IMG/VR virus record: IMGVR_UViG_3300036846_000555
Span: 32,001 to 96,000 of that record
DNA: 64,000 bases
Strand: one strand, 5' to 3'
DNA from: a virus
The notes under the pieces were generated by a model that ran no database searches, was not told the origin of the DNA, and saw only the letters and a list, made by a program, of their open reading frames with translations. Positions within the stretch are counted from its first letter, which is position 1. Each line of letters starts with the position of its first letter. Made by a program: the position numbers and the translations under genes. Of this stretch, positions 1 to 64,000 are shown piece after piece.

Positions 1-2
1 TC

Positions 3-1226
3 GCGGGCTGGCGCCAGTACATCGACCACCTCTCCCCCGAGGCGCGCCGCGCGGCAAAGGGTCTGCCGCGCTCGATCCGCGACCTGGGCGGCCGGATCGT
101 GGAGAGCTACTGGGACGGCAGCGTGCCACCCAGCCCCGACAAGGGGTTCGGCCAGGGCGCCGTCGTCGGCTGGTCGCTCCCGACACCGTTCATTCGCGAG
201 CTGGCCGAGAACGACCCAGAGCTGGTCGAAGCTTCGATCTCCGCGAATGCCACCGGCGTGCAGCCGACGATGCGTGACGGCCGCCGGGCGTGGCTGGTCG
301 AAGGCATCGAGGACCGCGGAAGCGTTGACTGGGTGACGGAGGCGGGCGCTGGCGGCCGCGTCGTCGCGTTGATGGAAGCTGCCTACGAGGAGGACGGGAT
401 GGGACTGCTTGAGTCCATGACCGACGAGGAGTTCATCACCTACGTCGAAGAGGTGCGCCCCCACCTGCTCACCGAGCAGTCCGACGGCGACGCCGAGGAT
501 GCGGAGGACGGCGGCGACGACGAGCTTGAGGAGATGATCGCGCGGATGATGAAGCGCAACCCCAAGCTGAACCGCAGCCAGGCCGAGGCGCTCGCCAAGA
601 AGGCGCTCGCTCAGTCAAGTTCATCAGTGGCGGAAGCCGAGACCACAAAGGAGACAGACATGGGTGCGATCACCCCAGAGGCGCTCCAGGAGGCTCTCCA
701 GAGTGAGGACTCTCGCAGCGCCCTGGAGGCCGTCATCGAGCCGATGGTCGAGCAGCGCGTCAAGGCGCTGGTCGAGTCGGCGGTGGCGAGCGAGCGCGAG
801 CTGATCCGCGCGGAGGCGCATGCTGACGCGGACCGGCAGCTTGAGCTGCGCGACATGCGCGACGTGGCTCACCGGCAGATCAGCGAGGCGAAGCTTCCCG
901 GAGCGTTCTCGGACCGCGCGAAGGCGCTGTTTGAGATCACCGACAACGGCCCGACGTCGACGCTGGACGTCGTCGACGACGTCGACGAGGGGGGCGCGGT
1001 CACCAAGAAGGCGGCCGACAAGCTCCAGGAGGCGGTGGATGCCGCCATCCAGGATCAGCGCGAGCTGCTCGCCGCGGCGAACCCGACGACCGTCCGCGGT
1101 CAGGGTCCGGGCGCTCCCGCCAAGCGCGGCGAGGGCGACGAGGAGCCGAAGAAGGGCGAGGGAACGCTCTACGGCGCTCTGCTTCAGGAATCGGGAGTCG
1201 ATCCCGCGACAGCGTGGAACGACTGA
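3..1226 (+). CDS. Prohead protease plus scaffold (5'-partial; ORF open to the window edge)
   Basis: The frame is open from nt 3 (AGWRQYIDHLSPEARRAAKGLPRSIRDLGGRIVES). The YxDH...RSxRDLxG and SVDWVTEAGAGG motifs resemble phage prohead proteases. An acidic, helical scaffold-like C-terminus follows, directly upstream of the cement and capsid genes. Confidence 0.8.
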   Translation, partial: AGWRQYIDHLSPEARRAAKGLPRSIRDLGGRIVESYWDGSVPPSPDKGFGQGAVVGWSLPTPFIRELAENDPELVEASISANATGVQPTMRDGRRAWLVEGIEDRGSVDWVTEAGAGGRVVALMEAAYEEDGMGLLESMTDEEFITYVEEVRPHLLTEQSDGDAEDAEDGGDDELEEMIARMMKRNPKLNRSQAEALAKKALAQSSSSVAEAETTKETDMGAITPEALQEALQSEDSRSALEAVIEPMVEQRVKALVESAVASERELIRAEAHADADRQLELRDMRDVAHRQISEAKLPGAFSDRAKALFEITDNGPTSTLDVVDDVDEGGAVTKKAADKLQEAVDAAIQDQRELLAAANPTTVRGQGPGAPAKRGEGDEEPKKGEGTLYGALLQESGVDPATAWND

Positions 1227-1255
1227 GGCCATCGGTAGGCAGAAAGGAGTGACTC

Positions 1256-1639
1256 ATGCCGTATAACCGTCCAGGCCCCGGCGTCTACGTCGTCAACGGT
1301 GGGACAGCGATCAACCATGGCGCGCCGGTGCAGCAGAACGGCTTCGTCGGCGTCGCGGTCAAGCAGCAGTTGGTGCCGTGGGATCAGGGACTCTCCGTCC
1401 AGGCGGTGATCCAGCCGAGCGAGCCGTACTTCATCATCACCAAGGGCGTCGTCCAGGTGCCGAACGCGGGGATCACCGCGAACGTCAAGGGCGACCCGAT
1501 CTACATCGGTGCGGGCAACGTGCTCACGGCCACGACCGGCAGCCCGAAGTTCGGGCGGGTCGTGGAGGTCGCGGGCTCGCGCGGTGTGCCGCCGAACAAG
1601 GTCCGGATCGACCTGGACTCCAAGGACAGCTTCGTCTAG
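1256..1639 (+). CDS. Capsid decoration/cement protein (DUF2190-like)
   Basis: 127 aa with GFVGVAVK...GVVQVP...GDPIYI...FGRVVE pattern, located between scaffold and major capsid; RBS AGGAG upstream. Confidence 0.7.
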   Translation: MPYNRPGPGVYVVNGGTAINHGAPVQQNGFVGVAVKQQLVPWDQGLSVQAVIQPSEPYFIITKGVVQVPNAGITANVKGDPIYIGAGNVLTATTGSPKFGRVVEVAGSRGVPPNKVRIDLDSKDSFV

Positions 1640-1750
1640 TTCTCAGCCGGGTTCCCCACCCCGGCTGAGTCGGCCCCTCGGGGCATCATCATGGGCGCGT
1701 TGCGCCTCCCGGGGAGAAGCAGGCAGAACACATCACGAGGAGCAACGCAC

Positions 1751-2806
1751 ATGAACGGCAATCCATATGGGGTCTTCGGACGGCCGATCCGGCTGCTTGA
1801 GGCCTACCGCGAGTGGCGCGACGAGCGGATGCTGGAGGAGGCCGACTCCAAGGCCGACTTCCCATCCTTCCTGTACGGCCCGGTCCGTCAGTCGATGTGG
1901 ACCGGCTACAGCCGCGCCCAGGCGCAGTACCAGCGCTACACCCGCCAGGAGAACGCACCCGACTTCCGTGACCGGCGGCTGCGCGGCCTGAACGGGCTGC
2001 AGGGAATCGGCTACGTGGGCGACCACGGGCACTACCCGGGCATGGCGCGGACGGAGCGTCCGCCCGCCCGGCTGGCGGTCGACACCTACGGCGGCGTCTA
2101 CCAGATCACCCGCCAGGCGATCATCAACGACGACAGCAACGAGCTGCTGAACCGCAACCCGGCCGACATGGGCTACGCGGCCGGGGTGTTCATCCTGCAG
2201 ACCGTGATCGCGATGATCCAGAACCCCGGCAACGCGCCGGACGGCAACCCGTTCTACAGCGTCGCTCGCGGCAACCAGGTGGTCACGCCGCTGTCCGAGG
2301 ACGCGCTCGCGGACGCGATCGGGTTCATGGAGGCCCAGGTCGACGACGACGGCCGCCAGATCGTCGTCACGCCGCAGGTGCTGGTGGTCCGCAACGCCCG
2401 GATGCAGATGATTGCGCAGCGGATCCTGAACTCGACGCAGACCGGCACGCAGATCCAGTACACCGGCGCAGCCGGTGCCGGGTCCAACGTGTTCGACAAG
2501 GGCACGATCAACCCGCTGGCCGGGATCCTGCCCGCCGACGGCGTGATTCGCGACCCGTGGTTCAGCGATTCCAACGACTGGTACCTGTTCGCCGACCCCG
2601 GCGACGTCCCGTCGTTCGCCGTGGGCTTCCTCAACGGGCAGTCGGAGCCGCAGGTGATGCTCAAGGACCCGATGGTCCGGATGGCGCTCGGAGCGGGTAC
2701 CGACCCGTACCAGTTCGAACTCGACTCGGTCGACTTCAAGGTGAGGTCGGACTTCGGCGTGGCGCCTGTCGATCCCAAGGGCGCGTTCCGCTCAATCGTC
2801 CCGTAA
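1751..2806 (+). CDS. Major capsid protein (Mu gpT-like, HK97 fold)
   Basis: TYGGVYQITRQAIINDD motif typical of Mu-like capsid proteins; N-terminal LEEA-DSKADFP; RBS GAGGAG before ATG 1751. Confidence 0.85.
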   Translation: MNGNPYGVFGRPIRLLEAYREWRDERMLEEADSKADFPSFLYGPVRQSMWTGYSRAQAQYQRYTRQENAPDFRDRRLRGLNGLQGIGYVGDHGHYPGMARTERPPARLAVDTYGGVYQITRQAIINDDSNELLNRNPADMGYAAGVFILQTVIAMIQNPGNAPDGNPFYSVARGNQVVTPLSEDALADAIGFMEAQVDDDGRQIVVTPQVLVVRNARMQMIAQRILNSTQTGTQIQYTGAAGAGSNVFDKGTINPLAGILPADGVIRDPWFSDSNDWYLFADPGDVPSFAVGFLNGQSEPQVMLKDPMVRMALGAGTDPYQFELDSVDFKVRSDFGVAPVDPKGAFRSIVP

Positions 2807-2849
2807 CGCGGGTAGCCTCAGCACATCGAACCAAGGAGCAGACACAGCC

Positions 2850-3416
2850 ATGAGCCCGAGAGGTAACGATGCGGAGGCGGCGGGCACCGAGCTGCAGGCC
2901 CGGACCGGCGAGCCTCCCAACGCGGAGACGATGATCGCGGAGAACCAGGCGCGCTGGCCCGAGGGGCTGCGCGCCGCAAACAACCGCCCGATCGACCAGG
3001 ACGCGACCGACGAGCTGGAAGCGGATGAGGTCGAGGGCATGCTCGACGTGGAGGGTGACGTTCGCGTTCTCGGCCACGCGGTGCGCGGCCCGTTCGTCGT
3101 CGTCGTCTACGAGGACGAGAACGGCAACGTCCACAAGGAGGCGGTGCAGCGCAAGGGCCACGAGAAGCAGGCCAAGCGCATGGCAGGCCCGGAGCCGGAC
3201 GATCCCGAGAAGGCCGACCAGGAGTACCAGGACAAGGCCACGAAGCGCGCCAAGAAGGCGTGGGAGGCGCAGCAGAAGGCCGAGAAGGAGGCCGACGAGG
3301 ACGACGACGGCGAGTCCACTGAGCCTGCCGCGCCCGCTGAGCCTGCCGCGCCCGCTGAGCCCGCAGCGCCGCAGACGACGCCTGCCGCTGCTGGCCGCGG
3401 CCGCCGCCAGCAGTAG
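2850..3416 (+). CDS. Hypothetical protein with low-complexity C-terminus (head-associated by position)
   Basis: 188-aa ORF, RBS AAGGAG, charged and PAEPAA-repeat tail. Confidence 0.6.
   Translation: MSPRGNDAEAAGTELQARTGEPPNAETMIAENQARWPEGLRAANNRPIDQDATDELEADEVEGMLDVEGDVRVLGHAVRGPFVVVVYEDENGNVHKEAVQRKGHEKQAKRMAGPEPDDPEKADQEYQDKATKRAKKAWEAQQKAEKEADEDDDGESTEPAAPAEPAAPAEPAAPQTTPAAAGRGRRQQ
3319..3371 (+). repeat. 18-bp tandem repeat x3 (encodes EPAAPA)
   Basis: ctgagcctgccgcgcccg twice plus one degenerate copy, in frame. Confidence 0.9.
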
Positions 3417-3428
3417 GAGGAGGCGACG

Positions 3429-4016
3429 GTGAGCGTCACAACCTCATCGGGGCTGCCGCCCACCGTCGCCGACCTGGAGAGCTGGAGCCGGATCGACTTC
3501 TCGTCGCTCGACGCGCCGTTCACCGACAGCGACCTGGGCGTGCAGATCGTGCGCGCGACGGCGTACCTGACCGCGGTCACCGGCCGGGCGATGGACGACA
3601 CGATGCCGCCGCCGCTCGTCCCGATCGCGCAGGACGCCTACCAGCTCCAGGTCGAGCAGGAGGTGTTCAAGAGCCAGCCCGACTACGTCGAGACGTCCGC
3701 GGACGATCTCATCCAGAGCTTCTCGGCGGGCAACTACTCCGAGACCCGGAAGGAGCCTGGGCGCGCGACGCGCCGGTCGGTCATGCCGCTCGGGCTGCCG
3801 GACATCAACCCGGACCCGCGGCTGAACACCGACATCTGGCTGCTCTGCACGCCTGAGATGCAGGACTACTGGCGCTTCATCCTGCAGGGCGCGGGCGCCC
3901 CGACGTTTGAGGTCACCGAGGCCGACTGGGGCAACTACGACGGGCTGTACCCGTACAGCTACGGCGTGGGTGCGTTCCGCGGGCCGGTGCTCGATCCGGG
4001 CGTCTGGGGTGCGTAG
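3429..4016 (+). CDS. Head-tail adaptor-like protein
   Basis: Position after capsid; FSAGNYSET motif resembles adaptor proteins. Confidence 0.55.
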   Translation: MSVTTSSGLPPTVADLESWSRIDFSSLDAPFTDSDLGVQIVRATAYLTAVTGRAMDDTMPPPLVPIAQDAYQLQVEQEVFKSQPDYVETSADDLIQSFSAGNYSETRKEPGRATRRSVMPLGLPDINPDPRLNTDIWLLCTPEMQDYWRFILQGAGAPTFEVTEADWGNYDGLYPYSYGVGAFRGPVLDPGVWGA

Positions 4017-4414
4017 TGTCGCTGCAGACCGCGCTGGTTGACCGAGCCCGTCAGGTCAGCGAGACGCCGACCGGCGAGAAGGTCGAGGGCTCGACGATCT
4101 TCCAGACGTCCAACGGCCCGTGGTTCAAGGTGCGGCTCACCATGTCGCCCGCGCCGGAGGCCGATGATCCGCAGGCCGGGCGTCGACGCGTCCCGCATCC
4201 CGGGACGATCCTGTGCGGCGTCAAGGACGCCGACGGCGGCGCGGTGACGATCAGCTCCGCGGACCGGCTGTGGGTCAACTCCAAGGAGTTGGGCGACGCG
4301 CTGTACGAGATCACCTCCGACGGTGAGCCGATCCGCAAGAGGCGCAAGCTGATCGGCTGGATGGCGAACATCACGCGCCTGGAGGAGCATCCCTTCACCC
4401 CGGCGGAGCTGTGA
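4016..4414 (+). CDS. Head-closure (stopper)-like protein
   Basis: 132 aa, beta-rich, in neck operon, overlapping stop/start. Confidence 0.5.
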   Translation: MSLQTALVDRARQVSETPTGEKVEGSTIFQTSNGPWFKVRLTMSPAPEADDPQAGRRRVPHPGTILCGVKDADGGAVTISSADRLWVNSKELGDALYEITSDGEPIRKRRKLIGWMANITRLEEHPFTPAEL

Positions 4415-4417
4415 GCC

Positions 4418-4954
4418 GTGGCGTGGGCGATTGAAGGCAAGTACTACGGGCCGAGTCTCTCCAACGCGTTCGCGCCCGAACCGGCGCGCGCGGCGGCCAA
4501 GAAGATGGCGCGCACCGGCACCGACCGCCTGCACGACCTGATCGTCGAGTTCACGCCGGTCAGGACCGGGAACCTGCGGTCGAGCTGGTACACGACCGGC
4601 ACGATCTCGGCCGAGCTGGCGGGCCGCGAGGGACACTACGTCGGACGGGTCAAGACCGATGTTGACTACGCGCCGGACGTGAACTACGGGACGGGGCTGT
4701 GGGGCCCGGAGCACCGCAAGTACCTGATCGAGCCGCACGCCCCCAACAAGTTCCTGTCGTGGATCGACCCGGCCACCGGCAGGCGCGTGTTCGCGCGGCG
4801 GGTGTGGCATCCGGGCAGTGAGGGCGCGCACATGATCGAGAAGGCGGCGGCGGTGCTGGAGGGAATGAGCGACCCGGCGCTGGAGGAGGATCTCCGGGAC
4901 TTCAAGCGGGCGATGGAGGACCAGATGATCGAGGCTCAGGCCGGGGCGAAGTGA
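4418..4954 (+). CDS. HK97 gp10-like neck protein
   Basis: TPVRTGNLRSSW and VDYAPDVNYGTG motifs. Confidence 0.8.
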   Translation: MAWAIEGKYYGPSLSNAFAPEPARAAAKKMARTGTDRLHDLIVEFTPVRTGNLRSSWYTTGTISAELAGREGHYVGRVKTDVDYAPDVNYGTGLWGPEHRKYLIEPHAPNKFLSWIDPATGRRVFARRVWHPGSEGAHMIEKAAAVLEGMSDPALEEDLRDFKRAMEDQMIEAQAGAK

Positions 4955-5535
4955 GCACCGGTAACGGCAACGGGCTGGACGTCGGGCGCAGCCATATCGA
5001 CGCGCTGCGCAGCGTCAAGCGCTACGTCTCGGTCGCGCTCGGCGACGACTGGGAGGTGCGCCTGGCGCGCGAGGAGGGCGCGTTCGCTCGCCCGTTCGCC
5101 CGCGTCTGGCAGGTCGCCGGGACGACGTACCCGCTGCTCAGCGGACGGTGGCTGACCGACATGGTGCAGCCGTTCGTGATCGCTGCCTACCCGGAGCAGG
5201 GCCGCGATCCGGACCAGGCGCTGCTGTTCGCCCAGTCGGTCGAGAACACGCTGTACAGGGCGTTCCGCGTCGGCGTGGAGGACGGCCGGGCGCTGCGCGT
5301 CCCGCTGTACAACTACTACCGGGTCAAGAGCTGGGATGCAGGCGTGTGGTATCCGCGGGCGTTCATGCGCGTCCAAGACCTCTCGACGCAGCCGTTCCCC
5401 GACCCGGATGAGAACACGCTGTGGACCGTGGTCTGTGACGTGCGCCTGACCTGGCGGCGGCTGGGCGAAACGATCCCGGAGCAGCCCGCGCTCAAGGGCG
5501 TCACCGTCTCAACTCCGTCTGTGGCCGGGCCCTGA
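4951..5535 (+). CDS. Tail terminator-like protein
   Basis: Position between gp10-like gene and sheath; overlapping start. Confidence 0.5.
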   Translation: MSTGNGNGLDVGRSHIDALRSVKRYVSVALGDDWEVRLAREEGAFARPFARVWQVAGTTYPLLSGRWLTDMVQPFVIAAYPEQGRDPDQALLFAQSVENTLYRAFRVGVEDGRALRVPLYNYYRVKSWDAGVWYPRAFMRVQDLSTQPFPDPDENTLWTVVCDVRLTWRRLGETIPEQPALKGVTVSTPSVAGP

Positions 5536-5591
5536 TCCAGCCTTACTATCCGGCGCAGCCCGTCTGTGGGGTTCACAGAGAGGAGCACTGA

Positions 5592-5909
5592 ATGTCGGAA
5601 GAAGCAACACCACGCCGCGCGAGCAGAGCGAAGACCGAGGCCACGCCGGAGGCTCCCACCGAGACTCCCACCGAGGCCGCGACAGAGGGCACGACAGAGG
5701 GTGAAGGGGCGCAGAGCACCGGCGCGGAGGAGTCCGCTTCCATTCCGGTCACCCAACTGGTCGAGGAGTCAACCGGGTTCCTCGGCGTTCCGTCACACAC
5801 CGCCATGGGCGCGCTGAGCGGCGACCTGAGCGAGACGATGACGGTCGACGAGGCCAAGATGAAGGTGGACGAGTGGCTACAGCAGCCAGTCAAGGTCGAG
5901 GAGGGGTAA
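5592..5909 (+). CDS. Hypothetical acidic protein
   Basis: 105 aa, RBS GAGGAG, precedes sheath. Confidence 0.6.
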   Translation: MSEEATPRRASRAKTEATPEAPTETPTEAATEGTTEGEGAQSTGAEESASIPVTQLVEESTGFLGVPSHTAMGALSGDLSETMTVDEAKMKVDEWLQQPVKVEEG

Positions 5910-5912
5910 CAC

Positions 5913-7388
5913 ATGCCTGGCGTCTTCTCCAAGGAAGCGCGGCCGGTTCGCCCCGGCGCGTACTTCGACTGGGCGGCGGAGCCGGTCGAGACCATCCTCC
6001 CGAGCATCGGCTCGGTGGTGCTGCTCGGCATCGTCCACGACTGGGGCCCGGCCGAGCAGGTGACCCCGACCGTGTCGCTGGGCGACTTCCAGTCCAAGTT
6101 CGGCTCGTCCAACACGCCGGGCTACCGCGCCGTCAAGCAGGCCTTCAAGGGCGAAGGGCTCCAGGGCCGAGGCGGCGCGGGAGAGGTGCTCGTCTACCGG
6201 ATCACCGGCGCCAGCGGTGCAGCCGCGTCGGCTGACGTGCAGAACACGACGCCCGCCACCGCGCTCACGCTGACGGCGAAGTACCCGGGCTCGTTCGGCA
6301 ACAACATCGGCTACAAGAGCCACGCCGACGTGGACGTGACGAAGAACGACTTCCTGATCTACGTCAACGGGCAGTTCGTCGAGACCTACACGTACGACAA
6401 GGCCGACATCCAGGGCCTCGTTGATCAGATCAACGCCACCTCGGTGTGGGTGTCGGCCACGCTCGGGATCGACGGCACGGCGCTCCCGACCACGGCATCG
6501 CCGGACGTGATCACGCCGCTGGCCACGGGCGACGACGGCTCGACACTGGTGCAGCAGGACTGGCAGGACTTGATCACCGCCTGCTCCAGCGCGCGCTTCT
6601 CGCTGTTCGCCGCGTTCGACCTGATCGACCCGACGACGCTGACGTCGCTGCAGCAGTGGTGCCAGCAGTCCAACCTGGGCGGCCGCCGGTTCATGCTGGT
6701 TGTCGGCGGTGGCACCGGTGACACCGCGACGACGGCCATCGCGCGCTCGACGACGCTGGAAGCGATGTCCTCGGGTGGCGGCGGCGAGAACATCGTCAAC
6801 GTCGGTGTTGGCACGCTGATCGACAACGAGTTCGGTGAGCTGTCCACGTCGCAGCTCGCGCCGCGGATCGCCGGGATCCTGGCGGCGCGCGGCGAGTCGA
6901 TGAGCCTGACGTTCGCGCGGCTGGCCGACACGGTCGCCGGGGTGCTGCCGAGCGACTCCGACGTCACCGCGTGCTTCAACGGCGGCGTCGTCGTGTTCGG
7001 GCAGGACTCCAACCAGGCGTCCCCGATCCGGGTCGAGAAGGGCCTGACGACCTACACCGGCGGCGACTCCACCAAGCCGTACCTGATCTACCGCAACCCG
7101 AAGTTCGTCAGGACCATGCACGGCATCGAGCTGGACATCACCGAGTGGTCCACGTCGAACGCCATCGGCTCGCTGCAGGTCAACGACGCGACTCGCGCGT
7201 ACGTCGTCGGCTACGCGCACCAGGTCATCCAGTCGCGTGCCGACCGAGGCGTGATCCAGTCCGGCTTCAGCGTCGGGATCGACCCGATCCCGCCGCCCAC
7301 CGACGACGACGAGTTCATCGCGCTGGTGTACGGCATCGCGTTCGGCCGCTCGGTCGAGCAGATCTTCAACCTCGTCTACATCAGTTAG
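5913..7388 (+). CDS. Tail sheath protein (contractile tail, XkdK-like)
   Basis: 491 aa; RPGAYF N-terminus, IAGILAARG..SLT and PIRVEKGLTT motifs; followed by tube. Confidence 0.9.
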   Translation: MPGVFSKEARPVRPGAYFDWAAEPVETILPSIGSVVLLGIVHDWGPAEQVTPTVSLGDFQSKFGSSNTPGYRAVKQAFKGEGLQGRGGAGEVLVYRITGASGAAASADVQNTTPATALTLTAKYPGSFGNNIGYKSHADVDVTKNDFLIYVNGQFVETYTYDKADIQGLVDQINATSVWVSATLGIDGTALPTTASPDVITPLATGDDGSTLVQQDWQDLITACSSARFSLFAAFDLIDPTTLTSLQQWCQQSNLGGRRFMLVVGGGTGDTATTAIARSTTLEAMSSGGGGENIVNVGVGTLIDNEFGELSTSQLAPRIAGILAARGESMSLTFARLADTVAGVLPSDSDVTACFNGGVVVFGQDSNQASPIRVEKGLTTYTGGDSTKPYLIYRNPKFVRTMHGIELDITEWSTSNAIGSLQVNDATRAYVVGYAHQVIQSRADRGVIQSGFSVGIDPIPPPTDDDEFIALVYGIAFGRSVEQIFNLVYIS

Positions 7389-7400
7389 GAGGTGTGAGCG

Positions 7401-7943
7401 ATGTCAATCGGATCAAGCGAGGGCCTATACCGCGTCAGCGGGATGTACGGCTACGTGATCATGGACGGTCACGTCCGAGCGGAGATCACCGACGTCACGG
7501 CGACCATCACGATCGCCAAGGTCGAGATCCCGCTCGTGGGCGCCACCCGGATGGGCATCAAGCCGGGCCGGGAGACGCGCGAGGGCACGTTCACGGTGCA
7601 GAAGGTGGATTCGCACTGGGAGAAGTACGTCTTCAGCTACCTGTCGCAGAGCTTGGCCGACCGCCGGGCCGCGCGCGGCACGCAGGCGGGCTCGATGCGC
7701 TCGTTCGCGATGCAGGTGTGGCTGGACGACCCGGACGCGCTCGGCTACGAGGTCTGGCAGTTCAACGGCTGCATGATCTGGGACCTGCCGCTCGGGTTCA
7801 ACATCACCACCGACGTGCTCGACCGCTCGTTCACGTTCGGGTGGGAGACCGAGAAGCCGCTGGAGTCCTACGAGATCATCCAGGGCCAGACCAACCCGGT
7901 CACCGGCCAGCCCGCGATCACGGTGCTCGACTCGCTGAGCTGA
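7401..7943 (+). CDS. Tail tube protein (XkdM-like)
   Basis: SGMYGYVIMDG...EITDVTATITIAKVEI...GTFTVQKVDS pattern directly after sheath. Confidence 0.85.
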   Translation: MSIGSSEGLYRVSGMYGYVIMDGHVRAEITDVTATITIAKVEIPLVGATRMGIKPGRETREGTFTVQKVDSHWEKYVFSYLSQSLADRRAARGTQAGSMRSFAMQVWLDDPDALGYEVWQFNGCMIWDLPLGFNITTDVLDRSFTFGWETEKPLESYEIIQGQTNPVTGQPAITVLDSLS

Positions 7944-7947
7944 TCCG

Positions 7948-8385
7948 ATGCTGAAAGACGACGCATGGTTCTCGGGCTTCGTCGCTGGCGAGGGGTCGTT
8001 CTACCTCGCGGGACCGCGCCACGTGCCGCGGTTCAGCATCAAGCTGCGGGATGACGACTCGGCCGTCCTTCTTCTCGTGCAGCAGAGCTTCGGTGGGCGT
8101 CTGCTCTGGGGAAAGAGCAACTACCTGAGCGCCAACGGGCTGGTCGATTGGTCGGTCACGAACAAGAAGGGCTTGCGTGGCCTCGTCGAATACTTCGACC
8201 GCTTCCCGCTCTACAACAAGAAGGCGTGGGACTACGCGCTCTGGCGTGAAGCCGTGCTCGCGTATCTCCGGGCCGGATACCGCGCGCCGGAGTTGGCAAC
8301 CATCGCGGCCAGCTTCCGCGACGTACGCGACTACAGCCCGCAGCAGGCCAGCATGGTCCAGCGCCATCTGGAGGCCGTGGCATGA
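7948..8385 (+). mobile_element. Free-standing single-motif LAGLIDADG homing endonuclease
   Basis: WFSGFVAGEGSF is a LAGLIDADG helix, followed by FSIKL..D...L...FGG and FDRFPLYNKKAWDYALW as in LAGLIDADG_1 enzymes. Confidence 0.85.
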
Positions 8386-8588
8386 CCGTGGTGGATTGGG
8401 AGCGGGCCTGGTTGGAACTCAAGACCTACCTGCTCACGAAGAACAGTCACGGCCAACGAGACCTCCTGTCTCAACTCACACGCATCGAGGTCGCCTGCCG
8501 CCTGCCTGAAGGCGAGCGCGACTTCGACCCCACACCGCAACGACAGTCCCCTACGCGCGCACTCCGCGAGGTGCAGCGGCATGGCTGA
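8382..8588 (+). CDS. Hypothetical protein
   Basis: 68-aa ORF coupled to the endonuclease by ATGA overlap. Confidence 0.5.
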   Translation: MTVVDWERAWLELKTYLLTKNSHGQRDLLSQLTRIEVACRLPEGERDFDPTPQRQSPTRALREVQRHG

Positions 8589-8633
8589 TCCGACCCACCG
8601 TCGCGAGGCCACCGGCCCCGGAGGAGCAGTCAC

Positions 8634-9242
8634 ATGGCAGACGCACCCGTCGCGGAAGACGTCCGCGTACAGTCGCCACCGCAGTCGCGGCAGCGTAAGC
8701 AGTCCCCGCCGTTGCCGCCGCCCACGGCTCTGAGAGGCCGCGAGGATCGCCCGCAGGAGGAGCGTCCCGTCCCGGAGGTTCTCGACTCGCTGGCGGGCGA
8801 CCGGCCCGTCACGGAGACCGAGGCGACGTCGGCGCTGGAGTGGTTCCTGTCCGAGGAGCCCGACGAGGACGGCGAGCAGACGCACACGATCGAGATCAAC
8901 GTCGGCATCGGCGATGCGCAGCACTGGATCTCGTGGGTCGTGCGGCCCATCGACGGCGACGTGCTGCGCCGGATTCAGCGCCAGACCTCGGCGATGCGTC
9001 GCCGCGGCCGCTCGGACGACCTGGCGGTCGACCAGCTCGGGAACCTCAAGGTGATCGTGGCGGGCTCCGTCGACCCGGACGTCGAGACGCTGGCGGAGCA
9101 GCAGGGCAAGCAGCCCGAGGCGATCCTGCTCAAGCGCTTCTCAAAGAAGCCGGGCCTGATCGCGCAGCTCGCGACGCAGATCATGGCGCTGTCCGGCTTC
9201 GATGACGACGACGTACGGGACGCCCTGAGCGCAAAAAACTGA
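8634..9242 (+). CDS. Tail assembly chaperone (G)
   Basis: Precedes tape measure and ends in GCA AAA AAC TGA. Confidence 0.8.
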   Translation: MADAPVAEDVRVQSPPQSRQRKQSPPLPPPTALRGREDRPQEERPVPEVLDSLAGDRPVTETEATSALEWFLSEEPDEDGEQTHTIEINVGIGDAQHWISWVVRPIDGDVLRRIQRQTSAMRRRGRSDDLAVDQLGNLKVIVAGSVDPDVETLAEQQGKQPEAILLKRFSKKPGLIAQLATQIMALSGFDDDDVRDALSAKN

Positions 9243-9496
9243 TCAAGGCCGGGGGCGAGGCGCGGCTTCTGTCCCTGGCCTGGAGGTACGGCGGTGAGGA
9301 CCCTTACCGGACCTACAACGGGCTCGACGAGGACTACCGCCCGCTCGGGCGCCCGAACGAGGACGCGCGCCCGCCCATGTACCCGAGCCGTCTGCGGCAC
9401 TTCATGTACGGGTGCGCGATGGCGGCGCTCGATCAGGACACGAAGATCGCGGGTGGCTCGACGGCGCGCCGGGCGGTTAGGGCGATGGGGGGCTAG
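9233..9496 (+). other. Programmed -1 frameshift site A AAA AAC and extension of chaperone (GT product)
   Basis: Slippery heptamer at 9233-9239; the -1 frame is open (KLIKAGGEARLLSLAWRY...RAMGG) to TAG 9494-9496, immediately before the tape measure ATG. Confidence 0.85.
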
Positions 9497-12400
9497 ATGG
9501 CGGTAAGCCTGGAAGCCGTCTTCAACCTGATCGACCGGGCCAGCGGGCCGCTGCGCACGATCCAGCGCAACGCGATGCTGACCGACAAGGCGCTGGGCTC
9601 GATGGGCAAGAACCGGCAGCTCTCGATGCTCAGCGACAGCTTCGGCAAGGTCGGGTGGTCCTCCAAGCAGATGCGCGGGGAGGTCGAGAAGACGAGGTGG
9701 ACGGTGCAGTGGCTGGGGAAGGAGCTGGACCGCGACGCGCTCAAGTTCAAGAACATCAAGAACCACATCGAGAACTTCACCCGGTCGCTGGTGCAGTCGC
9801 ACCCGGCTATTCAGGGCGCCGCCCAGGGGCTGGGTGGTCTGGGTGGTGCGGTGAAGGGGTTCGCGACGGCGCTCCCGATGATGGGGACGCTGATCATCAC
9901 GGCGATCCCGATCATCCTCCAGCTCGCCGGGGCGATCGGCGCCGTCAGCACGTCCCTGATCGGGGCGGCTGGCGGCGGCGCGCTGCTCGGCGGCGGCCTG
10001 CTCGGCGCGTTCGGGGTCGGGCTCGGCTCGGTGGCGGTGCTCGCCAAGCCCGCGATCACGCAGCTCACCAACTACCAGAAGGCCGTCACCAACCTGAACA
10101 AGGCGATCGCGTCGGGGAAGCCGGGGCAGATCAAGGCGGCTCAGCTCAACGTTGACCGGCTCGCGAAGGCCAACCCGGGCGTGGCCGGGCTCGCACAGAA
10201 CATCGCCAAGTTCAAGAAGGAGTGGGACAAGGCGACGGCGCCGGGCAAGGCGAGCTTCCTCAAGCTCGCGAACGAGGGGATCGCGCTCCTGGTCAAGAAC
10301 ACGCAGTGGCTCGCCAAAGAGGTCGACAAGAACATGGCCGCGGTCGAGCGGGCGATCCGGACGCACATGGGGCCGTTGGTCAAAGCGCTCAAGCCCCTGA
10401 TCGGCGGGCTCGGCGGCGTCTTCCGCGCGAATATCGGCGGCGCCGTCGGCGGCGTCGTGGATCTCCTGAAGGGTCTCGGCAACATCCTCAAGGTCATCGC
10501 GCCGACCCTGGACAAGGCGGGCGGCGCGTTCCAGAGGATGGCCAAGGCGTTTGAGTCGTGGACGGGGTCGGCACACGGGCGGCAGACGGTCAAGAACATG
10601 ACCGATGCGTTCAAGGAGTGGGCGCGGCTGCTCGGCGGGATCGCGCGGATCATCGGCGACGTCATCGGCGCCGGGATGCAGACCGGCACCGGCGTGGTCA
10701 AGAAGTGGGCGGACTCCGTCACCGCCGTCGCCAACATGCTCGCGAAGCCGGGCGGCACGAAGGGGATCGAGAGCTGGTTCAAACGGACGATGGATCAGGC
10801 CGGGAAGCTCATGCCCGTCCTGAAAACCATCGCGTCGTCGATGCTCCAGCTCTACCAGATCTGGAAGCCGCTCGGGGCCGTTACGCAGGCCGTCTTGAAG
10901 GCTGTCCCGTCCTGGATGCTGACGGTGGGTGCGCTGGGCTTCATCGGCGGGAAGGCCGTCGCTGGAGCGGCCGGTCCCGTCAAGGCGATCGGCAAGGCGT
11001 TCGGCAAGTTCAAGGACAAGGGCGACCGGCCGACGGACCCGCTGTTCGTCGCGGTCGTCGGGGAAACCGGCAAGACCACCAGCGGTCTGTTCGGCGGCGG
11101 CAAGTTCAGCGAACGCCTATCGAAGTGGGAGGAGAAGGGCGGATGGCGAGGCAAGCTCGCCGGGGGTCTCCGGAAGGTCGGGATCGGCCGGGCCGCGGAA
11201 GAGGCCGAGCAGTTGGCGATCCCCGGACTGGAAGCAGCAGCGGGCGTCACCGCTGCAGGCGCCGCAGGCAAGGGCGGTCTGCTGAGCAAGGTTGGCGGCT
11301 TCTTCAGCAAGATCGGCGGCAAGCTCGGGCTCAGCGGACTGTTCAAGGGTGGCGGCGGCATCGAGGGCGAGATCGGCAGGCTCGCCAAGGTCGGTGGGCA
11401 CTTCGGGCGCTTCGGCGGTGTTGCTGCGCTGGGCGTCCCGCTGCTGGAGAGCATGATCCCGTCGAAGGTCATGGGGTCCACCGTCGGCAAGATCGCCGGG
11501 TCGACGTTGTCGGGCGCAGGCTTCGGCGCGATTCTCGGCCCGGAGGGCGCGGCGGTCGGCGCAGGTCTCGGCGCCGCGTACGGCGGAGCGAAGGCGCTCG
11601 GCCTGGACCCGGGGAAGCTCGGCGGTCTCGCCAAGAAGGGGTTCACGGCGGTCAAGGGCGCGGCTGGGGACGCGTGGAAGTGGATCAAGGGGCACTGGGA
11701 CTGGCTCGGCATCCTCGCCGGTCCGCTGGGGCTCGCGACCACGATGATCATCAAGCACTTCGGGGCGATCAAGAAGGCGATCGGCGCGGCGTGGAACTGG
11801 ATCAAGCGCGCCGCCACCAATGCCGCCAAGTGGATAGTGGACGCGTTCAGCAACGCGTGGAAGTGGATCAAGAACGCCGCCACCAATGTCGCCAAGTGGG
11901 TGTCGGGCGCGTTCACCAACGCGTGGAACTGGATCAAGACCGGTGTCAGCAATGCGGCGAAGTGGATAGTCGGCGCGTTCAACAACGCGTGGAACTGGAT
12001 CAAGGCTCTGCCGGGCAAGATCGCGGGCGTATTCGCCAAACTGCCCGGCCTGCTCCTGGGCGCGCTGAAGGGGATCGGGCACGCGATCACCAAGCCGTTC
12101 ACGGACGCGTTCGACTTCGTCAAGAAGCACATCCCGCACTTCCACAGCCACAAGATCCTCGGGGTCTCCGTGCCGCTCCCGTTCGCGGAGGGCGGCACGG
12201 TGCCGCGGACCACGGACGTGCTCGTCGGGGAGGCCGGACCGGAGGTTCTGCATCTGCCCGCCGGGACTCGCGTGACGCCAAACCATGCGCTGCCGACGAT
12301 GTACGCGCAGACCGGCACGCCCACGCCGATGCCCGGCAGTGCAGCGTCAGCAACGGGCGCGCGAGGAGCCCAGAACTTCACGCAGACGCTCCGGGCGACG

Positions 12401-14440
12401 CAGGTTGCGATGACCAAGCTTGTGCAGCAGTCGCAGCAGATCTTGGCGGCGCTGAACAACATGGGCAAGGCGCTCCAGAACACCGAGAACGAGCTGACCA
12501 ACCCGCGCTCGGGGATGGTGGGCGCACTCAACGCTGTTGAAACCGAGTTCTCGCAGTTCTCCAAGGCCAGCCACAACGCCGCCCAGGCGATCCAGAACGA
12601 CATGACCTGGCTCGGCAACCAGATGAACGCGATCCTGCCGCCGCAGAGCAAGGCGGCGTTCGACGCGATGGTGACCAACTTCACCGCCACCAGGGCGAGC
12701 CTGCAGAAGGTCTGGACGCAGGTGATCACCGACGTCAACTGGGGCGTCGGCCAGATCTTCAAGTCGATGGCGGGCGCGTTCAAGACGATGGGCGTAAACC
12801 CGCCTGCAGGCGTCGCTGCGGCCACGAAAGGCAAGGCGAGGGGTGGGCGCCTACCCGGGGAGCCGCGTGGCGACCACATCCCCCTGTACGGCTCTGGCGG
12901 CACGCTGCTGGGCATGGCTGACGGCGGGGAGCTGGTCGTCAACCGTCACACCGAGCAGCGCGTCAACCGGATGCTGCCGCGCGGGACGTCGCTCGGCGGG
13001 GAGGTCGCGGGCGAGACGACGCCGCACTTCAAGTCGGGCAGCTTCGCGCACGGCGGCCGGATCCCCGGCTACCAGACCGGCGGGGTGGTCGGCCAGATCA
13101 ACTCGCTGGCGTCCGCGTCCGGGTTCAACAAGACCGCCATCGCCGGGCTGCTCGGCAACGCGATGCAGGAGTCGAGCCTGAACCCGAACACGCCCGGCGG
13201 CGGCCTGTGGCAGCAGATCTCCAACTTCGGCTCGGGCACCGGCGGGTCGGTGCAGGCACAGTGGGCGCGGATGCTGCCGCAGATCATGGGCATCCGCGGG
13301 TCGATGAACAACGCGGGCAGCCCCGGCGCCGCCGCCACGATCTTCGAACAGTCGTTTGAGCGGGCGGGCATCCCGGCGCTCGCGAACCGCATCCGGTACG
13401 CGAACGCGGCGTTCTCGGGCTCGCTCGGCCCGCTCACCGGCGGCGCGGGCGCTGGCGGCGGTGTCGCGCCGACGATCAGGGCACCGGGAGTCAAGGGCCC
13501 GGCGGGCGCGATCACCGCGATGGGCCAGGCCGCGATCGCTCAGATCGTCAACGCCGCCAACAAGGCGGTGCAGGCGGCGCAGCCTGCGATCATCGGCGGC
13601 GGCGGCGGCGCGGGCCCCACGTTCGTGCCGACCGGCGGTCCCGTCCCCCCGAAGGTTCAGGCGGCGTTGCAGTTCGCGAACGAGCTGGCGACCCGCCATC
13701 CGCCGTACGGCCACCAGGGCGCCGGATGGGGACTCGGCGCCTACGACTGCTCCTCGTACGTGAGCACGGTCATGGACGCGGCGGGCATCTGGCCGAAGTG
13801 GGCGTACTACACGGCGGCGCAGCCGATCAACCAGCACACCGACCCCGGACCGGGCCAGTGGATCACGCTCGGCACGTGGGGCAGCTCGGGGCAGCAGGCG
13901 CACACGATGATGGAGATCGACGGCCACTACTTCGAATCGGGCGGCGGCGACGGCGGACCGCACCGCGACTCGGGCTGGTCGCAGAAGTTCGACCAGTACC
14001 GCCATCCACACGGCTTCGCGCTCGGCGGCGTCGTGGACAACGCGAGCGCGGCGAAGTCGAAGAAGAACCTGTTCCTCCGCGTGAACCCGGGCGTTGGCAA
14101 GGCCGGTTACCAGCCGACGCAGGAAGAGGCCGCGGGCATCCAGGCCAACCAGCAGGCGATCCGCACGCAGTTCGCGAAAGGTCACGCGATGGGCGGCTAC
14201 CTGCCGGTGCCGTGGTTCGCGGAGGGCGGCGACTTCATCGCCAAGCGCCCGCAGATCATCGGCGTCGGCGACCGGCCCGGCGGCGAGCGGGTCACGGTGC
14301 AGCCCGCGGGCCAGGGGCGTATCGGCAGTCCTGTCCACATCGAGATCCACAAGGTCGAGGTTCATCGCAAGGGCGACATCCAGAAGATCGTCGACGAGGA
14401 GCTGGCGGCGCTCGCCAGCTCGCTGGAGGCGCAGCTCTGA
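9497..14440 (+). CDS. Tape measure protein with C-terminal phage-tail-lysozyme-like and NlpC/P60 domains
   Basis: 1647 aa, Ala/Gly-rich with Trp repeats; AIAGLLGNAMQESSLNP (~13135-13420) and YDCSSYV...HTMM (~13650-14010). Confidence 0.9.
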   Translation: MAVSLEAVFNLIDRASGPLRTIQRNAMLTDKALGSMGKNRQLSMLSDSFGKVGWSSKQMRGEVEKTRWTVQWLGKELDRDALKFKNIKNHIENFTRSLVQSHPAIQGAAQGLGGLGGAVKGFATALPMMGTLIITAIPIILQLAGAIGAVSTSLIGAAGGGALLGGGLLGAFGVGLGSVAVLAKPAITQLTNYQKAVTNLNKAIASGKPGQIKAAQLNVDRLAKANPGVAGLAQNIAKFKKEWDKATAPGKASFLKLANEGIALLVKNTQWLAKEVDKNMAAVERAIRTHMGPLVKALKPLIGGLGGVFRANIGGAVGGVVDLLKGLGNILKVIAPTLDKAGGAFQRMAKAFESWTGSAHGRQTVKNMTDAFKEWARLLGGIARIIGDVIGAGMQTGTGVVKKWADSVTAVANMLAKPGGTKGIESWFKRTMDQAGKLMPVLKTIASSMLQLYQIWKPLGAVTQAVLKAVPSWMLTVGALGFIGGKAVAGAAGPVKAIGKAFGKFKDKGDRPTDPLFVAVVGETGKTTSGLFGGGKFSERLSKWEEKGGWRGKLAGGLRKVGIGRAAEEAEQLAIPGLEAAAGVTAAGAAGKGGLLSKVGGFFSKIGGKLGLSGLFKGGGGIEGEIGRLAKVGGHFGRFGGVAALGVPLLESMIPSKVMGSTVGKIAGSTLSGAGFGAILGPEGAAVGAGLGAAYGGAKALGLDPGKLGGLAKKGFTAVKGAAGDAWKWIKGHWDWLGILAGPLGLATTMIIKHFGAIKKAIGAAWNWIKRAATNAAKWIVDAFSNAWKWIKNAATNVAKWVSGAFTNAWNWIKTGVSNAAKWIVGAFNNAWNWIKALPGKIAGVFAKLPGLLLGALKGIGHAITKPFTDAFDFVKKHIPHFHSHKILGVSVPLPFAEGGTVPRTTDVLVGEAGPEVLHLPAGTRVTPNHALPTMYAQTGTPTPMPGSAASATGARGAQNFTQTLRATQVAMTKLVQQSQQILAALNNMGKALQNTENELTNPRSGMVGALNAVETEFSQFSKASHNAAQAIQNDMTWLGNQMNAILPPQSKAAFDAMVTNFTATRASLQKVWTQVITDVNWGVGQIFKSMAGAFKTMGVNPPAGVAAATKGKARGGRLPGEPRGDHIPLYGSGGTLLGMADGGELVVNRHTEQRVNRMLPRGTSLGGEVAGETTPHFKSGSFAHGGRIPGYQTGGVVGQINSLASASGFNKTAIAGLLGNAMQESSLNPNTPGGGLWQQISNFGSGTGGSVQAQWARMLPQIMGIRGSMNNAGSPGAAATIFEQSFERAGIPALANRIRYANAAFSGSLGPLTGGAGAGGGVAPTIRAPGVKGPAGAITAMGQAAIAQIVNAANKAVQAAQPAIIGGGGGAGPTFVPTGGPVPPKVQAALQFANELATRHPPYGHQGAGWGLGAYDCSSYVSTVMDAAGIWPKWAYYTAAQPINQHTDPGPGQWITLGTWGSSGQQAHTMMEIDGHYFESGGGDGGPHRDSGWSQKFDQYRHPHGFALGGVVDNASAAKSKKNLFLRVNPGVGKAGYQPTQEEAAGIQANQQAIRTQFAKGHAMGGYLPVPWFAEGGDFIAKRPQIIGVGDRPGGERVTVQPAGQGRIGSPVHIEIHKVEVHRKGDIQKIVDEELAALASSLEAQL
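11789..12006 (+). repeat. 22-aa (66-bp) tape-measure repeats, about 3.3 copies
   Basis: AWNWIKRAATNAAKWIVDAFSN / AWKWIKNAATNVAKWVSGAFTN / AWNWIKTGVSNAAKWIVGAFNN / AWNWIK. Confidence 0.85.
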
Positions 14441-15258
14441 TGGCCGACGGGCTGAACATCACGCTCTCCGCCATCGGCGACGGGCTGACCGTCGACAAGA
14501 ACGGGCGGCCGCTGCTGCCGGTCCCGTTCGTGTTCCAGTGCTCGCCGCTGGAGGAGTTCTCGATCGTCCACGCGTTCAACATGGGCACCTACGACACCAT
14601 CGACGACGACCAGTTCGTCCGCCGCGGCTCGCGTCAGCTCGACACCTGGACGTTCGACACGATGGCGATGTACCTCGGCGACGACGGCTACGGCCACTAC
14701 CGGCCCGACTGGGTGCCGTACCCGACCCGCGAGAAGTCCGGCCGCCAGTACCAGCGCCCCGAGTGGTACAAGGACCAGCTCGTCAGCCTGTTCACGGCCG
14801 GGTCGCCGTTCCGGTTCGTCGCCGCGTTCAAGCACTCGACCACGATCCGCCGCGCGTTCGCGGTGCTGACCGCCTTCAACGAGGTGTACAAGCATGGCGA
14901 GGGCGACGCGATCTACTTCCAGGGCGTCGCGTTCCAGGAGTGGCGCGACCCGCGCGGCAAGACGGTGCCGTCGCGCGGCACGCACAAGCTCCCGGCGCAC
15001 GTGCGCTTCCGTTCCGTCGGCGGCCATTACATCGCCTACGACACCGCCAGCAATCGGAACCTCCCGCACGCGAAGGCGGCCTCGACCCTGTCCGATCTCG
15101 CGCGCTACTACTACGGCGACGCGTCGAAGTGGCGCCAGATCGCGAAGGCGAACCACCTGCGCGGCGGCGGCTCGACGTCGTACATCTTCAGCCGCTGGTA
15201 CCCGCACCGGTTGTCCAAGGGCAAGCCGAACGTGACGATGGTGATCCCGAAGAAATGA
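14440..15258 (+). CDS. LysM-domain tail tube initiator (XkdP-like)
   Basis: ATG overlaps the TMP stop; C-terminal TLSDLARYYYGDASKWRQIAKAN is a LysM signature. Confidence 0.8.
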   Translation: MADGLNITLSAIGDGLTVDKNGRPLLPVPFVFQCSPLEEFSIVHAFNMGTYDTIDDDQFVRRGSRQLDTWTFDTMAMYLGDDGYGHYRPDWVPYPTREKSGRQYQRPEWYKDQLVSLFTAGSPFRFVAAFKHSTTIRRAFAVLTAFNEVYKHGEGDAIYFQGVAFQEWRDPRGKTVPSRGTHKLPAHVRFRSVGGHYIAYDTASNRNLPHAKAASTLSDLARYYYGDASKWRQIAKANHLRGGGSTSYIFSRWYPHRLSKGKPNVTMVIPKK

Positions 15259-16838
15259 CCACGCCCGTCATCAGCGCGGCGCAGCGCCACATGGAGATCC
15301 ACTTCGAAAAGGTCGCCGTCAGCGGGCTGGAGCAGACCATCTCCACGCCGGACATCTGGAAGACCCGGATCCGTCTGCTCGCGCGCGGCCAGGGCCAGAC
15401 GATCGACATCTCCAGCCTGGTCGACAACCTCACGTGGCAGGACGAGTCCTCCGACGATCTCGCGAACATCAACACGCAGGCGGCGCTGACCGGCTCGATC
15501 ACGCTGCACAAGCCGCCGCTGCGCCAGTACAAGACGCTGGCGCCGCTGCTCTACCCCGGCGAGTCGCTGAGCGCCCGCGTCGTCAAGTCCGGCTCGCAGG
15601 AGCGCTCCGGCTTTGGCGCGATGGGCGTCGTGATCATCTGCCAGGTCGGCTACGGCAACCAGTACTCCAACGTGTGGGCGATGCGCGTCGGGCCGGGCTA
15701 CGACTCGGGCGTGGCCGACACGGTGACGCTGTCGGACGGAAGCTGGAACCTGAATCTCACCGACGACCTGTGGACGCTCGCGCAGACCGTCGCCGACTTC
15801 AAGTACACGGCGGGCAAGACGTCACGCAAGCAGGGCTGGCGGTGCGACCAGATCGCCCACGACGTGTGCCAACGCTACCGGGTGCCGGTCCGCACGCTGT
15901 CGCAGGGCACCGCGTACTTCTCGATGGCGATCTCCTCGACGGCGCTGACCTCGCCGGTGCATGTCATCACCGCCGCCTACCACGAGGAGACCAAGCGGAC
16001 CGGGCGCACGTTCATCATCCGCTGGGGCGCGCCGGACGCCAAGCACCCGTTCGGCGCGCTGGAGGTGGTCCCGATGCGCCGCAACCGCGCGCTGTACAAG
16101 TTCCGCGAGCAGCTTCTCGACGCCACGCTCACCCGCAGCCAGGATCCCGGCTTCGCGACCGTCATCGAGGCCCGCGGCCAGATGAAGGGCAAGGGCGGCA
16201 AGACGCGCAAGATCACCCAGACCACGCTGAACGCCTCCGCGATCAAGCGGTTCGGGTTCATCCGCAAGACGGTCAGCTTCGGGTCGGTGTCGTCCGAGCT
16301 GGAGCTGCAGATCCTCGCCAAGCGCGCGCTCGCGCAGCGCCTGACGCCGTTACGCACCGCCGAGATCAACCATCCGGGGATCGCCACCATCCGCCGCGGC
16401 GACGCGATCCGCATCGACCTGCCCGAGGAGGGCTACGGCAACGTGGCGCTCACGTCGCTCGCGGCGCCCGGGACGAAGGGCCAGAGCAAGGCGTACATCG
16501 CGGCGCTGCAGGCCGCCGAGAAGTCCGACCCGACGATGTTCAGCCAGGCGAACCCGGCGGTGGCGGCGCAGGCCGCCGCGGGCGCGGGCTCCTCGACCAC
16601 CCCGAAGGCGGACGCGAACACGCCCGCGATGCTGCCGACCTCCAACCAGGGCATCGCGTTCGTGGTCACGGCCGCGCACGCGGTCGCGGCCGGGAGCTAC
16701 ACGATGGATCTGACGACCGGCTTCATCGACGTGCTCGACCCCAACGAGGTCCGCGCCCAGGTGGACAAGGCGATCCGCGACTGGAAGGCGGCGTCCAAGC
16801 CGTCGACGCCCGCGAAGACCGCGAAGGCGAAGCACTGA
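15255..16838 (+). CDS. Baseplate hub protein (XkdQ/gp27-like)
   Basis: ATGA overlap; position after the LysM gene; IARDVC-type segment and IRRGDAIRI motif. Confidence 0.7.
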   Translation: MTTPVISAAQRHMEIHFEKVAVSGLEQTISTPDIWKTRIRLLARGQGQTIDISSLVDNLTWQDESSDDLANINTQAALTGSITLHKPPLRQYKTLAPLLYPGESLSARVVKSGSQERSGFGAMGVVIICQVGYGNQYSNVWAMRVGPGYDSGVADTVTLSDGSWNLNLTDDLWTLAQTVADFKYTAGKTSRKQGWRCDQIAHDVCQRYRVPVRTLSQGTAYFSMAISSTALTSPVHVITAAYHEETKRTGRTFIIRWGAPDAKHPFGALEVVPMRRNRALYKFREQLLDATLTRSQDPGFATVIEARGQMKGKGGKTRKITQTTLNASAIKRFGFIRKTVSFGSVSSELELQILAKRALAQRLTPLRTAEINHPGIATIRRGDAIRIDLPEEGYGNVALTSLAAPGTKGQSKAYIAALQAAEKSDPTMFSQANPAVAAQAAAGAGSSTTPKADANTPAMLPTSNQGIAFVVTAAHAVAAGSYTMDLTTGFIDVLDPNEVRAQVDKAIRDWKAASKPSTPAKTAKAKH

Positions 16839-17185
16839 TGCTCGGGCCCGAACCGCTCGTGCTCGCGGGCCGCCAGGCGTTCCTGGATGCGCAGGCCGAG
16901 TTCGCCGGGATCGTCGCGCCGCTCGGCTTCTTCACCGTGAGCTGGTACGGGTCGCAGATGTCCGACGAGCGCGGCAGCTTCGGGATCGTCGACCCGGCGA
17001 TGGGGCTCGCGAACTCCGTCGGCGACGTCGTCGAGGTCGGCTACGGCGGGGACACGGTACGCGTGTACGTGATCGGCTCCCAGGCCGGGCTCGGCACCGA
17101 CCTCGGCATCACCCGACGCTCCTACCTGGCGCTCGGCCTGCTCGCGGTCGAGCCGATCACGGCGACTGTGGGGACGGTGACATGA
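16838..17185 (+). CDS. Small baseplate-region protein, possibly RlpA-like double-psi barrel
   Basis: 115 aa; VSWYG...GDVVEV...VRVYV...DLGITRRSYLALG resembles the RlpA/DPBB pattern. Confidence 0.45.
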   Translation: MLGPEPLVLAGRQAFLDAQAEFAGIVAPLGFFTVSWYGSQMSDERGSFGIVDPAMGLANSVGDVVEVGYGGDTVRVYVIGSQAGLGTDLGITRRSYLALGLLAVEPITATVGTVT

Positions 17186-20100
17186 CCGGCAAGCTCGCGC
17201 TGCGCGACGCGTTGAACAAGCACGGCCAGCGGATGGTCGAGAAGCACAAGGGGTCGCACTGGGCGTCGGTCATCGACACGACCCCGCTGACGCTCGACAT
17301 CCACGACTACGACCACAACGTGTTTGAGGGCGACGACTTCTCGCTGTCGCAGTCGCTGACCAGCTACCGCCAGTCGGTCGGCCTGCACGTCGATGATCTC
17401 GTGCTGCTGCAGGACGTCGGCGACGCGTGGGTGGCGGTCGACGTCGTCTCGGACAAGCCCGTCCCCGCGCTCGGCGGCGGCAAGGTCGGCCCGACGGGTC
17501 CCATCGGCCCGCAGGGCCCGATTGGCAACACGGGCCCTATCGGCGCGCAGGGCCCCATCGGCAACACGGGCGCGCAGGGACCGATCGGTAACACCGGGCC
17601 GCAGGGGGCGCAGGGGCCGCAGGGCGTCCAGGGCGTGCAGGGCGCGGTCGGTCCGGCCGGGCAGTCGTTCACGTACCGCGGGGCGTGGGCCAGCGGCACC
17701 GCCTACGTGCTCGACGACGTCGTCACCGGCTCGGACGGGTCGAGCTACATCGCGATGCAGGCCAACACCGGGCATGACCCGACAACCGACTCGGCGCACA
17801 CGTATTGGTCGCCGATGGCGATCCACGGCGCGACCGGCCCGCAGGGCGCGCAGGGCGCGCAGGGGGTCGCCGGGCCGACCGGCCCGAAGGGCGACCAGGG
17901 ACTCATAGGAACGACGGGGAACACCGGCCCGACGGGTCCCGCGGGCGGGCTCCTGTACACCCAGACGATCGGCGACGGTTCCAGCACGCAGTTCGTCGTC
18001 ACTCACGGGCTCGGCACGGTCTCCGTCCAGGTGACCGTGTATCAGACCGCGGCGCCGCACGCCGAGGTCACCGCCGAGATCGCGCACACCGACGCGAACA
18101 CGATCACCGTGACGACGACCGCCGTGCCCGCGTCGGGCGAGTTCACGGTGGCGGTCAACAGCCCGGGCGGCCCCGGGCCGCAGGGGCCGGTCGGTCCGCG
18201 CGGCTCGCAGTTCAACACGTACACCGGCTCGGGGACGCCGCCGACGGGCACCTTCCCCGGCGAGAGGGACGGCGATCAGGCGGTGCGGGCCAGCGACGGC
18301 GAGATGTTCCAGCGCGTCAACGGCGTCTGGGTGGATCAGGGATGGAGGAGCGTCGGCGCCACCTACGACAGCGATCAGATCGGCACCGTCAAGACCTACA
18401 GCGGCGCGACGATCCCGACCAACTGGATGCTGGCGGACGGCCGTGCGCTACAACGCGCCTCCTACCCCGACCTGTTCACGGCGCTGGGCGGCACGTCGAG
18501 CCCGTGGGGATTGCCGGACTCCGCGACGTTCAACATCCCCGATCTGCGCAGCCGCATGCTGGTCGCGGCCGGTCAGGGCGCTGGTCTGACCGCTCGGGCG
18601 ATGGCTGCCGCCAGCGGCTCGGAGAGCGTCACGCTCGACGCGACGATGATCCCTGGGCACAGCCACCAGTTCAACGTCAACTCGGGCTACATCTCCAGCG
18701 ACCATTCGCACTCTCTGAACATCAACAGCGGTGGCGCGAGCGCTCGGCACAACCACTACACGGTCGGTAATCAACAGGCAGTGCCATCGGCGGGAAGCTG
18801 GCCGCTGGCGGGCGGCGGCGCGAGCATCAGCGCCGGGGCCTACCCGTATATGTACCCCGGAGCGAACTTCACCCCCAACCAGGTTGGGACCAGCAACGAC
18901 CTGCAGGACCACGGGCACAACGTCAGCGGCGGCACGAGCGGGGTCAGCGCCAACCACTACCACAACGTCGCCGGAGGAACCGACAACGGCAGCGGCGGCG
19001 GGCTGTCGCACTCCAACATGCCGCCCTGGTGTGCGATCGCGATGATCGTCAAGGTGACCGGCGCGCAGATCAATCCTGGCGGCGCGCTGCAGGGCGCCAC
19101 GGGTCAGCGCGGCGCGATCTGGTACATCTGGAACGGGGCGGGCATCCCGCCCGCGGGCACGTTCGTCGGCGAGCTGGACGGCGATTGGGCGATCCGTCAG
19201 TCCGATGGCGAGAACTTTGAGCGCGTCGGCGGGGTGTGGGTTGATCAGAACTTCACGAACCGCACGAACGCGACGCCGGTTGCCGCGAGGGGGTATGGCG
19301 TCGGGACGCTCACCTTGACCTCTGGGGCGTTCACGAAGATCCCTCTGGACACGATCGACCATGACACGGGCGGGAATATGTCAACCGCGACCGGGCGGTT
19401 TACCTGCCCGTCGCCCGGCTGGTATCAGGCGAGCGGCTCGGTGGAGACCCCTGTCGCAGCGGGCGCGCGCGCTATTGCCGCCATCTTCAAGAACGGAACC
19501 GAGGTCTCGCGAGGCTCGGGCGGGACGGCCGACACCAACGTCACGGTCAGTGCCGCCCTGTACTGCGCTGCTGGCGACTACCTGGAGCTGTGGGCTTACA
19601 ACTCGGGAGCCGTAACTGGCAACATTCCGGGCGGCGGCCAGTTCCGCTATCTCTCCGTGGCGCTGATCACCGCGGGCTCGGGACCGCAGGGCGCCCGCGG
19701 CGCAATCTGGTTCACCTACAACGGGACCGGGACGCCCGCCACGGGTACGTTCAGCAACGAGGCCGACAACGACATGGCGATGCGCTCGTCAGACGGCGAG
19801 GTGTTCAAGCGCGTCTCGGGAGCATGGGTCGATCAGGGGTGGAAGGCGACGGCAGGGATCACGCAGACGCCAACGGCGGTGCGCATGCGCCGCGCTGCGG
19901 CGTTCTCACTCACCGCGAACACATGGATGAGACTCCCGCTCGATACTGCCGATTTCGATACCGCCGGGATGGCGAGCGTCGCCAACGGACGCGTCAACAT
20001 TCTGACCGACGGGGTGTACCAAGTCGATGCGAACGTCCTGCTCAACGCGAGCGCCACCGGTACCTACACCACCGTCGCGTGCGGAATCTATAAGAACGGC

Positions 20101-21903
20101 GCGCAATACAGCCAGAACTATTCGCAGCCTGCAATCCAGATACTGGGGTCTGCCACGGCCTCCGACAAGATCCAGTGCAAGGCGGGCGATTATCTTGAGC
20201 TGTACGCCCTCAACTCGCAGGGTCTGACGACGTGGTCCGGGGTCAGCGCGAACTACTTGTCTGTGGCGCTGATCGCTGCCGGGCCTGGTCCACAGGGGCA
20301 GCGCGGCTCCAACTGGTTCACGTACACGGGCGCGGGCACACCCGCTGCCGGGACGTTCACCGGCGAGCTTGACGGCGACATGGCGGTCAGGGCATCCGAT
20401 GGCGAGGTGTTCCGCCGCATCGCTGGCGCGTGGGCGGACCAGAACTGGAAGCAATCGACCGGCATGGCGACGATGGATAAGTGGCATCAGGTCGGGCAGC
20501 CCGGTGAGCCCGCTTTCCTCAACGCTTGGGTGAACTATGGCGGCACGTATGCGCCCGCGCAGTTCCGGAAGTACCCCGACGGGACGGTCAGGATCCGTGG
20601 GCTCGTGCAGGCCGGAGCCAGCAGCACGGCGGTGTTCACGCTACCGCCCGGCTACCGTCCGCAGACCGGCCAGCAGATCATCAACGCCACGGACATCAAC
20701 GCAGAGGTCCACTCGCGCTTGGAGATCTACCCCGACGGGACGGTGATCCTCATCTGGGTGGCTCCCGGCGGCAGCGGCTACGCCTCGATCAACTGCAACT
20801 TCGACACCGACACGGTGACGAACTACGCGGTTGGCACGCGGGGGGCGAACTGGTTCGCGTATAGCGGCGCGGGCGTGCCGCCGACGCCGTCGTTCACCGG
20901 CGAGATCGACAACGACATGGCCGTGCGCACCTCCGACAGCGAGGTGTTCAAACGGATCGCCGGAGTGTGGACCGACCAGAGCTACAAGGCTGGCGTGAAC
21001 ATCACGTCAACAGCACAGGTCACGGCACGGATGCACGTGGGGGCAGCCCAGACAACGAACGGCTGGACGAAGGTCGCGCTTGACACGATCGACTTCGACG
21101 CGAGCGCCACCGTTGCCGACCTACCGAATCATCGGATGATCGCTCCCACGACCGGCTACTACCGGATCACGGGCCTCGTCACCTGGGGCGGGTCAACGTG
21201 GACGGGGACTTGCATCGCTTCGGTTTACGTGAACGGAGTCGAGACCCGTGGGATGGAGCAGTACGCCACCGGGAACGGCAGCGACTTGCGGAGCTTCCTG
21301 GTTGACGATGTCTTCCGTCTGAAGCAGGGCGATGTCGTCGAGCTGTGGGCCTACTCAGCCGTGGGCTTCAGTCTCAACGTCGGCCCGGTGGCGGGGTGCT
21401 TCCTGTCCATGACGCTGGATACGGCCGGGCCCGGCCCGCAAGGACCGCCAGGACCGGGACCGGGCGGCTCGGTGCAGCGCAACATCGGCAAGTACGCGGG
21501 CTACAACACGATGTCCGGGAGTGCCAACATCCTGGACGGAGCAGGCGGCGGAGGTGCCGGGAACGCGCTGATCCTGACGGTCACGCCGACCGTGCCGTCG
21601 TGGTGGGAGGTCAACTTCTACTGCGCGAACATCCTGGCGGTATCGGCCGCGTACTACTACACGCAGCTCACAATGGGCCTCTCGCCCGCCGACCTGGATG
21701 GAATCAGCGCCACCGACGGCTGGGTGATCACGCAGCACAGCCAGGTGCAGACCTACGAGGGCCGCGCGTTCCTGCGTATCTTCCGGCTGGCGGCGAATCA
21801 GACGTACACGATCACACCGGCGCTCGCAACCTCGGGCGGCTCGTTCCAGTACTACACCGCGCCGTCACACCTCTGGATCGAAGGGAAACTATGGCCGCAG
21901 TAG
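17182..21903 (+). CDS. Central spike N-terminal domain fused to a long fibre (collagen, tail collar, three C1q-like domains)
   Basis: N-terminal ~90 aa resembles XkdR/DUF2577-type spike OB folds; GXY repeats at ~17482-17661 and ~17827-17950; collar motif [23 protein letters not shown]; C1q-like repeats. Confidence 0.8.
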
Positions 21904-22268
21904 GGACATACGCGTTCGTGGACAAGACCGAGGGCGTGGTGACGAATCTCATCACCGCAGGTGAGGAAATCCACCCTGCCGACATCCGTGAGGACACGCA
22001 CTGGGTGGTGGACGTGACCGACCTGCCCACGCAGCCCGAGATCGGCTGGGCGTACGACGGGGCGACGTTTACTGAGCCCGTCGCTGACGTCAACCGCCGG
22101 TCGCTGAACCAAAAGGCTGCGAACGCGTTGAAGGGCAACCAGACGTTCCAGGCGCTGCAGTCGCCCACTAACGCGCAGGTGCTGGCGCAGGTGCAGGCGC
22201 TCACCCGGCAGGCGACTGCGCTGATCCGACTGGTGGCAGATCAGCTCGACACGACGGACGGGGCATAA
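21891..22268 (+). CDS. Tail fibre assembly chaperone-like protein
   Basis: ATG 21891; VDVT...PEIGWAYDGATFTEP motif typical of small fibre-associated proteins. Confidence 0.6.
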   Translation: MAAVGTYAFVDKTEGVVTNLITAGEEIHPADIREDTHWVVDVTDLPTQPEIGWAYDGATFTEPVADVNRRSLNQKAANALKGNQTFQALQSPTNAQVLAQVQALTRQATALIRLVADQLDTTDGA

Positions 22269-22270
22269 CA

Positions 22271-22603
22271 ATGCCGATCTACATCGTTTTCGTAGTCAAC
22301 CAGTCTCCGGCGGAGACCGATATAGCTCCGACGTGGGCGATGCTCAACCGGGCGGACAGCCCCGAGGACGCGGTGCAGGAGATCATTGCGACTGGCATGC
22401 TGCCGCCCAGCGACGAGGTCTACGTCAGCGACGTGACCGACGCGGACATCTTCATGGTGGAGCGCACGATCGACGTGACGATCAAGCCGGTGCCGTCCGG
22501 GGACCCGCCGCTGGTCCAGCATCTGGCCGCGGAGCTGCCCGCGGAGAGTCTTCCCGTCTCGGAGGACGTTCCCGTGTCGGGCAACGGGGGCGCTGGTGCC
22601 TGA
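22271..22603 (+). CDS. Hypothetical acidic protein
   Basis: 110-aa ORF between fibre genes. Confidence 0.55.
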   Translation: MPIYIVFVVNQSPAETDIAPTWAMLNRADSPEDAVQEIIATGMLPPSDEVYVSDVTDADIFMVERTIDVTIKPVPSGDPPLVQHLAAELPAESLPVSEDVPVSGNGGAGA

Positions 22604-25600
22604 CACCATCGGCAGGCTCCGCGCCCCGCGGCTCGCGAGCGCTCCGGCCTCCCCGGCCCGCGGCGAGGAGTACTACGACCTCGGGCTCGACCAGCTCCTG
22701 TACTGGAACGGGACGAAGTGGATCGCTGGCGCCGGGAGCGGTAACGGCGGAGGCGGTGGCGGTGGCGCCGGGCACACGATCCAGGACGAAGGGGCTGCGC
22801 TACCGGCGCGCACCAATTTGAACTTCAAGGGCGCGGGCGTCACGGCGACCGACAACGGAGCCAGCAGCTCGACGGACGTGACGATCCCCGGTGGGATGGC
22901 GGCGACCGTGGCGGCGCGCGCGTACCGCAATGCAGCGGTTGCGCTTGCCACCGGCTGGACGAAGATCCCGCTCGATACGGTGTCCTTCGACACGTCTGGG
23001 ATCGTGCAGGTTGCCCAGGGGCGCATACAGGTTCAGCAGGCGGGCTACTACCAGATCTCCGGTGGCCTGGGGGAGATCACCTATGCGGTAGGTGACTTCG
23101 TGTGCTCGATCTACGTCAACGGGGTCGAGCGCAACCGGGGGTCGCGAGCTTCGGTTGCAGCAAACTGGAACGCCTCCGAGGTGGCGGCCACGCTCCAGCT
23201 CAACGCTGGGGATTACGTCGAGATCTGGGCGTTCTGCATGGCGGCCCAGACGCTCAATGCTGGTCAAGCGAACAACAACTATCTGTCGCTGTCGCTGATC
23301 TCGTCGCTGACAGCTACGGCGGCGCCGGTCACCGCTGCGCGCGGTTATCGCAACGCTGCATTCACGGGTGTGGCGGCTCAGTGGAACAAGATCGCGCTTG
23401 ACACCACCGTCTTCGATCCCGGCGGCAACCTGCAGCTTGCCAATGGCCGCTACGTCGCACCGGCGACTGGGCAGTATCAGGTCAACGGCGAGACCGCGTG
23501 GCAGCCGGGCGCCGCCAATACGAACCTCATGTCCCACGCCGCGATCTACGTCAATGGCGCGCTGCGAACCACGGGCGGAGTTATGCCCTACACGGACAGC
23601 TCCGGCTACGTCCGCGCGAACGTCAGCGATGTCCTCAATCTGAACGCTGGCGACTACGTTGAGCTTTATAGCTACACCAGCGGGGCGTGGCCGCTCATGA
23701 CGGGGACGGGCCCCGCCTACAACTACTTGTCGATTGTTCAGGTCGGTCAGCAGTCCCAGCTTCAGAGCGGTCTGACCACGGGAGCGGTGGCCGCGCGGGC
23801 GTACCGCAATGCTGCGCTCACGCTCGCTGCCAACTTCGTCAAGGTTCCGCTCGACGCGATCTCCTTCGACACGGCGGGAATAGTGCAGACCGCCAACGGC
23901 CGCATCCAGATTCAGACGCCGGGCTACTACCAAGTTGACGCCCTCGTGAACTACGTCCCTGGTGCGAGTTCGTTCTTCATCGTGTCGGTGTACGTCAACG
24001 GCGTGGAACGGGCGCGCGGCAGCCAGATTCAGGCGTCGGTCTCAAACAACACCGCCTTTTCGGCCGCAGATGTAATGCAGCTCAACGCGGGCGACTACCT
24101 TGAGCTATGGGCATACGGGTCCGGGCCAGTGAGCCCTGGACCATCGGTGACGTATCTGGCGGTGTCGATGGTCGCAGCGTTGCCGAGCACGCCTGCGCCG
24201 GTCACCGTTGCCCGCGCATACCGGCAGGCAGCCCTCTCGATCGGTGCTGCTGCGTGGACGAAGATCCCCGTCGATACCGTCTCCACCGATCCCGGCGGGA
24301 ACATGGCGCTCGGCAGCGGTCGGTACGTGTGCCCCGCGTCGGGCTGGTATCAGGCCAATCTCGGCGCGACGCTGAGCGCGTCAGCGGGCGGCGCGATGGG
24401 CGTCTGCCTCTACAAGAACGGCGCGCAGGTCTCCAAGGAGATCTTGACCGAGGCAACGCCGACCGCCTCGGGGGTGCTGAGCGCGCACGGCTCAGACATC
24501 GTGCAATGCAACGCCGGGGACTACCTGGAGATGTACGTCTACACCAGCCAGGCGCTCAGCCTGCTCGTCGAGGCCGACGTCAACTTCCTGTCGGTCGTGA
24601 TGGTCGGGCAGACGGCGGCGGTGTACGCGACGGCGATGCAGACGGCTGCTCGGGCATACCTCATGGCGGCGTTCAGCCTCACGAGCAGTTGGCACAAGAT
24701 ACCCGTCGATACGCTCAGCTTTGACGCGAGCGGCGGGGCCATGCAGCTCGCCACCGGGCGCTACGTGTGCCCGACCGCGGGTTACTACTCGGTAGAGGGT
24801 TGCGTCGTGGTGAACAACACCACGAATGCGCTGCTTATAGCTGGGATCTACAAGAACGGAGCGAGGGTCGCGCAGGGCAGCGGCTTGGCGGCGGTGAACA
24901 CGTATGCCGAGTCGCATGTCAATGTGGCCGACGTCGTCCAGTGCAACGCTGGCGACTACCTCGAACTGTGGGGTTACGCCAGTGCGACGGAGCCTCTTTT
25001 CAACGACCCTACGAGCAACTACCTCTCCGTGGTCAAGGTCGATGTCGGTGGGCAGCGTGGAGCCCAGTGGTACACCTACACCGGCTCGGGGACGCCGCCC
25101 GCGAGCACATTCGCGGGCGAGCAGGACGGCGATCAGTGCGTGCGCTCGTCTGACAGCGAGGTGTTCAGGCGGGTCAGTGGGGCGTGGGTCGATCAGGGCT
25201 ACGCGATGGGCTACGCGATGCAGACCGCCGCGCTGCTGTACCGCAGCGCGGCGTACAGCACGACCGCAGGCACGCAGAAGGTCCCGCTCGACGCGACGAC
25301 CTTCGACGCGGGCGGCAATGTCACGCTTGCCACCAGCCGCTACGTGTGCCCGGTCGCAGGCTACTACCAGGTCAACGGCGTTATTACGGCGGGCGGCGCG
25401 ACCAGCAGCACACAGTCGATGCAGGCGATGATCTACAAGAACGGGGCCACCGCGTGCGCCGGGGGCGTCGTTGGCGGCAACCCTGGCGGGATCGGCGTCC
25501 CGGTGTCGGCCGTCCTGCAGTGTGCTGCGGGCGACTATCTGGAGCTGTACGTCTGGGCTCAGCCTGCCGGGCTTGCCTTGAGTAACAGCGCCGCCACGGT

Positions 25601-27101
25601 TTACCTCTCCGTCGTCAAGGTGGACGTGGGCGGCCGACCGGGACCGCAGGGACCGCAGGGGCAAGCGGGGCCCGCGGGAGCACCGGGCACCCTCGACGTC
25701 TACGCCCAGACTCAGAACACGTCTGCCGCCGCTCAGGCGATCCCGTCGCAGGCGTGGACGATTGTGACGCTTCCCACTCTCACCATCAGCAAGTCCGATG
25801 GGACCAATGCCGACTTCACCGCCAACGCCGACGGGTCGCTCACGATCCTGAAGGCGGGCAACTACAGCTTCGCAGCCGCCGTCTTCGCGTCGTCGGCTCT
25901 CGCCGACAACACGAACCTCAATATGTCGCTGAATCGCAAGGCGGGCGCGACCCCCACCACCGTGACCGATGGGCAGTTCGTCAACAGCGATGCCACCTAC
26001 GGAACATCGGGTAACAACTACTGCTCGATCCTCGCTGCCGCCGACCTCGTGTGCGCTGTTGGCGATCGCATCTGCGTCTTCCTCTGGCAGAGCGCTGCGC
26101 AGACGAGCTTCCGGATCGGGAACTTCTCAGCCACGCGCCAGGGCGCGGGGCCGCAGGGGCCGCCTGGGCCGACGGGCGGCAACGCGACGGTGCCGATCGA
26201 CCCGTGGCATACGGTTGGGAGCGACGGCGGCGCAACCAGTCTCCTGAATGGTTGGACCGGGACGGTCCAGTACCGCAAGGACCCGCTGGGCCGAGTGTGG
26301 GTGCGCGCTACCAACGCCAGTGGCGGCGCGACTGGCACGTCGGTGTTCACGTTGCCGGTGGGTTACCGCCCCAAGACCGACCAAGTCTTCGACAACCTCC
26401 AAGCGAGCGGAACGGCCGGAACCTATGTGGGGGTAGGCGCAGCAGGCAACGTCTCACCGACCTACGCGGGGACCGGTGTTTACATCGACCTCAGCTTCGA
26501 CACCGAGACCGTGACGCAGATGCCGACCGGGCCGACCGGGCCGACCGGGCCGCAGGGGCCGCCCGGCAACCCCGCGCCGACCGTCACCTCGCTCCCGGGC
26601 AGCCCCGTCGATGGGCAGGAGTGCTACTTCGTCGCTGACGCCACGAACGGCATCGTCTGGCATCTGAAGTACCGGGCCGCATCCTCGTCAACGTACAAGT
26701 GGGAGTGTGTTGGCGGGCCACCACTCCGCGCCGACGTGACCACGGGGCAGACCGCATCGACAGCCAGCGCATGGGTTGACCTGGCGACTCCCGGCCCGCT
26801 TGTCACCCCGCCGCTTGGCGGTGACTTCGACGTGCTGTACGGCTGTTTCATGAGCGCAGCACCGACCAGCGGGTTCATCTGGATCGCAGGGGTTGGAGTA
26901 GGCGGCGGCGCCCCAACGCGCATGGCTAGGCTGGACGGCCCGTCGGGCGGCGGAGCGGCCGTCACCTCGACTCCGTCAGACAAGTTCCGGGCGACCGGCA
27001 TTGCCGCGGGCACCACGTTCAAGATGCAGTACCAGTACGTCAACGTCACCCCGACGTGGTCCCAACGTTACCTTGAGGTGCGGCCCGTGCGAGTCGGCTG
27101 A
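22596..27101 (+). CDS. Tail fibre with six tandem C1q/TNF-like domains plus collagen segments
   Basis: 1501 aa; repeated ARAYRNAA...KIPLD...FD...GYYQ...IYxNG...GDYLELWAY...YLS units. Confidence 0.8.
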   Translation: MPDTIGRLRAPRLASAPASPARGEEYYDLGLDQLLYWNGTKWIAGAGSGNGGGGGGGAGHTIQDEGAALPARTNLNFKGAGVTATDNGASSSTDVTIPGGMAATVAARAYRNAAVALATGWTKIPLDTVSFDTSGIVQVAQGRIQVQQAGYYQISGGLGEITYAVGDFVCSIYVNGVERNRGSRASVAANWNASEVAATLQLNAGDYVEIWAFCMAAQTLNAGQANNNYLSLSLISSLTATAAPVTAARGYRNAAFTGVAAQWNKIALDTTVFDPGGNLQLANGRYVAPATGQYQVNGETAWQPGAANTNLMSHAAIYVNGALRTTGGVMPYTDSSGYVRANVSDVLNLNAGDYVELYSYTSGAWPLMTGTGPAYNYLSIVQVGQQSQLQSGLTTGAVAARAYRNAALTLAANFVKVPLDAISFDTAGIVQTANGRIQIQTPGYYQVDALVNYVPGASSFFIVSVYVNGVERARGSQIQASVSNNTAFSAADVMQLNAGDYLELWAYGSGPVSPGPSVTYLAVSMVAALPSTPAPVTVARAYRQAALSIGAAAWTKIPVDTVSTDPGGNMALGSGRYVCPASGWYQANLGATLSASAGGAMGVCLYKNGAQVSKEILTEATPTASGVLSAHGSDIVQCNAGDYLEMYVYTSQALSLLVEADVNFLSVVMVGQTAAVYATAMQTAARAYLMAAFSLTSSWHKIPVDTLSFDASGGAMQLATGRYVCPTAGYYSVEGCVVVNNTTNALLIAGIYKNGARVAQGSGLAAVNTYAESHVNVADVVQCNAGDYLELWGYASATEPLFNDPTSNYLSVVKVDVGGQRGAQWYTYTGSGTPPASTFAGEQDGDQCVRSSDSEVFRRVSGAWVDQGYAMGYAMQTAALLYRSAAYSTTAGTQKVPLDATTFDAGGNVTLATSRYVCPVAGYYQVNGVITAGGATSSTQSMQAMIYKNGATACAGGVVGGNPGGIGVPVSAVLQCAAGDYLELYVWAQPAGLALSNSAATVYLSVVKVDVGGRPGPQGPQGQAGPAGAPGTLDVYAQTQNTSAAAQAIPSQAWTIVTLPTLTISKSDGTNADFTANADGSLTILKAGNYSFAAAVFASSALADNTNLNMSLNRKAGATPTTVTDGQFVNSDATYGTSGNNYCSILAAADLVCAVGDRICVFLWQSAAQTSFRIGNFSATRQGAGPQGPPGPTGGNATVPIDPWHTVGSDGGATSLLNGWTGTVQYRKDPLGRVWVRATNASGGATGTSVFTLPVGYRPKTDQVFDNLQASGTAGTYVGVGAAGNVSPTYAGTGVYIDLSFDTETVTQMPTGPTGPTGPQGPPGNPAPTVTSLPGSPVDGQECYFVADATNGIVWHLKYRAASSSTYKWECVGGPPLRADVTTGQTASTASAWVDLATPGPLVTPPLGGDFDVLYGCFMSAAPTSGFIWIAGVGVGGGAPTRMARLDGPSGGGAAVTSTPSDKFRATGIAAGTTFKMQYQYVNVTPTWSQRYLEVRPVRVG

Positions 27102-27121
27102 CGTCACCAGAGGAGAGGAAG

Positions 27122-27814
27122 ATGACCCTGATCGCAGAGCTGGACCACGAGCAGGACCCCGCCGTCGTCGTCACGCTGTACGACTACGGCGCGGACACCG
27201 TACCGCCGCACATGACCGCGCCCGCGTTCGTGGACGTGACCGACGAGGACCCGCGACCCGAGCCGGGCTACATCTACGACGGGGAGGCGTTCGCGCCGGG
27301 TGCGCCGCAGCAACAGGAGGCAGTCAGGCAGCAGGCTGCGAGCAACGCTCTGGCGGCGGTCGATGCCAACGCGGACTTTCTGGCGTTGGCGAGCCCTACG
27401 CCTGAGCAGGTCATTGCGCAGGTAACGATCCTGACCCAGCACGTCAACGCACTGACCCGTGTGCAATTGTCGCGGGTGGCCCCGGGGCAGTATCCGATCG
27501 AGGGACTGCCGGGATTCCCGGCTACGCTGCCGCCGGTGCCGCCGGACGTCGAGCCGTCGCCTCCCGTCGCGTCGTTCACATTCACACCGGCCGACCCCCA
27601 GAAGGGCGACCAGATCCAGTTCGATGCGAGCGCGTCAACGGCGGGCTCGACTCCGATCACCCGCTACGACTGGAGCTTCGGAGACACGGCTGCGCCCGAT
27701 GCAGGCCCGACGCCGACGTACACGTTCACCAAGTTCGGCGACTATGACGTGACGCTGACGCTCACCGACGAGGACGGGCTCACCGACCAGGCCACCCAAA
27801 CGATCACGATCTAA
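27122..27814 (+). CDS. Fibre chaperone-like protein with C-terminal PKD domain
   Basis: N-half is a paralogue of 21891..22268; C-terminal PVASFTFTP...FDASAS...YDWSFGD...YTFTKFGDYDVTLTLTD is a PKD signature. Confidence 0.75.
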   Translation: MTLIAELDHEQDPAVVVTLYDYGADTVPPHMTAPAFVDVTDEDPRPEPGYIYDGEAFAPGAPQQQEAVRQQAASNALAAVDANADFLALASPTPEQVIAQVTILTQHVNALTRVQLSRVAPGQYPIEGLPGFPATLPPVPPDVEPSPPVASFTFTPADPQKGDQIQFDASASTAGSTPITRYDWSFGDTAAPDAGPTPTYTFTKFGDYDVTLTLTDEDGLTDQATQTITI

Positions 27815-27818
27815 CGCC

Positions 27819-28349
27819 ATGAGCATCATCGAACCCGACTCGCTTGACTACGACCTGATCCCACCCGACCCGGGGCTGATCAACCCGGACCTCCAGCTCG
27901 ACGCGGCGCTCGCGCCCGTCGAGGATGCCGGGCCAGACGCGCCGATCCCGTTCGGCAAGAGCTGGCGCTTCGACTTCATCGCCGGACAGTTCATCCGCGA
28001 CGGGTCCGCGCCCCAGGCGACCTACGAGCTGGACAGCCTGATCATGTGGATCGAGAAGACCGCCCGCACCGCCCGGTACGCCCACCCGATCTACTCCGAC
28101 CAGTACGGCGTCGAAGAGCCGTACGGGCTGATCGGCCAGCAGGCCGACGACGCGCTGCTGTCCGCGTACGAGGACGGGCTCACCGAGGCGCTGCTCGTCC
28201 ACGACCGGATCGTCGCGGTCGAGGGCTTCGGGTTCTCGCAGGATCCGTTTGACGAGGCGCTCTACGCGTCGTTCACAGTGGTCGTTGACGCGGCGCCGCC
28301 GCTAGAGGCGCAGCCGCTTGAATTCAGCAATATTCCGATCGCGACATGA
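27819..28349 (+). CDS. Baseplate wedge protein (XkdS/DUF2634, gp25-like)
   Basis: KSWRFDF..GQFIRDG...LIMWIEK...RY...YSDQYGVE motif. Confidence 0.8.
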   Translation: MSIIEPDSLDYDLIPPDPGLINPDLQLDAALAPVEDAGPDAPIPFGKSWRFDFIAGQFIRDGSAPQATYELDSLIMWIEKTARTARYAHPIYSDQYGVEEPYGLIGQQADDALLSAYEDGLTEALLVHDRIVAVEGFGFSQDPFDEALYASFTVVVDAAPPLEAQPLEFSNIPIAT

Positions 28350-28522
28350 TCCCCCTGTCCCAGACCTGCATAGCTTGCGGCCGAGACAAGCCCGCAGACC
28401 AGTTCTACGTCAGGAGGGACGGGCGCGAGCCTCGGCTCACCGGACGATGCAACTCGTACGCCAACACGCAGCCAGCGTGCGGTCCCTGTAACTGTCGGAA
28501 GGGCGGAAGGGTGGTGATCTGA
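28346..28522 (+). pseudogene. Internally deleted HNH endonuclease remnant (58 aa; not in the ORF track)
   Basis: MIPLSQTCIACGRDKPADQFY...ANTQPACGPCNCRKG joins a CxxC N-terminus directly to an HNH C-terminal NxQxxCxxCNxxKG motif. Confidence 0.6.
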
Positions 28523-28586
28523 AACGACCGACGTCACCGACCTCACCGAGATCTTCTCCGAGACGCTCGCGCGCGTCCGGGCCCGG

Positions 28587-30029
28587 ATGGATCAGGACGC
28601 CAACGCCGGGCTGACCGACGACGACCCGGACTGGGTCGACACCCGCGAGGGCTCGTTCTACTGGGACATGACGCAGCCGTCCGCGATGGAGTGCGCGCGG
28701 CTGTGGGATGCGATGACCGAGACGATCGCCGCGGCGTTCCCGTCGACCGCGTGGGGCGACTATCTCGACGAGCACGGCACCACGTTCGGGCTGACGCGCA
28801 ACCCGGCGACGCCCGCCACCGGGCAGCTCACGTTCCTCGCGTCAGCGGCGACGCTGATCGCGGCCGGGACGCAGGCGTCGGCGGTCGCTCCGCTGACCGG
28901 CGACGTGCAGAGCTACCAGACGACCGCGAGCGGCACGACCAGCGCGCCGCTGAAAGCGCCGACCGGCGTGGCGGTGGCCCCGAACAACGCGGGCGGCAAG
29001 CTGACCGCAGCCACCCGCTACTACCACGTGACCGCGCTGAACGCGTTCGGGGAGACGACCGGCACCGCCGACATCGCGGGCACGACGACGGGCACGGCGG
29101 GCCAGAACGTGATCACCTGGGGGGCGGTCACGGGCGCGACGTCCTACAACGTGTACGTCACGCAGACGGCGCAGTCCACCGGCGCGCTGCTCGGGAACAC
29201 GACCGCTCTGACCTACACCGACAACGGCAACGTCACGCCGAACGTCGCCGCGATCGAACCGACGACGAACACGACGTCGGGCATCACGCTCGACGCGGTC
29301 GCGTTGACGCCGGGCACGGCGGGCGACGTTGCCCCGAACGCCGTCACGTCGCTGGACACGGTGCTGCCGACGGTGATCTCGGTCACGAACCCGGTGCCGA
29401 TGGATGGCGGCACCGAGCTGGAGTCAGACGACGACTTCCGGCTGCGGATCCTCGGCGAGTACGTCGGCACGTCGGGCGGCGGGAACGTCACCGACTATCG
29501 GCGCTGGTCGGCGGGGGAGGGCGTCTCGCGCGTGGCGGTGATCCCGTGCTGGAACGTGACGGCGCAGAATCCAACGGGTGCCGGGACGGTGCTGGTCGTC
29601 GCGATGAACGCGGACGGCTCTCCGGTCGCGACCGCGACGGTCACCGCGCTGCAGGAGTTCCTTGACCCGGTGCCGGGGCTTGGGCAGGGCCAGGCTCCGG
29701 TTGGCGCGACGGTGACGGTGGTCACGTCCTCGATCCTGACGGTTACGATCTCGGCCACGGTCGTCGCCGAGAAGGGCTACTCGCTGGACGGCACCGGCAA
29801 CACCATCGCGACGCGGCAGGCGATCATGTCCGCGCTGGCGACCTACCTGCAGGGCCTGCAGCCGGGCGACACGATCATCTACGAGCACGTCCAGGCGGCC
29901 TTCTTCGTCACCGGCGTCCACAAGGTCAACAGCCTGCTGGTCAACAACGCCACCAACGACATCACGCTCGCGGCGGGCGCGTCGCCGCAGGTGGCGCTGC
30001 TGGGCACCGTGACCCTGACGGACGGCTGA
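28587..30029 (+). CDS. Baseplate J-like protein (XkdT) with FN3-like insertion
   Basis: DTREGSFYWD, WGDYLDEHG and SGGGNVTDYRRW motifs; the frame is open upstream to 28518 with no canonical start codon. Confidence 0.85.
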   Translation: MDQDANAGLTDDDPDWVDTREGSFYWDMTQPSAMECARLWDAMTETIAAAFPSTAWGDYLDEHGTTFGLTRNPATPATGQLTFLASAATLIAAGTQASAVAPLTGDVQSYQTTASGTTSAPLKAPTGVAVAPNNAGGKLTAATRYYHVTALNAFGETTGTADIAGTTTGTAGQNVITWGAVTGATSYNVYVTQTAQSTGALLGNTTALTYTDNGNVTPNVAAIEPTTNTTSGITLDAVALTPGTAGDVAPNAVTSLDTVLPTVISVTNPVPMDGGTELESDDDFRLRILGEYVGTSGGGNVTDYRRWSAGEGVSRVAVIPCWNVTAQNPTGAGTVLVVAMNADGSPVATATVTALQEFLDPVPGLGQGQAPVGATVTVVTSSILTVTISATVVAEKGYSLDGTGNTIATRQAIMSALATYLQGLQPGDTIIYEHVQAAFFVTGVHKVNSLLVNNATNDITLAAGASPQVALLGTVTLTDG

Positions 30030-30031
30030 GC

Positions 30032-31150
30032 ATGGCGGTCTCCGATCCACTCGCGGTCTTCTCCTCCGGCGTCATGACGACGGTCGCCCTGAGCGAGGAC
30101 ACTCCGGCTGATCTGCTCGGCGAGGTGCCGCCGTTTGAGCGCACGGCCTACGAGGTCCAGGCGGTGCTGCAGGTCGTCGCCAACGAGCTGTTCCGGCTGG
30201 AGCAGGCGCGCCAGGCGGTGATCCTGAACTTCCTGCCCAGCACCGCCGACGCGCTGCTGCCGATGTTCGAACAGCTCCTCGGCCTGCCGGTCGACCCGCC
30301 CGGGCTGACGCTCGCGTCCCGCCAGCAGCTCGTGCTCGCAACCATGCGGCGCCTGAAAGGCCAGGGTCGCGGCCTGGACTGGGAGGCGACCATCACCGCG
30401 CTGTTCGGGACGAGCTGGTCCTATCAGGAGTACAACCCGGCAGCGACCGTCACCGCGAACTTCGTACCGAACCCGTCGTTTGAGAAGGACACGGTCGGAA
30501 GCGCACCGGCGGTGTGGGCTTCGCGCGTCAACTTCAACAGCGCTGGCGGGGCGTTGACGTGCCAGGCGCAGGCCCAGGCGGGGTCGAAAGGCATGCAGGT
30601 CGTCGCCCCTAGCGGCGGCGCGGTCGGTGCGGAGGTCCCGCTCTCTGGCACGTTCACCAGTGGCGAGCCGTACACGTTCTCGGTCTGGTTGAAGGGCAAT
30701 GCCGGTGGGGAGCGCGTTGTCCTCCTGTTCGGCAGTGCGTCCGACGTGGTTCAGGGCGCGAACCTCACGCTGACCACCACGTGGACGCGGTATTCGGTCA
30801 CCTGGACGCCGACCGCGAACCGCACGGGTGTCTCGGCCGGTTTCCAGACGACCACGTCATCCGCCGTGACTGTGTTTGCGGACAGTGCGATGGTGTCGCA
30901 GGCGGCTGCGATGGGTCCGTACGTCGATGGGGACACGTCCGGCTACTCGTGGGCGGGTACGCCGGGGCAGAGCGCGACCATGCAGGCGAGTGGACCGCCC
31001 CCGAACACGGTCTCGATCCGGATCCCGCAGGCGTACGGCGGCTTTGGCTGGCCGTTCATCCGCGACCTCACGCCCGCGCACCTCGCGATCACCGAGGGCT
31101 ACTCCGACGGCTTCTTCGTCGGCATCACGAACATCGGAGGCACTCTGTGA
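30032..31150 (+). CDS. Baseplate protein (tail protein I/XkdU-like) with CBM4/9-like insertion
   Basis: FLPSTADALLPMFEQLLGLP motif; inserted NFVPNPSFE...YTFSVWLKG...TTTWTRYSVT domain. Confidence 0.7.
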   Translation: MAVSDPLAVFSSGVMTTVALSEDTPADLLGEVPPFERTAYEVQAVLQVVANELFRLEQARQAVILNFLPSTADALLPMFEQLLGLPVDPPGLTLASRQQLVLATMRRLKGQGRGLDWEATITALFGTSWSYQEYNPAATVTANFVPNPSFEKDTVGSAPAVWASRVNFNSAGGALTCQAQAQAGSKGMQVVAPSGGAVGAEVPLSGTFTSGEPYTFSVWLKGNAGGERVVLLFGSASDVVQGANLTLTTTWTRYSVTWTPTANRTGVSAGFQTTTSSAVTVFADSAMVSQAAAMGPYVDGDTSGYSWAGTPGQSATMQASGPPPNTVSIRIPQAYGGFGWPFIRDLTPAHLAITEGYSDGFFVGITNIGGTL

Positions 31151-32301
31151 GCAAGCACCGGCAGCTCAACTACGGCCAGCCGATTCCCCAGGACTTCCTG
31201 GACGCGCTCCAGGAGTTCGTCGGCGTCGGCAGCCGCAACCTGTTCCTGACGCAGATCGGCTCCAACCAGGTCCAGATTGCCGCGGGCGTCGGGAACGCGC
31301 AGGTGTCGCTCGGGATCGACGGCCTGTGGCGCTACATCTCAGCGACCGTCCAGACGACCGTCACCGGCGCGGCCGGGACGTACAGCATCTTCGCGACCAC
31401 CGGCAACAACGCGTTCGCGACCAACCCGACGCCGCCGCCGCCCGAGACCGACTCGACCGACTACACGTTCGCGCTGACCGCGCTGCTGACCGGCAACCCC
31501 ACGGCCGCGCACTACCGCAAGATCGGCGAGGCGGTCTTCGACGGGACGCGCATCCTGAACCTCCGCCAGCTCATCGACGGCGGCGTCGACGGCGCGCAGC
31601 TCTGGCAGCCGGGCGACCTCAAGCTGACCGCCGTGGCGGCCCCGCCCGCTGGATGGCTCGCCTGCGACGGCTCCGCAGTCAGCCGCACCACCTACCCGGC
31701 GCTGTTCGCGGCCCTCGGTGGCGCGACGTCGCCGTGGGGGCAGGGCGACGGATCGACCACGTTCAACGTCCCGGACTTCCGCGGCCGCGTCCCGATCGGG
31801 GCAGGGCAGGGCGCGGGCCTGACCAACCGCGTCCGCGGCGAGTACGGCGGCGGGACGCTCGACACGGCCAGCCCCAAGCGCGGCGAAGAGGCTCACCTGC
31901 TCGCCGCGGCCGAGTCGGGCACCAACGGCAACGGCGGCACCGGCTACGTCTCCAACGACCACTCGCACGGCGTCAGCATCCAAAGCGGCGGCGCGAGCGC
32001 CCGGCACAATCACGCCACGGTTGACACCGGTCAGTTGGTACCAGCATCGAACAACTGGGTGTTCGCCGCTAACAACATGGCCATCACCGCTGGCTCGTAC
32101 CCGTTGATCTACCCGGACCGTGCCAGCACCCAGAACCGCAACACGACCGGCGCGGACAGCCCGGACCATTCGCATGGCGTCAACGGCAACACCGCCGGGA
32201 TCAGCTCCAACCACACGCACGCGCTCGGCGCCCGCAACGCCGACAGCTCGCACAACAACGTCCAGCCGTACGCTGCCGCGATCTACATCGTCAAGACGTA
32301 G
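31147..32301 (+). CDS. Side tail fibre with tail-collar domain
   Basis: GTG 31147; PGDLKL...PAGWLACDGSAVSRTTYPALF...FNVPDFRGRVPIG; HxH repeats. Confidence 0.8.
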   Translation: MSKHRQLNYGQPIPQDFLDALQEFVGVGSRNLFLTQIGSNQVQIAAGVGNAQVSLGIDGLWRYISATVQTTVTGAAGTYSIFATTGNNAFATNPTPPPPETDSTDYTFALTALLTGNPTAAHYRKIGEAVFDGTRILNLRQLIDGGVDGAQLWQPGDLKLTAVAAPPAGWLACDGSAVSRTTYPALFAALGGATSPWGQGDGSTTFNVPDFRGRVPIGAGQGAGLTNRVRGEYGGGTLDTASPKRGEEAHLLAAAESGTNGNGGTGYVSNDHSHGVSIQSGGASARHNHATVDTGQLVPASNNWVFAANNMAITAGSYPLIYPDRASTQNRNTTGADSPDHSHGVNGNTAGISSNHTHALGARNADSSHNNVQPYAAAIYIVKT

Positions 32302-32382
32302 CACCCGTCGTGTATCCTGCGAGGCGCGAGGCACGCGAACGACCCTCACTCCTCGGTCGGGATGACTCGCTCGCGCGCTCGC

Positions 32383-32415
32383 AGAAACGGCCGCCCCGCA
32401 GAGGCGGCCGTTTCT
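32383..32415. terminator. Bidirectional intrinsic terminator
   Basis: AGAAACGGCCGCC-loop-GGCGGCCGTTTCT between convergent late and recombination genes. Confidence 0.85.
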
Positions 32416-32456
32416 TGTTCCCGGGCTCCCAGGTAGGGAGAGGGGCCCGGAAGGGC

Positions 32457-33395
32457 TCAGGCGGGCCGTGTGGGGCTCTCAGGAGCTTCCTCGATGGCCT
32501 CGCCCTCGATGGGAAGCGACCCGCCGTGACGCAGCACGAAGTCGGTGACCTCCTGCAGGATCGCGGTCCGCTGCGCCTGGTCGGCTCCGGCGAGCTTGAG
32601 CCGCACCTTCTGGGGCAGGAAGCTGCCCGGCCGCAGCCGGTTGGCTTCCGTGAACGCGTCCTGCAGGCGCCGTCCGAGCGCCTCGTCGGGACCCCAGTCG
32701 GGCTCCTGATCGACCGGCCGATCCTGCTCGACGATCCCGCCGACCCGCTCGTCGTAGTGGGCGCCGACCTCGTCCTCGGGGATCAGGCCGGTGATCGAGA
32801 ACGCCTTGCGCAGCGCCATCGACTCCGCGACCTTCAGGATCATCGCGTCCGGGTAGTTCGTCCACGCCTTGTTGCTGCGCTTGTAGCTCGCGTACTTGGC
32901 CAGGAAGAACGTCGGCTTGCGCCCGTCGCGGAACACGCGCGCCCATGAGCCGACGATGTTGGACGTCAGCCGTTCCATCGCCGCCACCGGCGCGTAGGTG
33001 TGGATGAAGCCGTCAGCGCCGCGGGCGATGACGTCCTGGGCGTAGATGACGTCGCCCTCCATGCCGCCGAACGCGTCGTTGCGGTTGGCGATGGCCAGCA
33101 GCCCGTCGCGGGCGACGATCGTCTGATAGCTCGGCGGTTCGCCGTCCTTGCCCGGCATCTTGGCCAGGTACACCTGCTTGGCGAACGGGTCGAGCTGGTA
33201 GCGCCCGACCAGCTCCAGGAACATCAGGAACGCGTTGTCGTCCGCGCCGCGAGCGACGGTCCGTTTCATCAGGGCGAGCTGCTCGTTATCGAACGCGAAC
33301 CGCGCCGGGTGCGTCACCGGCGTCGGCATCGCCCTGACCGGCATCAGCTTGCTTCCCGGCGTCTCTGCCTCTGGCTTTACCTCGGTCTCAGCCAT
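32457..33395 (-). CDS. recT: RecT/Red-beta family ssDNA annealing protein
   Basis: LDPFAKQVY...TIVARDGLLAIA...W..YPDAMILKVAESMALRKAF. Confidence 0.85.
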   Translation of the reverse strand: MAETEVKPEAETPGSKLMPVRAMPTPVTHPARFAFDNEQLALMKRTVARGADDNAFLMFLELVGRYQLDPFAKQVYLAKMPGKDGEPPSYQTIVARDGLLAIANRNDAFGGMEGDVIYAQDVIARGADGFIHTYAPVAAMERLTSNIVGSWARVFRDGRKPTFFLAKYASYKRSNKAWTNYPDAMILKVAESMALRKAFSITGLIPEDEVGAHYDERVGGIVEQDRPVDQEPDWGPDEALGRRLQDAFTEANRLRPGSFLPQKVRLKLAGADQAQRTAILQEVTDFVLRHGGSLPIEGEAIEEAPESPTRPA

Positions 33396-34593
33396 CTCGT
33401 CTCCTCTGTTCGGCCAGCTCCAGGGAGCGGCGGAGCTGCTCCTCCAGTTCGGGCTCTGGTTCCATCTGCGGCTTCGGGATGTGGATGTCAAAGCGCGTGC
33501 CGACCTCATCCCGATACAGATCCTCCGGTGACCGGCCCGCCGCCAGCGCGTTGGTGGTCTCTTCCCGCGTCGGCCGCCGCGTACGCACCTGGACGCGGTG
33601 GCCGTACACCCGGTTGGCTTTCGCGTCGCGGACCGGCACCGGCCCATGTACCGCCGCCCACGCCTTCAGCGCCTCCTTGTTCTGCGCGATCGCCTTCTCG
33701 CCGACGAGCACCTGCGCGACCGCCAGCGCCGCCTCCTCCGCTGACCGGATCGCGCCGCGGCGCCGCGCCTTGGGGAAGATCGGGCACGCCATCGGCCGGG
33801 GGCAGTGACCGCAATGGTTGCCGGGGCTCGGATGCCACACGTCCTCCTGCACCGACCGGTCAAACCGTTCGACCAGCGCCGTCATGCTCTCCTCGATCTC
33901 GGGGAGCTGCTCGCGGTACAGCGTCGCCTCCCGCGGCTGCGAGTACCGCGGGTAGAACTCCCGGAGCGTGATCGACGTGAACGTCGGATGGTTGCGGAAG
34001 CACAGCAGCGCGTACGCCCGCTGCTGAAAGAACCCGCCCTCGGAGATCTCCGACGGCGGCGGCAGCCACCAACCCGTCTTCCAGTCGATGACGATCCCGC
34101 GCTCCAGGTTCTCGCCCTCCGCGAACAGCGCGTCGAGCTGCCCGGAGAAGATTCGCTCGACCGACCCGCCCTCCGGGTTGGGGTAGTACAGCGTCGCCGC
34201 CAGGCGCTCCTCGACCGACACCAGCCCGGCGATGTTCCAGGAGTTCTCCGAGCAGAACTTTTTGGTCATCCAGATCAGGTCGTTGATCTCCTTCATCGGG
34301 CAGGTGACCATGTCCTCGATCGGCACGTCGGCCTGCCGCAGCGTCTCCAGCAGGATCGCCAGGCCGACGTCGACCTCGATCCGCTCCTCCTCCTGCGCGG
34401 CCATCTCGCGCAGCATCTTCGCCGCGGCGCGATGCCAGATGATCCCGCGTCCGGCCGCGGAGTCAGACCACGTCTTGCGGTAGCGGCGTTCGAACAGGCT
34501 GCCCAGCCCGCACTCATCGAAGGCGGAGAGAGTGCTCTGACGGACGCTGGGGAACTCCTCCAGCGCCTTGGGATACGGCGTGCGCGCGATCAT
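33388..34593 (-). CDS. PD-(D/E)XK exonuclease (RecB/Cas4-like, Cys cluster)
   Basis: SGQLDAL...IVIDWKTG...QQRAYA; C-terminal CxxCxxxxxC; paired with RecT. Confidence 0.85.
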   Translation of the reverse strand: MIARTPYPKALEEFPSVRQSTLSAFDECGLGSLFERRYRKTWSDSAAGRGIIWHRAAAKMLREMAAQEEERIEVDVGLAILLETLRQADVPIEDMVTCPMKEINDLIWMTKKFCSENSWNIAGLVSVEERLAATLYYPNPEGGSVERIFSGQLDALFAEGENLERGIVIDWKTGWWLPPPSEISEGGFFQQRAYALLCFRNHPTFTSITLREFYPRYSQPREATLYREQLPEIEESMTALVERFDRSVQEDVWHPSPGNHCGHCPRPMACPIFPKARRRGAIRSAEEAALAVAQVLVGEKAIAQNKEALKAWAAVHGPVPVRDAKANRVYGHRVQVRTRRPTREETTNALAAGRSPEDLYRDEVGTRFDIHIPKPQMEPEPELEEQLRRSLELAEQRRRDG

Positions 34594-34724
34594 GCGCGGG
34601 GTCCTCCTCGGTCGGTTCAGACCATCGTGTCAGGCAGCTCGGACATCATCCCAATCGAAGTACCGACGCGTCGCGTCCGAGGCGTATCGTGGCCTCCTGT
34701 GTCCCGACCGCACCCGCCCGCTCC

Positions 34725-35321
34725 ATGACCGAAACCGCCGCGCGGGCTCGGGCCTGGCATCGGCAGGTAGTCGGTCGTCCGCCTAAGCAATGCCCGGCCT
34801 GCAAGGCCCGGCTGGCCAAGCATGGCCACCACGTGATCACCCGCGAGCGGCTGCGCCAGGTCGAGCGCAACCGGCATCTTGCGCCCGGGACGCTGATCTG
34901 GGATCCGCGCTCCGGGATCGGCCTGTGCGAGCGATGCCACACGCGGCACACCGACGCGTTCCACCGCGTGCCGCGGTCGCTGCTCACCGCGGAGAACTGG
35001 GCGTTCATCAACGAGCTGGACCTTGACTGGTGGATCGCCCGCTACTACCCGGCGTCCCCGGCGGGACACACCCCACTCCACTCAGACCCCGAAGGAGACC
35101 GCAATGGCACGGCAGAACAGCAACGGCCAAGTCGTGGACGAGCAGGGCGAGCACGAGTCGCTGGACGACATGGACGCCCCGACGGTGCTCGGCTCAGCGC
35201 TCACGGGCACGGTCGAGCAGCTCAGCTTCGACCTCGGGTCGGAGTGGGATCTGTCGGACTCGACGCTGAAGCTGGCGCCGGTGCCGCCGCTGGCGGTGGA
35301 GGGACAGTTCTCGGAGGGTGA
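34725..35321 (+). CDS. HNH-like small nuclease (C-terminal part is probably read-through overlap)
   Basis: CPAC...HGHHVI...LCERCHTRH. Confidence 0.55.
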   Translation: MTETAARARAWHRQVVGRPPKQCPACKARLAKHGHHVITRERLRQVERNRHLAPGTLIWDPRSGIGLCERCHTRHTDAFHRVPRSLLTAENWAFINELDLDWWIARYYPASPAGHTPLHSDPEGDRNGTAEQQRPSRGRAGRARVAGRHGRPDGARLSAHGHGRAAQLRPRVGVGSVGLDAEAGAGAAAGGGGTVLGG

Positions 35322-35454
35322 CCGGGTCCGGGTCGTGCTGGAGATCGAGGTCGAGTACGTCGCCTTCCCGCCGATCAAGGACAAGGGGTTCCGGGTCGGC
35401 ACCGAGCGCCGACATTTCGGGCAGGTGCTGTCCGCGTCGCATCTGACGGACTAG
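35104..35454 (+). CDS. Hypothetical protein
   Basis: RBS AAGGAG, 116 aa. Confidence 0.65.
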   Translation: MARQNSNGQVVDEQGEHESLDDMDAPTVLGSALTGTVEQLSFDLGSEWDLSDSTLKLAPVPPLAVEGQFSEGDRVRVVLEIEVEYVAFPPIKDKGFRVGTERRHFGQVLSASHLTD

Positions 35455-35526
35455 CCCGCAAACTGCGGGATCTTTCAGGTTGTGGGCGCCCGGGGGCGGG
35501 TGTAACGTGAATGGTCTACCGGCCAA

Positions 35527-35543
35527 AGCGCATGATGTGTGCT
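35527..35543 (+). promoter_or_regulatory. 17-bp operator-like palindrome upstream of primase-helicase
   Basis: AGCGCATGATGTGTGCT; no adjoining -10. Confidence 0.55.
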
Positions 35544-35592
35544 CGGCTGCCTTGTTCGCGTGGAACGGGCCCGGCGGGCCCCTGGAGGTCTG

Positions 35593-37437
35593 ATGCCGTC
35601 TGAAGCCGTCACCAAGGTGCTGTCGCGTCTCTGGGCGCTGGACTGCGACGCGAAGGGCTCGGAGCAGCATGGGTGGAACGCCAAGTGCCCGGCGCACGAG
35701 GACCGCAGCCCGAGCCTGAAGCTCGACCAGGGCAACGACGGCCGCGCGCTGATCTTCTGCCACGCCGGATGCACCCTGGAGGCGCTGACGGCCGCGATGG
35801 GCCTGGAGATGGGCGAGCTGTTCGAAGCCGAGCCCGCGCCGATCCCCGAGCGCGTCGTCATCGAACGCTACGACTACGTCGACGAGAACGACACGCTGCT
35901 GTTCCAGGTCGAGCGGATGCGGCCCAAGGCGTTCCGCCAGCGCCGCCCCAACGGCCACGGCGGCTGGGAGTACCAGCTCGGCAACACTCGCCGCGTCCTG
36001 TACCGGCTGCCGAAGGTGATCGAGGCGGTCAACGCCGGGGAGATCATCTGCGTCGTCGAAGGCGAACGCGACGTCCACACCCTGGAGGGCAAGGGCAAGG
36101 TCGCGACGACGTGCCCCGGCGGCGCCGGGAAGTGGCGCGACCAGTACTCCGAGACGCTCCGCGGCGCGAAGGTCGCGATCATCCAGGACGCCGACCCGGT
36201 CGACCCGAAGACCGGCAAACGCCCCGGGCAGGACCACGCCCTGCAGGTCCGCGCGGCGCTGGACGGCGTCGCCGTCGCTGTCAAGGTGTTCCAGCCCGCG
36301 ATCGGCAAGGACGTCACCGACCACGTGAAGGGCGGCCTGCCGCTGTCCGAGCTGGTCGACGTCACCGACGGGGAGCCTGCTAGACCGAAGATGGAGGTGC
36401 TCACCGCGCGGGAGATCATGGCGCTGCCGGACCCCGACGAGGAGGGCTACCTGCTCGGGCCGCTGCTGTACAGAGGCCACCGGATCGTGATCGGCGGCTG
36501 GACCGGCCACGGAAAGACCACCTTCACGATGCACATGGTCGCCTGCGCGGTCGAGGGCCGCGAGTTCTTGCGCCCCAAGTGGAAGGGCCGCAAGGACCGC
36601 GAGATCAACGCGCTCGTCGTCGACGTCGAGCAGGGCACCCGCACCGTCAAACGCGTGCTGCGTGAGGTCGGCCTGGACCGCTCAGACCACGTCAAGTACC
36701 TGCGCGTGCCGGACGGGCTCGGGCTCGACTCAGACCAGGAGGCGATCACCTTCATGGAGAAGACGTTCGCCCAAGGCGGGTTCGACCTGGTGCTGTGCGA
36801 TCCGCTGTACAAGTGCCACCGCGGCGACCCCAACGACACCAGGGCCGCAGCGGAGCTGATGCGCCGGTTCGACGACTGGCGCGACCGCTACCAGTTCGCC
36901 CTGATTCTGCCCATGCACTGCCGCAAGCCGCAGAACCAGCACGGCGCCCCGAAGCTCAGCCCGCACGACTTGTTCGGAAGCAGTGCATACCAGTGGGGCG
37001 CCGAGATGTTGTTGGGGGTCGAGCGCAAGTCGCCGGGCATGACCTGGGTTCACTGGTGGAAGGACAGGGAGGGCGACGCCGCCGAGGACGGCGCGACCGT
37101 CGGCAACCACTGGCCCGTCCACTTCGACCGGAAGCGCGGCTTCCAGCGCTACGTCGAGGGCAACCAGGAGCGCCTACCCACGTTCGACGCCACACCCCGA
37201 TTCAGCCTGCGCGAGTACGTCTACCAGGCTGTTCGCGACCACGGACCGCAGACGTGCGCCCAGATCCGCGACAGCCTCTACCACCAGCGCAAGATCGGCT
37301 ACGCGCACTCCAAGATCTACGAGGCCCTGGATGAGCTTGGCGATCGCGGCATCGTCTGCCGCCAGCCCACCAAGCTGAAGAAGACCTGGACCTACGAGCT
37401 GCAGCCCGAACTCTTGAGCGAGACGGCGTGCCCCTGA
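35593..37437 (+). CDS. Primase-helicase (Zn-binding, TOPRIM, RepA/AAA_25-like ATPase)
   Basis: CPAHEDRSPSL...FCHAGC; VVEGERD...QDAD; GWTGHGKTT Walker A; LCDPL Walker B; LPMHCRK. Confidence 0.9.
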   Translation: MPSEAVTKVLSRLWALDCDAKGSEQHGWNAKCPAHEDRSPSLKLDQGNDGRALIFCHAGCTLEALTAAMGLEMGELFEAEPAPIPERVVIERYDYVDENDTLLFQVERMRPKAFRQRRPNGHGGWEYQLGNTRRVLYRLPKVIEAVNAGEIICVVEGERDVHTLEGKGKVATTCPGGAGKWRDQYSETLRGAKVAIIQDADPVDPKTGKRPGQDHALQVRAALDGVAVAVKVFQPAIGKDVTDHVKGGLPLSELVDVTDGEPARPKMEVLTAREIMALPDPDEEGYLLGPLLYRGHRIVIGGWTGHGKTTFTMHMVACAVEGREFLRPKWKGRKDREINALVVDVEQGTRTVKRVLREVGLDRSDHVKYLRVPDGLGLDSDQEAITFMEKTFAQGGFDLVLCDPLYKCHRGDPNDTRAAAELMRRFDDWRDRYQFALILPMHCRKPQNQHGAPKLSPHDLFGSSAYQWGAEMLLGVERKSPGMTWVHWWKDREGDAAEDGATVGNHWPVHFDRKRGFQRYVEGNQERLPTFDATPRFSLREYVYQAVRDHGPQTCAQIRDSLYHQRKIGYAHSKIYEALDELGDRGIVCRQPTKLKKTWTYELQPELLSETACP

Positions 37438-37442
37438 AATCC

Positions 37443-37470
37443 AAATGCGCCCCGTCGCCGGGGCGCATTT
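37443..37470 (+). terminator. Stem-loop after primase-helicase (terminator-like)
   Basis: AAATGCGCCCCG-TCGC-CGGGGCGCATTT, 12-bp stem. Confidence 0.65.
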
Positions 37471-37986
37471 AGCCTTCCCTCATGCCAGAAAGAAGAGGGG
37501 ACGCAGTGTAGACCGGGTCGCGGCAGATCGCGCGGAGTCGGACGCAGCGCACGCTGTTTGAAGTGAGCGCCGGGGCATCCGACAGGCCGATGACTGGAGC
37601 TGTGGCTAACCGCCACGCCCCTCTTCCTCGCCACCGCTCGCCGGTAGCCAGCCCGGCGGCAGAGTACGGGGAGGTTCGGCTCAAGGTCATCGCTCAGCCC
37701 CAGGCTTGACCACCGTCAGAGGGTGCTGCTCAGCCTGCCCGAAGCGCGGGGATCGCTCAAACTCATCCCGGCGGGGGGGACGACACGAGTCCGCCCTTCG
37801 GGCGGTAATCGACCGGGCTACCCGCCCGGACCCGGCTCCTCCCGGAGGGGGCAGGGTGCTCGATCGGGACCTTCGCCCGGGACACCGCGCGGCACCGCAT
37901 CTCCGCGCGGCCGGGCGAAAGCTCCCGATCTCCGCTCCCCTGACTTCTTCTACGCGGGTGGTCGAAAAGGGGAGGGGCCGGTTCGC
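37471..37986. ncRNA. Candidate structured non-coding element (ncRNA or replication origin)
   Basis: No convincing ORF; nested inverted repeats at 37862-37930, GAAGAGGGG/CCCCTCTTC pairing, C(TTCG)G hairpin near 37795. Confidence 0.35.
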
Positions 37987-38460
37987 TTAGTCGTTGAGCC
38001 GCCGCTTGAGTCGCTCGATGGCGGCTTTGGCGGCTTCGACTTCGCCGGGTTCGGCGTTCGCGGATGGGTCGAGGACGCGTTCCATCAGCTCGATCCGGCG
38101 TTGCAGCGGGCGGCGTTTGGCCATGCTGTTGAGCACGTCGTTGACGCTGTCGCGCAGGTATTCCAGCTCTTCGACGAACCGCTCCTCGTCGTACTCGTCG
38201 ATCACCTTCTCGACGGCGTTGTCGTAGGTGCTGGTGTAGGTAAGGTCGGCCGCGATCAGCTTCTCGATGTACCGGATCACCGCGATCAGGTCTTCGGTCT
38301 TGCGGTGGTACTGGTCGCGCAGGCCGGGCCGGTGGCGGTAGCTCGGCTTGATCGTCCAGCCGTACCACTGCTGGAACGCGGGCTGGGTATAGATCGACCC
38401 TTCGTTGACGTGGTACAGCTCGCCGTCGATGACGGACCGGACGTAGACCTTCTTGGGCAT
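37987..38460 (-). CDS. Hypothetical protein
   Basis: 157 aa; own TGC-TATCCT promoter and CCGACCGAGGAG leader. Confidence 0.75.
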   Translation of the reverse strand: MPKKVYVRSVIDGELYHVNEGSIYTQPAFQQWYGWTIKPSYRHRPGLRDQYHRKTEDLIAVIRYIEKLIAADLTYTSTYDNAVEKVIDEYDEERFVEELEYLRDSVNDVLNSMAKRRPLQRRIELMERVLDPSANAEPGEVEAAKAAIERLKRRLND

Positions 38461-38538
38461 TGGTGCTCCTCGGTCGGTTGCACCGCGCAGGATAGCGCAG
38501 GTTGGGTACCCTCCGACCCTGTGCTAGTCTTCTGCACC

Positions 38539-38715
38539 ATGGCAACTGTGACCATACGGTTTGAGACCCCCGAGGATCTCGGCCGCAAACGTGTTGAACG
38601 AGAGGTGGCGGACGCGGTGCAGGCCGTCAAGTGGGCTGCTCACGGTGGACCGCGAAGAGTGGTCGCCGACCCGGAGACCGTCACCTACACCATCGACTAC
38701 AAGCAGGAGGACTAA
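38539..38715 (+). CDS. Hypothetical protein
   Basis: 58 aa, after TGC-TAGTCT; coupled to next gene. Confidence 0.55.
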   Translation: MATVTIRFETPEDLGRKRVEREVADAVQAVKWAAHGGPRRVVADPETVTYTIDYKQED

Positions 38716-39593
38716 TGAGCAGGAGAACGTGGGAGGACAACGCCAAGGAGTTCGGTGCGCTGTCCAGGCAGGGCAAGGACATGCGACTGGCGGTGCTGGT
38801 CGCGTGCTCGGTAGAGAAGGGCGCAGGCCAAGGTGCCCGGCAACCTCTTTCCGATCGGAAAGAGGTTCGTGGCAAGGCCAGCGCGGCGGAGTTCGGTCGA
38901 GTGGGAACCACCACCGCACAACGCGTGCTGCGTCATCTCACCGCCTGGAACAAGCTGGCCCGCGAGGGGCTGGTCAAGGCGGCGGCGGAGCTGAAGCCGA
39001 ATGACGCCACGACCATCGAGGTCTCAGACGAGGCGATCGAGCGGTTCGACGAGGTGTTCGACGCCACCGATTCCGGTGGGCGCCCGCGCGCGAGCGTGGA
39101 GGAGATCAGCCGGGCGATCGTGACCAATCCGGAGTACGCCAAGAAGCTGGCACCGGCCATCGCCAAGGCGATGGAGACGCCGGAGGTGACGCAGGAGATC
39201 ACCACGCAGGCCAGCCAGCAGGCGCTTGGCAACGTTGACACCGCCGCCAGCACCGAGAGCTACCTGCGGCGCAGGAAGGCCGCGGCCGAGCACGAGCCGC
39301 CGGAGGATGCCGCGAGCCGCCAGCTCGGCGGGGTTGGCCCGGCGGCGCTCGCCGACAAGCTCCACAAGGAGACGATGGAGCCGCGGCTCGATCGGATCAT
39401 CAGCGCTTTCGACTTCGCTGCGATCCACTGGGGGCAGTACGGCTTCCGGCTGGCGCTGACCGACGTGGACGAGTTCGACGAGCTGGACGAGCGGCTCGCC
39501 CGGGTCGGCAAGTTGTACGCCGAGCTGATGGATCTCTACGACGCGGCCAAGGCGGCGAAGATCGCCAACGAGGCCGAGGGAGCGCGCCAGTGA
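38715..39593 (+). CDS. Hypothetical protein (possible DNA-binding)
   Basis: 292 aa, RBS AGGAGG, phage-like codon usage. Confidence 0.7.
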   Translation: MSRRTWEDNAKEFGALSRQGKDMRLAVLVACSVEKGAGQGARQPLSDRKEVRGKASAAEFGRVGTTTAQRVLRHLTAWNKLAREGLVKAAAELKPNDATTIEVSDEAIERFDEVFDATDSGGRPRASVEEISRAIVTNPEYAKKLAPAIAKAMETPEVTQEITTQASQQALGNVDTAASTESYLRRRKAAAEHEPPEDAASRQLGGVGPAALADKLHKETMEPRLDRIISAFDFAAIHWGQYGFRLALTDVDEFDELDERLARVGKLYAELMDLYDAAKAAKIANEAEGARQ

Positions 39594-39614
39594 CCCTCAA
39601 GGACAGGAGACGTC

Positions 39615-40061
39615 ATGAAGTCACGTAGGTTCCGCAGGTCTGGTCATCCGCTGACGCAGGCGATCGACGCTTCGGTCGATTCCCGCCAGGCGCTCGGGCT
39701 GCCGGTCACGACTGGCCAGGTCACATCTGACCTGGTCGGCACCGTTCCCGCTGCGTTGATGCTGACTGAGTTCGGTCGGCTGGTCGGCGGCAGGGTTCGT
39801 GACCGGCTACGAGCACGCGGGGAGCTGGTCATCGACGAGACGACGTGGGAGCGCGCCACGGACGTTGACGTCACCGACCAGCAGTTCAAGGTGACCGTCG
39901 CGATCAAGCAGGAGAACGTCAACCGGGTCACTGCTCGCCTGAAGGCCGAGAAGGAGATCGAGAAGTTCCTCGACCGCCAGGCCGCCCGGCTGAGCCGTCC
40001 GGTGACGATGGGCGAGTTCGAAGCGCAGATCGACAAGATCTACGCCAAGCACGGGTTCTAA
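39615..40061 (+). CDS. Hypothetical protein
   Basis: 148 aa, RBS AGGAG. Confidence 0.65.
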   Translation: MKSRRFRRSGHPLTQAIDASVDSRQALGLPVTTGQVTSDLVGTVPAALMLTEFGRLVGGRVRDRLRARGELVIDETTWERATDVDVTDQQFKVTVAIKQENVNRVTARLKAEKEIEKFLDRQAARLSRPVTMGEFEAQIDKIYAKHGF

Positions 40062-40071
40062 GAGGTGCGCC

Positions 40072-40401
40072 ATGGCCGTCGTCGATGCCGACATCGAGAT
40101 CCTTGTCGACAACGTCGACGGCCAGTACCGCCTGTTTGACATCGAGCATGAGCAGGCGCACGCCGCCCGCGTCCTGAACAGCGAGGCGACTCAGCTCGCG
40201 CTCGACCTGGATCTGTTCCCGGAGTTCGCGTGGCCGACCGACGAGCCAGAGCCCGACTTCACGCCGATGTGGGAGGAGACAGCGCGTCTGTATCGGCCCC
40301 GGCGCAACACCTGGGGCCTGGACGTGGAGACGCTGCCGCTATTCGAAACCTGGATCAAGAACATCCAGCAACTGCACCCGACCGAGGAGAACCATGGTTG
40401 A
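40072..40401 (+). CDS. Hypothetical protein
   Basis: 109 aa; its C-terminus overlaps the leader motif of the next gene. Confidence 0.65.
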   Translation: MAVVDADIEILVDNVDGQYRLFDIEHEQAHAARVLNSEATQLALDLDLFPEFAWPTDEPEPDFTPMWEETARLYRPRRNTWGLDVETLPLFETWIKNIQQLHPTEENHG

Positions 40402-40558
40402 CACCGACTGGAGAGACGAGGCCGCTGAGGCGGCCGTCAACGGCGACACGATGTACTGCGACTACTGCTATGAGGATCAGCCGGTGGAGCTTGGGCCGGA
40501 CGGCTCGGTGGTCGTCTGCTCGGTCTGCCAGCACGGGCTAGCGCCAGTCTCGTCCTAG
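40394..40558 (+). CDS. Small Zn-finger protein (54 aa; not in the ORF track)
   Basis: MVDTDWRDEAAEAAVNGDTMYCDYC...VCSVCQHG; CCGACCGAGGAG leader. Confidence 0.65.
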   Translation: MVDTDWRDEAAEAAVNGDTMYCDYCYEDQPVELGPDGSVVVCSVCQHGLAPVSS

Positions 40559-40578
40559 CCTGCCCGTAGACTCACACC

Positions 40579-41103
40579 GTGATCCAATTCACGGTCATCG
40601 GCAAGCCCGTCACAAAGGGTTCGACGACGTCGTTCGCCGCCAAGCGCAAGGACGGCAGCCTCGTCACCCGCGAGAACGGCAACCCGGTGGTGGTGACCCG
40701 CAACGCGTCCGGCGCCCGCGGCCGCACCTGGGAGAACGCCGTCGCGAGCTGCGCCCTGGAGGCCCGCGAGCTGGCCGGTGGCCGGATCGCCCGCGGCGAG
40801 CCCGTCGGCGTGGAGGTGATCTTCTACCAGCCCCGCAACGCTGGGCACTACGGCACTGGTCGCAACGCGTGCAAGCTCAAGGATTCCGCGCCGCCGTTCC
40901 CGGCTGTGAGACCAGACGTCGACAAGCTCTTGCGCTCGACGCTCGACGCGCTCACCTCGGTGCTCTACGCCGACGACGGGCAGGTCGTGACCGTCCGCGC
41001 GGAGAAGCGGTTTGGCGATCCGGCGCGCGCGGAGATCAAGGTCTGGGTAGTGTCTGCGCTACCGGTCGACGGCCAGCTCGACCTGGAGCTGGCGGTCGCC
41101 TAA
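40579..41103 (+). CDS. rusA: RusA-like Holliday junction resolvase
   Basis: FTVIGKPVTKGS...PDVDKLLRSTLDAL..VLYADDGQVV. Confidence 0.9.
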   Translation: MIQFTVIGKPVTKGSTTSFAAKRKDGSLVTRENGNPVVVTRNASGARGRTWENAVASCALEARELAGGRIARGEPVGVEVIFYQPRNAGHYGTGRNACKLKDSAPPFPAVRPDVDKLLRSTLDALTSVLYADDGQVVTVRAEKRFGDPARAEIKVWVVSALPVDGQLDLELAVA

Positions 41104-41122
41104 AGGTTCGTACCGAGGAGAC

Positions 41123-41155
41123 GACCGGCCCGGGTTCCACGCACCTGGGCCGGTC
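41123..41155. terminator. Stem-loop between convergent genes
   Basis: GACCGGCCCGGG-loop-CCTGGGCCGGTC. Confidence 0.55.
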
Positions 41156-41162
41156 ACCCCGG

Positions 41163-41438
41163 CTAGGCCCAGCCCGCGAGCGCGTCGACCTGGTCGCGGC
41201 CCTCGCGGCTCTTCTTCAGCGCGGCCCGGTGCTCCTTACCCTCGGCGCGCGCCTGGTGGTAGAGATGCGACTCAAGCTCCGCGATCAGCACGTTGCGCAG
41301 CGCCCGCCGGTCGACGTCGGTCGAGAGCTGCGCGATCGCGATCGTGTGCAGGAGCGCGTCGACGCGCGCGGCTGACTTCTTGGCCAGCGTCCGCCAGCGC
41401 GGCGGCGCCATCACCTTGAGCTGCTCGCGGCTGGGCAT
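41163..41438 (-). CDS. Hypothetical protein
   Basis: 91 aa, end of leftward operon. Confidence 0.55.
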   Translation of the reverse strand: MPSREQLKVMAPPRWRTLAKKSAARVDALLHTIAIAQLSTDVDRRALRNVLIAELESHLYHQARAEGKEHRAALKKSREGRDQVDALAGWA

Positions 41439-42079
41439 CAGTCGTCCTCCTCGATCCAGACTCGCCCGTTGCCGCCGAGCGCCTGGGTGACGCGCCGGTC
41501 GAGCGCGTACTTGCTCTCGCCGGGCCGCGCCTGGACGTCCACGCCGTAGGCCTCACGGACCAGGCGCGCGTAGCAGCGCGCCCAGCGGTCGGTGTGCTTG
41601 GCGGTGGGCAGCGCGTAGTGCGCCAGCTCGTGGCAGGTGATCATCTTCACCTCCGCGGCCGGGATGTCCCCGAGGCTCAGGTGGATCCGGCTGCGGGGCC
41701 AGGCACGGCCGCTGTAGCTGCCGTTGTCGGTCCGGTGCAGTGTCCAGTCGACCTTGCGGCCGCGCATCCGCGACGGCAGCTCGTCGCGCAGAGCGGGCAG
41801 CCGGACCAGCCGCGCGATCTCCTTGCCGACGTCGACGCCGTCGATGATCTCGCGCTGCGCCCGCGTCACTCGCGCGCGCTCGCGCTGCTTGGCGGTGCGC
41901 TCGGCGCGCTTGGTCTTGGCCTGCTCGCGCTGGCGCTCCAGCGCCGGGCTCGATCGCTCGACCAGGCGGCCGGTCGTTTCGCTACAGCGCAGGCACCACC
42001 GTCGGACGTCGTCGCGCCGCGGCCGGTCGGGTCCGTTGACGCCGCCGCCGCATACGGGGCACACCCACCGCCGGGCCAT
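41438..42079 (-). CDS. Zn-finger plus SprT-like zincin (HELAH) protein
   Basis: CPVC...CLRC N-terminus; ITCHELAHY...HTDRW motif. Confidence 0.65.
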   Translation of the reverse strand: MARRWVCPVCGGGVNGPDRPRRDDVRRWCLRCSETTGRLVERSSPALERQREQAKTKRAERTAKQRERARVTRAQREIIDGVDVGKEIARLVRLPALRDELPSRMRGRKVDWTLHRTDNGSYSGRAWPRSRIHLSLGDIPAAEVKMITCHELAHYALPTAKHTDRWARCYARLVREAYGVDVQARPGESKYALDRRVTQALGGNGRVWIEEDD

Positions 42080-42387
42080 CAGGCGCTCTCTTTCAGCGCC
42101 GCGTCGATGGCCTGAGCGCGCGTCGTGGACTCCCAGTCCACCGGCCCGGTCCAGTCGTCGCTGTCGTAGACGAGGTTCTCGTAGGTCTCGCTGTCGAGCC
42201 CGTCCTGCCAGGGGATCCGCCCGATGTACTTCCATGCGCCCCAGAACGTCCGATCTCGCGGCCACTCCTCCAGCCCGTAGGACGGGCCGTCTTCGTACCG
42301 GCGGATCCGCCAGAGTGTCTGGCCGTCGTTGGACGGCAGCAGGTAGTCACCCTGCGCGATCTTGATCAGCGAGTAGTTGCGGTCCAT
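42079..42387 (-). CDS. Hypothetical Trp-rich protein
   Basis: 102 aa, coupled ORF. Confidence 0.6.
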   Translation of the reverse strand: MDRNYSLIKIAQGDYLLPSNDGQTLWRIRRYEDGPSYGLEEWPRDRTFWGAWKYIGRIPWQDGLDSETYENLVYDSDDWTGPVDWESTTRAQAIDAALKESA

Positions 42388-42587
42388 CAGTCGTACCTCG
42401 GTGTCCGCCGCGTGGCGAGATGCCACCCGCCGCAGAATGTGCAGGGGTAGACAAGGACGCTGTAGCCGTAGGTCTCGGCGTAGGCCTCCGCTTCCGCGTG
42501 AGTGTCGAACCGGCGCTTGGGTTTGCCGTCGGCGGTGAAGTGCTCGCCGACGATCCGTTGGCGGGGCTGCTGGCGCTTGCGCATCAT
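42387..42587 (-). CDS. Small Zn-binding protein
   Basis: KRRFDT..EA...YPCTFCGGWHL motif. Confidence 0.6.
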   Translation of the reverse strand: MMRKRQQPRQRIVGEHFTADGKPKRRFDTHAEAEAYAETYGYSVLVYPCTFCGGWHLATRRTPRYD

Positions 42588-42793
42588 CCGCTCCCCCGAT
42601 CCGGATGCTCGGGGCAGCCCCGGCAGCGCGGCAGATGCCACTTCTCGCGGCCTGCCGCGTAGTCGAGATACCCGTCGTACCACGCGTCGGGCGCGTTCAT
42701 CGCGTCGCCGCGCTCCAGCGTGGCGGTGACGCCGCTGGAAGAGCGCCAGCCCTTGTTGTACCAGCGCTTGTACTCAGCGCTCATCTCGATCAT
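42584..42793 (-). CDS. Hypothetical protein
   Basis: First gene after the operator-promoter and leader at 42799-42860. Confidence 0.65.
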   Translation of the reverse strand: MIEMSAEYKRWYNKGWRSSSGVTATLERGDAMNAPDAWYDGYLDYAAGREKWHLPRCRGCPEHPDRGSG

Positions 42794-42798
42794 CAAAG

Positions 42799-42860
42799 CT
42801 CCTCGGTCGGATGGTGCGGCCACACTGACCGCACCACCATTGTAGCACACGACGTGTGTC
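42799..42860 (-). promoter_or_regulatory. Operator / extended -10 promoter / hairpin / leader unit
   Basis: GACACACGTCGTGTGCT-ACAAT...GCGGTC..GGCCGC..CCGACCGAGGAG. Confidence 0.8.
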
Positions 42861-43518
42861 AGTCGATGCGCGACTGGGCCCAGGCCTCGATGCCTGCTTC
42901 GCGCAGGACATTGGCGATGGCCGTGGCCGCCGCGTCCCAGCGGACGTAGGACTGGGAGTACCGGTCCCCGCACATCTTCCAGGTGCTCAGGGCGATGCCG
43001 CCGTTGTAGCTGTCGCGCCGCGCCATGCCCTCGCTGAGCAGGTAGCGCGCGAACCGTGAGCCGCCCGGCTTGACGTTCACCCAGGCCGTCCCGCAGATGC
43101 CCTCGTTGACTGCGTAGACGGGCTCGTTGGGATCCGCTCCGCCGTCATCGCCGCCCATCAGGGAGCCCAGTACGTCCCGGGGCGTATACACGATCATCGG
43201 CGTCGGCACGGCGCCGCGGAACGCGGCCTCACCGGCCTCACCGGCGCGGGCGATCAAGGCCTTCATCGCGGCCTTGCTCATCTTCACCGAGCCGCCGCCC
43301 TCGATCTTCGTCCGGCAGCGAGCGCAGACGTAACCGTCACGGCCGATCTCGTTCGCGTCCTGGCGCTCGATCCGCCCGCGGCTCCATGAGCCACGACGGT
43401 CGCCCTTCACCTGCGCGACGTCGATGCCGCACATCGTGCGGCTAGACTCAGCGTCGGCGGCGTAATGCCAGCGCGGTTGACGGTAGGCGCCCGGATTGGT
43501 CTTCCGGATCACTTCCAC
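42859..43518 (-). CDS. Hypothetical protein (Zn-finger N-terminus, conserved phage C-terminal domain)
   Basis: GTG 43518 after leader; CGTAWVNVKP...SQS...SRID. Confidence 0.7.
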   Translation of the reverse strand: MEVIRKTNPGAYRQPRWHYAADAESSRTMCGIDVAQVKGDRRGSWSRGRIERQDANEIGRDGYVCARCRTKIEGGGSVKMSKAAMKALIARAGEAGEAAFRGAVPTPMIVYTPRDVLGSLMGGDDGGADPNEPVYAVNEGICGTAWVNVKPGGSRFARYLLSEGMARRDSYNGGIALSTWKMCGDRYSQSYVRWDAAATAIANVLREAGIEAWAQSRID

Positions 43519-43529
43519 TGTTTCGATAC

Positions 43530-43607
43530 CTCCTCGGTCGGGGAGTCGCGGCCAATCCGGCCGCACCTACATTGTAGCACACATCGCGTGTTAGGGTGTG
43601 CTATCCT
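43530..43607. promoter_or_regulatory. Divergent promoters sharing one operator palindrome
   Basis: Minus strand AACACGCGATGTGTGCT-ACAAT plus leader; plus strand GTGTGC-TATCCT at 43596-43607. Confidence 0.8.
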
Positions 43608-43647
43608 TCCAGGGCGAACGTCCCGACCACAACCAAAGGAGTGAGCA

Positions 43648-44148
43648 GTGAAGTTGACCGAAGTCACAATCCTCAACGTGCCGACCGAGGTTCACATCAA
43701 TGCGGGCGGCACCTTCCGCGTGTACCTGAAGGGTCACGCGGAGGACGACGACGCGCAAGCGCTGTCGACCGGTGCCTCGCTCAGCGAGGCCGTTGAGAGG
43801 GCCAAGCCGCAGGTCCGGCAGCGCAAGGTGAAGGTGAACGTGCCGTTCTACCGGATGACGCACTTCCAGAAGGACGACGGCGTGTCGTTCCAGCAGGGCA
43901 CCGCGACCGGGTTCCATGCAGGCACCGGCAACGTGCTCGCGGTCGTCAACGGCGAAAACGAGCAGCTCGGCAGCTCGGGCTACCGCAGCGGAACCGCATA
44001 CCGGGGCGACATGCCGCAGGAGGCTCGCGACGAGCTGATCCGGCTGCGCCGGGAGATCCGCGAGCGAAGCGACCGGCAGCGGGAGATCGACGGCACGTGG
44101 AGCTTCGACCTCGCCGAGGCGGTCCGCGAGGCCATCGAGGCATCATGA
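43648..44148 (+). CDS. Hypothetical protein
   Basis: 166 aa; TGC-TATCCT promoter and AAAGGAG RBS. Confidence 0.7.
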   Translation: MKLTEVTILNVPTEVHINAGGTFRVYLKGHAEDDDAQALSTGASLSEAVERAKPQVRQRKVKVNVPFYRMTHFQKDDGVSFQQGTATGFHAGTGNVLAVVNGENEQLGSSGYRSGTAYRGDMPQEARDELIRLRREIRERSDRQREIDGTWSFDLAEAVREAIEAS

Positions 44149-44429
44149 CGACGACGGATCCGCGCGCGGAGGAGCAAGCCGCGCGCGCCCGTCACCGGCA
44201 GCTTGAGCGTGCTCGCAAGGAGGCCAAGCGCAAGCGCGACAACGAAGCAAGCACCAAGCTCCAGGGGATCATTCGCGAGGAGATGGCGCGCCCCCGCGCG
44301 CGAGCTTGCCGGTGCGGGATCACGACGCGCACGACGCGTGCTGAGCTGGACGCGCTGGGCGCGGGCTGCACCGCTGGCCGGTGGGTGTGCGAGACGCTGG
44401 CGGCAATCCGGCGCCGGATGGACCGGTAA
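44145..44429 (+). CDS. Hypothetical Cys-containing protein
   Basis: ATGA overlap; CRC...C...WVC. Confidence 0.55.
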   Translation: MTTTDPRAEEQAARARHRQLERARKEAKRKRDNEASTKLQGIIREEMARPRARACRCGITTRTTRAELDALGAGCTAGRWVCETLAAIRRRMDR

Positions 44430-44536
44430 CGCCAATCGTGTGCTACCCTGAAGGAATCATGACGACCACCAGGGGGAGCGCGAAAGCGAAGTCGGATCGC
44501 GGCCAGGCTCACGCGAGTCGCTCCAGAGGGAGAACG

Positions 44537-44800
44537 ATGAGCAAGGAGAATGGCAGCGAGCCGATCGGCCCGCCCAAGCAGCCGCGCGCGGTCAGGCAGC
44601 TCGACATCGTCGGGACGGCCGAGGCCGCCGCGCTGCTCGGCGTCGAACGACCGCGCATCGGACGATGGGTCAAACGCGGCGTGATGCCGCCGACAGCGGC
44701 GATGCTGCAGGCGACGCCGGTGTGGTATCGCCGGGACATCCTGAAGATGCAGAGCTGGGTTGAGCGCAACCGCCGCAACCGCGAGCCGGTGGCGGGCTGA
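44537..44800 (+). CDS. Helix-turn-helix (excisionase/AlpA/MerR-like) DNA-binding protein
   Basis: IVGTAEAAALLGVERPRIGRWVKRG.MP...PVWYRRDI; alternative start at 44459. Confidence 0.75.
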   Translation: MSKENGSEPIGPPKQPRAVRQLDIVGTAEAAALLGVERPRIGRWVKRGVMPPTAAMLQATPVWYRRDILKMQSWVERNRRNREPVAG

Positions 44801-44804
44801 CTGC

Positions 44805-45017
44805 ATGCACCGAGCCGAACGCGCCCGGCTGGCGCGCGAGGCCGCGCTGGAACGCATCCGCCGTCAGCAGGAGGACGGAGTGCTCACCATCCGTCAGATG
44901 ACCCCCGAGGAGCGGGAGCACTGGGGGCCGCCGCCCGACCACCCAACGGGACGCAAGCCGAGCTACCGGCCGTCGCTGGCCCGGTTCAAGCAGGCGCCGC
45001 CCGACGACGACGAGTAG
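44805..45017 (+). CDS. Hypothetical protein
   Basis: 70 aa, phage-like codon usage. Confidence 0.5.
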   Translation: MHRAERARLAREAALERIRRQQEDGVLTIRQMTPEEREHWGPPPDHPTGRKPSYRPSLARFKQAPPDDDE

Positions 45018-45034
45018 AACCGAGGAGACCAGAG

Positions 45035-45310
45035 ATGGCAGCAACCAACGATCGCCCGGCGACGACCGCGACCGAGTACGTGGTGTTGGAGCAGCGCGAG
45101 TTCAAAGACGACTCGTCCGGTGAGGTCACCGTCGCCTGGGTCGAGTCCGGCCACACCACCGGCACGACCCGCAACGGCGTGGTCCTGGAGATCGCCGGGG
45201 ACAAGGAGGGCATCTGGCGCCCGGTGCCGACCCGCAACTGGGCCGACGCCATCCGGACGCGCGAGGAAGTCAGCCGCAAGATGAAGGCCGAGCCCGTCGA
45301 ACCGTTTTGA
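45035..45310 (+). CDS. Hypothetical protein
   Basis: ACCGAGGAG leader. Confidence 0.65.
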   Translation: MAATNDRPATTATEYVVLEQREFKDDSSGEVTVAWVESGHTTGTTRNGVVLEIAGDKEGIWRPVPTRNWADAIRTREEVSRKMKAEPVEPF

Positions 45311-45627
45311 CCGAGCCCGAGACGCCCGCGCCCGAGGAGGAGAAGGACCCGTTCGAAGAGCTGCGGAAGATCGCGGACTTCGGCGACTACGACGAGCGCG
45401 CGCTGGACGACTACCAGGCGCTGTCCTACTACTTCTCGCTGCGCAAGGAAGGCATGCCGCGCCCGACCGCCAGAGTGCAGACGTGCGCCATGTTCGGCCA
45501 TGACGCGCCGCGCGGCCAGTGCCTGCGCTGCGGCATCGGGGTCGACCCCAACAGCGACGAGGCCGGAGCCAAGCGCGAGCGCAGACGGATGGCTGAGCGT
45601 GACGCGTGGCTGGCTTCCCGATGGTGA
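45307..45627 (+). CDS. Hypothetical protein with C-H-C-C motif
   Basis: TCAMFGH...QCLRCG. Confidence 0.55.
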   Translation: MTEPETPAPEEEKDPFEELRKIADFGDYDERALDDYQALSYYFSLRKEGMPRPTARVQTCAMFGHDAPRGQCLRCGIGVDPNSDEAGAKRERRRMAERDAWLASRW

Positions 45628-45651
45628 TCTGAGCGTCGGTACGATGGCGCC

Positions 45652-46224
45652 GTGGACGACGACGGCGACCGCTCACTTGACGATCTGACCGGGCGCCACA
45701 TGCGCAAGCGGGGGCGGATCCCCGGGATGAGCGAGATCGAGCGCGAGGAGCGCAACGCCGAGATCGTCCGCGACCGGCTGCGCGGCCAGAGCTGGGAGTA
45801 CCTGGCGGAGAAGTACAACCTGACCATCCGCCAGATCCGAGACATCTACAACGGCTGGCGCGCCGACAACCAGCCGACCTACCAGGGCCGCGACCCGATC
45901 GAGATCGTCCACTCGATGCTCGACCGGCTCAATAGCTGGGTCGAGCAGCTCGCCGAGGTGGCCGACACCGCCAGCGCCGACGCGACGAGGATCGCCGCGA
46001 TCAACGCGCAGCTCAACGCGCTGACCCGCACCGCCGAGCTGATGCAGGCCACCGGCATCCTGCCGCACGATCTCGGCACCCTGCGCCTGGAGCTGGACGT
46101 CCAGACGCTCGCCGTCAAGCTCGTCACCGTCCTGACCGACCAGGGCGCCACGCCGGAGATGAAGCGCGCGATCCTGGAGACGCTGAGAGCCGATGCGCTG
46201 CAGCAGCCCGCGCTGCCCGCTTGA
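45652..46224 (+). CDS. terS: Terminase small subunit (HTH)
   Basis: RNAEIVRDRLRGQSWEYLAEKYNLTIRQIRDIY HTH upstream of terL; leaderless TACGAT-N6-GTG start. Confidence 0.65.
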   Translation: MDDDGDRSLDDLTGRHMRKRGRIPGMSEIEREERNAEIVRDRLRGQSWEYLAEKYNLTIRQIRDIYNGWRADNQPTYQGRDPIEIVHSMLDRLNSWVEQLAEVADTASADATRIAAINAQLNALTRTAELMQATGILPHDLGTLRLELDVQTLAVKLVTVLTDQGATPEMKRAILETLRADALQQPALPA

Positions 46225-46447
46225 CCGCGTCGACGGCTCCCGCTTCTGCGCAGGCCACCGCGAGCTGTTCGCGTCCATCGCGACCGAGATCGACGACGGC
46301 CGCGACGCGCGCCGCCGGTCGCCCGAGCGCCGCCGCCGCACCCTGTTCAAGGAGTGCGACTGGGCAGGCTGCCCCGAGTGCGCCGCGCCGCGCGAGTCCT
46401 ACTGCGCATACCACGTGAGGGTGCTGAGCGGTGCCTCTGCGACTTGA
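46193..46447 (+). CDS. Small protein with two CxxxxC...CxxH motifs
   Basis: CSSPRC...FCAGH and CDWAGC...YCAYH. Confidence 0.5.
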   Translation: MRCSSPRCPLDRVDGSRFCAGHRELFASIATEIDDGRDARRRSPERRRRTLFKECDWAGCPECAAPRESYCAYHVRVLSGASAT

Positions 46448-48188
46448 CCCGCGCGAGCACTTCGGGCTGACCGTCTCCGACGCGTTCCTGGACGCGCTGG
46501 AGTCAGACATCGCCGCGCATGAGCAGCGCCGCGCCAGCTTTCTGCAGTGGGCGATCAAGGTCCCCGAGACCCGCGGCCCACTGAACTTCGACCGCTGGCC
46601 GTTCCAGCGCGAGCTGTACGAGCAGGGGTTCGACGACAAGGAGGTCGTCGTCATGAAGGCCACGCAGCTCGGGATCTCCGCGTGGCTGGTCCGGTGGGCG
46701 CTGTGCTGGGCCGACATGCACGCTGCCCGCGTCCTGTACATCTTCCCCCGCGAGCGCCAGCTCCTGGACTTCTCTGACGGCCGCATCAAGCCGCTTATCT
46801 TGGGTGAGTACCTGAGGACTCGTGTGCCTGCCGCGTCGGTGCAGAACAAGACGCTGAAGTCCGTCGGCCTGGGGATCATCTACTTCCGCGGCTCCGAGGC
46901 CGAGGCCGGGCTGGAGTCGATTGACGCCGACGCGCTGTGCCTCGACGAGCACGACCTCCTGGTGCAGGCGCACATCCCGATCGCCGAGCGCCGCGTCGGC
47001 GGCCAGGACTCGCTCGGGCTGATCCGCCGGATCGGCTTCCCGACCATCAGCGACCACGGCATCCACAAGGAGTACAAGAAGACCGACCAGCGCGAGTGGA
47101 CCGTCCGCTGCGAGTTCTGCGGCGAATGGCAGTCGCTGACGTGGGCTGACAACGTCGACGTCGAGCGCGAGATCCGCGTGTGCCGCAAGTGCCGCAAGCC
47201 GCTCGACGTCGCCACCGGCGAGTGGGTCGCGACGCACCCGGACCGCAGCACCCGCGGCTACCACATCACCAAGCTGATCCTGCCGCGCCCCGAGATCGTC
47301 AGCACGCTCGTCGCCGCCTCCCGCGAGCAGGTGGCCTACCAGCGCCAGATCTTCTTCAACCGCGATCTCGGTGAGCCGTGGGAGGCCGAGGGCGCCCGGC
47401 TGACCCCCGCGATGATCGCCGCGGCGCAGCGCGGCTACGCGCAGCTCACTGCCTACACCGGCACCAACCCGGTGATCATGGGCGTCGACGTCGCGTCGGT
47501 TCGCGCGCTGAACGTGTGGGTGACCGAGCAGGTGTCAGAGACGCAAGGCCGCGTCCTGTACCTCGGCCTGGTCGACAGCTTCGACGAGCTGGCCAAGCTC
47601 ATGGACCGCTTCCGGGTGGTCATGGCCGGGATCGACCACCTGCCCGAGAACCGGCTGGCGCAGGCGTTCGCGAACCGCTTCGCCGGACGGGTGTACATCA
47701 TCAGCTACGGCACCGAGACTCAGCGCGACGTGCTCAGCGTCGACGATCAGCAGCGGCGCGCGTCGGTCCGGCGCACCGAGGCCATCGACGCCGCGCAGGA
47801 GCGCGTCCGCGCGCAGCGCGAGTATCTGCCGCAGGATCTCCCGACCGGGTTCGTGGAGCAGATGTGCGCCAACGTCCGCTCCGTCGAGCGCAACGACGTC
47901 GGCCGCGTCCAGGTGCGCTACCGCGCCGACGGCCCGGACGACTGGATGCAGGCGCTCACCTACGCCATCGTCGCGAACGAGTGCTGGTGGATCCGCCAGC
48001 AGGTTGATCACGAGGAGATCACCTCCATCGACGAGATGACCGAGCTGGGGTTCGAACGCTCGACGCTGCGCGACCCCGACTCGATGGAGTACTCGCCGGG
48101 CCGGTCCGATGGCGACTACCAGCTCCACGACGGCCAGGTCAACGGGAACGGGTACGGGTACGACGATGGCTACGGCTGGGACGAATAG
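46431..48188 (+). CDS. terL: Terminase large subunit (lambda gpA-like)
   Basis: VVVMKATQLGIS Walker A, CLDEHD Walker B, GFPT coupling motif, CxxC...CxxC, MGVDV nuclease, DDWMQA. Confidence 0.9.
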   Translation: MPLRLDPREHFGLTVSDAFLDALESDIAAHEQRRASFLQWAIKVPETRGPLNFDRWPFQRELYEQGFDDKEVVVMKATQLGISAWLVRWALCWADMHAARVLYIFPRERQLLDFSDGRIKPLILGEYLRTRVPAASVQNKTLKSVGLGIIYFRGSEAEAGLESIDADALCLDEHDLLVQAHIPIAERRVGGQDSLGLIRRIGFPTISDHGIHKEYKKTDQREWTVRCEFCGEWQSLTWADNVDVEREIRVCRKCRKPLDVATGEWVATHPDRSTRGYHITKLILPRPEIVSTLVAASREQVAYQRQIFFNRDLGEPWEAEGARLTPAMIAAAQRGYAQLTAYTGTNPVIMGVDVASVRALNVWVTEQVSETQGRVLYLGLVDSFDELAKLMDRFRVVMAGIDHLPENRLAQAFANRFAGRVYIISYGTETQRDVLSVDDQQRRASVRRTEAIDAAQERVRAQREYLPQDLPTGFVEQMCANVRSVERNDVGRVQVRYRADGPDDWMQALTYAIVANECWWIRQQVDHEEITSIDEMTELGFERSTLRDPDSMEYSPGRSDGDYQLHDGQVNGNGYGYDDGYGWDE

Positions 48189-48197
48189 GCTTCCATA

Positions 48198-48259
48198 AGC
48201 GCACGATGTGTGCTATCCTGTAGGTGGACCCGGAGAGGGTTCAGCTCCCGACCGAGGAG
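48198..48259 (+). promoter_or_regulatory. Operator / extended -10 promoter / leader unit
   Basis: AGCGCACGATGTGTGCT-ATCCT...CCGACCGAGGAG. Confidence 0.8.
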
Positions 48260-48265
48260 GACAAG

Positions 48266-48502
48266 ATGGAGGCCACGACGATCTACCTCGCCAATGGCCA
48301 GGTGCGGACGGTCAAGGGCCGCGCCGAGGACATCGCCGTCGCGCTGCGGCGCCGGACGATGACCGAGGACGACCGGATCCGTCAGTTCACCACCACCGAC
48401 GGCGGCACGCTGACGATCAACGCCGACGCCGTCGCCATGACCGAGACCGCGACCACGCGGGCCGACCGAGCGTTCGGCTTCGCCCGAGCCCTGGAGGCCT
48501 GA
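48266..48502 (+). CDS. Hypothetical accessory protein
   Basis: First gene after operator-promoter at 48198. Confidence 0.7.
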   Translation: MEATTIYLANGQVRTVKGRAEDIAVALRRRTMTEDDRIRQFTTTDGGTLTINADAVAMTETATTRADRAFGFARALEA

Positions 48503-48756
48503 TGAGCGACTGGACCACCAAGTACTACCCGGTCGGATCGCGCTACTGGGTGCTGCCCGGCACCGAGTACACGATCGAGACCACCGGCTACAACACGACG
48601 ACCTGGAAGTCCGGGGCTGAGAAGGGGCGCCGCATGGGCGGCGGCTACTGCCCGCGCCGCGGGCGGCAGCGCCTGGGGAGCTACCCCACGCTGCAGATGG
48701 CCAAGGACCGGGTTACCCGCGACATCGCCCGCCGGGCGGAGAGGGAGGCAGCATGA
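48502..48756 (+). CDS. Hypothetical accessory protein
   Basis: TGATG overlap. Confidence 0.6.
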   Translation: MSDWTTKYYPVGSRYWVLPGTEYTIETTGYNTTTWKSGAEKGRRMGGGYCPRRGRQRLGSYPTLQMAKDRVTRDIARRAEREAA

Positions 48757-48956
48757 GGACCGCAAGCGAACGGTTCCCGATCGGAACGCGCATCGAGCAC
48801 ACCACCGACGGTGAGACCGGCACGGTGATCGGCCACCTCTCCTTCGGCATTCGCGTCGCGGTGGACGTCAACCCCGACGAGTGGCGCTGGTGCGTCATCG
48901 GCCCGCCGTCCAACGTGACCGCGGTGTGGGAGTCCTGGACCTGCGCGCGGACCTAG
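48753..48956 (+). CDS. Hypothetical SH3-like small protein
   Basis: FPIGTRIEH...GETGTVIG pattern. Confidence 0.55.
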   Translation: MRTASERFPIGTRIEHTTDGETGTVIGHLSFGIRVAVDVNPDEWRWCVIGPPSNVTAVWESWTCART

Positions 48957-48960
48957 TAAG

Positions 48961-49023
48961 AGCACACGACGTGTGCTATGATGTGTGTGCGGTCAGAGAG
49001 GCCGCAATCCCCCGACCGAGGAG
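48961..49023 (+). promoter_or_regulatory. Operator / promoter / hairpin / leader unit
   Basis: AGCACACGACGTGTGCT-ATGAT...TGCGGTC..GGCCGCA..CCGACCGAGGAG. Confidence 0.8.
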
Positions 49024-49029
49024 ATCACG

Positions 49030-49248
49030 ATGGCAGCACGACAGATCATGGACGCCACCGACCAGATCGAGGTCGAGGGCTACACCGGCCGCGTCAAGGT
49101 GATCGTCGAGGGTGACGACATCGTCGCCATCGCCTGCACCTGGTTCGCGCGCTGCGAGAACGAGGCCACGACCACCCGGTCGCATCCCGTCCTGGGCGAC
49201 GCGCCCATCTGCGAGCGCTGCGACAAGAGGATCGAGGCGCTGGCATGA
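49030..49248 (+). CDS. Small Zn-finger protein
   Basis: CTWFARCENEATTTRSHPVLGDAPICERCD. Confidence 0.7.
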   Translation: MAARQIMDATDQIEVEGYTGRVKVIVEGDDIVAIACTWFARCENEATTTRSHPVLGDAPICERCDKRIEALA

Positions 49249-49430
49249 CCTCGACCGTCACCGCCTGCTGGTCCGCGCACTGCGCGAAGGAGGCTGTGAC
49301 GACCTGCGAGCACCCCATCTGGGGCCGGATCAAGGTCTGCGACGGGTGCGACGCGAAGCTTGCGGGGCTATGCGCCCCGTACGAGGAGCACGTCCGACAG
49401 ACCAAGACCGAGGAGACCAAGACCACATGA
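49245..49430 (+). CDS. Small Zn-finger protein (paralogue of previous)
   Basis: CWSAHCAKEAVTTCEHPIWGRIKVCDGCD. Confidence 0.7.
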   Translation: MTSTVTACWSAHCAKEAVTTCEHPIWGRIKVCDGCDAKLAGLCAPYEEHVRQTKTEETKTT

Positions 49431-49687
49431 CCATCACCGCCACGCCAGGCACCGTCGGCAAGCGCAAGGCCGCCCGGCGCCGAGTCCGTAACTGGCTCGG
49501 CACGTCCAGCGACCCCGCACCGAGGCTGCGCTCCGTGCTGCTGGCCGCGACGTCGCTGAACTACCTGCTCAAGCTCACGACCGGCCGCGCCTACGAGCTG
49601 CGGCTGCTGCGAGGCACCGAGCTGATCACCATCGACCAGGCGATCACTGAGATCGACCAACAGACCGAGGAGACCAACACCGCATGA
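49427..49687 (+). CDS. Hypothetical accessory protein
   Basis: Leader ACCGAGGAG, ATGA overlap. Confidence 0.6.
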   Translation: MTITATPGTVGKRKAARRRVRNWLGTSSDPAPRLRSVLLAATSLNYLLKLTTGRAYELRLLRGTELITIDQAITEIDQQTEETNTA

Positions 49688-50328
49688 CCACCACCATGAC
49701 ACCGCGAGAGACCGATATGGCGCTCGCTGAGCTGTGGCGCGAGATGTACCGCATGCGCGACAAGCTTGGCTGGAACGCGAGCACCCTGCTGCGCCTCGCG
49801 GGCGCGAAGTACTACTACCGCGGACGCCAGCGCGTCACCGACATGAAGCTCAGCGAGGCGATCGAGATCCTGAACGCCGAGATCACCAGGCTCGATGCGT
49901 ACAAGGCGTCGCACAAGGTCACCGAGGCCGACGGCTGGGAGCGCACCGACTGGACGGAGTGGAGCGGCCTCGTCCGCGGCTACGACGCCGACGCGCCCGC
50001 GGAGACGCTCGCTGAGCGCGACACGCTGCTCGACGAGCTGCACGCGCTGCAGGAGCGCGCCGACGACCTGGAGGCGACGTACACCGGCTGGTCGCGGTTC
50101 TTCCTGGTGACGTCGAGCCCCGGCCACGTCCACAGCTCGATGAGCTGCTCGACCTGCTACCCGACGACCCGCTTCGGCTGGATGCCCGAGCTGTCGGGCC
50201 ACACCGAGGCCGAGGCCGTCGACGAGCTGGGGCCGACGCTCTGCACCGTCTGCTTCCCCAGCGCGCCGGTCGACTGGACCACCGGCAAGAAGCTGACCAA
50301 GGCGCAGGCCGAGAAGAAGGCGGCGTGA
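49684..50328 (+). CDS. Hypothetical protein with HxH-CxxC...CxxC motif
   Basis: GHVHSSMSCSTC...LCTVCFPSAP. Confidence 0.7.
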   Translation: MTTTMTPRETDMALAELWREMYRMRDKLGWNASTLLRLAGAKYYYRGRQRVTDMKLSEAIEILNAEITRLDAYKASHKVTEADGWERTDWTEWSGLVRGYDADAPAETLAERDTLLDELHALQERADDLEATYTGWSRFFLVTSSPGHVHSSMSCSTCYPTTRFGWMPELSGHTEAEAVDELGPTLCTVCFPSAPVDWTTGKKLTKAQAEKKAA

Positions 50329-50528
50329 TGCGTGCGTATCAGACCGGCTACGGCGCCGGGAAGGTTCACCTTGGTGAGCCCGCCCGGCGCCAGCGCTTCT
50401 ACACGATCCTGTACTGCACCGGGCGCGCCGTGAGCGGCGCGTACACCACCGGCGCCGCCGTTGACTGCAAGGCGTGCCTCAAGCGCGCCAAGGCCAACGG
50501 CATCGACCCGACCGAGGAGACCCCATGA
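50328..50528 (+). CDS. Small Zn-binding protein
   Basis: VH...YC...VDCKAC. Confidence 0.6.
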   Translation: MRAYQTGYGAGKVHLGEPARRQRFYTILYCTGRAVSGAYTTGAAVDCKACLKRAKANGIDPTEETP

Positions 50529-50743
50529 CCACAACCACGATCAAGCTGAGCCCGAAACAGCGCGAGATGCTGGAGAAGGCTGCCGCCGACCCGGACTTCC
50601 GCGCGGGCGTCGGCTTTCACGTAGCCACGCGACGCACCGCCGAGAAGCTGGTGGAGTACGGGCTGGGCACGATCGCCTTCTACGGCGCGACCGTGTTCTA
50701 CATCAACCGCGCCGGGCTGGCCTACCTGGCCGAGGCCGGATGA
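50525..50743 (+). CDS. Small winged-helix-like protein
   Basis: LSPKQREML...TAEKLVEYGLG...YINRAGLAYL. Confidence 0.55.
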   Translation: MTTTTIKLSPKQREMLEKAAADPDFRAGVGFHVATRRTAEKLVEYGLGTIAFYGATVFYINRAGLAYLAEAG

Positions 50744-50967
50744 CCGAGCCGGTCCTCCGGCGGCGCCGTCGCATCTACGTCGACGGCGTCTACGTCGGCT
50801 GGGTGGTCAAGCGCGACGGCGAGTTCCGCGCGTACGTCACCCACCCGCAGGGCGGCTTCATGAGCGTCGAGGGCAGCTCCCGCCGCGCCGCCGCAGCAAA
50901 CGCCTGGAGCGCACGATGTGTGCTAGAATCACTGTACAACGAGCAATCGACCGAGGAGACGAAATGA
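50740..50967 (+). CDS. Hypothetical protein reading through the next promoter
   Basis: The 3' end is encoded by the operator-promoter at 50908-50958. Confidence 0.55.
   Translation: MTEPVLRRRRRIYVDGVYVGWVVKRDGEFRAYVTHPQGGFMSVEGSSRRAAAANAWSARCVLESLYNEQSTEETK
50908..50958 (+). promoter_or_regulatory. Operator / promoter / leader unit
   Basis: AGCGCACGATGTGTGCT-AGAAT...CGACCGAGGAG. Confidence 0.8.
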
Positions 50968-51260
50968 GCGCGCCAAAGATCCGCGCCGTGTATCGCCTTG
51001 AGCCCGCCGGGCTCATTGACCGCACCGACAAGCGCGTGACGGCGTACGCCGGACGCGAGGTGCAGATGATCCAGCCGTGGGGTTGCCCCCGCAACGGGAC
51101 GATGGGGATGGTGTACGTCCAGCTCGCCGAGGAGGGCGAGTTCATCGGGCTCGTCAGCAAGGCGTCGCTGGTCAAGACCGGCCGCACCGCGCCGGTGCGC
51201 GACCTGGCCGCCGAGGCTCGCGACGCGCGCTCGGCCGCGATCATGCGGGGGGTGAGGTGA
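50964..51260 (+). CDS. Hypothetical accessory protein
   Basis: First gene after promoter at 50908; GCPRNGTMGMVYV. Confidence 0.7.
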   Translation: MSAPKIRAVYRLEPAGLIDRTDKRVTAYAGREVQMIQPWGCPRNGTMGMVYVQLAEEGEFIGLVSKASLVKTGRTAPVRDLAAEARDARSAAIMRGVR

Positions 51261-51532
51261 TGGCAGACCTGACGCCCTTCCTCATCCATGTCCACGTCGA
51301 TGACCGGCCGAAGCCGACGCTGACCGAGTGGCTCGACGAGAGCTACGACCGCGCCGACCGGCAAGTCAAGGCCCGGATCGAGGACGCCAACCGAATCCAC
51401 CGGGGGAAGCCGAAGGGCTACACCAAGCATCTCGCGGCGATCGAGCGAGACATCGCCGCCGTCCGCGGCTATCGCAACGCGGTCAACGAGCTGCGCGAGG
51501 CGATCGAACGCGGGGACGTGATCCTGCCATGA
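51260..51532 (+). CDS. Hypothetical accessory protein
   Basis: Coupled ORF. Confidence 0.55.
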   Translation: MADLTPFLIHVHVDDRPKPTLTEWLDESYDRADRQVKARIEDANRIHRGKPKGYTKHLAAIERDIAAVRGYRNAVNELREAIERGDVILP

Positions 51533-51828
51533 GGATCACCGACGAGCTGGTGCAGCAGGCGTGCCTCGCTTACGGCGGGGGCGCCTTCCCGGCACGCATG
51601 CGCGCTGCCCTGGAGGCGGCGCTTGCCGACGCGCAGCCCGGCCTGCGCGCGCCGATGCTGGAGCTGGAGAAGCTCCAGAAGCTCGCGCGCGAAGCCGTCG
51701 AGATCTGGACCGCCGGATCCGCCATGTACTCCGCTCACGAATACGAGACCGCGATGGGCGACCTGGCCCGCGCGCTGCCGCCCAAGCCGCACGCGCCGAT
51801 CGAGACGCATCCCGATGACCCATTTTGA
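51529..51828 (+). CDS. Hypothetical accessory protein
   Basis: Coupled ORF. Confidence 0.55.
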   Translation: MRITDELVQQACLAYGGGAFPARMRAALEAALADAQPGLRAPMLELEKLQKLAREAVEIWTAGSAMYSAHEYETAMGDLARALPPKPHAPIETHPDDPF

Positions 51829-52441
51829 GGACGCGGTTGTCGCTATCGCGAACGAGGTGCTGGCGCCGCTGGAGGACTGGGCGGCCCAGTGCCATGCCGC
51901 GTCGGTGAAGCTGGTGCAGTCCGGGCGCTTCGACGTCTGCCGTGTCGCACGCGGATCCTGCACCGGCGTTGGCGGCCAGCACTCCTGGGTGGTGCTCGGC
52001 GACGACTGCTACGACATGGATGCGACACTCATCGACCCGACGCTCTGGAGTTACGACGACACCGTCACCGGCGTTTGGGTCGGCACCTACCGCGATGGGA
52101 AGCACACGCCGCACGGCAAGGGCTCGATTTGGGCGTGGGGCCGCCCCGACGAGGCGACCGGCCCGGTGATCGAACTGACGCCCCGCGAGCCGTTCTCACA
52201 GTCGGCGCTCGACTTCCTGGAGCTGCTCGGCCCGCTCGACCGCGAGGGCTGGATCATGCTGGCGCACGCGCCCGTCGAGTTCTGGCCCGCCGCCGAGATC
52301 ATCGACGCGATGTGCGAGACGCCGCACCCCACGATCCCCAACCAGACCCTGGAGGGCTACGTCCCGATCGACATCGTCGGGATGGTGACCACCCGCAACC
52401 CGGGCGGGCTGTACCTGCCCGAGGAGGACGCTGATGCCTGA
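51815..52441 (+). CDS. Papain/transglutaminase-like fold protein (putative C-H-D triad)
   Basis: AQCHAAS...QHSWV...IDPT spacing. Confidence 0.5.
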   Translation: MTHFEDAVVAIANEVLAPLEDWAAQCHAASVKLVQSGRFDVCRVARGSCTGVGGQHSWVVLGDDCYDMDATLIDPTLWSYDDTVTGVWVGTYRDGKHTPHGKGSIWAWGRPDEATGPVIELTPREPFSQSALDFLELLGPLDREGWIMLAHAPVEFWPAAEIIDAMCETPHPTIPNQTLEGYVPIDIVGMVTTRNPGGLYLPEEDADA

Positions 52442-52823
52442 GCTGGTGACCTGCACCGTCTGCGGCGACGAGGACACGCTCACGTTCTCCGGCGACATCG
52501 GCGCGCGGATGCGCGAGCGCCGCGAATGCTTCCGCTGCGCGTTCTGGCTGACGCTGGCCGAGCAGGACAAGGCGGCGCCCGAGAACGTCGCGATCATCAG
52601 CGGCCGCCACTACGTGATCGCGCCGGACCTCACCCGCGGCCCCCGCTCGCTGGCGGGCATGGGCGGCGCCCGGTGCGTCATCGCCTTCCACGACGGGCGC
52701 GAGGTAGTCACGCACAACCTGTGGCACCAGGGCTCGATCCCTGACCGCTTCCGCGACCTGTTCCCGGACAACGCGTCCTGGGGCGAGCAGGGGCGACTGA
52801 CGGTCCGCCAGAGGACACCATAA
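52434..52823 (+). CDS. Zn-finger-containing hypothetical protein
   Basis: CTVC...CFRCAFW...THNLWHQGSIP. Confidence 0.65.
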   Translation: MPELVTCTVCGDEDTLTFSGDIGARMRERRECFRCAFWLTLAEQDKAAPENVAIISGRHYVIAPDLTRGPRSLAGMGGARCVIAFHDGREVVTHNLWHQGSIPDRFRDLFPDNASWGEQGRLTVRQRTP

Positions 52824-52844
52824 GCGCACGATGTGTGCTACAAT
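52823..52844 (+). promoter_or_regulatory. Operator / leaderless promoter
   Basis: AGCGCACGATGTGTGCT-ACAAT, GTG 6 nt downstream. Confidence 0.8.
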
Positions 52845-52850
52845 GAACTT

Positions 52851-53051
52851 GTGACCAGAGACAAAGAACAGGCCCGATACACCGTCGTCGACCGGTACGC
52901 CACCACGGCGTCTGAGCTACGCCCCAAGTCGACCGCGATCAACCCCCGCTACTGGGTGTGGGACACGGTCGAGCACACCATCGTCGACGAGTTCACCACC
53001 AAGCGCCCGGCCACGATGGCCGTGCGCGACCTGAACAGGGAGGCACGCTGA
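52851..53051 (+). CDS. Hypothetical protein (leaderless)
   Basis: TACAAT-N6-GTG. Confidence 0.6.
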   Translation: MTRDKEQARYTVVDRYATTASELRPKSTAINPRYWVWDTVEHTIVDEFTTKRPATMAVRDLNREAR

Positions 53052-53311
53052 TGATCAAGCCGATCGAAGGCTGGACCTGGTGGCTCGACGAGGGCCAGGA
53101 GTCCGGCGTCTGGCCGTGCGAGGTGCTCGACTACCTGGGGCCGGTGTTCGGCGTCAAGGTCAGGCCCACACACGAGGGCAGCCTGTACTACGGGCAGACC
53201 CTCTGGGTCGACCACAACCGCGTCTACGACTCCGGATTCCACCGGGTCCGCGAGGCGCAGATCCGCGCCGAGGACCGCCCGTCCGACCGTCCGGCGACGA
53301 GCTGGCTCTAG
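53051..53311 (+). CDS. Hypothetical protein
   Basis: TGATG overlap. Confidence 0.55.
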   Translation: MIKPIEGWTWWLDEGQESGVWPCEVLDYLGPVFGVKVRPTHEGSLYYGQTLWVDHNRVYDSGFHRVREAQIRAEDRPSDRPATSWL

Positions 53312-53368
53312 CGCACAACGTGCGCTAGAATGAACAAGGCGGCATGAGCCGCCACCCCGACCGAGGAG
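53310..53368 (+). promoter_or_regulatory. Operator / promoter / hairpin / leader unit
   Basis: AGCGCACAACGTGCGCT-AGAAT...GGCGGC-ATGA-GCCGCC..CCGACCGAGGAG. Confidence 0.8.
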
Positions 53369-53373
53369 ACCAC

Positions 53374-53643
53374 ATGAAGCTGACACTGACGGACGCGACC
53401 GCGCGCCTGTCCACCCTGGTGCGCGAGAACCTGCTGGGCGCTGAGCTGCAGGAGTTCCGGCTCGTCGAGGAGTACGACGACGAGAGCGCCTACGTCGTGC
53501 GCTGGAGCCGGGACATCGGCCGCGGCCGCACCGAGTACGGCACCCACCGCGCCGCGATCAACATCGAGGGCGGCATGCTGCTCTGGGGCCACTACACCCG
53601 AGACGAGGCCGACGCCTGTCGCGACTACCAGGAGCGCACATGA
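53374..53643 (+). CDS. Hypothetical accessory protein
   Basis: First gene after promoter at 53310. Confidence 0.7.
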   Translation: MKLTLTDATARLSTLVRENLLGAELQEFRLVEEYDDESAYVVRWSRDIGRGRTEYGTHRAAINIEGGMLLWGHYTRDEADACRDYQERT

Positions 53644-53849
53644 CCACCATCGAGGCCATCATCGAGCGCGACGGCGACGGCTACACCGTTCTGACGCGCC
53701 GCGACGGCAGCAACCCCTGGGGCGTCGGCGTGACCTTCCCGAGCTGGAGCGGCGCGCGCAGCGTGGCCGTAGCCATCCTGAACGCCACCCACTGGGGCGA
53801 CAACAGGCCCGAACAAAAGCTGACCGACACGACCGAGGAGAAAGCATGA
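53640..53849 (+). CDS. Hypothetical accessory protein
   Basis: ATGA overlap. Confidence 0.55.
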   Translation: MTTIEAIIERDGDGYTVLTRRDGSNPWGVGVTFPSWSGARSVAVAILNATHWGDNRPEQKLTDTTEEKA

Positions 53850-54277
53850 CCATCACCACCACCGAGCCGCGCATCACCTTCAACAAGAGCGCGAGGACGA
53901 TCAAGGCCGACTACCTGATCGCCACCGACAACGGAGGACTCAGCGGGCGCGAGCGCCGCGTCCTCGCGAGCTTCCGCGTCGGCTACGACAAGGGCGGGCC
54001 GAATTACTTCAGCGGCGGAACGACGCCGCGGAGCTACAGCGCGTCCATCAGCCGCGTGACTGAGGAGGAGATCTTCGATCGCGACGGCAACCGGATCGGC
54101 ACGTCGCAGAGCTTCACCCTGTTCAAGGGGCTCGGCCTGATGCGCTCCGAGCCGGTGGGGCGCTACAGCGAGAAGGGGCTGCGCGCCTTCTACGACGAGG
54201 CCAAGGCCCGCTTCGACGAGCTGCGGCTGGAGGACGAGCGCATCGCCCGCTACTTCGATCCCGACGCCGACGCATGA
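53846..54277 (+). CDS. Hypothetical accessory protein
   Basis: Leader CGACCGAGGAG. Confidence 0.7.
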   Translation: MTITTTEPRITFNKSARTIKADYLIATDNGGLSGRERRVLASFRVGYDKGGPNYFSGGTTPRSYSASISRVTEEEIFDRDGNRIGTSQSFTLFKGLGLMRSEPVGRYSEKGLRAFYDEAKARFDELRLEDERIARYFDPDADA

Positions 54278-54519
54278 GCGAGTTCTCGCTCAACCACGAG
54301 ATGCCTAACGGCGCGTCCATCGCCGACTGGCTCGGCACTGCCGCATCCGCCGCGCGCGGCGCGGCGTGGTACATCGAGGACGTCCGCGGCGCGGAGACCG
54401 AGCACCAACGCAAGGTGGGCACCGCGCGGATGAAGCTGCGCAAGGCCATGGAGCAGCTCAAGCAGGCGCAGAGCGAGATCGAGGCCGTCCTGCTTTACAC
54501 CCGCGGGGAGGAGGAGTGA
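54274..54519 (+). CDS. Hypothetical coiled-coil protein
   Basis: ATGA overlap. Confidence 0.55.
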   Translation: MSEFSLNHEMPNGASIADWLGTAASAARGAAWYIEDVRGAETEHQRKVGTARMKLRKAMEQLKQAQSEIEAVLLYTRGEEE

Positions 54520-55070
54520 GCAAGGGCAACCCCCGCACGTGGGATCCGCTGGTCATCGGACCGGCCTCCCGCGGCGACGGGCGCCCGAGCATGGCGCAGG
54601 CCTTCTACGAGAGCGGCGGCCGCAAGCACTTCTTCACCTACCGGGAGAACATCCCCGCGACGAAGTGCCTCGGCTTCCGCAACCGGCTGTACAACGGGTT
54701 CGCGCTCGTGTTCGAAGACGGGTCCATGCACCTGAGCTTCAAACGCAACGACCGCGCCGCCGTCCGCGACTGGCGTCACTTCCAGGCGATCAAGAACGAG
54801 GTCGCCGGGCCCGAGCGCGAGGCGGTCGAGATCTTCCCGCCCGAGTCGATGCTGGTCGACGCCGCCAACGAGTACCACCTTTGGGTGCTGCCGGAGGGCA
54901 AGATGAGCCCGCTCGGCTTCATCGTCCGGCAGGTAGCGGAGCAGGTACAGGACGACACCGTCCACCACGACCACGCGCTGTACCGCCAGACCGGCCAGTC
55001 CGGCTACCGGCAGCGGGCGTGGGAGCCCGGCCTGCCGACCGGCCCGACGACCGGGCCAGTCACCACTTAG
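54516..55070 (+). CDS. Conserved phage domain of unknown function
   Basis: HLSFKRND...DWRHFQAIKNEVAGPEREAVEIFP...LVDAANEYHLW is a recurring phage motif. Confidence 0.7.
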   Translation: MSKGNPRTWDPLVIGPASRGDGRPSMAQAFYESGGRKHFFTYRENIPATKCLGFRNRLYNGFALVFEDGSMHLSFKRNDRAAVRDWRHFQAIKNEVAGPEREAVEIFPPESMLVDAANEYHLWVLPEGKMSPLGFIVRQVAEQVQDDTVHHDHALYRQTGQSGYRQRAWEPGLPTGPTTGPVTT

Positions 55071-55132
55071 CGCACGATATGTGCTACAATGTAGGTGCGG
55101 TCAGAAGAGCCGCGAATCCCCCGACCGAGGAG
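55069..55132 (+). promoter_or_regulatory. Operator / promoter / hairpin / leader unit
   Basis: AGCGCACGATATGTGCT-ACAAT...CCGACCGAGGAG. Confidence 0.8.
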
Positions 55133-55137
55133 AAACA

Positions 55138-55458
55138 GTGAGCACAGCAGCCGAGTTCCGTGAGTGCGACACCCAGCAGATCGTCGCGCAGATCGGCTTC
55201 ATGAACATCGCCGCGATCAGCGGCGGGCGGATCATCCGCCGCGACACCGGGATCACCCTGCCCGTCGGCGCCGGATACAGCGTCACCGTCGACCTGGACT
55301 GGGGCGACGACTACGTCGTCCGGCGCGTCTTCAAGCGCGGCGCCAAGGTCTGGATCAAGGGCGAGCAGCGCGGCGTCTACTGCGACGAGGTGGGCGAGGT
55401 GGCCTACCGCGCGTCCTGCTTCCGCAACGGCGCCTGGGGCGAGGAGGTGACGGCGTGA
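55138..55458 (+). CDS. Hypothetical accessory protein
   Basis: First gene after promoter at 55069. Confidence 0.7.
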   Translation: MSTAAEFRECDTQQIVAQIGFMNIAAISGGRIIRRDTGITLPVGAGYSVTVDLDWGDDYVVRRVFKRGAKVWIKGEQRGVYCDEVGEVAYRASCFRNGAWGEEVTA

Positions 55459-55670
55459 GCATCGAAGCAGCAGAGATAGCGGCCCGGCGCTCGATCACCG
55501 AGGAGCAGGCCGAGGCGCTCGTCGAAGCGGCCCGGCCGCTCTGGTCAGCGCTGGAGGACGTCGGCTTTGTCGATGCCCACGGCGGCGCGGAGTTCGCGCG
55601 GATCTTCCCGGAGACCATCGACGCGATCCACAAGCTCGCCAACCCCCTGGCCTACGAGGAGATCGCATGA
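55455..55670 (+). CDS. Hypothetical accessory protein
   Basis: GTGA overlap, RBS GAGGAGG. Confidence 0.55.
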   Translation: MSIEAAEIAARRSITEEQAEALVEAARPLWSALEDVGFVDAHGGAEFARIFPETIDAIHKLANPLAYEEIA

Positions 55671-55960
55671 CGAGCGCGCTCTCAGCCTACGAGCAGTGGA
55701 TGGTGACCAGCAACCTGAAGACCATCCGCGAGACCCGCGTGACCGCTGCCGAGCAGGCCGCGATCCTGCGAGCGAATGGCTACTCCCGCATCGCAGACGC
55801 GATCGAGATCGAGACCGCCAAGGCGGAGATCCGCCGCACGGTCATGGCCCGCTTCGGCGGCCACTTCGGCGGCGCCTTGACCGGCGTCGAAGTCAGCGAC
55901 GACGACGCCCGCCGGTACATCGGCGGCGCCACCATCGACGAGCTGCTGGAGGCATCATGA
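55667..55960 (+). CDS. Hypothetical accessory protein
   Basis: ATGA overlap. Confidence 0.55.
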   Translation: MTSALSAYEQWMVTSNLKTIRETRVTAAEQAAILRANGYSRIADAIEIETAKAEIRRTVMARFGGHFGGALTGVEVSDDDARRYIGGATIDELLEAS

Positions 55961-56169
55961 CCAAGCTCGTGATCGCCTACACGCGCGGGCGCAAGCTGCA
56001 CGCCGCCCGCCTTGACGAGGGCCGCACCAGTGGCGCGACGCTCTGCGGAAGCTACGGCTTCCAGCACCCGCGCTTCGACAGCGGCACCGGCACGGCAGTG
56101 GGGTTGACGCTCCGCTTCAACGGCGGCTGCGCGCACTGCATCCGCGCACTGGACAGGACAGGCGCATGA
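55957..56169 (+). CDS. Small Zn-binding protein
   Basis: KLHA...TLCG...GCAHC. Confidence 0.55.
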   Translation: MTKLVIAYTRGRKLHAARLDEGRTSGATLCGSYGFQHPRFDSGTGTAVGLTLRFNGGCAHCIRALDRTGA

Positions 56170-56510
56170 GCCTGTCCTTCACCACGAGCCGCGACGGCGC
56201 CCGGCGAGCAACGGTCCGGCTCGACCACCGAGTCGGCCTGGAGCAGCTCGCGACGGCAGCGGCGCTGGCGCTGGACGAGGGCTACCTGGAGGGCGAGGAT
56301 CTCGACGCGCGCGCGGCCCGCCTGACCAGGCGCGACATCGAGCGAGAGCTGCGCGACCGACTGCAGGCCGGTGGCGACGACGGCTTCCTGTTCGTCGGCG
56401 AGCGCAGCTTCATGGGCTACGAGCTGTTCGACGAGACCGTCGCAGGCGCCTGCCGTGCCCGCGTGCTGGCGCTGTGGCCCGAGCTGACCCCGACCGAGGA
56501 GACGACATGA
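56166..56510 (+). CDS. Hypothetical accessory protein
   Basis: ATGA overlap. Confidence 0.55.
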   Translation: MSLSFTTSRDGARRATVRLDHRVGLEQLATAAALALDEGYLEGEDLDARAARLTRRDIERELRDRLQAGGDDGFLFVGERSFMGYELFDETVAGACRARVLALWPELTPTEETT

Positions 56511-57121
56511 CCATGACCACCACCGAGACACCACGCATCTGGATCGCCGACCTGGCCGCCTACAACAACGGCGTGCTGCACGGCCGGTGGGTTGACGCCA
56601 CCGACGCCGCCGAGCTGACCGAGGCCAAGGACCAGATCCTCGCCTCCAGCCCCGAGCCCGGCGCGGAGGAGTGGGCCATCCACGACTACGACGGCTTCGG
56701 CAGCGACCTGACCTACAAGCTCGGCGAGTACGCCAGCTTCGACACGATCGCGAAGCTCGGCGCGCTGATCGAGGAGTACGGCGACGAGTTCCTCGCCTAC
56801 GTCTCCGCGGTCGAGCCCGCCCCCGAGGACATTGACGAGCGCAGCTTCCAGGAGGCCCGCCGCGGCGCCTGGGACAGCGAGGCCGACTGGGCCCGCGACC
56901 GCGTCGAGAGCCTCGGCTACGAGGGCGTCCAGCCCGGCGAGTACGTCCCCAAGGACGACCGCGGCTGGAGCAGCAGCGACGGCGCGATCGACGTGATCGA
57001 CCTGCTGCTGAATCACCTTGACCTGGACATGGTCGCGCGCGACTGCAGCGCCAACGGCGAGGTGGACTTCGCGACCGTCAACGGCACCGTTTACGCCTTC
57101 GACCCGAACGCGGGTAGGTGA
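56507..57121 (+). CDS. ardA: ArdA antirestriction protein (acidic DNA mimic)
   Basis: RIWIADLAAYNNGVLHGRWVDA...EEWAIHDYDGF; strongly acidic. Confidence 0.9.
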   Translation: MTMTTTETPRIWIADLAAYNNGVLHGRWVDATDAAELTEAKDQILASSPEPGAEEWAIHDYDGFGSDLTYKLGEYASFDTIAKLGALIEEYGDEFLAYVSAVEPAPEDIDERSFQEARRGAWDSEADWARDRVESLGYEGVQPGEYVPKDDRGWSSSDGAIDVIDLLLNHLDLDMVARDCSANGEVDFATVNGTVYAFDPNAGR

Positions 57122-57221
57122 GGCGACAAAGCTGCGGATGGGGGCACCGGGTGAGCGGGGCGGCTCACCCGGACGCAGACCGAGCAAGGGGGCCGCGTGG
57201 GGCGCGCGGCCCTCAGCTCAA

Positions 57222-57271
57222 AACACAAGACTTGTGCTACACTGAGCGCATTGACCAACCCGACCGAGGAG
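57222..57271 (+). promoter_or_regulatory. Operator (degenerate) / promoter / leader unit
   Basis: AACACAAGACTTGTGCT-ACACT...CCGACCGAGGAG. Confidence 0.7.
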
Positions 57272-57276
57272 GAAAC

Positions 57277-57591
57277 ATGAGCAGCAGCAAGGTCAAGATC
57301 ATGGGCGCTGACACCGTCATCGCCCTGAACAAGAAGGCAGTCCTGAAGAGATACAACCGCACGCTGAGCAGCAAGTTCATCGGGCGGCTTGACGACGACG
57401 GCGTCAACATCGTCGTCACGCAACTGCTGCACGGCGACGGCGACTACGTCCGCACGCTGACGATGTTCAAGCTCGCCGACCGCGACGAGCCCGTCGAGGC
57501 CTGGTTCGACATCAGCCTGGACGGCTTCAACCGGCTCGCTGAAGTCGAGCGCCAGCCCGACGGCACGTACGACGTCAAGGCGGCGACGTGA
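57277..57591 (+). CDS. Hypothetical accessory protein
   Basis: First gene after promoter at 57222. Confidence 0.7.
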   Translation: MSSSKVKIMGADTVIALNKKAVLKRYNRTLSSKFIGRLDDDGVNIVVTQLLHGDGDYVRTLTMFKLADRDEPVEAWFDISLDGFNRLAEVERQPDGTYDVKAAT

Positions 57592-57863
57592 GCGCCAGGA
57601 TCCTGGTAGGCCATGAGGAGGGCGACAGCGGCTACGAGACCGCGCTCGCTTGCCTGTTTGACAGCGTCACCGGCTGGGCGTTCGGCCCGGTGTTCCGCCG
57701 CGGCGACGACGGCGAGTCCCCCGAGGACGCCGCGCAGGCGTTCCTCGACTGGCTGGAGGAGACCGAAGGGACCGACCCGCGAGTGGTCGGTCCGCGCGAG
57801 CTGGAGGAGCTGCACGGCCGCTGGCACAAGGAGCACTACCCGCAGGCGCGCACGAACCTGTAA
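57588..57863 (+). CDS. Hypothetical acidic protein
   Basis: GTGA overlap. Confidence 0.6.
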   Translation: MSARILVGHEEGDSGYETALACLFDSVTGWAFGPVFRRGDDGESPEDAAQAFLDWLEETEGTDPRVVGPRELEELHGRWHKEHYPQARTNL

Positions 57864-57957
57864 GCCGTTTGACCCGTCCGGCCCGGCCGGACGTACGCTC
57901 GGATCGTGGGTGCGATCCGCCTGTGGAGGCCCGCGAGGGCGGCAGTAAGGTTGGCGC

Positions 57958-58332
57958 GTGAGCGAGTACTTCGAACGCGTCGTCGTACCGCACCCCGCCG
58001 AGCCGCCCTGCCCCGCCGGTGCCCTGGTCTCGGAAGCGGCTGGGGGCACCGGCTGCATCTGTCGCATCACCCGGAACCTGATCGACAGCCGACGGAACCC
58101 TTCGACACTGCGGGCCTACTGCTTCAGCTCGGACGGCTATCAGACGTGCCCCACGTGGCGCGCCGACCGCGAGGAGCTATGGCGCAGCAAGACGACCCGC
58201 GACCTACTGGACCGCCGCGGGGATCTCGTCGCGGGACACCCGGAGGACCGGGAGCGCAACCAGGGGCTGGCGATGGCGATCGAAGCACAGGAGCGCGAGG
58301 CGTGGCTGTCGCAGAAAGAACGCGAGCGCTAG
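57958..58332 (+). CDS. Cys-containing hypothetical protein (leaderless)
   Basis: TAAGGT-N6-GTG; PPCP...CIC...YC...CPTW. Confidence 0.6.
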   Translation: MSEYFERVVVPHPAEPPCPAGALVSEAAGGTGCICRITRNLIDSRRNPSTLRAYCFSSDGYQTCPTWRADREELWRSKTTRDLLDRRGDLVAGHPEDRERNQGLAMAIEAQEREAWLSQKERER

Positions 58333-58340
58333 CCACGCAC

Positions 58341-58499
58341 GTGTACGTGACGGACGAGAGCACGCTCCTGTACGTGCTGGAGATCGGCGCTCCCGACGCC
58401 GCCGTCGTCGAGGACGTGCTGACCGGCAACATCGTCAAGATGAGAGCGTCGGCGCTGCGCGAGTGGCGCGTCGTCACCCCGATGGAGAGCGATGGCTGA
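58341..58499 (+). CDS. Small hypothetical protein upstream of portal
   Basis: YVTDESTLLYVLEIG...; overlaps the portal start; start codon uncertain. Confidence 0.4.
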   Translation: MYVTDESTLLYVLEIGAPDAAVVEDVLTGNIVKMRASALREWRVVTPMESDG

Positions 58500-60540
58500 C
58501 TGGCTGAACCGGCTGCAGGAGGCCGCCGAGATCCGGACCGGCAAGAAGGTCGTCGACGCCGACTACGTCGAGCTGCTGGAGGCCTCAGACGTCGAGCGGC
58601 GCGCCATGCAGAAGGAGCTGGATCTCCTCGGCTGGTACGTGCTCGACTATATAGGCGGGCAGCCTCAGGAGGTCAAGCCTCAGGAGCGCCGTCGGATGGC
58701 GGCGCAGGCGCGCATGGTGTGGGTGCAGGACCCGGTCGCTGGAGCCAACGTCGAGCTGTCCTGCAACTTCATCTTCGGCCGCGGCGTCCCGAAGCCGAAG
58801 GCCGCCGACGAGAAGGTGCAGGAGGTCATCGACGAGGCGTGGGACGACTCGGACAACAAGGCGGTGCTGACCACCTACCCGGCGCAGGTGGCGCTCTGCA
58901 CCGATCTCGTACTCCAGTCCAACCTGTTCCTGCTGTTCTTCCAGGGCGACGACGGCAAGGTCAAGCTCGGCCTGCTCGACCACGACTCCGTCGAGGACGT
59001 CGTCCGCGACTCCAACAACCGGCTGCGGGTCCTGTACTACGTCGCCCGGCGCCGCACCTACGGCTGGGACTTCGACAACGACCGGCCGTCCATCCGGGCT
59101 CAGATGGACAGCCAGGATCCCAGCAAGCCGCGGGTCATGTACTACCAGTCGCTCGCCGCCACCGACTCCGAGACCGGCGAGCTGGACACCGAGGACAACC
59201 AGTGCCCGCCGACCAAGCTCGGCGACGGGCTCGTCTACCACATCGCCATCAACCGCGGCTCCGAGCAGGTGTTCGGCGTCCCGGCGATGCGCCGCCTCGT
59301 CAAGTGGATGGCCGCCCTGAACGACTTCATGGCCGCCCGCGTCGACCTGACGCAGGCCGCCGCCGCGTTCATCATGCGCCGGTCGGTGAAAGGCTCACCG
59401 CAGCAGGTGGCGAACATCGCCGCCAAGGCCATCTCCCGCCGGTCGAACCTCGCGGCGACGTCGATCGACGACCCGTCAATGGGCATGATCCAGCCGGGCC
59501 CGCGACCCGGCTCGATCCTGAACGACTCCGACGCGGTCACGACGCAGCCGTTCACCGTCCCGACGCAGGCGGCGCAGGCGGCGCAGGACGCGCAGATGAT
59601 CCGCTCCCAGATCAGCGCCGCGACCTGGCCGCAGCACTACCTCGGCGACCAGTCCAACGCGAACCTCGCGACCGCGACCGCGCTGGAGCTGCCGGTCGTC
59701 AAGAAGGTCGAAGCGTTCCAGGAGCTGTTCGAAGGCCTGTTCCGCACGTTCATCGACCGGTCCATCCAGCAGGCCGTCGACAACGGCACGCTGCCGACCG
59801 CGCTCACGCCCGAGGAGCGCGCCAGGCTCAAGTCAAAGAAGCCGGAGAACCAGGTGCCGGGCGCGCCGGGGATCACGCCGCCCGCCGCTCCGATCCAGAC
59901 CGAGCCGCCGTCGTCGCAGACCGAGCCGAGCACGAACGGTGCCGCGCCAACCGCGCTCAGCGCGGGCTACGAGGGCCAGACCGAGGACGAGGAGGACACC
60001 GAGCGCGACCTGAGCTATGAGTTCTCGATGCCGAATCCGCTGAAGCGCCAGATGGCCGACCTGGTCAACTCGATCGCGAACATCGCGCGCACCTTCGACC
60101 CGAACAACACCAACGTCGAGCTGTCCCGCACGCTGCTGGGCGTCGCACTCGGCCAGGGTCTGGAGCTGGCCGACCCGGCCGCCGCCGTCGAGCGGATCCT
60201 GCCCGAGGGGTACGTCGACCCGATGCTCGCGGCGCAGATGCAGGCAGGCGGCGGCGGAGGTCCGCCACCGCCGCCGCCGCCGCTGATCCCGGACGAGCCG
60301 AATATGTTCGGGCCCGGCGGCCCGGCACCCGGCGAGGGTCCGACGCCCGGCCAGGGCCCGGACGGCGAGCAGAACCCGTACGGCGCGCAGGGCTTCAGCT
60401 CCGCATACCAGGGCAACCAGGGCCAGATCGGCGAGGCGTCCGCGCGCCAGGCGGAGCTGGAGGCGCTGCTGGAGCAGGAGCTGGGCGCGATCGTCGACGG
60501 GCTGCTGGCCGAGGCCAGCACGAACGGCGACGGGCACTAG
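58492..60540 (+). CDS. Portal protein with Pro/Gly-rich insertions
   Basis: 682 aa, directly before MuF; NFIFGRGV and HIAINRGSEQVFGVP segments. Confidence 0.75.
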   Translation: MADWLNRLQEAAEIRTGKKVVDADYVELLEASDVERRAMQKELDLLGWYVLDYIGGQPQEVKPQERRRMAAQARMVWVQDPVAGANVELSCNFIFGRGVPKPKAADEKVQEVIDEAWDDSDNKAVLTTYPAQVALCTDLVLQSNLFLLFFQGDDGKVKLGLLDHDSVEDVVRDSNNRLRVLYYVARRRTYGWDFDNDRPSIRAQMDSQDPSKPRVMYYQSLAATDSETGELDTEDNQCPPTKLGDGLVYHIAINRGSEQVFGVPAMRRLVKWMAALNDFMAARVDLTQAAAAFIMRRSVKGSPQQVANIAAKAISRRSNLAATSIDDPSMGMIQPGPRPGSILNDSDAVTTQPFTVPTQAAQAAQDAQMIRSQISAATWPQHYLGDQSNANLATATALELPVVKKVEAFQELFEGLFRTFIDRSIQQAVDNGTLPTALTPEERARLKSKKPENQVPGAPGITPPAAPIQTEPPSSQTEPSTNGAAPTALSAGYEGQTEDEEDTERDLSYEFSMPNPLKRQMADLVNSIANIARTFDPNNTNVELSRTLLGVALGQGLELADPAAAVERILPEGYVDPMLAAQMQAGGGGGPPPPPPPLIPDEPNMFGPGGPAPGEGPTPGQGPDGEQNPYGAQGFSSAYQGNQGQIGEASARQAELEALLEQELGAIVDGLLAEASTNGDGH

Positions 60541-60578
60541 TTTGCGCTAGCCGGTCAAGGCGCCCGTAGCCTTCAGGC

Positions 60579-63500
60579 GTGGCGGTCCCCGACCAGCAGG
60601 CACCACCGCAGACGCATCCGCAGGTTCAGCGCCTGCTCGACGCTGCGCAGACCGGCGCGACCATCGCCGCCGCCGGTCAGGTCACGAAGGCGGCGACCGT
60701 CGGTCCGGGAATCGCGGTCGCGGCGCCAGCGGTCGCCGCGGGCAAGATCGTATCGGCGGCCGCCGAGCCGGTGGAGTTCGGCATCAAGGTCGCGCTCGCG
60801 CTCCGGATCCTGCGCCGCCTGTTCCGCGGCCACAAGATGGAGAGCGCGAGCTGGCTGGAGAACGAGCTGCGCCGCCGCTTCCCCGACGCCGACCCGGCCG
60901 TGATCCGCGCCGCGGTGCAACGCGAGATGACGTTCGAACAGGCGTTCCAACGCAAGGCGCTGGCCCGCACCGAGACCGACATGCACGCCGCCGGGCAGCT
61001 CCCGACGCCGCGGGCGCGCGCCAAGCGTGCCGGGGAGATCATCGCCCGCGAGAAGCACTACAACGCGCTGCGCGAAAAGGCGCTGCTGAACCGCGCGGTC
61101 GCGCATGTCGAGAACGCCGGGGTCAAGGCCGTCTCACCGCAGGGCGCGAAGTGGGTGCTCGGCCAGCGCAAGAACCACACGCTCGGGTGCCTGGCGCTGG
61201 CGGGCAAGAACTGGCCGTGGGAAGTGCTGGACATGATTCCGCCGCCGCTGCACACCGGCTGTGGCTGCAGCCTTGCGCCGCTGAAGCCGGGCGACACGGT
61301 GCCGCCGGTGGCGCAGGCGCTGCGCGCCGCGCAGGCCGCCATGGCGCTGGAGGAGGCTGTCCGCAGCGTCGCTGACGCCGGGGAGATCAACGCCTACCTG
61401 GACGGCTGGCCGGTCCGGCCGAGCGTCGAGCGCGCGCTCATGCAGCTCACCGAGGCCGACTACAAAGAAGCGCTTCATCCCCGTGGCCGCGGTGGCCGCT
61501 GGGTGCAGATCCTGAACAAGATCAAGGCCGCGAAGATGGACGACATCACCGACGTCGAGGGCCACAGCGTCATGCGGCTCAAGGACGAGGGCTACAGCGT
61601 CCGCGTCGGCGCCGGGAACCGGGTCAGGACGCACGATCCGGAGGTGGTCGCTGACGCGATCGTGAAGCATCTGGACGAGCGGGCGAAGCTGGGCACGCCG
61701 GTGACGCTGGCGAACATGGACGACAACTTCCAGAAGTGGTTCAGCCCGCAGAAGCTGGACGGCGGCAAGGAGACCCATCCGAAGTCCGGCTACGACGTGC
61801 ATGTCGGCAAGTGGCTGTCGGTCAAGCAGCCCGAGCCCGACGTCGACGGCCCGCCGATCTTCAAGGTGACCGACTACGGCGCGCACGCTGGCGAGCAGAT
61901 GTTCCCGACGGATGCCGGGACGCAGCCGATCCGGGAGCTGTACCGCGGCATGAGCATCGACGAGTGGAACCAAGCCGTCGAACGTGGGTACATCCAGTCA
62001 GACCGGCGCGGCGTGATCGGAAGCTGGGAGGGCACGAACGCCGGGATCGACCCGCAGACGTCGCAGTCCTACCTGCCGCGCGGCGCGGAGTCGGTGATCG
62101 CGAAGATCGCCGTGCGGCCCGAGGATGGGTGGTTCGCCCGCAACGAGGACGGTTACCTGCGCACACGCAACCGGGTCCCGATGAGCCAGGTGACGGCCGT
62201 CTCGCCCGTCCTGTACAAGGATCCCGACGAGGGCCTGTTCGTGCGGTCTGACTCAACCTCGGCTGCTAAACTCACAAAGGAAGCTAATGGACAACGAACA
62301 GCTCAAACAAGAGGCGCTGCTGGGAGCGGTGGACGAGCACGGGGAGCCAACCTGGTTTCACTCGCCTCGCTCGATGCGTCCACCGACGCCGGATACAAGC
62401 GCTACACCGACGCCGTCCGAGCCAACCCCCACTCCGAGTACGTCACCCAGCCGTCCCAAGCAGAGCTAGGCGCCAAGCGGGTCTGGCTCTCGGACGACGG
62501 TCAGACCGGCGTCACCGTCTCGGCGGACGGCGAGGTCGGGAACCTGTTCGCCAACAACGACCAGGGCGCCGGAGGCGCGGCGCTTGATCACGCCGTCGCG
62601 AACGGCGGCACGTGGCTGAACTGCTTCGACGGGGCGCTCCCGAAGATCTACCAGCGCCACGGGTTCACCGAGGTCGCGCGCCTGAAGTTCGACCCGGAGC
62701 ACAAGCCTGAGGGCTGGGACATGGCGAGCCTGGACTCGCCCGACGTCGTGTTCATGGGCCACGGCGGCGAGCCGGTGCATCCGGTGCCGACGTTCACCGA
62801 CTGGGACACTGCCGAGCGCGCCGTGCTGGAGCACATCGGGGCGCTGCAGGAGGCGCACTGGACCGAGTGGCTGCACCCCCGCGGCCGGGGTGGTGTCTGG
62901 GTGGACGCGATCCACCACGAGATCAAGGAGCCCAAGGCCGAGAAGCCGCACGCGGAGTTCACCGGCGAGGACTTCGCCCGGGCGATGGACGGCTTCACGC
63001 ACGGCGGGATCACCGCGGTGCGCGCGAACCGCACCAGTGTCCAGAACCTGTACGGCGAGGTGTGGCTGAACCTGCAGAAGCAGGGCGAGATCCGGCCGGT
63101 CGGGCTGGCGCGCGTGATCGTCAAGCCGCCCAACCACCGCGGCGAGCGTGTCGCGGAGCTGGCGAACATCTACCTGCACGAGGACGAGCAGGAGCACGGC
63201 TTCGGCCGGGCGTTCACCGACTACTTCCTCAAGACGCTGCGCGACGGCGGCGTGGACAAGGTCAACGTCGAGGCCGTCTCCGTCGGCGGCTACGCGTGGG
63301 CCCGGCGCGGCTTTCAGTGGACGGCCGACAAGAAGGCCGAGCAGCAGCGGATCGTCGCCGACGCCAAGACCGACGGGCGCTGGGCGGAGATCGCCCGGCG
63401 CACACCACCGGCGGCGCTGGCCGAGTTCGAAGGCAAGATCGAGCGCGGAGAGTTCTCCTCCGAGGCGGAGCTGGCCGCCTACGGCATCGACCAGGGATGG

Positions 63501-63998
63501 CGCGAGTCTGACCCGGCGACCGGCGCGAGCACCGGCGCGCGGATGTGGCTCGGCAAGCAGCTCATGCTCGGCTCGCGCTGGAAGGGATCACGGCCGGTCA
63601 CCGTCACGGCCAGCCTGCAGGAGGCGCTCGACGAGCTGGAGCTGAGCGAGCGCGCCGAGGAGATCCGCCTGCTGTGGGATCCGGCCAAGCACGCGCGAGG
63701 CTGGCACGGGCACTTCGCCGAGATGCTCAAGCAGCTCCCGAAACCAGGCCTGCGCGGCCGCGGCGGCGGGCGGATCGAGGTGACCGACGGCCACCGCGTC
63801 ACCCGCACCCGCCACGGCTTTGAGGTCACGCATCCCAGCGGCCACACCGAGACGGTCGCGACGGCGGAGGAGGCCGCCACGATGGTCCACGACCGCTACG
63901 AGTCCGCGCGGATGGAGGCCGAGGTCAAGGCAGAGCTGGCCACCTCCGCGATCGAACGCGAGACACGCAAGCAGCGCGAGCGCGAGCAGCGCAAGGCC
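60579..63998 (+). CDS. Giant MuF/SPP1-gp7-family head protein with ART-like and two GNAT-like modules (3'-partial, at least 1140 aa; not in the ORF track)
   Basis: GTG 60579 with TAGCCT-N6; no in-frame stop to the window end by manual translation; PPPLHTGCGC at 61239-61268; LYRGMS at 61938; LNCFDGALPKIYQRHGF; EQEHGFG...GGYAWARRGF. Confidence 0.8.
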   Translation, partial: MAVPDQQAPPQTHPQVQRLLDAAQTGATIAAAGQVTKAATVGPGIAVAAPAVAAGKIVSAAAEPVEFGIKVALALRILRRLFRGHKMESASWLENELRRRFPDADPAVIRAAVQREMTFEQAFQRKALARTETDMHAAGQLPTPRARAKRAGEIIAREKHYNALREKALLNRAVAHVENAGVKAVSPQGAKWVLGQRKNHTLGCLALAGKNWPWEVLDMIPPPLHTGCGCSLAPLKPGDTVPPVAQALRAAQAAMALEEAVRSVADAGEINAYLDGWPVRPSVERALMQLTEADYKEALHPRGRGGRWVQILNKIKAAKMDDITDVEGHSVMRLKDEGYSVRVGAGNRVRTHDPEVVADAIVKHLDERAKLGTPVTLANMDDNFQKWFSPQKLDGGKETHPKSGYDVHVGKWLSVKQPEPDVDGPPIFKVTDYGAHAGEQMFPTDAGTQPIRELYRGMSIDEWNQAVERGYIQSDRRGVIGSWEGTNAGIDPQTSQSYLPRGAESVIAKIAVRPEDGWFARNEDGYLRTRNRVPMSQVTAVSPVLYKDPDEGLFVRSDSTSAAKLTKEANGQRTAQTRGAAGSGGRARGANLVSLASLDASTDAGYKRYTDAVRANPHSEYVTQPSQAELGAKRVWLSDDGQTGVTVSADGEVGNLFANNDQGAGGAALDHAVANGGTWLNCFDGALPKIYQRHGFTEVARLKFDPEHKPEGWDMASLDSPDVVFMGHGGEPVHPVPTFTDWDTAERAVLEHIGALQEAHWTEWLHPRGRGGVWVDAIHHEIKEPKAEKPHAEFTGEDFARAMDGFTHGGITAVRANRTSVQNLYGEVWLNLQKQGEIRPVGLARVIVKPPNHRGERVAELANIYLHEDEQEHGFGRAFTDYFLKTLRDGGVDKVNVEAVSVGGYAWARRGFQWTADKKAEQQRIVADAKTDGRWAEIARRTPPAALAEFEGKIERGEFSSEAELAAYGIDQGWRESDPATGASTGARMWLGKQLMLGSRWKGSRPVTVTASLQEALDELELSERAEEIRLLWDPAKHARGWHGHFAEMLKQLPKPGLRGRGGGRIEVTDGHRVTRTRHGFEVTHPSGHTETVATAEEAATMVHDRYESARMEAEVKAELATSAIERETRKQREREQRKA

Positions 63999-64000
63999 GA

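Follow-up and report, generated by a model that had tools for sequence, protein, structure and literature searches.

The giant protein encoded directly downstream of the portal gene of an uncultured high-GC phage is a string of modules divided by a tag of about 24 residues, and the same tag, in a fixed register, lies at module borders in some 30 mosaic relatives and recurs in proteins of other phage lineages. We lean, by a small margin of belief, to the reading that the tag-headed units of such polyproteins are head cargo, loaded in the capsid and cut after the Glu of LxEA by a prohead protease (P0037) encoded in the same genome.

The giant ORF and its surroundings

The window is the whole stretch of 64,000 nucleotides that was analysed, taken from a viral record of 122,349 bp (a 122 kb genome), in which it spans bases 32001-96000. 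A first-pass annotation, made from the sequence of the window, had pointed to an unannotated ORF of at least 1140 aa next to the portal. This ORF (P0002) is real; it starts with GTG at 60579, remains open through the window end and has a GC3 of 0.91, and its extension on the parent record reached a stop at window position 64385, giving a total of 1268 aa. The motif coordinates assigned in that annotation all agree with the translation, including PPPLHTGCGC at aa 221-230 (61239-61268), and the 682-aa ORF that directly precedes P0002 matches a portal family, as had been proposed (Table 1). For this portal protein no cultured-phage relatives were found at E<=1e-5. Two further giant ORFs, P0003 and P0005, come next after P0002, and the cargo seen in them includes a CCA-adding enzyme, HD hydrolases, DUF7178 and a zincin-like module.

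Table 1. Features of the P0002 region and of the head genes discussed in the text, in window coordinates (all on the + strand).
Feature	Position	Strand	Evidence or remark
Predicted prohead protease-scaffold fusion P0037, 501 aa	1..1226, start 279 nt ahead of window	+	fold, site enrichment
Major capsid protein P0040, HK97/Mu gpT type	1691..2806	+	Pfam Phage_capsid_4 E 1e-35
Portal protein P0004, 682 aa	58492..60540	+	phrog_10963 'portal protein', E 2e-28
P0002, predicted polyvalent cargo protein	60579..64000, continuing past window to 64385	+	1268 aa, GTG start
M0, conserved N-terminal putative head-association domain, aa 1-290	60579..61448	+	MuF-like by motif
Junction tag 1, LTEA-D-Y-K-E-A-L-HPRGRGGRW, aa 290-308	61446..61502	+	sequence
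M1a, small beta-beta-beta-alpha domain, aa 311-395	61509..61763	+	model pLDDT 61-72
M1b core, predicted ADP-ribosyltransferase-superfamily fold, aa ~422-572	61842..62294	+	nearest Tpt1/KptA, DUF952 (CC0527)
M2, GNAT-like module 1, aa 601-755	62379..62843	+	phrog_2563 E 2e-13
Junction tag 2, ALQEA-H-W-T-E-W-L-HPRGRGGVW, aa 755-774	62841..62900	+	sequence
M3, probable GNAT acetyltransferase module 2 with helical extension, aa 777-1012	62907..63614	+	Pfam, PDB profile
Junction tag 3, degenerate, SLQEA ... W-D-P-A-K-HARGWHGHF, aa 1012-1046	63612..63716	+	sequence
M4a, small domain, aa 1047-1105	63717..63893	+	weak likeness to M1a
M4b start, aa 1135-1268	63981..64000, runs on to 64382	+	follows coiled-coil stretch

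A conserved tag at module borders

In this genome the tag reads [LV]xE[AS]-x-[YWF]-x-E-x-L-HPR-[GD]-R-x-G-x-[WF], a unit of fixed register whose logo was built on 115 distinct instances. Its strict form, HPRxxxGxW, occurs six times in the six-frame translation of the genome, as compared with 0-1 times (mean 0.15) in 20 shuffles, and five of the six copies are within the three consecutive giant ORFs. The third tag of P0002 is degenerate, but the domain that follows it (M4a) has a canonical tag ahead of it in the relatives P0012 and P0036. The linker noticed by the first-pass annotation is a genuine conserved element of module borders. It is not a peculiarity of P0002, since modules of the two giant ORFs that follow and of a peptidoglycan-binding protein start with it as well, and it is widespread in other phage lineages.

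In the mosaic relatives the tags are located at module borders and never within Pfam domains; P0003, P0009, P0020, P0028 and P0033 were searched specifically and none has a tag inside a Pfam domain. High-scoring segment pairs (HSPs) between the relatives start within 30 aa of a tag in 41% of the cases and end there in 62%, as compared with 12% for random positions; similarity breakpoints are thereby concentrated on the tags. Moreover, whole enzyme cassettes shift between proteins along with their flanking tags. The CCA-enzyme cassette has a tag on either side, at equal offsets in P0033 (922..1412) and in P0003 of this genome (94..584), and the M1 block, found at a different location in each of three proteins (P0007, P0009 and P0010), begins in all of them exactly 11 residues past the tag His. 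Not every domain border is tagged, as a Gly/Ala-rich linker, and no tag, connects M1b to M2.

Across lineages the universal part of the tag is a core, [WFY]xExx-HPR-xxxG[RK][FW], whereas LxEA is specific to this lineage, so that both halves do not necessarily serve one function. Outside this lineage positions -10 to -7 are conserved weakly, which suggests that the cut site or the specificity of the protease differs there.

Modules of P0002

P0002 carries a predicted ART-fold module, two GNAT-like modules and further domains in one chain encoded next to the portal, which bears out the multi-module polyprotein that had been proposed from sequence. Its relatives contribute NUDIX, Zeta kinase, 2H, ADPrib_exo_Tox, cytidylate kinase, CCA enzyme and HicA modules.

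M1a gave generic fold matches only in structure searches (Z ~4.5). M1b has a YRG at aa ~455-457, of interest for the ART catalytic motifs (R-S-E, H-Y-E or the R-H-R-R tetrad of Tpt1). Its model (mean pLDDT 53, low confidence) was compared with known structures by VIA-align, and over 20 of the 50 best matches are members of the ART superfamily, all of them with Z <8. The best ones were the RNA 2'-phosphotransferase Tpt1 (7yw2, Z 6.6, 101 aa, 3.4 Å) and the DUF952 protein CC0527 (Z 6.2), with the protein-targeting toxins about one Z unit below (TreTu/TreX 5.7, LT 5.2, DarT 5.0). Foldseek also retrieved CC0527 (2o0q, E 4.6e-3, prob 1.00, 114/114 columns) and KptA/Tpt1 (prob 0.63-0.91). The ART-like module of the first-pass annotation is supported at the level of fold, on moderate scores and a model of low confidence, and M1b looks like Tpt1/KptA and DUF952 rather than protein-targeting toxins.

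M3 is supported as a GNAT module, as had been suggested. Pfam Acetyltransf_1 matches it below threshold (E 0.0027, 18.4 bits vs a cut-off of 20.7), 7 of 26 members of its family match PF00583 with a best E of 4e-7, and 10 of the 12 PDB matches of its profile (A7) are GNATs, headed by AAC(3)-XI (E 0.0018); the sequence carries Q-E-H-G-F-G, in agreement with the GNAT pattern Q/R-x-x-G-x-G/A. M2 is plausibly a second module of this kind. It carries Q-G-A-G-G-A and has a PHROG match (Table 1), its homologues are annotated as acetyltransferase in Streptomyces phages and are fused onto the minor capsid protein in Microbacterium phages, and for the Salutena homologue (34% identical) the depositor's HHpred note gives 3BLN at 99.5%; GNATs also lead the PDB search with the M2 profile, but with E values of 0.25 and 0.55. 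No similarity between M2 and M3 was detected by hhalign.

The similarity that had been described between the small domains following tags 1 and 3 is weakly supported: the M1a and M4a families align with a probability of 43% (hhalign, E 2.5e-4, 34 columns), but no similarity was found by BLAST. None was found either between M4b and M1b.

Regarding the nature of the cargo, the first-pass annotation had proposed effectors that could ADP-ribosylate or acetylate host targets. The Tpt1/KptA likeness of M1b, together with the CCA-adding enzyme, the HD hydrolases and similar enzymes encoded nearby, suggests RNA or nucleotide repair, or counter-defence, at least as strongly as toxins.

The N-terminal domain

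M0 is common to about 45 relatives with identities of 47-83%, and its motif residues are H200, C204, WPW212-214 and PP-x-H225-x-x-C228-x-C230, among which H200, C204, P222, H225, C228 and C230 are invariant or almost so (alignment A2). It had been assigned to the MuF/gp7 family. The Cys/His motif and the post-portal position, which is also the gene order (portal, then F) in phage Mu itself, agree with that assignment, but a significant profile match to PF04233 (Phage_Mu_F / SPP1 gp7) does not accompany them: P0002 has no Pfam match to it even at E<=1, no MuF PHROG was found on P0002 or on the M0 region of nine distant homologues, and jackhmmer started from Mu F found nothing in the local sequence set. 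One of 26 family members, from another lineage, does match PF04233 (E 5e-6), and 9 of 30 ESM Atlas neighbours of M0 belong to clusters with 27% carrying PF04233 (score 0.90). By hhalign the M0 knuckle is paired with YPPNGWNCRC of Mu F and HDRCGC of Caron gp4, though not significantly and with the knuckle alone aligned. The MuF membership of M0 is thus put here as a motif-level resemblance only.

A predicted prohead protease and LxE[AS] sites in head proteins

The model of residues 1-300 of P0037 (pLDDT 81.8) matches T4 gp21 (5jbl) with Z 8.8 over 139/165 aa at an rmsd of 3.6 Å, the sole match with Z>=5 (next best 4.3). Assemblins scored lower (VZV Z 4.1, HCMV Z 3.5), Foldseek gave a probability of 0.90 for T4 gp21, and 37 BFVD matches were obtained at E<=1e-3, the named ones being chiefly capsid maturation or prohead proteases. 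These data indicate that the N-terminal domain of P0037 has, as modelled, the fold of the T4 gp21 prohead protease. Its scaffold half contains 14 [LIVM]xE[AS] sites, as compared with 2.4+-1.5 expected (z 7.9), and they are kept in 15 relatives. Ahead of the fold of the major capsid protein, RLLEAY and xLEEAD provide two LxEA sites that are invariant in 21/21 relatives, and the portal carries LQEA at aa 8, LLEA at aa 28 and LAEA at aa 672.

In this lineage, LxEA is lacking from the N-terminal tags of the peptidoglycan-binding proteins, which have no module ahead of them to be released from. In P0002, P0003 and P0005 all eight [LIVM]xE[AS] sites are at tags or borders. Inside the modules of 33 relatives, however, 135 such sites were observed against about 95 expected, that is, without depletion, so the pattern in this genome may be luck. 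Because a gp21-fold prohead protease is present and its scaffold is rich in LxE[AS], a Glu-directed maturation cut within LxEA is plausible, in this lineage alone.

What the tag might do

The reading that we slightly favour is as follows. P0002 would be a polyvalent head-cargo protein. Its N-terminal domain would hold in place a variable series of enzyme modules, which would be housed within the capsid and then delivered together with the DNA. In P0002, the next two giant ORFs and the peptidoglycan-binding protein, each cargo unit would have one header of about 24 residues with two parts: [LV]xE[AS], cut after the Glu by the gp21-fold protease inside the prohead to separate the units, and the HPR core, which lies 8 residues downstream of that Glu and so would remain on the cargo, at the new N-terminus of each unit. 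There, the core could act as a common recognition element for head loading, for head retention or as a protease exosite.

Alternatively, the tag could be a docking motif repeated along an uncut polyprotein, binding to the packaged DNA, the portal, the scaffold or the inner surface of the capsid for retention or guidance to the exit, which we judge unlikely. The core in this lineage is indeed basic and Gly-rich (RGRGGK), flanked by aromatic residues and without a confident predicted fold (pLDDT <50); 61 of 361 tags are within the first 60 aa of their protein, where the core can stand with nothing upstream to cut off; and uncut delivery has precedents in the vRNAP of phage N4 and in some plasmid polyvalent proteins (PMC5512222). 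However, cores from other lineages are acidic or neutral (HPRGEHGRW, HPRDEAGRF), which makes a generic nucleic-acid-binding RGG box unlikely, and the fixed-register LxE[AS], the gp21-fold protease and the LxE-saturated scaffold indicate cutting.

A little less probable still is that the tag is recognised or cleaved by a metallopeptidase belonging to the cargo itself, the zincin-like module at the C-terminus of P0005, acting autocatalytically in the head or after ejection into the host, as has been suggested for the MPTase domains of polyvalent proteins, with the prohead protease uninvolved. Its signature, HE[IA]xH followed by EE[AG][LI]xEE, is kept in nine homologues, some of them modules internal to five further polyvalent proteins with tags, and an MPTase has been argued to be the general solution for the release of polyvalent-protein units (Iyer et al. 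2017, PMC5512222). A universal HPR core with a non-universal LxEA would also suit an enzyme carried along with the cargo. However, P0005 has no Pfam or PHROG match, so the peptidase assignment depends on a short signature; the module is present in 8 of about 170 tag-bearing proteins examined, and the LxE[AS] enrichment of scaffold, capsid and portal is explained by the prohead protease instead.

That the tag is mainly an evolutionary joint for module swapping by recombination, with no biochemical role, would account for breakpoints falling on tags and cassettes travelling with them, but it is very improbable, as selection acts on the tag peptide and not on the DNA: identical codons are used at 48% of the positions identical in amino acid (56% expected), a set of 41 tags differs in the codons used for Pro, Arg and Gly, the longest DNA runs common to tags are a few bases, and the core is kept across very distant lineages with nil DNA identity.

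Comparison with known head cargo

Polyvalent proteins of phages are giant chains that combine 2-15 effector domains of unrelated kinds (ART, GNAT, NUDIX, 2H, RelA/SpoT and zincin peptidase). Their genes lie with the late or virion genes, often with MuF, and the predicted course is packaging, early delivery and processing into separate units (PMC5512222). P0002 resembles those of Iyer, Burroughs, Anand, de Souza and Aravind (2017) in its multi-effector architecture and virion-gene context. Whereas release was attributed there to an MPTase, in the P0002 lineage there is one tag per unit and the best candidate for cutting is the prohead protease. A repeated junction motif is not described in that text, in which neither 'HPR' nor 'linker' appears, and the LPD1 Pfam model matches a different element. 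The MuF polymorphic toxins of temperate phages have an N-terminal head domain adjoining the portal and variable C-terminal toxic or enzymatic domains (Jamet et al. 2017, PMC5576092). They bear a single toxin domain, are accompanied by an immunity gene and have no reported junction motif; in P0002, one chain holds several modules, an immunity gene is not evident and the cargo resembles enzymes of repair or counter-defence. The tag is described neither in these two papers nor in Pfam, and is apparently new.

In T4, a short conserved peptide brings the internal proteins IPI-III and the ADP-ribosyltransferase Alt into the prohead, and gp21 makes Glu-directed cuts in them (PMC7411985, PMC9958956). 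The likeness extends to the predicted gp21 fold of P0037 and to the T4 cargo, which includes an ADP-ribosyltransferase and anti-defence proteins. The T4 peptide, however, is N-terminal, of about 10-20 aa, present once per protein, upstream of the cut and discarded, whereas the core described here is downstream of the putative cut, would stay and is repeated within polyproteins. Many head-internal ejection proteins of SPN3US and phiKZ are cut after Glu by a gp21-like protease, after AxE in the case of SPN3US, and their propeptides may hold several sites (PMC10052503). These are long N-terminal propeptides, in contrast to a short header repeated between enzyme modules.

Spread of the tag among phages

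The tag profile retrieved 302 protein clusters among 1.84 billion at E<=1e-3, 66 of them at E<=1e-10. This recurrence in hundreds of head-associated giant phage proteins suggests that the tag may mark injected enzymes for loading or cutting. We consider it possible, though rather doubtful, that [WFY]xExx-HPR-xxxG[RK][FW] serves tailed phages in general as a portable cargo signal, which marks each enzyme unit for loading into the capsid, cutting within it or exit from it. If so, the header would delimit 'cargo cassettes' that hundreds of phage lineages can exchange, and it would be functionally akin to the T4 capsid-targeting sequence or the cargo-loading peptides of encapsulins, but, unlike them, repeated inside polyproteins and kept on the mature cargo.

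Up to 16 copies of the tag were found in a protein. The tag-bearing proteins whose gene context was checked come downstream of portals. Among them, P0146 is situated downstream of Portal_Mu, and P0114 includes Phage_Mu_F and is situated after TerL. In the cultured Gordonia phage GodonK, gp67 comes directly after the portal and has the tag at aa 28.

P0002 and its genomic context

The long ORF that the first-pass annotation had placed at window position 60579 is genuine and open up to the window end, and the motif coordinates quoted for it were all correct. Extending the contig, as had been proposed, located its stop at 64385, so that the protein (P0002) is 1268 aa long. The parent viral record has 122,349 bp and a GC content of 0.687, the window being its bases 32001-96000. 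Immediately 5' of P0002 lies the portal gene, an ORF of 682 aa (phrog_10963, E 2e-28) with no detectable relative in cultured phages, and when these were searched for close relatives just the M2 module of P0002 and a weak tag match turned up. In the linear record the portal/cargo block is about 57 kb away from the block for protease-scaffold, decoration and capsid proteins, whereas in Mu the same head genes are adjacent. Between P0002 and the next giant ORF, P0003 (1068 aa as listed), there is an acidic ORF of 118 aa whose stop overlaps Met40 of P0003, probably the true start of the latter; this small protein could be a chaperone or an immunity-type partner.

Positions of the features discussed
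Feature	Position	Local coordinates	Character
Protease-scaffold/decoration/capsid block	window 1-2806		head genes
Portal/cargo block	window 58492-64000		head genes
M0 (P0002)	aa 1-290		conserved; invariant Cys/His knuckle
M1b (P0002)	aa ~422-572		ART superfamily almost exclusively among structure matches; low-confidence model, pLDDT 53
Acidic ORF, 118 aa	window 64401-64757	L002:8401-8757	
P0005 (signature in the C-terminal third)	window 67850-70000	L002:11850-14000	conserved zincin-like signature HE[IA]xH ... EE[AG][LI]xEE
Zeta_toxin/AAA_33 protein, 937 aa	genome 10672-13485 (outside window)	L005:2672-5485	
Second repeated helix motif	genome 21400-22400 (outside window)	L003:7400-8400	
Virion structural protein, 501 aa	genome 28491-29996 (outside window)	L004:5491-6996	

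A tag at the borders of cargo units

The tag found at the junctions of P0002 has, in 115 distinct instances of this lineage, the consensus L(-10)-Q-E(-8)-A-x-[YWF](-5)-x-E(-3)-x-L-H-P-R-G-R-G-G-K-W-[IV]-x-K-L-G, with positions counted from the His of HPR. A six-frame scan of the genome detected six copies of the strict form HPRxxxGxW, where shuffled sequences gave 0.15 on average; two tag copies are in P0003, one is in P0005 (716 aa, the following giant ORF), and the sixth strict copy is near the start (residue ~26) of a protein of 476 aa that has two PG_binding_1 domains. Tag 3 of P0002 is degenerate (HARGWHGHF), and the same downstream module carries a canonical tag in relatives.

The ~290 N-terminal residues of P0002 are common to about 30 relatives on contigs of 107-126 kb, and the downstream parts of these proteins vary, including NUDIX, Zeta-toxin kinase, 2H/LigT, ADPrib_exo_Tox, cytidylate kinase, CCA-adding enzyme, GNAT, DUF7178 and HicA. 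Each relative has one to four tags, none of them inside a Pfam domain, and the edges of similarity between mosaic relatives cluster on the tags: 41% of HSPs start and 62% end no more than 30 aa from a tag His, where random positions would give 12%. The tag is thus found at domain boundaries in homologues, a point that the first-pass annotation had left to be checked. In the relative P0033, tags at His 922 and 1412 flank a CCA-enzyme cassette in which PolyA_pol begins at 942, and the same cassette is found in P0003 with tags at His 94 and 584 and PolyA_pol from 114, the offsets to the flanking tags being identical in both. Similarly, the M1 block of P0002 occurs at tag His+11 in three proteins, at a different position in each. 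Tags do not mark all domain borders, as the M1b-M2 border has a Gly/Ala-rich linker and no tag; one tag-delimited unit may therefore hold two domains.

The possibility that the tag is a mere recombination joint is disfavoured, because at positions identical in amino acid only 48% of codon pairs match, against 56% expected from codon usage, and codon choice varies between tags, which places the conservation at the peptide level. Tag codons (tags in the DNA stretches L002, L003 and L007-L031) are richer in T-ending minor codons than the surrounding ORFs, with His CAT at 32% vs 14%, Arg CGT at 29% vs 8%, and Gly GGT at position +5 at about 33% vs 9%, which could serve to slow translation where modules meet or be a relic of how the tag arose. 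A special Pro codon was discarded, as CCC is present in 6/6 local tags yet is not general.

No Pfam model covers the tag. LPD1 (PF18796) was considered as such a model and rejected, since its match in P0050 falls on SPHELWARAYAQW, off any tag. The motif is absent from the papers on polyvalent proteins (PMC5512222) and MuF toxins (PMC5576092), and literature searches for the motif string returned noise alone, which is no proof of novelty. Going by the literature searched, the tag is apparently an undescribed element. In its anatomy P0002 fits a known class, the phage polyvalent proteins, and P0002-type chains have in addition a regular header on each cargo unit, which shows that polyvalent proteins obey a "grammar" and are not haphazard strings of domains.

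Spread of the tag beyond this lineage

A tag profile of 35 columns, built from 49 tags and run against 1.84 billion cluster representatives, matched 302 proteins at E<=1e-3, of which 66 reach E<=1e-10. The most copies per protein, 16, were found in P0084 and P0077 (7334 and 5313 aa), neighbours on one contig of 409,570 bp, with tags ~180-1300 aa apart in the variant DWDEsKHPRGEHGRW. Outside this lineage the core takes the form [WFY]-[D/x]-E-x-[LK]-H-P-R-[DG]-x-x-G-[RK]-[FW], as in DWDESKHPRGEHGRW, and positions -10 to -7 are only weakly conserved. Of 361 tags, 61 (about 17%) lie within the first 60 residues of the protein. Genomic context was examined in three cases. P0146 (7 tags, ART-PolyVal) is in a run of giant ORFs downstream of a Portal_Mu gene; P0114 (7 tags; Phage_Mu_F, Zeta_toxin and ADPrib_exo_Tox) follows TerL and a probable portal; and in the cultured Gordonia phages GodonK and Phendrix (121-122 kb) a gp67 of 1479 aa with a tag at residue 28 comes directly after the portal. 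A search for virion proteomics of either phage found none.

A gp21-fold protease and candidate cleavage sites

P0037, a protease-scaffold fusion of 501 aa whose gene precedes those for decoration and capsid proteins, has 402 homologues and no Pfam or PHROG match. Its protease domain covers aa ~1-230, and His80, His103 and Ser172 are invariant. A model of its residues 1-300 (mean pLDDT 81.8) gave a single solved structure above Z 5, the T4 prohead protease gp21 (Z 8.8, 139/165 residues, rmsd 3.6 Å; Foldseek prob 0.90), followed by herpesvirus assemblins at Z 4.1 and 3.5. In a viral structure library the model had 37 matches at E<=1e-3, the named ones being mostly capsid maturation or prohead proteases.

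The cleavage motif of gp21 is (L/I)xE. P0037 itself contains 14 [LIVM]xE[AS] sites against 2.4 +/- 1.5 expected, a number reached in none of 1000 shuffles, and nearly all are kept in 15 relatives. Two LxEA sites lie just ahead of the conserved fold of the capsid protein, invariant in 21 relatives, and the portal has [LIVM]xE[AS] sites at residues 8, 28, 646 and 672. The T4 scaffold is degraded by gp21, which also trims short targeting peptides from IPI-III and Alt (PMC9958956, PMC7411985); in SPN3US, the protease cleaves behind AxE (PMC10052503). The gp21 fold of P0037, the sites in scaffold, capsid and portal, and these two precedents make a maturation cut at LxE|[AS] credible in this lineage. 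In the three polyproteins of this genome, 8/8 [LIVM]xE[AS] sites coincide with tags or borders. Across 33 relatives, however, module interiors hold 135 such sites where ~95 would be expected, so that a general purging of LxE[AS] from them was rejected, and the site is not conserved outside this lineage.

With moderate confidence, we favour a model in which P0002-type chains would be carried as head cargo, P0037 would cut them at LxE|A in this lineage, and each unit would keep the HPR core as a recognition element common to all. A rival candidate for the cutter is the zincin-like HExxH module of P0005, which is conserved; its signature recurs in modules inside five further polyvalent proteins, and no Pfam or PHROG model covers the region. 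The tag may alternatively be a docking motif along uncut chains.

Nature of the presumed cargo

The proposed MuF assignment of M0 held for the knuckle motif and the position by the portal, but not for profiles. No Pfam or PHROG match to MuF was obtained with P0002 or distant homologues, hhalign against Mu F, Caron gp4 and the P0114 N-terminus gave nothing except the knuckle, aligned with Mu F and Caron gp4 below significance, and jackhmmer started from Mu F did not reach M0, which is MuF-like by motif and position only. The predicted complex of portal and M0 scored 0.00, which counts neither for nor against. For M1b, annotated as ART-like, the model supports the superfamily at low confidence, with Tpt1/KptA (Z 6.6) and CC0527/DUF952 (Z 6.2; Foldseek prob 1.00, E 4.6e-3) closest, and TreTu/TreX, LT, DarT, pertussis toxin and PARPs ranked lower. 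As for the two proposed GNAT modules, M3 is one and M2 probably so; single-sequence PDB searches gave no significant match for either, and a word-based search found no stand-alone M2 homologue. The small domains M1a and M4a, described as similar, are weakly alike, and no similarity was found between M1b and M4b or between M2 and M3.

The effector reading of the first-pass annotation is upheld as regards the multi-enzyme build, but toxins are no better a description of the cargo than a set of enzymes for RNA/nucleotide repair and counter-defence, given the Tpt1-like module, the CCA-adding enzyme, the HD hydrolases and the 2H, NUDIX and nucleotide-kinase domains of relatives. Phage-delivered proteins decide how an infection goes in its first minutes, when restriction, tRNA cleavage, NAD depletion and other such defences threaten the phage. 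To our knowledge, how diverse enzymes enter capsids and are released as working units is largely unknown outside T4. A portable cargo-unit header, if real, would provide a sequence rule by which metagenomic phages could be scanned for injected proteins, a direct means of probing loading and processing, and possibly a tool to pack chosen proteins into phage heads.

Additional observations

Close to its N-terminus the 937-aa protein carries RRILRGRGGRF, a degenerate tag-like stretch; it also has a Zeta_toxin/AAA_33 kinase domain (E 3e-22) and is probably a further cargo protein. The second repeated helix motif, K-x-x-T-S-T-E-F-V-R-A-R-A-R-E, is found at the C-terminus of the PG-binding protein and at the N-termini of the next two ORFs with a different domain attached each time, and may be another shared tag. 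The virion structural protein of 501 aa, distinct from P0037, has phrog_10356 as its single family match and contains two internal repeats of ~250 aa (LPGLLFWLDAS ... WPD ... YDHAL ...) that are lectin/LamG-like by eye.
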